A stretch of DNA of 64,000 nucleotides from Bugula neritina. Its lineage: Eukaryota; Animalia; Bryozoa. Shown piece after piece: positions 1-64,000 of this stretch. The notes beneath the pieces were generated by a model that saw nothing but the letters and a program-made list of their open reading frames with translations, made no database searches and was not told where the DNA came from. Where the stretch lies: positions 1,517,751-1,581,750 of the forward strand of contig OZ037773.1 in assembly GCA_964035545.1 (NCBI GenBank). The letters run 5' to 3'. Positions within the stretch are counted from its first letter, which is position 1; every line of letters begins with the position of its first letter. Position numbers and translations under genes: made by a program.

Positions 1-22
1 TTGCACTGCAATAAACAGAATT

Positions 23-30098
<30,076 letters not shown>

Positions 30099-31548
30099 TT
30101 TACAAACAAATAACCTTTTTCACATGACTTGACTGGAAACTAAATTATAAAAAAAACAATAAAACTTCAAACGCATGCATAAGGTTTCCTATTTTTTCAG
30201 AATTTTGCGTTTCAACATTATTCATTTGTTAATAGTAAATAAACTTAGGGTCTAACTCTAATATAAGTAAAACTAAGTGAATGAAAATGAAACATAGTTT
30301 CAATAGGTATAATTATAAAACCTTGGCTCAAAAATATACAAAATTAATATTATATTCCAAAGCATACAAGTATTAGTATAACTAGAAGGCTAATTCATAA
30401 GGAATACCAAATCTAATAGTAATAGCAATCGTAATAGTAATAGTAATACTAATACTTATACTAATACTTACTAATAGTAGGTAATAGTAATATTAATACA
30501 AGCTGTTGTAACAACTACTTTACTTTAAAACACAACTAGTATTACAATACTAGATTTATAAACTTTTACAAATTAATTTGACTTAAAAGTCACTTCATCA
30601 TGGGGTTTATCAGTTTAACTCTGAGCTCCTGAGTTTTAGTTTAGCCTTGAGTCTTGAGATTTTTACCTTTTTAGTTCTTTGAGTACAACAGTTCAAGTTG
30701 GTGTTATTTATAATTGGCTGCCAAGTATATATAAATACAGTACAATTTCATAACAGAAATGTCTGAATGTGCAGAACTAAATGATTATATCAGAATGTCT
30801 ATCAGTTTAAAAGCTACTTGAAGTTCTATTATTATTTATATTAGACTACACTTGGTTTTCCTGCATCAATAAACTCAACTACGCTTTAGCTGTAAATCCA
30901 CAACGTTCATGTGATCCAAAGGAAGTTGGAAGATTGGGTCATAAAAAGAATAATGTTATGATTGTCTAGTTCTCACCCGTAAGTACGCTACAAAGAACAT
31001 AAAACTTTAGCTATTAATTAGTCACATGATCGAAAAATGGCAGCAACAGTTAACTGTATCTGGTCTAGCCTACTCATCATTTGAATTACAATCTATCGAA
31101 TATCGCATTCAAATACAATATCAAAATTAGTATGCAGGTTTTAGCTTATCACTTCATTTTATGCTCTTTGCAGTGGCTTATCCATTATAAATATTTATAT
31201 TGCTATCAATCTAAAAATAATATTAATATTAACTTCAACATCAATATGAATATGAATTAATATTATGAATATCAATAATCAATATCATTCAATAGAAATA
31301 GTATTTAAAACTGAATACATTATCATTATAGGTATGATAATCATTATGATTACATTATATTAATGCTTAATCAATAATAAGTAATATTTGGCTTTGCTGA
31401 TTTCATTTGGATTTACTTTCAAGTTTTACTATTGGTTTCATCCAACTGAGATACTGATAGACGCTTCTCAGTTAGAGGCTAGGCTAAATTTTCCACTTGG
31501 ACGCTTTCCACTTGGACGCTATTTTTTATTTTGGCGCCAGGTCGGTTG

Positions 31549-31925
31549 ATTGCATATAAAGCCTTGTGTCTACCACATCTTGAGTATGCTAGCGCAGCTT
31601 GGGACCCAGCCTGCAAGAAGGATATGCAGTCAATTCATAGCCAATATTAAAAGCTGCCATGCCATGCCATGCAGAAATTCTGCCTACAACTTATTTAACA
31701 AAGAAAGAGAACCAAGCGTACTAATCTCTTTATGAAGATTCTAGCAAAAGAAGAACAACATATAGCTCTCAGCTCTGCCTATGATGAGCTGCTGAACAAA
31801 CCAGAAAAGCACTATACAGACCCGCTTCCAAGCTAGGGGATAGCTCTAATCAGTGGGTGCTACCAGTACCAAGTACCTGAACAGTTTCCTCCCATGGACT
31901 ATCCGGGACCTAAAAATTGGTCACA
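31549..31925 (+). mobile_element. Degenerate 3' fragment of a non-LTR retrotransposon (CR1/L2-group ORF2 C-terminus)
   Basis: Translates as AYKALCLPHLEYASAAWDP ... YLNSFLPWTIRDLK, typical post-RT motifs; interrupted by frameshifts. Confidence 0.75.
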
Positions 31926-34096
31926 ATCAAAGCAATGATTCAGATATTTCCACATAGACAGAATTAAGTTCCTGTTCAGTAAATACAGTCCAATCAGTAC
32001 CAACAGTATGGCTATTCACCAATGACTGTCCAACATATTACCCATATGCGGCACTCCCCTTCCTTCCTCTAGAGCAGTCCAGTGTGATGATCACTTCGAG
32101 TAAGTTCGAATAGGTTTGAGTATTAGTTTTACTATGACTTATAACTTATAAGTATTAGTATGACTATCATTATCATTATGAGTGCCAAATTCAGGATCAT
32201 TATTAATATGAGTGTTAATATTATTGTGGTGGAAATACGACGTTATAGTAGAGTTATCTTTTCATGCACTCTATTTTTATATTTTATGTAAACCGATTAT
32301 GTAATTCAATCCTGTCCGAAAGTTGGCAATTGCCAATTGGCGGGCTCTGACATCAAAACAAGTTCCGATGTCGGAGTCCAATTGTCGGAAGGTGCCGATA
32401 TTCGAGCTCCGACTTTCAGACAGGATGAGAATAAAGAACTTTTTCTTGTATAAAAGGACACGAACTCGCAGTGTAGAATCAGTCTACTACTGGAGCTCGC
32501 CGGATCAAGACTACCTTTTAAAGCATCCACTACACAATAAAGATTTTTCTACTCGAAACCACTACCACATCTTTTTCTTACTATACTGGAGTTATGCTCC
32601 CCACTTAAACTGCATTCTACCCACAAAACTACTACAAAATTTTAGTTTACTAGTAATTTGGTAGTAGTAGTAGTAGTAATAGTATTATTAGTAGTGGTAG
32701 TAGTAGTAGTACCTATGCCTATAGCTATACTAATACTGTAGTACTACTAGTATTACTATTAGTGTTAGTATTAGTATATCTATTAATATTACTATTACTA
32801 ATATTATTACTAATACTATACATATAGTATGAGTTAGGTGCAATAATGGAGAACTTGAGAAAAGCCTGTGTTCTAAATTGGAAATGTAGCAAAATTTATT
32901 ACCATTACTATTGGTATTGCTATTACTATTAGTTAAAGAATAAAAATATCAACACCTTGTAATTGTTGTAATTATTATTAAAAAGTATAATGTTTGTTTA
33001 TCATAGTGGTAGTTATAATGATAATCATATCTATTCAATCACTAATGACTAAGACTAACAAATGCACGGCAGAAACTGATGTTTTAAATTTATCATTATT
33101 CTTTATCATAATTTATTTAGGATTTGTAATTATTTTACTTGATAAATTTACCTATCATATTTGAAACTATATGTATTGAATAAATACTAATAGACTTGGT
33201 ATTACTATTAGTGATAAGTCAATAAACAACATCAATAATAATAAGTTTGAAGAACTATAAAAATAATCATACTTAGCAAATATTTTTGATATTTTTATAC
33301 TTCTATAGTGTAAAGTGGAAAGATCAAACTTACTTTTTACCCAGTCTTTGGAGTCAATACCTATGGCTTAAAATATAGTTTAAGTGGGCAAAAAATTTCA
33401 ATTTTAGTATTTGGCTACTTTTTCTTTCAGCTGCATGTGTTTTTATCATCTCAGTATTTTTCATTTGAGTATTTGCTTGTATTTTATTCTGGTACTCCTG
33501 TTTATCCGATGTCTTAATAACTGAAATATAAGTTTATATAATTATATATAATCAATGCTGGTGATGACAATTAAGGTTCTAAAATTATTTCTCAAATTGC
33601 TTAGTTCTACATTGTTATTGTTGAATTGACCCGTTAAAATTTATGTTGAACTGAATAGTTTTAGTTGATTTTTTGTGGCATTTTAGTTTTATTTTGATAA
33701 GTATTCACATTTGAGTTGATGTTTGCATTGTCATCGGTCAGTTGAGTATATTTACTATAAAATTCTATTTGTAGTACATTGCCATATTTCAAGGATATGT
33801 CAATTCTAATCTTTGTCTAATCATATAGAAAATAGGCAATTACTTTCAGCAGAAGCATAAATAAACAACTTATCGTATTATATGTTCTTGGATTTTTATT
33901 TTACTAATGCAGGAGAGCAGCATTAGAGAAGTAAATAATGTAATGTCCGTCACTCTAAAATGAAATGTAGACTTTTCACGCTATGGCTATATTTTAGCAA
34001 GAATCTGAGTTTAAAATTAACATTTTATGCCAAATTTACAGGCTTCAGATTGAAATTTCTCTGATGCTTGACTGAATCAGTTCAAGAATAATGTGC

Positions 34097-34181
34097 GAAG
34101 ATTAGACCTCGTTGGCTACTCTGGAAGATTAGACCTCGTTGGCTACTCTGGAAGATTAGACCTCGTTGGCTACTCTGGAAG
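34097..34181. repeat. Three perfect 27-bp tandem repeats (GAAGATTAGACCTCGTTGGCTACTCTG)
   Basis: Directly visible; no spacers. Confidence 0.9.
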
Positions 34182-34500
34182 GTTTGACTCCTATTCTCCG
34201 TAACAACCCAAGTGGAATCTTGTTTTGTTTTTGTGTGCAATTTTTCTTAAAGTATTCTGCATTTATTCATTTGCTACTTTTAATTTAAAATCTAAGAACA
34301 TGAAATCATTAAAAGCCCAGAGTGCAGGAAAAATTTGAATTCTCAATATATAATTACTAAGTTCTTTTTTTCTGGCAACATTCAGCCCTTGAAATACATG
34401 TTTCAAATTTCCTTCTGTATGTGACATTGAGATGCAATTGATTATTTTAGTGAGAGTGGGTGAACTGTATTTTACAAGCTGGGCACTTGGATGAGAGATC

Positions 34501-35397
34501 ATGCCTTTCATTTTGGCTGGCGTAGCTGAAATGATGCGTAGCCAACAGAAAGACTCTGACGTGTGCCTCTCGACATTGCTACCACTTGTCCGTAAAACTG
34601 CAGAGTTGTCTTCTCAATTATATAGTAGCTTCGCACATAACAACTTGATTAATCTGCACGCAAGTTGGACTACTGAGCTGGAACTGTTGAGCAGTTGTCT
34701 GTATTACATAGTCACCACCTTGTCAGGCCAGCAAACAATTGGGGAGGAGTATGTGAACATCATTCAAGTTGATGGGACCAGAAAATATCATCCAAAGTTT
34801 TTAAGACGCTGTCTAATGGTATCACTGCACTGTTTTGGTCCATACTTGGCCAGCATTATGATCAACCAGCTCAAGGCTTACGTCAGATTGAGTCAATGGA
34901 TTGCATCATCACGTAAACCTGTGGCTATGAACATTTTAGACTGCGGTTACCATGCTATGCAATGGATTTATAGACTACAGAAAAGTCTCTTCTTTTTGAA
35001 ACTGTCACGAGATTCGTTGTCTAAAGAGATGACTTCAATATCCTATATAACTATTCGTGGTACTCCAATAAAAGAGTATTCATGTTTTAAAGTACTGGGT
35101 TACTTGGGCCTCATTCAATCTTCTTTCTCTCTTTACAATGCACTACTTTCAGTCAAAAACTCAGTCATATCAGCTAAATCTAGTCACCCTGTACTGACCG
35201 AGCAGCCACAAGCTGTCTCGGCAGCCAAGTGCCCCATGTGCTATGACCAGTATACAGATATAACTAGCAGCGAATGTGGTCACTTGTTCTGCTGGAGTTG
35301 TATATATCCATGGTGCTCCACCAAGAGATTCTGTCCCATTTGCCGGGCTGAGTGTGAACCCAGGGGACTGGTGCGACTCGTCAACTTTGACTTCTGA
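34501..35397 (+). CDS. PEX10: Peroxisome biogenesis factor 10 (RING E3 ligase subunit), single coding exon, 298 aa
   Basis: N-terminal MMRSQQKD, the PEX10 signature TTLSGQQTIGEEYVNIIQV, and a C-terminal C3HC4 RING (CPMC...CGHLFCWSC...CPICR); AATAAA at ~35455. Confidence 0.92.
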   Translation: MPFILAGVAEMMRSQQKDSDVCLSTLLPLVRKTAELSSQLYSSFAHNNLINLHASWTTELELLSSCLYYIVTTLSGQQTIGEEYVNIIQVDGTRKYHPKFLRRCLMVSLHCFGPYLASIMINQLKAYVRLSQWIASSRKPVAMNILDCGYHAMQWIYRLQKSLFFLKLSRDSLSKEMTSISYITIRGTPIKEYSCFKVLGYLGLIQSSFSLYNALLSVKNSVISAKSSHPVLTEQPQAVSAAKCPMCYDQYTDITSSECGHLFCWSCIYPWCSTKRFCPICRAECEPRGLVRLVNFDF

Positions 35398-36204
35398 CCC
35401 TTTGATTGGTGGAATCAAGAAACTGAATGATTTTCTGTTATCTAATTTCAATTAAATAAACTTTCAATTTTGTCAAATTCAGACTTGTCTGCTCACTGAA
35501 CAGCATTTTTCTATATGCCTGTTATGAATTAGAACCAGGATTATATTAAATGTGTTATTCAATGAAATGCCACAAATAATGCATGAGGTTTTATTGCATG
35601 AAGTCTATTAGAGAGTAATTGAATGCCTATAATTTGTCCAATAAAATTAATGATTTGTGCTTTTTAATATAGTGAAATCACACAACAAGCAGACAGGCTT
35701 TCACAAGATGTCTGTTATATTTATAGTACATTTGAAGAGTACACCAGCACAATAGTACATGCATACATATTTCATACTATAATACAAGAAGGCTTTCAAT
35801 GTACAGAAGTCATCATAATACGAATTCTAACCAGAGTGTCACAACAGATACGATGAGTGAAGGACAGATAACTACACTTTACATGCATGCATTAGGTACG
35901 AGTCCAAAGTGGGCTCAAGTAGAGTGGTTGGTGTCTTTGGGCCATCTTCATAAGAATAATACTATTATGTACAAGTAGAATTGAATGTAATTTCATAAGA
36001 TAATAAAATCGTCTCCACCTCAGCCTGCCCTAGCTAATAATCTGTTGAGTGAGAGCACAACCTGCTGGTGATTGCCGATGGCAGGTGGGGGCGGTGCATA
36101 GCGTGACTGTACAAGGTGGAGCAGCAGATAGAGTTACAAGAGCTAACAGTAGGTGGTTGAGAAACTACAGAGATGTGGTTACAGAGTCAGTCAGGTGGGT
36201 GTGG

Positions 36205-42519
<6,315 letters not shown>

Positions 42520-43140
42520 TGAAGTTGAACTACTTGTTAGTTGTTAAACCCACTGTAAAACTGTATTTGTACTATTGCTATATCAATTTTAATAATGTTA
42601 AAGTTTATATGTTTAAATTGCAGAAAGTAAACCTGTTCGCCTATTCTTGTCTGCAAGGTAGTTGAAAATTAAATACAGTTAGTGCTTGTCAACTGCATAA
42701 AACCGAATTTCTGTGTAAACAACCGCTTTCAACTCGGTTCACGCGCAATCTCTATCATTCAAGAGTTGTAGCAGCGCCAGTTAAAGAAAGAGGTATGTAA
42801 TGAATGTTGAACCGCTGTATGCGTGTAGCTCATCAAGTTATGACCAGCTCTAGTAATTTTAATGATGCTTCAAACGCGGGACTCAGTTGGGATAGTGCAT
42901 AATGAATTGATCATCCCAAATTCGATGTAGTGATTGGGTGGAGGCTTTAATATTATTGGTTTAAAACCCGTGTGAAGCACGTGCGTAGGGTATATTATAA
43001 ACAAAGTATTATGTTGTTCAATACTTTTGGCCTGTGGTTTAAGTCATCTATTTTTTATTTGCGATTGGTTTACCATCATAGCCTCTAGCTATTTGGTCTC
43101 TTAGCTTTTCCTTCAGGTTTTGAGTGAGTCAGATTCGTAT
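42520..43140. promoter_or_regulatory. Probable bidirectional promoter between head-to-head ANP32 and NUDT22
   Basis: Divergent gene arrangement; locally CpG-richer; ATTGG (CCAAT) motifs at ~42933, 42955 and 43063; CACGTG at ~42978; plus-strand GTGAGT donor at ~43123 and an acceptor just before the NUDT22 ATG. Confidence 0.45.
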
Positions 43141-44923
43141 AGTGATTTGTTGGTCTTTTAAGTTTTACTCACAAATAACTAGGCCATGACATTCAGTTTC
43201 ACATTGATAATAACTATAAAACTTGAAGTAAAATACTTTAACTAAAACTTTTACTTTAAGTTTAAGGTTAAAATTCAAATACCAATAGTAATAGTAAGCA
43301 ATACTAATACTAATAGTAAATAGTAATACTCTAATAGTAATACTAATAGTAAAACTAAATTATTATTATAAATTAATAATAATATAATCAAAAATATTGA
43401 ATAACTATCAGTATTACTATTACTATAAGTAGTATAAGTCAAAGCTTCAAGTTTGAAATTATGAAATCATCGCAATTAATATTTATATTATCATTATGAT
43501 TATGATACTAATAGTAATATTTGATTGTATATTGTCAATAAGTGAGTTTAAGTATTAATAAGTTCTATATTTTAATTTAATAATTTCAAATTAAATTTGA
43601 TGTTTTTATTATCAATATAATTTATATTACATTTAATTTATAATGAATAGTTTTCCATTTATCATTAGATTGATGATTATGATAATATTAATTGTCATAA
43701 TCATTGTCAAACTTGAAGTTAATGACTATCACAATGGCAATGTGCTCCTATTAGTACTTGTACATGTAAAACTAATCCTAGTAATAGTTGTTCATATTAT
43801 TATTAAATTATTCATATTGTTGCTATAAGTGAAATAAAGTCACCAAACCTACAAAATTGCAAGCAAAGGCATCAAACATGTTCAATATGAATAAGTTTAA
43901 TTAATGATTTATAACCATATCAATTTTGATATTCAATTTTGGTTGTACATCCAATTTACTTACATGTCTGCTGAGAGTTAGTCTAATAACTAATTTTAAT
44001 AATTTGAATCAGTTGTAATGCTAAACAGTAATAAGGTATGGTAGCAAGTATAAAAGATTTCAATTTGTTAGAGTTTCATACTGTCGGATAATTTTTGTTT
44101 ATTGCTTCCATTTTATTCATTGTATTTAGTTTTACAGTTGCTGGCTACAGTAATGGTTTTTTTTCCATGTAATTGTATTAAGAATTTTCTCATTTTTTAT
44201 GATTAATATTATAGTAAAATTATTATGGTTATATCTGTGTTCATCATTTTTACTTAGTCTTATCACTAGCATTTATTAATAGTATAATAATCTATGCTTA
44301 TAATTGTTAATTTAGATAAAATCATCTTGCTTAAATTGTCAATTAGACAGATATTCAATATTATAGTTTTGTGCTACTAGTAGTTTTATAGTTAGTTAGT
44401 AAAAGTCAAGGCCAGCATCAGTAATAGTAATAATCTATCAGCAATGAAGAGTAATAGTACAGGTAGTCATAGAAAGCCGAAATTCTAAAAAATTTAATAT
44501 GTACCAATGACAATTTGTATTCTGTTAATTTAAAATTGTAATCAGTTGGTAGTTGCTATAAATTGAGATTAACATATAGCATTATCACAAGGAGGGGGAC
44601 AGAATTTGCATTAATATTTTATGATAGGAAAATAATAGTGTTATTTTTAATTCGATGTAATTGAAAAATTCGGTGCTTTTATCAAATTTTGTAATAAGCT
44701 AATGTTTAAAGCTGTGCTTTCTGTAATTTTATTCACATCAGTCTACAAACAATAAATTAGTTATAAATTTACTCTGGATTTATGAATAATTTCCACCATT
44801 ATTGTTTTACTTAATTTTCTGCCAATAGCACCAAGAAATATCTAATAGCATTCTAATGAGATTCAATTTTGTTTTGTGATTAAAAACATTTATTTAGTGT
44901 CCACTTTTAATATTGCAGAAAGT

Positions 44924-47539
44924 ATGGAAGATGATGATGTCTCTATATTATATAGCCATGGGGATAAACCAATCAGCCAATCAGATTTAGTTGTGTGCTT
45001 TTCTGCTGACTTCAATAGAAGGCAACTTCCGAGCAGTCATGAAGGCGCAATAGAAAGTATTTGGAGTAGCCGTTGCTCTGCTAACAAGACTTTGTGGAAT
45101 GGAAGCAAATTTAGACTTCACTCTGTTTCAACATCAGAAAGCGGAAGGTTAGAATGATGAGGTATAAACCAGTCTCTGCTTTCATATTTTATCAGGCAAC
45201 TATTTGGCACTTAGCAATATGGAGTTGTCTCTCTTGCTTACTGTTCAGTGGCCGTGAGAAGACCAATACTGTTGAACACATCATTTTACCATCAAGAATT
45301 TATATTGTATTTTTTTTGGAGTTGCTTTCTCTCTCTTAAATTCATCTAAATAGGACTGTTTTTCTAACCACCTTGTTTCCTGTCAACTGGTAGGACCCAA
45401 TGGAACCTTGGGCTAACATGTTACAAAGATTTTCTTGGTACCAACTTTTCTCCAGATGCGGACCTCTTACAGGAAATGGGGAGGAACGCTGCTGGCAACT
45501 CGCAGGCATTCATGGCTGACCCTCTGGGTGAGTGTCTGTTGCAAAGAGCTCGCTTCTTGTCACTGATGAGTCACTGATGAGTCACTTTCCAGTGACTGTT
45601 ATTTAACTGATAAGTAGTTGTTGGGTGAGTTTTGAGTAACTGGTGAGTGGTTGTTGAGTCACTGTTGATTTACGATTGATTAACCGCATAGTAACTGGTG
45701 CAACTGAGTCGGCAGAGGGACTCGTTGTTCAGTTTGCAGAAATATCTCGCTCAAAAGTTGCTATAAAGACTCAGCTCTCTTATTTCGATGTTTTATAGGT
45801 GTGGGGTGTGTGCTATTGACCTCCGACAATCAAATAGTACTATTGAAAAGAAGTGGTGAGTGTGCAGAGGCTCCTCTATTGTATGATGTACCCGGGGGCC
45901 ACCCTGAACCCGAGGTAAGTGAAACCACCACGGAAGAAGATCTGGTACTTTGGCCCTCAGACACAAAAATTCATGTTGCTGAAAATACTTATGATTTGAG
46001 TAACAATGCCAGAATAATTAATATCGTCAACGAAATGAGGCTAGTAAGATTTGGGTTGTCACAGCATAAATAAACTAGCTTTGTCACAGCTTACAGTCTG
46101 TTTGGTAGTATAATATTCATACACATGTTCTGTACACATGGAGTTATGTGCTCATATGTTTGTTCATATTATAGTTGTCTTCCCCACAGTCTTTTGCTTG
46201 AGTTTTGTTTTTCTATTTGAATCAAGGTGTGTTTGTCCTGCTAAATTTACACTATATCCTCTACACTACTATATCCTCTGCACTACTGTATCCTCTACCC
46301 TACTATATACTCTACACTTCTATATACTCTACACTACTATATCCTCTACACTACTATATCCTCTACACTACTATATCCTCTACACTACTATATCCTCTAC
46401 ACTACTATATACTCTACACTACTATTTCCTCTACACTACTTTATCCTCTACACTTCTATATCCTCTACACTACTATATCCTCTACACTACTATATCCTCT
46501 ACACTACTATATCCTCTACACTACTATATCCTCTACACTACTATATCCTCTACACTATTATATCCTCTACACTACTATATCCTCTACACTACTATATCCT
46601 CTACACTACTATATACTCTACACTACTATTTCCTCTACACTACTTTATCCTCTACACTTCTATATCCTCTACACTACTATATCCTCTACACTACTATATC
46701 CCCTACACTACTATATCCTCTACACTACTATATCCTCTACACATGTATTTAAATGTCATCTGTTAATATTTTTCAGGAAATTTTGCGCGGTGCATCAAAC
46801 ACATCTCTATTCACACCTGAGGCCATTGTATCTGAGATATTTTCGTCGATACTACGAGAAGTGCGAGACGAGGTCAACTTGCCCCTCCATTCTCTCAGTG
46901 CCCCTCTGCTACTTGGCGTGGCCCTCAACAAACACAGTCACAATAGACCCAGTTCTGAATATCTTGTAAGGTGGGTTGAGCTACTCCTCACTCATCTACA
47001 TCTAGGGCTAGTGCTGTAGCAATTGATGGATCTAATTCTGTTGGGCAAGCAACTCGTGTAGTTTGATTTAGAAATACACTTGTTTCTTTTAAAGATGGCT
47101 GTTTCAATATTTTCCACCTTGGCTCATATTAGCTATTCTATACAATATTTTGTTCAGCTTTAATCTTGAACCACTGTGGGTTTATTTAGATATTTAGATA
47201 AATTAATTTTGAACGTGAATCACCTCTATTGGGGAGACAACTCTGACAGCTTGGCTAGCTTATAGAACCTCATAATTTTGTCTGTCACCAGGCTACACTA
47301 AAGTCTACTTTTATTCTGAAATATTCAGGACGGAGTTATCTGGCTGTGAGGTCACCACTCTGTATAATACAGGAAGTCAGAGTGAGGCTAGTGAGTCAAC
47401 ACAAGTCCATCTCGTGTCACATGACCAGCTGATGAGCATACAGCAGACGAACTTCTGGCAGGACCTAGCTCCTAGTGCTAAGGGCTGTTTCCTTCTCTAC
47501 CAGGACTTTGTTAGACACAGCTGCAGTACTCAGTGCTGA
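44924..47539 (+). CDS. NUDT22: Nudix hydrolase 22 (UDP-glucose/galactose pyrophosphatase-like), 5 coding exons
   Basis: Exons 44924-45147, 45394-45527, 45799-45914, 46777-46970, 47329-47539 splice in frame: [66 protein letters not shown]. Confidence 0.92.
46248..46742. repeat. 17-bp minisatellite (ATCCTCTACACTACTAT)n in NUDT22 intron 3
   Basis: Direct periodicity; explains the 204-aa and 254-aa spurious ORFs. Confidence 0.92.
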
Positions 47540-48728
47540 TTTATGATCTGTATGTCTAGTTATCAAATTATTGTAGCTAGACTCAATTAAGAACTTTTCT
47601 ATTTAACAACTGTGCAATTACATTACTTGTGTAAAACATTGTGAATAATATATTCATTACCTTTTTGTTATAATAAATCTGAAACTCTGTTTGTAACTAT
47701 AAAATATGTAGCCAATTTTTATAATGTTTTCAGAAATGTTGTTTTTACCCTAAATTAAATGAAATACCTAGTTTTCACATGCCAACCCCTTTCTTGTAGG
47801 TTTGAATTTTCTTCTGGTAAATGCCCTTCTAAGTCTGTAGCACATCTAATCTATGGCAATATTTGCTACCTACTTATACGTTTTTCATGCAAGCATAATT
47901 ATTACTTCTGTTGCTTATTGTCTCACTATAATTATTTTTAAATCGTGTAGCATGTCCTCCTGGATTTTGCAGCTGTGGCGTCGAGTTTGGTTGTAATAAA
48001 AAATTCGCGCACAATTTCCTATAGAGTTGTCTTCTTTTTCAGAAGCTAAGCAATCCAGGCCAAAACTTGTTCTACTATTTTAGCGCTAGTTTCTATTGTT
48101 TGTGCACGACAATTAGACTATTTGTTATCTCTTGTAGCGACTAAAGTTGCCGTGTTCTACGATGTTTCCGTTAGCTCTGAATAATAATTATAATATTTAT
48201 TATTTTTTAATATAGTAGATTTTTCATCCAATAACACTATAATATAAGTTGAAATATATAAATATTCTAATTATTGCAATATATTATATTAAAATAATAC
48301 TAATAGTATACTTCAACTTGTATTATTAAGTTATTGAAGGTAAGATCTACAACTCTGAACTCATGTTTCACTACTACCACTAGTTTAAATAATCGTTTGT
48401 TTTATAATCATAATGATAATCATAAAATAAAAAAATCTTATTAAATCCTTTTTTAGGTAAACTTTACTTAACAATTAAAATCTATAAAGCAATTATTAAA
48501 TTAATGTTATCATTAGTATTACTATACTATTAGTATTACTATCAGTATGACTATGAGTCATACTCATACTGTATGACTATGAGTATGAGTATCAGTATTA
48601 GACTTAGTATTACTATTAGTATTAGATTTAGTATTACTATTAGTATTAGGAATAGTATTAATATTAGTATTGCTATTACTATTAGTATTAGTATTACATA
48701 TATTATAAGTATAAGATTTGGTAACTTT

Positions 48729-49080
48729 TGTAGTGAGTAGTGCAAGTACAAATACAGGAATCGCCCTCTCCCTACTCTTGGAATACTTAGACTCTTATGC
48801 GGCAACCAATTAGCAGCTCCGGAAGATATGCTTCCGAGTCACGTGACACTTCCCGGGTTATTAACATTATATCACGTTGTTGTAAGCGGAGGCTTGTAGT
48901 AGTAACATGTGTTAGTAGTTGACTCTTGTATAGGATAATTTGATGTGATGTTTGGTTTATGCTTTATTGTGGATAATAAATATAATTACTCGACAGCTAC
49001 CTTAGTAATTGATAACAGAATAACCAGCTAACTATACGCAAGTAAATAACTCACGCTCAGTAATTGCACAAATTACTACA
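48729..49080 (+). repeat. 5' LTR (352 bp)
   Basis: TGTAGT...ACTACA; no difference from the 3' LTR found by eye; contains a GTCACGTGAC palindrome and AATAAA. Confidence 0.95.
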
Positions 49081-49081
49081 G

Positions 49082-49099
49082 TGGTGGCAGCAGTGGGAT
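49082..49099 (+). other. Primer-binding site complementary to a tRNA-Leu (AAG/TAG-type) 3' end
   Basis: TGGTGGCAGCAGTGGGAT starts 1 nt after the LTR; matches the complement of ...AUCCCACCGCUGCCACCA with one mismatch. Confidence 0.75.
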
Positions 49100-49115
49100 C
49101 TTGCGTATAGCAGTC

Positions 49116-50003
49116 ATGGCAGAAGACGGCACGGAGCTACCCATTCCACTGAATGAAGGTGAGAGAGATAATGTTGATATACCTGTGGAACCAGTGGTGT
49201 TAGATGAAGAAGTGAGAATTCTTAGAGAGCATGGTGAAGATAGATATCGGCTGAAGGCGCCCAACTTCACTGGCGAAGAAGCAGTGGAGCAGTTCATCCA
49301 AGAATTCCAGGATGTAATGGAGATTGCAGAATGGCCGCCAAGGGTGGCGTTGCTAAAGCTCAGGATGGCGCTGACGGGCAAAGCTAAGCCGTACGGAGCT
49401 GGACCTGACATAGACGGAATCTTTGCTTCCCTGCGGGCCCGTTTTGGCATCTCTCCCATAGATGCGCGGGCCCGTCTACAGAGGATGCAGCGTGATCCTC
49501 ACACGTCACTAGAAGAGCACGCTGCCACGGTGTACCCATTAGCGCAGATCGCATTCCGCGATCTGCCTCCGGTACACCGTGAGAGGTATACCTATGATGC
49601 CTTCGTGCAGTCCATCAACGACTTGGGGCTCCACCATCAACTCCAAGCGAGGGGAGTCACCACAGTCGAAGATGCACTTGCGGTGGGAGAAGCCTATCTC
49701 TTGGCGACTCATATGCACCGCAACCGCGTGGCCTCCCGCCAGGTGACCACGGAGCACTCTACTGCTCACACCGAATTAAATGCGGAACCCTCCGCGGTGG
49801 CTAGTGTGAACCAGATGTCACTAGCGTCAAAAATCTCACAGATGACTGACATGCTAGATAAACTGGTCACCACATTAGCCTCCCCAAGCCAGGTAGATAC
49901 TGCCCGTGAGCCTTGCGGGCCGCAGGTACAATCACCAGGCATGGGGCACCACTTCTGCTGGGAATGCGGAAGGCCAGGACATTTCCAGAGAAACTGCCCT
50001 TAA
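49116..50003 (+). CDS. gag: Gag (capsid-like domain plus CCHC zinc knuckle), 295 aa
   Basis: First ATG after the PBS; PNFTGEEAVEQFIQEF...W...ALTGKA retrotransposon-gag motif; CWECGRPGHFQRNC. Confidence 0.88.
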   Translation: MAEDGTELPIPLNEGERDNVDIPVEPVVLDEEVRILREHGEDRYRLKAPNFTGEEAVEQFIQEFQDVMEIAEWPPRVALLKLRMALTGKAKPYGAGPDIDGIFASLRARFGISPIDARARLQRMQRDPHTSLEEHAATVYPLAQIAFRDLPPVHRERYTYDAFVQSINDLGLHHQLQARGVTTVEDALAVGEAYLLATHMHRNRVASRQVTTEHSTAHTELNAEPSAVASVNQMSLASKISQMTDMLDKLVTTLASPSQVDTAREPCGPQVQSPGMGHHFCWECGRPGHFQRNCP

Positions 50004-50014
50004 CTCCCACCAGG

Positions 50015-52273
50015 GTTAAACTACCCCGGCCCGCAGATGTTCCCACCTCCTGCGGGCCGTCTGTGAATCACCCAGGGAGGCCCGCGCGTCTGTCGCCCCG
50101 CTGGGCGCCGCGCGGAGATGCTGTGAAGTGGCGACCCCCGCGGCAAGTAGGCTCAAGCCACTCGCCGCCTGGGTCCTCTACGCCACTCCGGCACCAACAC
50201 GGAGCCGGCAGACGGTTGACCACAGAGCCTGCGAGGGAAACGGTACAAGCGCCGCAAGGCGTACCGCCCCAACCTCGGCAGCTGGTCAATAGTCGCCGCC
50301 AACCGTGGACCCCTCGACCCACAGCGAGGGAGGTGCAACCACGGCACACTCAATTGCAGCCGCACGGAAGTAGCTACTTCCTGCCAGGGAAGTTAGCCGG
50401 CAAGCCTGCCAACTTCCTCCTTGACTCCGGCTGCACCACCAACCTCCTTAGCCGTCAGTTCTTTGACACCCTCAGCGCTAAGGTCAAGGACAGGTTGGCA
50501 CCGTACGAGGGGGATCATGGCACCTTGGCAGACGGGTCGTGCATTCCATTCTACGGCATTATTGAGCTAACTGGTTACGTCCGTAACCAGGCCATCCAAG
50601 AGACGTTTATCGTCGGGCAGCTCAACGAGGATGCTATCCTCGGGATGCCATTCTTACAACGACACGGTTGTCGCATCGATTTCAGTAAATCTGCGATAAT
50701 CATGGGCGACAAGGAGCTCGCTTGTGTCGATAAGTTTGGTCGTCCTCTAGCGGGAGCAGTGCAGGTAGTACGGAGCTGTACTATACCAGGCCACTCCCGG
50801 GCTACCGTCCGCTGCAAGGTAGACGGTGGCCAAACCTCTAAGTTGGGAGTTGTCGAAAGTACGCACTCGAGAGTCCAACTTGCCCGTAGTTTTAGCCGGC
50901 TCACGGGGCAAGGAGAGATCTCAGTGCAGTGTGTCAACCCCTTCTCAGAGACAGTAGACCTACCACCCAGATCCATGCTGGGTCGCTTCCATCCTGTCCA
51001 GGAGGAAGCCATTGGGCCGTCGTCGGGAGCTACGACGGAAGGTCCTCAGCAGAGCCCGTCTCGAGGGCGGAGGACCGTCCCAACCCACGCCTCCCCTCCT
51101 CCAGGGACGCGTGGCTGCACAGGCAATGGGAAGCGCCAGGCTATGGCTAGGTTGCCACATGGGTACAGTGAGGCGTTCAGCCACACAGACCACGGAGCCC
51201 GCCTAAATAGAGCAGGCTGCCGTGAGGTACCACGGGCGGCGAGGACCGCCCCTGCTCAGCCACTTCAACAGAGGGCTGACACGCCCCCGGAGGCTGCCCA
51301 GAGCCTCCGCGCCAAACCTGTATGGGCTGGTAACGTTAGGGAGCTGCCGAAGCTCCAGGAATGCCTTCCTGGGGTGGTAGCCGACGTGTACCGAGCGAAA
51401 CAGGAGGGGCGACGACCCAGTAGTACACAACGGCGACAGGGATGCGCCGAGTTACGGCTGTACTGTCAACGTTGGAGCTCTCTGCGGGTCGGGCCAGATG
51501 GTCTGCTAACCATGACCTTGGCCGCCAACAACGGACAGCCAGCCAGGAAGAGGGTTGTCTGCCCAGTTGCCATCCGCCGGAAGTTGATACAAGACACCCA
51601 CGAGGAGACTCACGGAGGAGTCCAAGGGGTGGTCACCAAGCTACAACTCCGGTGGTACTGGCCTAACATGGAACGGGATATCCGACGCAGAGTGAGACGG
51701 TGCAAAGTCTGCCAGACCAACAAGCATAGCCGTCTCCCTGGTGAAGCGGGGCGGCAGACGCATTGTGCGAGAAGGTCTCGGCAGGCGGAGACTGTCAACC
51801 TGGCCGGAAACACCTCCATGACACGTCAGGAAGACTTGGCGAGGCGAGAAAGGCCACTTCCGTCCTTGAAAGTGCGCCCACCGCCCCCAACGTCAAGCCT
51901 GCCATCATCACCACTTCCGGAACCAGAAACAGGTCCGGAAGTGCAAAAACCCCCCGTGGGAGGGGCTCCGCAAGGAGATACCAACATAGGACCAGGACCA
52001 TACACTAGGCAACTTCCAGCGTGTCTCAGAGACTGTGTACGTGACCGCGGTATAAGCGGCAGTAACAAAAGTCTAGAGAGGCCTCGCATGGGAAAACAGG
52101 CAAAGAGCCGTGGGAGTTGTGATCACCACGAGAATCTCAACTTTTGCCTCGGCGGAATCTCACACGAGATTCATCCGCTGGAAGTGAAAAGCCCTAGTCA
52201 CGTTTCACAACCACGCTGTCCGGTCTTTTCCTATGTTGATGCAGTCGAGAGTAGACGTGCCAGTAAACAGTAG
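50015..52273 (+). CDS. pol: Internally deleted Pol (-1 frame): aspartic protease, RT N-terminal stub, integrase HHCC finger, C-terminal tail
   Basis: FLLDSGCTTNLLS and ILGMPFL (protease); THEETHGG...WYWPNMERDIRRRVRRCKVCQ (H2C2); no YxDD, no RNase H, no D,D35E core. Confidence 0.82.
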   Translation, partial: VKLPRPADVPTSCGPSVNHPGRPARLSPRWAPRGDAVKWRPPRQVGSSHSPPGSSTPLRHQHGAGRRLTTEPARETVQAPQGVPPQPRQLVNSRRQPWTPRPTAREVQPRHTQLQPHGSSYFLPGKLAGKPANFLLDSGCTTNLLSRQFFDTLSAKVKDRLAPYEGDHGTLADGSCIPFYGIIELTGYVRNQAIQETFIVGQLNEDAILGMPFLQRHGCRIDFSKSAIIMGDKELACVDKFGRPLAGAVQVVRSCTIPGHSRATVRCKVDGGQTSKLGVVESTHSRVQLARSFSRLTGQGEISVQCVNPFSETVDLPPRSMLGRFHPVQEEAIGPSSGATTEGPQQSPSRGRRTVPTHASPPPGTRGCTGNGKRQAMARLPHGYSEAFSHTDHGARLNRAGCREVPRAARTAPAQPLQQRADTPPEAAQSLRAKPVWAGNVRELPKLQECLPGVVADVYRAKQEGRRPSSTQRRQGCAELRLYCQRWSSLRVGPDGLLTMTLAANNGQPARKRVVCPVAIRRKLIQDTHEETHGGVQGVVTKLQLRWYWPNMERDIRRRVRRCKVCQTNKHSRLPGEAGRQTHCARRSRQAETVNLAGNTSMTRQEDLARRERPLPSLKVRPPPPTSSLPSSPLPEPETGPEVQKPPVGGAPQGDTNIGPGPYTRQLPACLRDCVRDRGISGSNKSLERPRMGKQAKSRGSCDHHENLNFCLGGISHEIHPLEVKSPSHVSQPRCPVFSYVDAVESRRASKQ

Positions 52274-52296
52274 TCAGTTACCACTTTCATTCCAAA

Positions 52297-53350
52297 ATGT
52301 CTTACTATTCTGGATCGAAGGGTGAGTTAATTATGTTTTTGGTACGATAACTAGACTGCATCAGTCAGCTTAGCTACACTAGCTAAGCTGGAGATTCGAT
52401 AATGATAAACAGTGGTGGGAATACACGTCGACTTTGATTTTAAATAATCTGTCATAGCGAGTGTGTTCTCCATCAACTATTCATTAGCCTGAATCTCACG
52501 AGTGTAACTGAACAGAGTACCGGTCAGGCTGTACACGCCGACGGTGCCTCAGTGTATAATCTTTAACACTGCTACTCTTTCAGATCACACTCGAGTGACC
52601 ACCTCCCGGTCACGGGACCAGCCAACCTCTCTGTCTATGGAAGAAGAGCCTGTAATGGAGAATGGCATACCAGTAGTACTCCGCCGACGACACCGTTGGG
52701 TGTCACCCACGACAGAGAGGAGAATTGAAGAAGCCTGGGGACCCAGTGGACCACACCGAACCTGCCAGGTCTGCTTTGAGGAGTGCCCGTCGCACCGCTC
52801 CTTGCGTTTACATGTAGATGCCCATTTCCTACTCCACTTCTGTCCCTGCGGGTTCCACGACGTCTACCCGTATCCCGTGACAGTACATAAGCTAAGCTGC
52901 TTCGCCGCAGAGAACCACACTGTTGATGAAGACAGTTTCCCCCTATACCTGGATGCCATCAAACCAGTCATCAGGAAGGCTATTACCCTGGCCGCACTAA
53001 CGTCAGGGTTTCACGTACTGTTACTATCTGCCCGCCATAAGTCCCCTATGGTTCAGGGCCCACCTCCTACCCCCGTCAACCCTAGCAACACCCCAGAAGT
53101 AGAAGAAACAACCATATCCCGTATAACGGAGACCCCTATAACCCCACCAAGGCCTAGCCAGCTGGCTAACGTAGAAGAGCGGCTTCTAAGACTGCAAGCC
53201 GAGTTCACACAACTTGCCCCTGACTTGCTGGATACGACGACAGGTCTATACCAGTTGAAGGACTCAGTGGGACGACTGAAGAGGCGGCTACGGGCCCGAC
53301 AGGCTCGACACAGAGCACGGTCGCTACAAGAAGCAGAGTCCAACCAATGA
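52297..53350 (+). CDS. ORF3 of the LTR element: C2H2/C2HC zinc fingers plus coiled coil; probably two exons (52297-52321, 52584-53350), 263 aa
   Basis: CAAAATG start, G|GTGAGT donor at 52322, TCTTTCAG| acceptor at 52583, in-frame join. Contains C-x2-C-x12-H-x3-H then C-x-C-x12-H-x3-C, and a heptad-repeat C-terminus. An unspliced alternative starts at ATG 52637. Confidence 0.7.
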
Positions 53351-53629
53351 GAATGCCTGGGGTAGGCACCTTCGTTGAGCTATAGCTCGTTTGGAATGTG
53401 ACGAGCGCTCCGACATTGGCTCGCGTGCTGGTAAGCACCCTCTCTCTTAATAGCTGACTAGATGTGTGTGATCGATCACCCTGTTGTCTTCTAATGTAAA
53501 CGTTGTCGTGTTTAACTATTTCTTTTCTTACTCTTTGTGGGTTTACTTATGTATATTTTCCTTTTTGGATTATTGTATGGTTTTTCATTATGTTTTTTAT
53601 TGTGTTATCAGAAAGTAGGGCTTTCTGCT

Positions 53630-53640
53630 GGGGGGGACGG
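53630..53640 (+). other. Polypurine tract
   Basis: GGGGGGGACGG immediately 5' of the 3' LTR. Confidence 0.8.
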
Positions 53641-53992
53641 TGTAGTGAGTAGTGCAAGTACAAATACAGGAATCGCCCTCTCCCTACTCTTGGAATACTT
53701 AGACTCTTATGCGGCAACCAATTAGCAGCTCCGGAAGATATGCTTCCGAGTCACGTGACACTTCCCGGGTTATTAACATTATATCACGTTGTTGTAAGCG
53801 GAGGCTTGTAGTAGTAACATGTGTTAGTAGTTGACTCTTGTATAGGATAATTTGATGTGATGTTTGGTTTATGCTTTATTGTGGATAATAAATATAATTA
53901 CTCGACAGCTACCTTAGTAATTGATAACAGAATAACCAGCTAACTATACGCAAGTAAATAACTCACGCTCAGTAATTGCACAAATTACTACA
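53641..53992 (+). repeat. 3' LTR (352 bp)
   Basis: Direct repeat of 48729-49080. Confidence 0.95.
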
Positions 53993-54705
53993 CTTTCACC
54001 TAGTAATAGTAATAGCAATAGTATTATTATTACTATTACTATTACTATTACTACTAGTATTGGTAACTGAGTCTGACTAACTCACAACATTAACAGTAAC
54101 ACTAAGTCTAACTGTAACTGTAAAGCTAAATACAGATACAAATTGAAATATTTATTGTAACAGTCAGTAATACTAATACTATTAGTAAAGTGGTAGTATC
54201 AGATCAGTTATACTCCTAGTTATACTAATTAGTAATTAGTAATTACTATTAGATTTAGACTTTAGTCTTACTGTTTGCGTTGCAGTATGAGTTACTCTTA
54301 TTCATAGTAATTACTAATTAGTATTATTTTTACTATTAGCACTATTTATTATTAATAAGTGTCATTAAAATCATTATATTTATTTAATTTTTTAGTGATT
54401 TAATTTTACTATACTGTAATTATTCCAGCTATTATAAGTATAACTATTACTAAAAGTAATTTGCTATTATACTTAGTCTTAGAGGAATCACAGAGCAAAT
54501 ACTTGCTTTGCAGTGACAATTACTAATAGTGTTAGTGTTACATTTACATTATGATCAAGTTGAACTTAAAGTTAAAGCATTAGTGTTAGTATAACAAATA
54601 CAATAACATTAATAATAACAGTTCTTAAGTGTGTTTAACATACTGTAAGACAATAATTACAAAACTGAAAGGTATCTATATTTTCATATTGATAGTTAAG
54701 CTGGG

Positions 54706-56261
54706 ATGCTAAAGAGAAAACTGCGTTCTAACGTTGATCAATTGCTAACAGCCAAGAGGAAAGCTGCAGAAGCAAGATTAGATATCTTGTTCTCTGATGA
54801 TGTTCCGCGGCCCACAAATGTGCAAGAGTGTATAAAATATATCAGAGAGCTGGTCGATTGGCGACAATTTTGTGGTAGGTTTTTGTACACCAAGTAGTTG
54901 TTTGATTTATTTTTGAAAAAAAATGAATCTATCATCTTTTCCTTGCTAAGATTGTAGCTCTTTTTTTTCATCGTCAAATGATATTTCAGTTGTTTACTTA
55001 GCTATCACAAAAATACCATCTTTTTTCAGAAAAGATTCCGCCCATTGTCATACAGAGCCAGTTGTATTCTATCCTTGTGGATCACACACAAATAGACAAT
55101 GAAATTAATACTCTTAGATGTCAAGGTCATATAGTAATCGTCAAACTAGATGCTGGCTATTATGGCATAGTTAATAAGAAGGAGTACTTAAATACAGGTA
55201 TGCTGTGCTCTTTATAGTTCTGGCGTCTTTCATTTTGTGAGCTAAAAGTGTTTGTGAAGAAATCATCTCAGCGTTGCTTAGCACTAGAGTTTGAGAGTTG
55301 CTGTGTATAGTAAGTCTTCACTGACTATAAACTGTGCTCTACAAATTCAGTCTTGTCACGGGTATTGCTTTGTCAGTATCCCGTGCATCTTAACCAACAC
55401 ACAGTGATTCATATTTTATCATGTTTTATTAATTTCACTGTGTATTTATTTTTTATATTACACTCTTTTGGATAGATATGTGTGTTGTTTTATGAACCTT
55501 AGTTGAAAGACAAATTGAAGAACTAGAATTGGAGAAAGAGACAGGAGATGGGTTTATAGCCTTTTGTACTGAAGGTGAATTAGATGTGGAACTCAGTGGC
55601 AAGCAGCTATTGCAAAATCTAACGGAGACACAAATAAATACTTTGGTTAGATCTGGATATCTCACGTCTGAAGTTACAGGTAGCTAAACCATGAAGTTTC
55701 CAACTGATCATGTGATGTTCTGTTTATTTTTAAACTTGAAAAGAGAAAGTAACTTCCAAAGTTTAAACTGTGATATAAACCATTTCCGTACGTTGTTGGC
55801 AAGTTCTATGCTAAAGCATTCAGCTGATCAAACTTTCATTTCAGCTGCCAGGACTTGTGCACGACTTTGTTGAGGCATTTAGGATTTCAAATTTCGTTTT
55901 TATATTTTTAAATTGTAAAATCAAACAGATAGCATATTACTATGAATGTAAATGTTTCACTCTTAGTGGATTTTTTTTTTGTGTATCAACAAATCTGTTT
56001 GTTGTAGGCATGTTTTACCTCTCTATACCAAATGCTGCGCTATTTCTACGCACCTTCAATGATGGACTGAAGTCACTTAAGTCTATAATCAAAAGGTCAA
56101 AGTTTAAAGAAATATTACTGATTGAGCTTCTAAAAAAAGAGGGAAAGAAAACGAAAAAATTAGGAAATATATATTATAGTTTGCATTTAATTGGGGCAGA
56201 GGTAGTAAAGATTGTTGGCACTACATCGGGCCCACTACTCAGATATGTTGAAGAGGATTAA
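54706..56261 (+). CDS. STK19: STK19 (winged-helix DNA repair factor), 4 coding exons
   Basis: Exons 54706-54874, 55030-55197, 55503-55679, 56008-56261 splice in frame: IPPIVIQSQLYS, LVRSGYLT, LSIPNAALFLR, KFKEILLIELL, LIGAEVVKIVGTTSGPLLR. Confidence 0.88.
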
Positions 56262-57587
56262 CTTCTCTGGCAATGTTGGTCTACAAAAACTTGTTCAAAG
56301 TTTAATAGTTTGTAAATGTCATTTTCAAGTGTTGGTGGTTGCGTAACTGGTTACTAAAATATTGCTCCTCAAGCTATGACATCACGAGGTGTCTGGACCT
56401 AGAATTTCTCCGATATCGATGGTGCTCCGCTACTATTTTTACAATTAGTTTATTTTTGATGCGTGTCAAAGATGGGCTTCCTTTGTAGGTGCAGAGGTTT
56501 AGCAACGTATATGTATATGTTCTGTGTGATGTCTAATAACAAAGTTAGATAAACTATACCAAGGAATTTTTAAAAGACTAGTACAGCCTGTTCGATATAT
56601 TTTTACTTACCAATTAAACTTGAGTGTAGTCCATAATTTAGATTGCCATGCTTCTTCAGCACCGTCATGTTTTTTATCAAATAAGAAAACTGTTTATTTT
56701 GAAAATCTCATGTATTTGTTTTATTATTCAGTTAGGTACCCAAGTAGTGTTTAGTAATGAAATTAATTTTTACTCATTTTTTTACTCAGAATATACAAAA
56801 TATTTTTATTTTGCTTGACAGTATTAAAAATCGAGAAACAATCTGGTAAAAGTTGATTATATGGCCAGTTGAATGAAGTAAACTCGCAAAGAAATTACTG
56901 TGTTTGTATCAGGATTATAAAGCAGCAGGAATTGCCTACTTTCTACTTCTCAATAAAGTATTAAAAAACTGCATTTCAACATTATAATTCAAGCTGTTGC
57001 AGCTAAGTCGTTTCCTATTTCTGAACCTTAAAATATAAATTTGTATTTCTTCTAAATAATCAAACACTGCCTAATGATTTGATACTTATTCAACTGACAC
57101 CCATTGCAGGTGATTTTATGTACTAGAGTAGGTCTAATGAGTACTTAGTTCCATCATACATCAGCTGGTTATATTCATCTTCTCAACAATAATTTCTATA
57201 AATTAATCTTTTCTCTTGCAAAGTCTAAGTCTGTTTGTCCAAATTGATTGAAGGCTGGTGTCCACATATTTATTATAGAACCAGATTTCACAGGCACACA
57301 TAATTGAAATACCAAAATAATGCATAGCAGGGTCAGCCCTGCTTTAAAAAAATATAATATTTATCAGCACAAATTTTATCAGATAAAATTAGACAAATAT
57401 GGTTTATTGTGTCAGCAATTAATAATTTGCTATATAAATGAAATTAAGTAATATATTATTGTAATGTACATGTAACAGAAGCTATAGTGAAATATAGAAT
57501 ATTTTAGACAGACATTATTCAGACAGTATAAATGCAAGTAGAAACACAGTTACACTGTTTACTTGGTATCAGAGTCAACTGCAGGCA

Positions 57588-60500
57588 CTATAAATCACTC
57601 CTACAAAATAAAACATTGAGTGAATACAGTCGAATGAATAGAGTGAGTGAGTACAGTAGAGTGAGTGACTACAGTAGAGTGACTGACTACAGTAGAGTGA
57701 CTGACTACAGTAGAGTGAGTGACTACAGTAGAGTGAATACAGAAGCGTTACTACAGTAGAGTGAATACAGTAGAGTGAATACAGTAGAGTGAATACAATA
57801 GAATGAATACGGTAAAATGAGTTACAAAATTAGCATAAGAAAAGATACCTAGCAGAGGACCACTGTTTCTCACTGTCGGTAAGGGGCACATATATAACGC
57901 CCATCAAAGATTTCTTTGTGAGAGAGCCATCTGGAGCTCGGTCTATCTGCACGAGGTCCTGGGACCCTCCTTCTGGCCCGTATGGTATAATCATTCTACC
58001 GCCTGGAGCCAGCTGGTCTACAAGCTAAAGTAAACATAGTCCACTAAACAACCACTCAGCTGTGGTGGTTTATACAAAATAATTGCATAATCAATGATAA
58101 TATGTTTAGAAACAATTTAATGTAAGGTCTGTAATATATCAGCTTCATAACTAAGGACAAGTCATGAAGCTGATGTTCACATCTGCTCATGTTGGAGCAA
58201 ATGTGGTTTTTATAGACTTGGTTTCTCACGTACTGACTGAGGGATGGTGGGTGCAGCAGCCCCCACATGTATTGCATCATAAGGTCCGTCTGACACATAG
58301 CCCAGTCTACCGTCTCCTAGCAACAGCTTCATCCTGCCAGAGTCTAATAACGCCTGAAATACGGCAGCAGCCAGCTGTTTAAAGTTCATTTAATGCTTAG
58401 CCAACACAGCTATAGTAAATGTAGGAAATGCACAAATGATGTGAAAGATTGAATCTAATAATTTGTCGCTTGAGAATTTAGTTTGCAATAAAAACTTCAC
58501 TAAGTGAAAATCAATGTTCTGTGAATCTACATTTTGGGAAAGAAAACAGAAAAAATATCGGTTTGTTACCATCACAGCTACTCGGTTACCTGAAGACTTG
58601 TATCCTTTCTTATATTTGCTAGCGAGTCATCTACTATACCTTTGATATGATCGATACCGACAACCCTTCCAGTCTCCCCAACCTACATTCAGTAACACAG
58701 TATTGGTCCTAGGGCTACACAAAATTATCACATTTCAGAAACAATTCAGTGCATTACACATTGTGAGGGTGACATGAAAACAGTTGAGAAAATCAACTAG
58801 CAAACACCAAGTTGTAATTGTCTACTTGTGGTGGGTGATGCAATGTGAGCAGCTAGCTGTTTGGGTATGTTATAAGACAGATTCTATAATTAAAGAGAAA
58901 TAATAACCATCACTACTCTTATATGTGATGTCATTACTAAATGTTATGTCACAACTATATGTGATGTTACTACGATATATGTGATGTCATCAGTATTTGT
59001 GATGTCATCAGTATATGTAGAGATAATAAGCATTACATACCATGAAAGCCATACAAGCCGTGAGGTACCCTGTCCCTGATCCCACATCTAAGGCCTTCTT
59101 GCCTTCCACCAAATGATTTGATAAGGCCTCCAACGCATAGGCATGCTATAAATTTATCAGTATTTAACAAATCCACTTACAGCAGGGCAAGCCTGTGAAA
59201 GGCTACAAATTACACCCGTATCAATTGTGAATATTTTGAGTTAATTTACAACACATAAAAAGGATGTCTACAACTATTGCCTTAAAATATTATTACTACA
59301 ACTTTTCTTAACTGAATGAGAATACATTTGAAAAACACTTCAGAAGATAAATTTTACTAGCATTGCATGAATATGGCACAACAAAATATTGCATGACATG
59401 TTTCTTTATTGGTTAGAGATAATATGCAGGAAATTTGTTTATAAGCATCATAAGTAGTACTGAATATTGAAAAACGTTATTCAAACACTAGAAGGTGAGA
59501 GTAAAGAAGGTGGGAGTATAGAAGGTGGGAGTATAGAAGGTGAGAGTGTAGAAGGAGAGAGTATAGAAGGTGAGAGTGTAGAAGGTGGGAGTATAGAATA
59601 TGGGAGTATAGAAGGTGAGAGTGTAGAAGGAGAGAGTATAGAAGGTGAGAGTATAGAAGGTGAGAGTGTTAACAGCTCACCATGTGTGGAGCGCTGATTG
59701 TAGCCTTGTAACCGATAGACTGAGGAGAATCTGCATATTTGTCTCGGTTAGTAAAGTGTCCTCTATCCACCTTCAACATTGCTTGTATGACACTCTCAGT
59801 TTTCAAAATTCCATTTCCTGTAAGTAAACCTTCCGTAACCATCAAGTTTGAAAAAAGAGGGCAACTCACACCATTAGCTTACTAAAGAAAAAAATGAAGG
59901 CTTTAGATGTGTACATAGTTCATCAAACTTTTAAATCAAACAGGCTTACCGACATATATCTGTGAAAGAAAAATGCTAATAGTAAAGGGGAGAGCTATTG
60001 AAAGTTCCAGTTCTTTAGGAATGGCTAAGAACTGCAACATTTAATTCTTAGAGCTTTTCTCTTGGGTATATCAATTTCAGACAAAAATGAAGGTGCACGT
60101 ATTTAGAGAAAAAAGAATTGGGAAATCAAAAATAGAAGCATAAAAAATTAACTTTCTAAAACTCTATTCTTTTATTTAAAAAAAAGTCTCAGTGTTTATA
60201 GAAAAAAGTTTGAAACTGCACACCCAGATAAATAGTACGGCACAGATATAATGCATACTAATCAGGCATGTACAGTGCTGTGAAAAAGTTTAAGGACGCT
60301 TGCAGAAATTTCTATGTATCTTGTTTAATAGGCATTTCTTGGAAGTTCTTAGTATTTTCCTGCAAGTTCTATATATCAAAATGACCCTTAGAATGTGCAC
60401 TACAATTTCCACCTTATAGATTTTTACTGCTGTAATGTTTTCTACCTATTTTTGGGCTAACTACACAAGCAGCTGAGAAAGCGCAACTCCTGTGTTTTTA

Positions 60501-62378
60501 TGTTTCCAAAGTTTATCGCTTCTGATAACCACAAAAGGCTGAACGCTGAAATTTGACTTTGTGCGTGGCATCATGATATCATAAAGTATGACTTTCTTTC
60601 ATAATTTGAAATCTGTCATTTGGTTGTAAGCTTTTACATGGTGTCCACTTAGGTGCTGCGCATAGACAAAATGAGAGCTGTAAATCTTACTTTAAAAGCA
60701 AGGTTTGTAATAATTTTCTTGCATAACGAAAGTTATTCAATTAGAAAATTATCTGTAAAGGTTGGCAAAGCAAAGACAACTGTACATCAAATTATCAAGA
60801 AGTTTATGGAGACTGGCAGTGTAGCAGATCAACCTGGAAGTGGACGACCAAGAATAAGCACACCCAGAGATGACAAGGTTCTCATTAGAATCAGCAAGAA
60901 GGATCATCATAAAACAAGTTCTGAGTTGGCAAAGAATGCTCAGAATCAACAGGAACAGCAGCTTCGACATCCCAGATAAGGCGAAGATTGCCGAGCCATG
61001 GTCTACATGGCTGCAAAGCAAGACGGAAGCCTCTACTAACCGAAAAGTAGCAAAAAAACCGGCTACGTTGGGCCAAGGAGCATGGTAGTTAGACAGTGAA
61101 TGATTAGAAAAAAGTAATTATTTCAGATGAATTCACATCATGCTGGAAACTGTTTTGTTAGAAAATACCAGTATGAGGAATATAACCCCTAATGTATTCT
61201 TCGAACAATTAAGCACCCTATCGGTGTTATGTTCTGGGGTTGTATAACATCAAAAGGTGTAGGTCGACTCAGTAATTGCTCTGGAATGATGTTAATGCCC
61301 AAAAATAATATATAGAGAATCTCAATGCTAAACTTCTTCCAATCATAAAAAACTTCTTTTTAAATGAAATTAACATATTTGAAGATGACAATGCACCATG
61401 CCAATGGGCAAAAACTGTTACAGAGTAGATGAAAAAGCAGAGGATCTCAACACCTAACTGGCCAGCACAAAGCCGGGACTTGAACCCAATAAGAAATTCA
61501 TGGTGAAAAATGGCTAAAATAGTCTCCTCAAAGAAGCCAACAACTAAGCTGACACTCATAGAGCCTGTAATTCATGCATGGCATCATGTTGTGACTGAAA
61601 ACGAGTTGGAGAAGCTGTACGATTCGATGCCTCGTCGCTGCCGACTTGTGATTGAGAATAAAGGCTGGCCAACAAAAAATTGATACTAAAATTTAAAGCA
61701 ATGCTGCTATAATGTGTATAACAATTCACATATAATATTTTTCTATGTTTCAAGTAAAATATTCTGATGTCCTACAGTACACACAAATTGTGAGAACATC
61801 AAATAATTCTCATATATGCATAGTATCTCATTGTTTCACCCAAATTTTGGAAGGAAGTGAAAAGAGACACTAATAATTTGTATAAATGAAATAAGGAGAT
61901 CTTGAGGAACATTTTGATAGGCATCATGCCTATGGAAATGCTTTTGTTATGTCTTAAAATTAGCTTGGAACATTGCTATTATGGAAAACAATGAAGCGTC
62001 CTTAAACTTTTTCACAGCACTGTAGATGTTAAGTACTGATAATAAACTTCAGTTGTCAAGTTTGCCCATGTAGCCTGTATCCGACAGTTTGATAAAATAA
62101 CATTATTGGCAAAAATAGAAAATCATACCTTTTGTCCCAGTTCAGTATGGAGTAAGAGATGTTTACGAAGAATAGTAATAAATGAACCCAAGAACATCTG
62201 GTGTTATTTAGATCTGTTGAGAAAATTTTCTAATGACTAGTACTCGAAAACGACAAACAGCAAAGCCAACCTTAGACCCAGGACACTATTTTAGCACTAA
62301 ACCCATATGATTAGAAAGCTTACTTTGGAGATTTGAGATAAGTTCGCGATTGTTGGTACCGCCCGACCTCCAAGCCAT
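57588..62378 (-). CDS. PCMT1: Protein-L-isoaspartate O-methyltransferase
   Basis: Exons 62324-62378, 59681-59817, 59041-59145, 58590-58682, 58234-58353, 57849-58024 and probable terminal 57588-57600: [47 protein letters not shown]...[23 protein letters not shown]. Confidence 0.95.
57620..57810. repeat. 18/14-bp minisatellite (AGTAGAGTGACTGACTAC) in the last PCMT1 intron
   Basis: Direct periodicity. Confidence 0.8.
59488..59668. repeat. 15-bp minisatellite (TAGAAGGTGAGAGTR)n in PCMT1 intron 2
   Basis: Direct periodicity. Confidence 0.88.
60273..62022 (+). mobile_element. Tc1/mariner DNA transposon (1750 bp) in PCMT1 intron 1
   Basis: Perfect 29-bp TIRs CAGTGCTGTGAAAAAGTTTAAGGACGCTT (60273-60301; 61994-62022), TA on both sides. 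Confidence 0.95.
60670..61690 (+). pseudogene. Disrupted Tc1-type DD34E transposase
   Basis: HTH with [26 protein letters not shown] and [13 protein letters not shown] motifs spread over several frames with stops and frameshifts. Confidence 0.88.
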
Positions 62379-63079
62379 CACACTATAACTCTCAAATACA
62401 GTTGGTAGAACAAGCAAACTGGCTAATAGCTTTCCTTTCTTAAATAACATCTATACCATACTGGACAGTAGTCAATCTGCAAAACAGTCACACTGAGTGA
62501 TGCATCATAATGATAAAATTGCAGTTGGTGTAGCTTAGACATCATCACAGTGATCATCTGCAATATTTAGAACTAGCTTCATCAAAATAAAAATAACAAA
62601 CTGTTGAGTATTGTTATTGAACAACTAGAAAGTATAAGATGAGAACTATAATAACAGCATGTATTGGTAGTTAACTGAGTAAACGTCAGCTGCTAGATCT
62701 GCGTTTACAATTACAGACTCCGGGACCCGTGAACTTATACTTACACACAGTAACTTATAGTTATTGTAACTGTAAGTATTTTAATTTATAGTGACACCGA
62801 TACTGGTAGTCATACTCACTTAGTTTTACTAATACAGTGATACTTATAGTTATAGTATTACTTATTGATATTCTTACAGTTAATCTTATAGTTATTAGTA
62901 CTTTAATCCATTTCCAGTATCTTTATTCATATTCATATTGACTTTGAGCATTAACAGAAAAACTAAGTCCAAAACTTTTGGCAAAGGTAAAAGTAAAGAC
63001 AAAGCAGTTGATTACAACTAAATTTACTTTTACTTTTAGTATTACTACAACAATAAGCATTAGTGATTAGCCTTTAGTT

Positions 63080-64000
63080 TTCTCATCTCATCTCATCTAA
63101 TTAATCTCACTCGGAGCGCTTTGGCTCCTTTATCGAGATGCAGTGGTGTATGAACAATTGTTTAGATTATCAGTAGTAAGTAAGAAAACCATTTTGTCTA
63201 CGAGATAAGAATATAGTTAATTATGCTTTGATTCAAAGCTCAATAGCTAGCTACTGCCAGGAGAGAAAAAAGAAAAAAAAGAAAAAGTAAAAAAAGTAAA
63301 AAAGTAAATAAATAAATAAATATACACCGCACAGCTTCAGATGATATAAAGTAGAGTCGGTGTTAAGTGCTTATAATCAGTTAGGCAAAGCAGCTAGAAT
63401 CATTAGAAAAGTTTATGGATGCGATGTTTATATGAATGTTTGGCAGTTTTGGTATTGATATTGCCCTTAATAGCACCATGTCTGGTATTGTGAGACTCTG
63501 CAAAATGAAGGGAGAACCGGTCTTGGTCTATAGCGGCACTACCAGAAAGCATACGAAAGTACATTTTTTGGTCTGCATTGTCACGTCTTTGTGCAAGGCT
63601 ATCCCAATTAGAATTTGTCATGAGCTCAGTTATATGATCTCGTTTTCTCTTACAGAATGTCCACCTGAAGGCTTTTCTATTTATACCTTCTATGATGTTG
63701 ATGTTTTTCAATTTAAATGGAGACCAGGTGTGGGTCGCAAATTCTAGTATAGGGCGACAGGCTGTTTTATAAGCTATGGCTCTGGTTTTACTTTTAGCCT
63801 TTTTTAGACAGCGCATCAGCATGTGTAATAATTTATTAGCTTTTGAGCAAATGTTTATTATATGTTGATCGAATGACAGTTTATTATCAATCGTGACACC
63901 AAGGTATAATACTTTGTCAACACATTGTAAGGGGTCATTATTCATGCTGTATTGAGACACTAGAGGATTTACAGTGGAGTGTTGAATTGTCATATGCTCA
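63080..64000 (-). mobile_element. 3' part of a non-LTR retrotransposon (CR1/L2 group); ORF2 C-terminus 63403->64000, 3' UTR and (GAGAT)n tail
   Basis: YLGVTIDNKLSFDQHI...AYKTACRPILEFATHTWSP in an open frame; short tandem tail at 63081-63098. Confidence 0.85.

Follow-up and report, generated by a model that had tools for sequence, protein, structure and literature searches.

A spliced two-finger, coiled-coil third gene in a non-autonomous Ty3/Gypsy element of Bugula neritina

Described systems and the Bugula element

The closest described counterpart of the gene analysed here is CERV of the C. elegans element Cer1. According to the text available for that work, CERV is a spliced product with a peptide shared with Gag, a Cys finger and a leucine zipper; its role in export is proven, and its last exon (exon 5) shares the reading frame of the polyprotein (PMC10309623). 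HIV Rev and similar retroviral export adaptors are described as spliced products, with structured RNA in the intron (PMC10309623, PMC7264820). In Drosophila gypsy, env is a third ORF between pol and the 3' LTR which is expressed from a spliced RNA lacking gag-pol (PMC4276936). Extra ORFs other than env have been described as bdelloid ORF3s (PMC5408684), as plant aORFs and in Botrytis, where Boty carries an antisense ORF (PMC7264820), and as Drosophila sORF2 (PMC11952523). Finally, Cereba/Quinta exemplifies a non-autonomous family that keeps a coding contribution and borrows enzymes (PMC11302176).

The third gene (ORF3) studied here lies in a window of 64,000 nt, the whole stretch of B. neritina DNA that was analysed. 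As far as the available descriptions go, it shares with CERV a Gypsy-type element, a non-Env spliced product, an N-terminal peptide in common with Gag (in the homologue P0012), a Cys finger with a leucine zipper, and a part that is in frame with the polyprotein (in the distant proteins P0251 and P0256). CERV, however, is a large five-exon protein with H/M/G domains and a C4-type loop, whereas ORF3 has 263 aa, two exons, a C2H2 plus a CxC finger and a C-terminal helix. This comparison is one of descriptions only, and no match of ORF3 in Pfam, PDB or a viral-structure search pointed to homology with CERV or Rev. With Rev, which has an Arg-rich motif, ORF3 would share a spliced product, an Arg-rich helix and predicted RNA structure in the intron; unlike ORF3, Rev has no zinc fingers. 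ORF3 resembles gypsy env in position and in its spliced RNA but has zinc fingers instead of a signal peptide, fusion peptide and TM anchor. The other extra ORFs are, like ORF3, family-conserved and near the 3' end, and regulatory roles were proposed for some; in the texts available they are GDSL, DEDDy, TM, coiled-coil-only or antisense ORFs. Quinta contributes Gag only (PMC11302176), whereas the window family contributes Gag and a spliced accessory gene.

The Ty3/Gypsy element with ORF3 occupies 48729-53992 (5,264 nt; ends TG...CA), and LTRs, target duplication and primer-binding site, as well as the polypurine tract, are all present:

48725..48728 (left) and 53993-53996 (right), + strand: target-site duplication CTTT, from the sequence
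48729..49080, + strand: 5' LTR, 352 nt, TG...CA, AATAAA at 48975
49082..49099, + strand: primer-binding site
49116..50003, + strand: gag, open, CCHC knuckle near its end (PF00098, E 2e-4)
49910..52273, + strand: pol frame of 787 codons between stops, with protease and the integrase H2C2 finger as its only domains (Pfam, alignment)
53630..53640, + strand: polypurine tract
53641..53992, + strand: 3' LTR

The two LTRs show no difference over 352 nt, and this copy inserted very recently. Its primer-binding site, which we take to be tRNA-Leu-like, does not match the window's own tRNA-Leu(TAA) gene (25090-25172, - strand; 9 of 15 positions agree). The insertion site is an AT-rich TAT/TAG simple-repeat tract (48500-48728 and 53993-54450); similar tracts occur at about 30400 and at 32650-32830. 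Host exons on the same strand flank the element, belonging to a NUDIX-like gene (44849-46073; PF00293, E 0.003, below the cut-off) and to STK19 (55815-56261; E 6e-9). The window also contains a dispersed SINE- or MITE-like repeat of about 165 nt (2325-2492, 12916-13092, 17688-17818, 27917-28081; both orientations, 79-88% alike) and abundant minisatellite arrays with periods of 8-31 nt (96-14600, 18565-18850, 26000-26960, 37200-37900, 46150-46860).

RT and RNase H of pol are deleted near 51260-51295 and the integrase core is degenerate; Pfam and alignment with pol relatives detected neither RT, RNase H nor an integrase core in the window copy, and the element is non-autonomous. Since gag stops about 12 nt upstream of a G-TTA-AAC slippery-like heptamer (50015-50021), presumably the site of slippage, Gag-Pol is probably not made from the present copy. 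RT was recognised by Pfam in 15 of 43 pol homologues, eight of them at 53-65% identity. The best solved match to the profile of the RT-bearing relatives is Ty3 Gag-Pol (E 7.5e-139), and the PR-RT-RH-IN order with a Ty3-like RT is present within this pol lineage. Ten other pol relatives (53-60% identity; the 99%-identical P0264 was left out) align straight over the point where RT/RNase H is missing. Because these ten diverged relatives share the RT-less join and RT-bearing relatives exist, the RT-less form appears to be an old, diversified family with the RT-bearing relatives as likely helpers. The shared join also bears out the proposal of the first-pass annotation that the third gene was retained despite the loss of the enzymes. 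In the window copy the RT-less pol frame runs through 787 codons without a stop, and long stretches of it are open in the ten relatives too, despite the degenerate integrase core; the truncated Pol, or RNA structure in this region, may be under selection. In P0096 the end of pol is joined directly to the middle of ORF3, probably in a deletion copy.

Splicing of ORF3 and folding of its intron

ORF3 can be drawn with two alternative first exons that share one second exon (slashes mark cuts):

49116..49158, + strand: alternative first exon, 14 gag codons plus G, donor AAG/GTGAGA, phase 1
52297..52321, + strand: ORF3 exon 1, 25 nt (MSYYSGSK plus G), donor AGG/GTGAGT, phase 1
52322..52583, + strand: ORF3 intron, GT/AG, 262 nt, predicted to be strongly folded
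52366-52390, + strand: perfect 11-bp hairpin in the predicted intron fold
52391-52497, + strand: long stem-loop in the predicted intron fold
52584..53350, + strand: ORF3 exon 2, common to both splice forms

The ATG at 52297 lies 23 nt downstream of the stop of the pol frame (TAG, 52271-52273). The model proposed in the first-pass annotation, with this ATG, a GT/AG intron at 52322-52583 and a frame open to TGA at 53350, checks out by arithmetic: 25 plus 767 nt make 792 nt, that is, 263 codons plus TGA. The acceptor reads ...CTCTTTCAG/AT. As had been stated, the intron is AT-richer than exon 2 (GC 0.42 vs 0.55), and it has stops in all three frames.

The junction sought across 52321-52584 was found in public run X1, where one contig joins 52320 to 52583 and lacks exactly 262 nt (GT..AG, cut +1; 28 letters on the short side). 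None of six other runs contained this skip, so that one of seven runs has the junction. If X1 is a DNA library, the contig represents a retrotransposed copy minus the intron, which still proves splicing. Its depth is 843, compared with 6,000-16,000 summed over intron bins, depth being no measure of copy number. Of the joints listed for X1 (15 of 21), five more remove sequence within the intron or at its border, and two reach deeper into exon 2; some deletions hit intron stems. Among the indels listed (at least 12), the intron contains three and exon 2 none.

Among 147 homologues scanned, 32 read in frame across the acceptor: 25 with S/D, three with L/D, two with S/G, P0012 and one pattern mis-hit. 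Since Ser or Leu precedes Asp or Gly, 30 of the 32 fit a YAG/G acceptor; with the splice contig, this marks the gene model as more than a chance pattern. The initial residues of P0002 (67% identical) fit the GTGAGT donor. The exon-1 peptide MSYYSGSK occurs in none of the 32 read-through homologues, and the exon at 52297 could be translated only if ribosomes started internally or re-initiated 23 nt past the pol stop.

The second donor (49158/49159) splits gag codon 15 in the same phase as the donor at 52321. In P0012, a protein (65% identical) from a 5.3-kb contig, 14 N-terminal Gag residues are followed by D-H-T of exon 2; the junction coincides precisely with the GT of the donor and the AG of the acceptor and yields a Gag-leader/ORF3 protein. 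This one protein at 65% identity is the basis for the Gag-leader form; a gag-donor junction is not among the X1 joints listed (15 of 21), and the gag donor is intact in the window. A subgenomic layout from a gag donor is the usual retroviral one, as for gypsy env in the text available (PMC4276936). It places a start codon near the 5' end, and splicing from the gag donor to the exon 2 acceptor would be the most easily translated form.

The intron is predicted to fold at -85.8 kcal/mol (z -4.71; equalled by 0 of 200 shuffles). When 120-nt windows, which overlap, were scanned, 36 of 111 reached z <= -2 between the gag donor and the acceptor, compared with one of 61 outside. One gag window folds as well as the intron (z -6.7), and strong folding is not special to the small intron. 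The residues of P0002 over the 11-bp hairpin fit one G-C to A-U double change deduced from the protein, a hint of a compensatory pair.

The two-finger protein and its relatives

The ORF3 protein combines a finger module with a long helix:

52658..53041, + strand: module of two zinc fingers, flanked by a W-x-S/T helix and VD..F strand/helices (confident model)
52763-52825, + strand: finger 1, C60-x2-C63-x12-H76-x3-H80 (exon-2 numbering)
52841-52900, + strand: finger 2, C86-x-C88-x12-H101-x3-C105 (exon-2 numbering)
53156..53344, + strand: long helix at the C terminus, with leucines in heptads and an end rich in Arg (model)

Structure prediction, as recommended in the first-pass annotation, gave a confident model (mean pLDDT 83, with blocks of 88-98 between residues 31 and 150) in which the two fingers form a compact module that a disordered linker joins to a helix of 60 residues. 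Both finger spacings are as that annotation had given them. Canonical C2H2 fingers have an aromatic residue at the site held here by Cys67, and TGEKP linkers. The description of finger 1 as canonical therefore holds for its C-x2-C-x12-H-x3-H spacing but not for Cys67, for Leu at helix position 6 or for the linker, a hydrophobic one of five residues; this type of linker and a second finger of the C-x-C type recur throughout the family. Of the marks of a classical tandem C2H2 transcription factor, the protein has the spacing of finger 1 but neither a TGEKP-type linker nor a canonical second finger. An Env of the errantivirus type was rejected: ORF3 is spliced as Env would be, but has no signal peptide or TM anchor. 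The best 19-residue hydropathy is 1.43, and 1.6 is exceeded in two of 56 close homologues, in agreement with the claim that no TM segment is present. Together with the splice contig and the conservation of the protein over many subfamilies, this upholds the reading of a spliced, non-Env third gene.

A search with exon 2 picked out 133 homologues from 1,565 candidates; they are 50-74% identical, besides one 100% match. Over 55 aligned relatives the helix is best conserved (identity 0.84), followed by the fingers (0.72) and the flanks (0.65 and 0.58), with the linker far behind (0.31). In an alignment of 63 sequences chosen because they cover the module, each of the seven finger ligands counted, those of finger 1 included, occurs in 61-63 rows; the upstream Trp is shared by 54. 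Seven of the ten exon-2 variants listed (at least ten) are synonymous. A profile search of 1.84 billion proteins gave 125 matches, and close and distant groups align with a probability of 99.2 over 90 columns. Pfam assigned no family to the window protein; eight of the 63 module members weakly match zf-C2H2_4, and only finger 1 matches solved classical fingers (SALL3, E 7e-6; HIC2, E 1e-5). The finger region is net acidic in the window subfamily (4 K+R, 8 D+E); distant members have a basic recognition helix, and the Arg-rich end is not conserved in distant families.

Two distant proteins tie the module to Gypsy pol, as their ORFs carry integrase/SH3 or SH3. In P0251 (1,460 aa) the module (1014-1256) ends an ORF that also encodes RNase H, integrase (rve 296-393) and SH3; in P0256 (757 aa) the ORF has SH3 (134-174) and, again at its end, the module (534-754). 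In both, a low-complexity stretch of about 400-460 residues separates SH3 from the module.

The search for host homologues suggested in the first-pass annotation revealed host-like module genes in Watersipora and Bugula. Of 30 clusters looked up, four have named proteins, all bryozoan: Watersipora subatra XP_067940963/4 and XP_067944745, and Bugula neritina KAF6040922/3. Modules occur in tandem in two of the host-like proteins, and a separate motif at the N terminus is common to three; retro-element domains are absent from all of them. Judged by their sequences, these genes are a host-like gene family. P0240, P0182, P0247 and P0248 represent such genes, each with a single module or a pair; the locus tags of the two from Bugula are adjacent.

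The literature search, with repeat databases and supplements outside it, found no description of the two-finger module. 'Zinc' does not occur in the available text of two surveys of extra ORFs, nor 'zinc finger' or 'zinc' in that of PMC13524379 and PMC8556966, which cover metazoan and annelid Gypsy diversity. The protein family thus appears new; its position is of a known type, and its role probably is too. The earlier claim of an undescribed system stands for the family but not for the kind of system, which is known from CERV, as far as that text is available (PMC10309623). That earlier reading had noted neither the gag donor and the isoform with a Gag leader that it gives, nor the predicted folding of the intron, how widely the module is distributed, or CERV as an analogue in the literature.

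Possible roles of ORF3

In ORF3 a non-autonomous Ty3/Gypsy family carries an intact accessory gene that is spliced. Our preferred reading, to which we give somewhat less than an even chance, is that its product acts as a nuclear adaptor promoting the unspliced RNA of the element itself, like CERV or Rev. Unspliced RNA must be exported, because the splice is seen while the youngest copy retains the intron. Beyond splicing, we infer the following steps. Default early splicing from the gag donor to the acceptor would make ORF3 mRNA; the protein would oligomerise through its C-terminal helix, its Arg-rich end contacting structured RNA found only in unspliced transcripts and its finger module recruiting a host factor. 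Intron-containing RNA thus bound would be exported or escape splicing; Gag would then package the full-length RNA, and a partner family that has RT would copy it. Gag and ORF3 would be retained for their action on the RNA of the element itself; enzymes can be borrowed. If the arrangement resembled that of CERV exon 5, which shares the polyprotein's frame, the in-frame Pol/module ORFs of P0251 and P0256 would be accounted for as well. The adaptor role fits the helix and Arg-rich end as the best-conserved part in close relatives, the CERV-like Gag-leader junction of P0012, and the net acidic finger region, which would suit protein binding better than DNA reading. The strong predicted folding of the intron, the excess of stably folded windows between gag donor and acceptor, the hint from P0002 of a compensatory pair and the lack of a TM segment fit it too. 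Against it argue the single protein behind the Gag-leader form, with no gag-donor junction among the X1 joints listed (15 of 21), the tandem-module host-like genes without retro-element domains, the lack of conservation of the Arg-rich end in distant families, the X1 contigs with deletions in intron stems, and the equally folded gag window. The only named sequence likeness, that of finger 1 to DNA-binding C2H2 fingers, and the basic recognition helix of distant members also speak against an adaptor, and they would be expected of a transactivator or anti-silencing factor that works on the LTRs of the family as a dimer bound to DNA or chromatin, for which Tas/Tax-like and VANC-like proteins are analogies. 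The coiled coil could pair two modules, which host-like genes carry in tandem, and retention in an RT-less family would also be accounted for. Such a factor is possible but less probable, as the linker and second finger are non-canonical, the finger region of the window subfamily is net acidic and the structured intron is left unexplained.

The Gag-leader isoform, the basic tail and persistence in non-autonomous families would also suit an RNA chaperone in the particle or the cytoplasm, or a factor of self-restriction limiting copy number or competing with the autonomous partner; we consider this unlikely, since ORF3 shows no likeness to Gag domains or viral structures in Pfam and a viral-structure search. 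Slightly less likely still is an integrase-associated targeting domain, comparable to a chromodomain/CR, that became a separate gene steering the partner's integration complex. Fused targeting domains have precedent in the text available (PMC11302176), the module follows integrase/SH3 in the same ORF of P0251 and P0256, and the window copy sits in a TAT/TAG tract; but a stop and a frame change part ORF3 from pol, the window family has no integrase core, the low-complexity residues separate SH3 and module even in the fused ORFs, and a weak search for longer fused forms scored none. The host-like homologues might suggest that ORF3 is a fragment taken up from a host gene, a passenger without function for the element; this is very improbable given domain-wise conservation over subfamilies 50-74% identical, the preponderance of synonymous exon-2 variants among those listed, the near-invariant ligands, and splicing of a donor inside gag to exon 2 in P0012.

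In the boldest reading, a so far unrecognised complex-retrovirus-style circuit would exist in invertebrate Gypsy elements, with a new two-finger/coiled-coil family made from two first exons and acting on a structured intronic element; RT-less families would persist for long as suppliers of Gag and a regulator, and the module would have moved between the Pol end, a spliced gene and bryozoan host genes. This wider picture is doubtful at present. Export of intron-containing RNA and silencing evasion by Env-less LTR retrotransposons are known for very few elements, CERV being the case that the literature search brought up. Outside nematodes the question becomes testable with this compact, well-modelled, unnamed family, whose element is young and active, whose intron is defined and which has counterparts among host genes. 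The ORF3 position in invertebrate Gypsy elements may hold regulators rather than Env.
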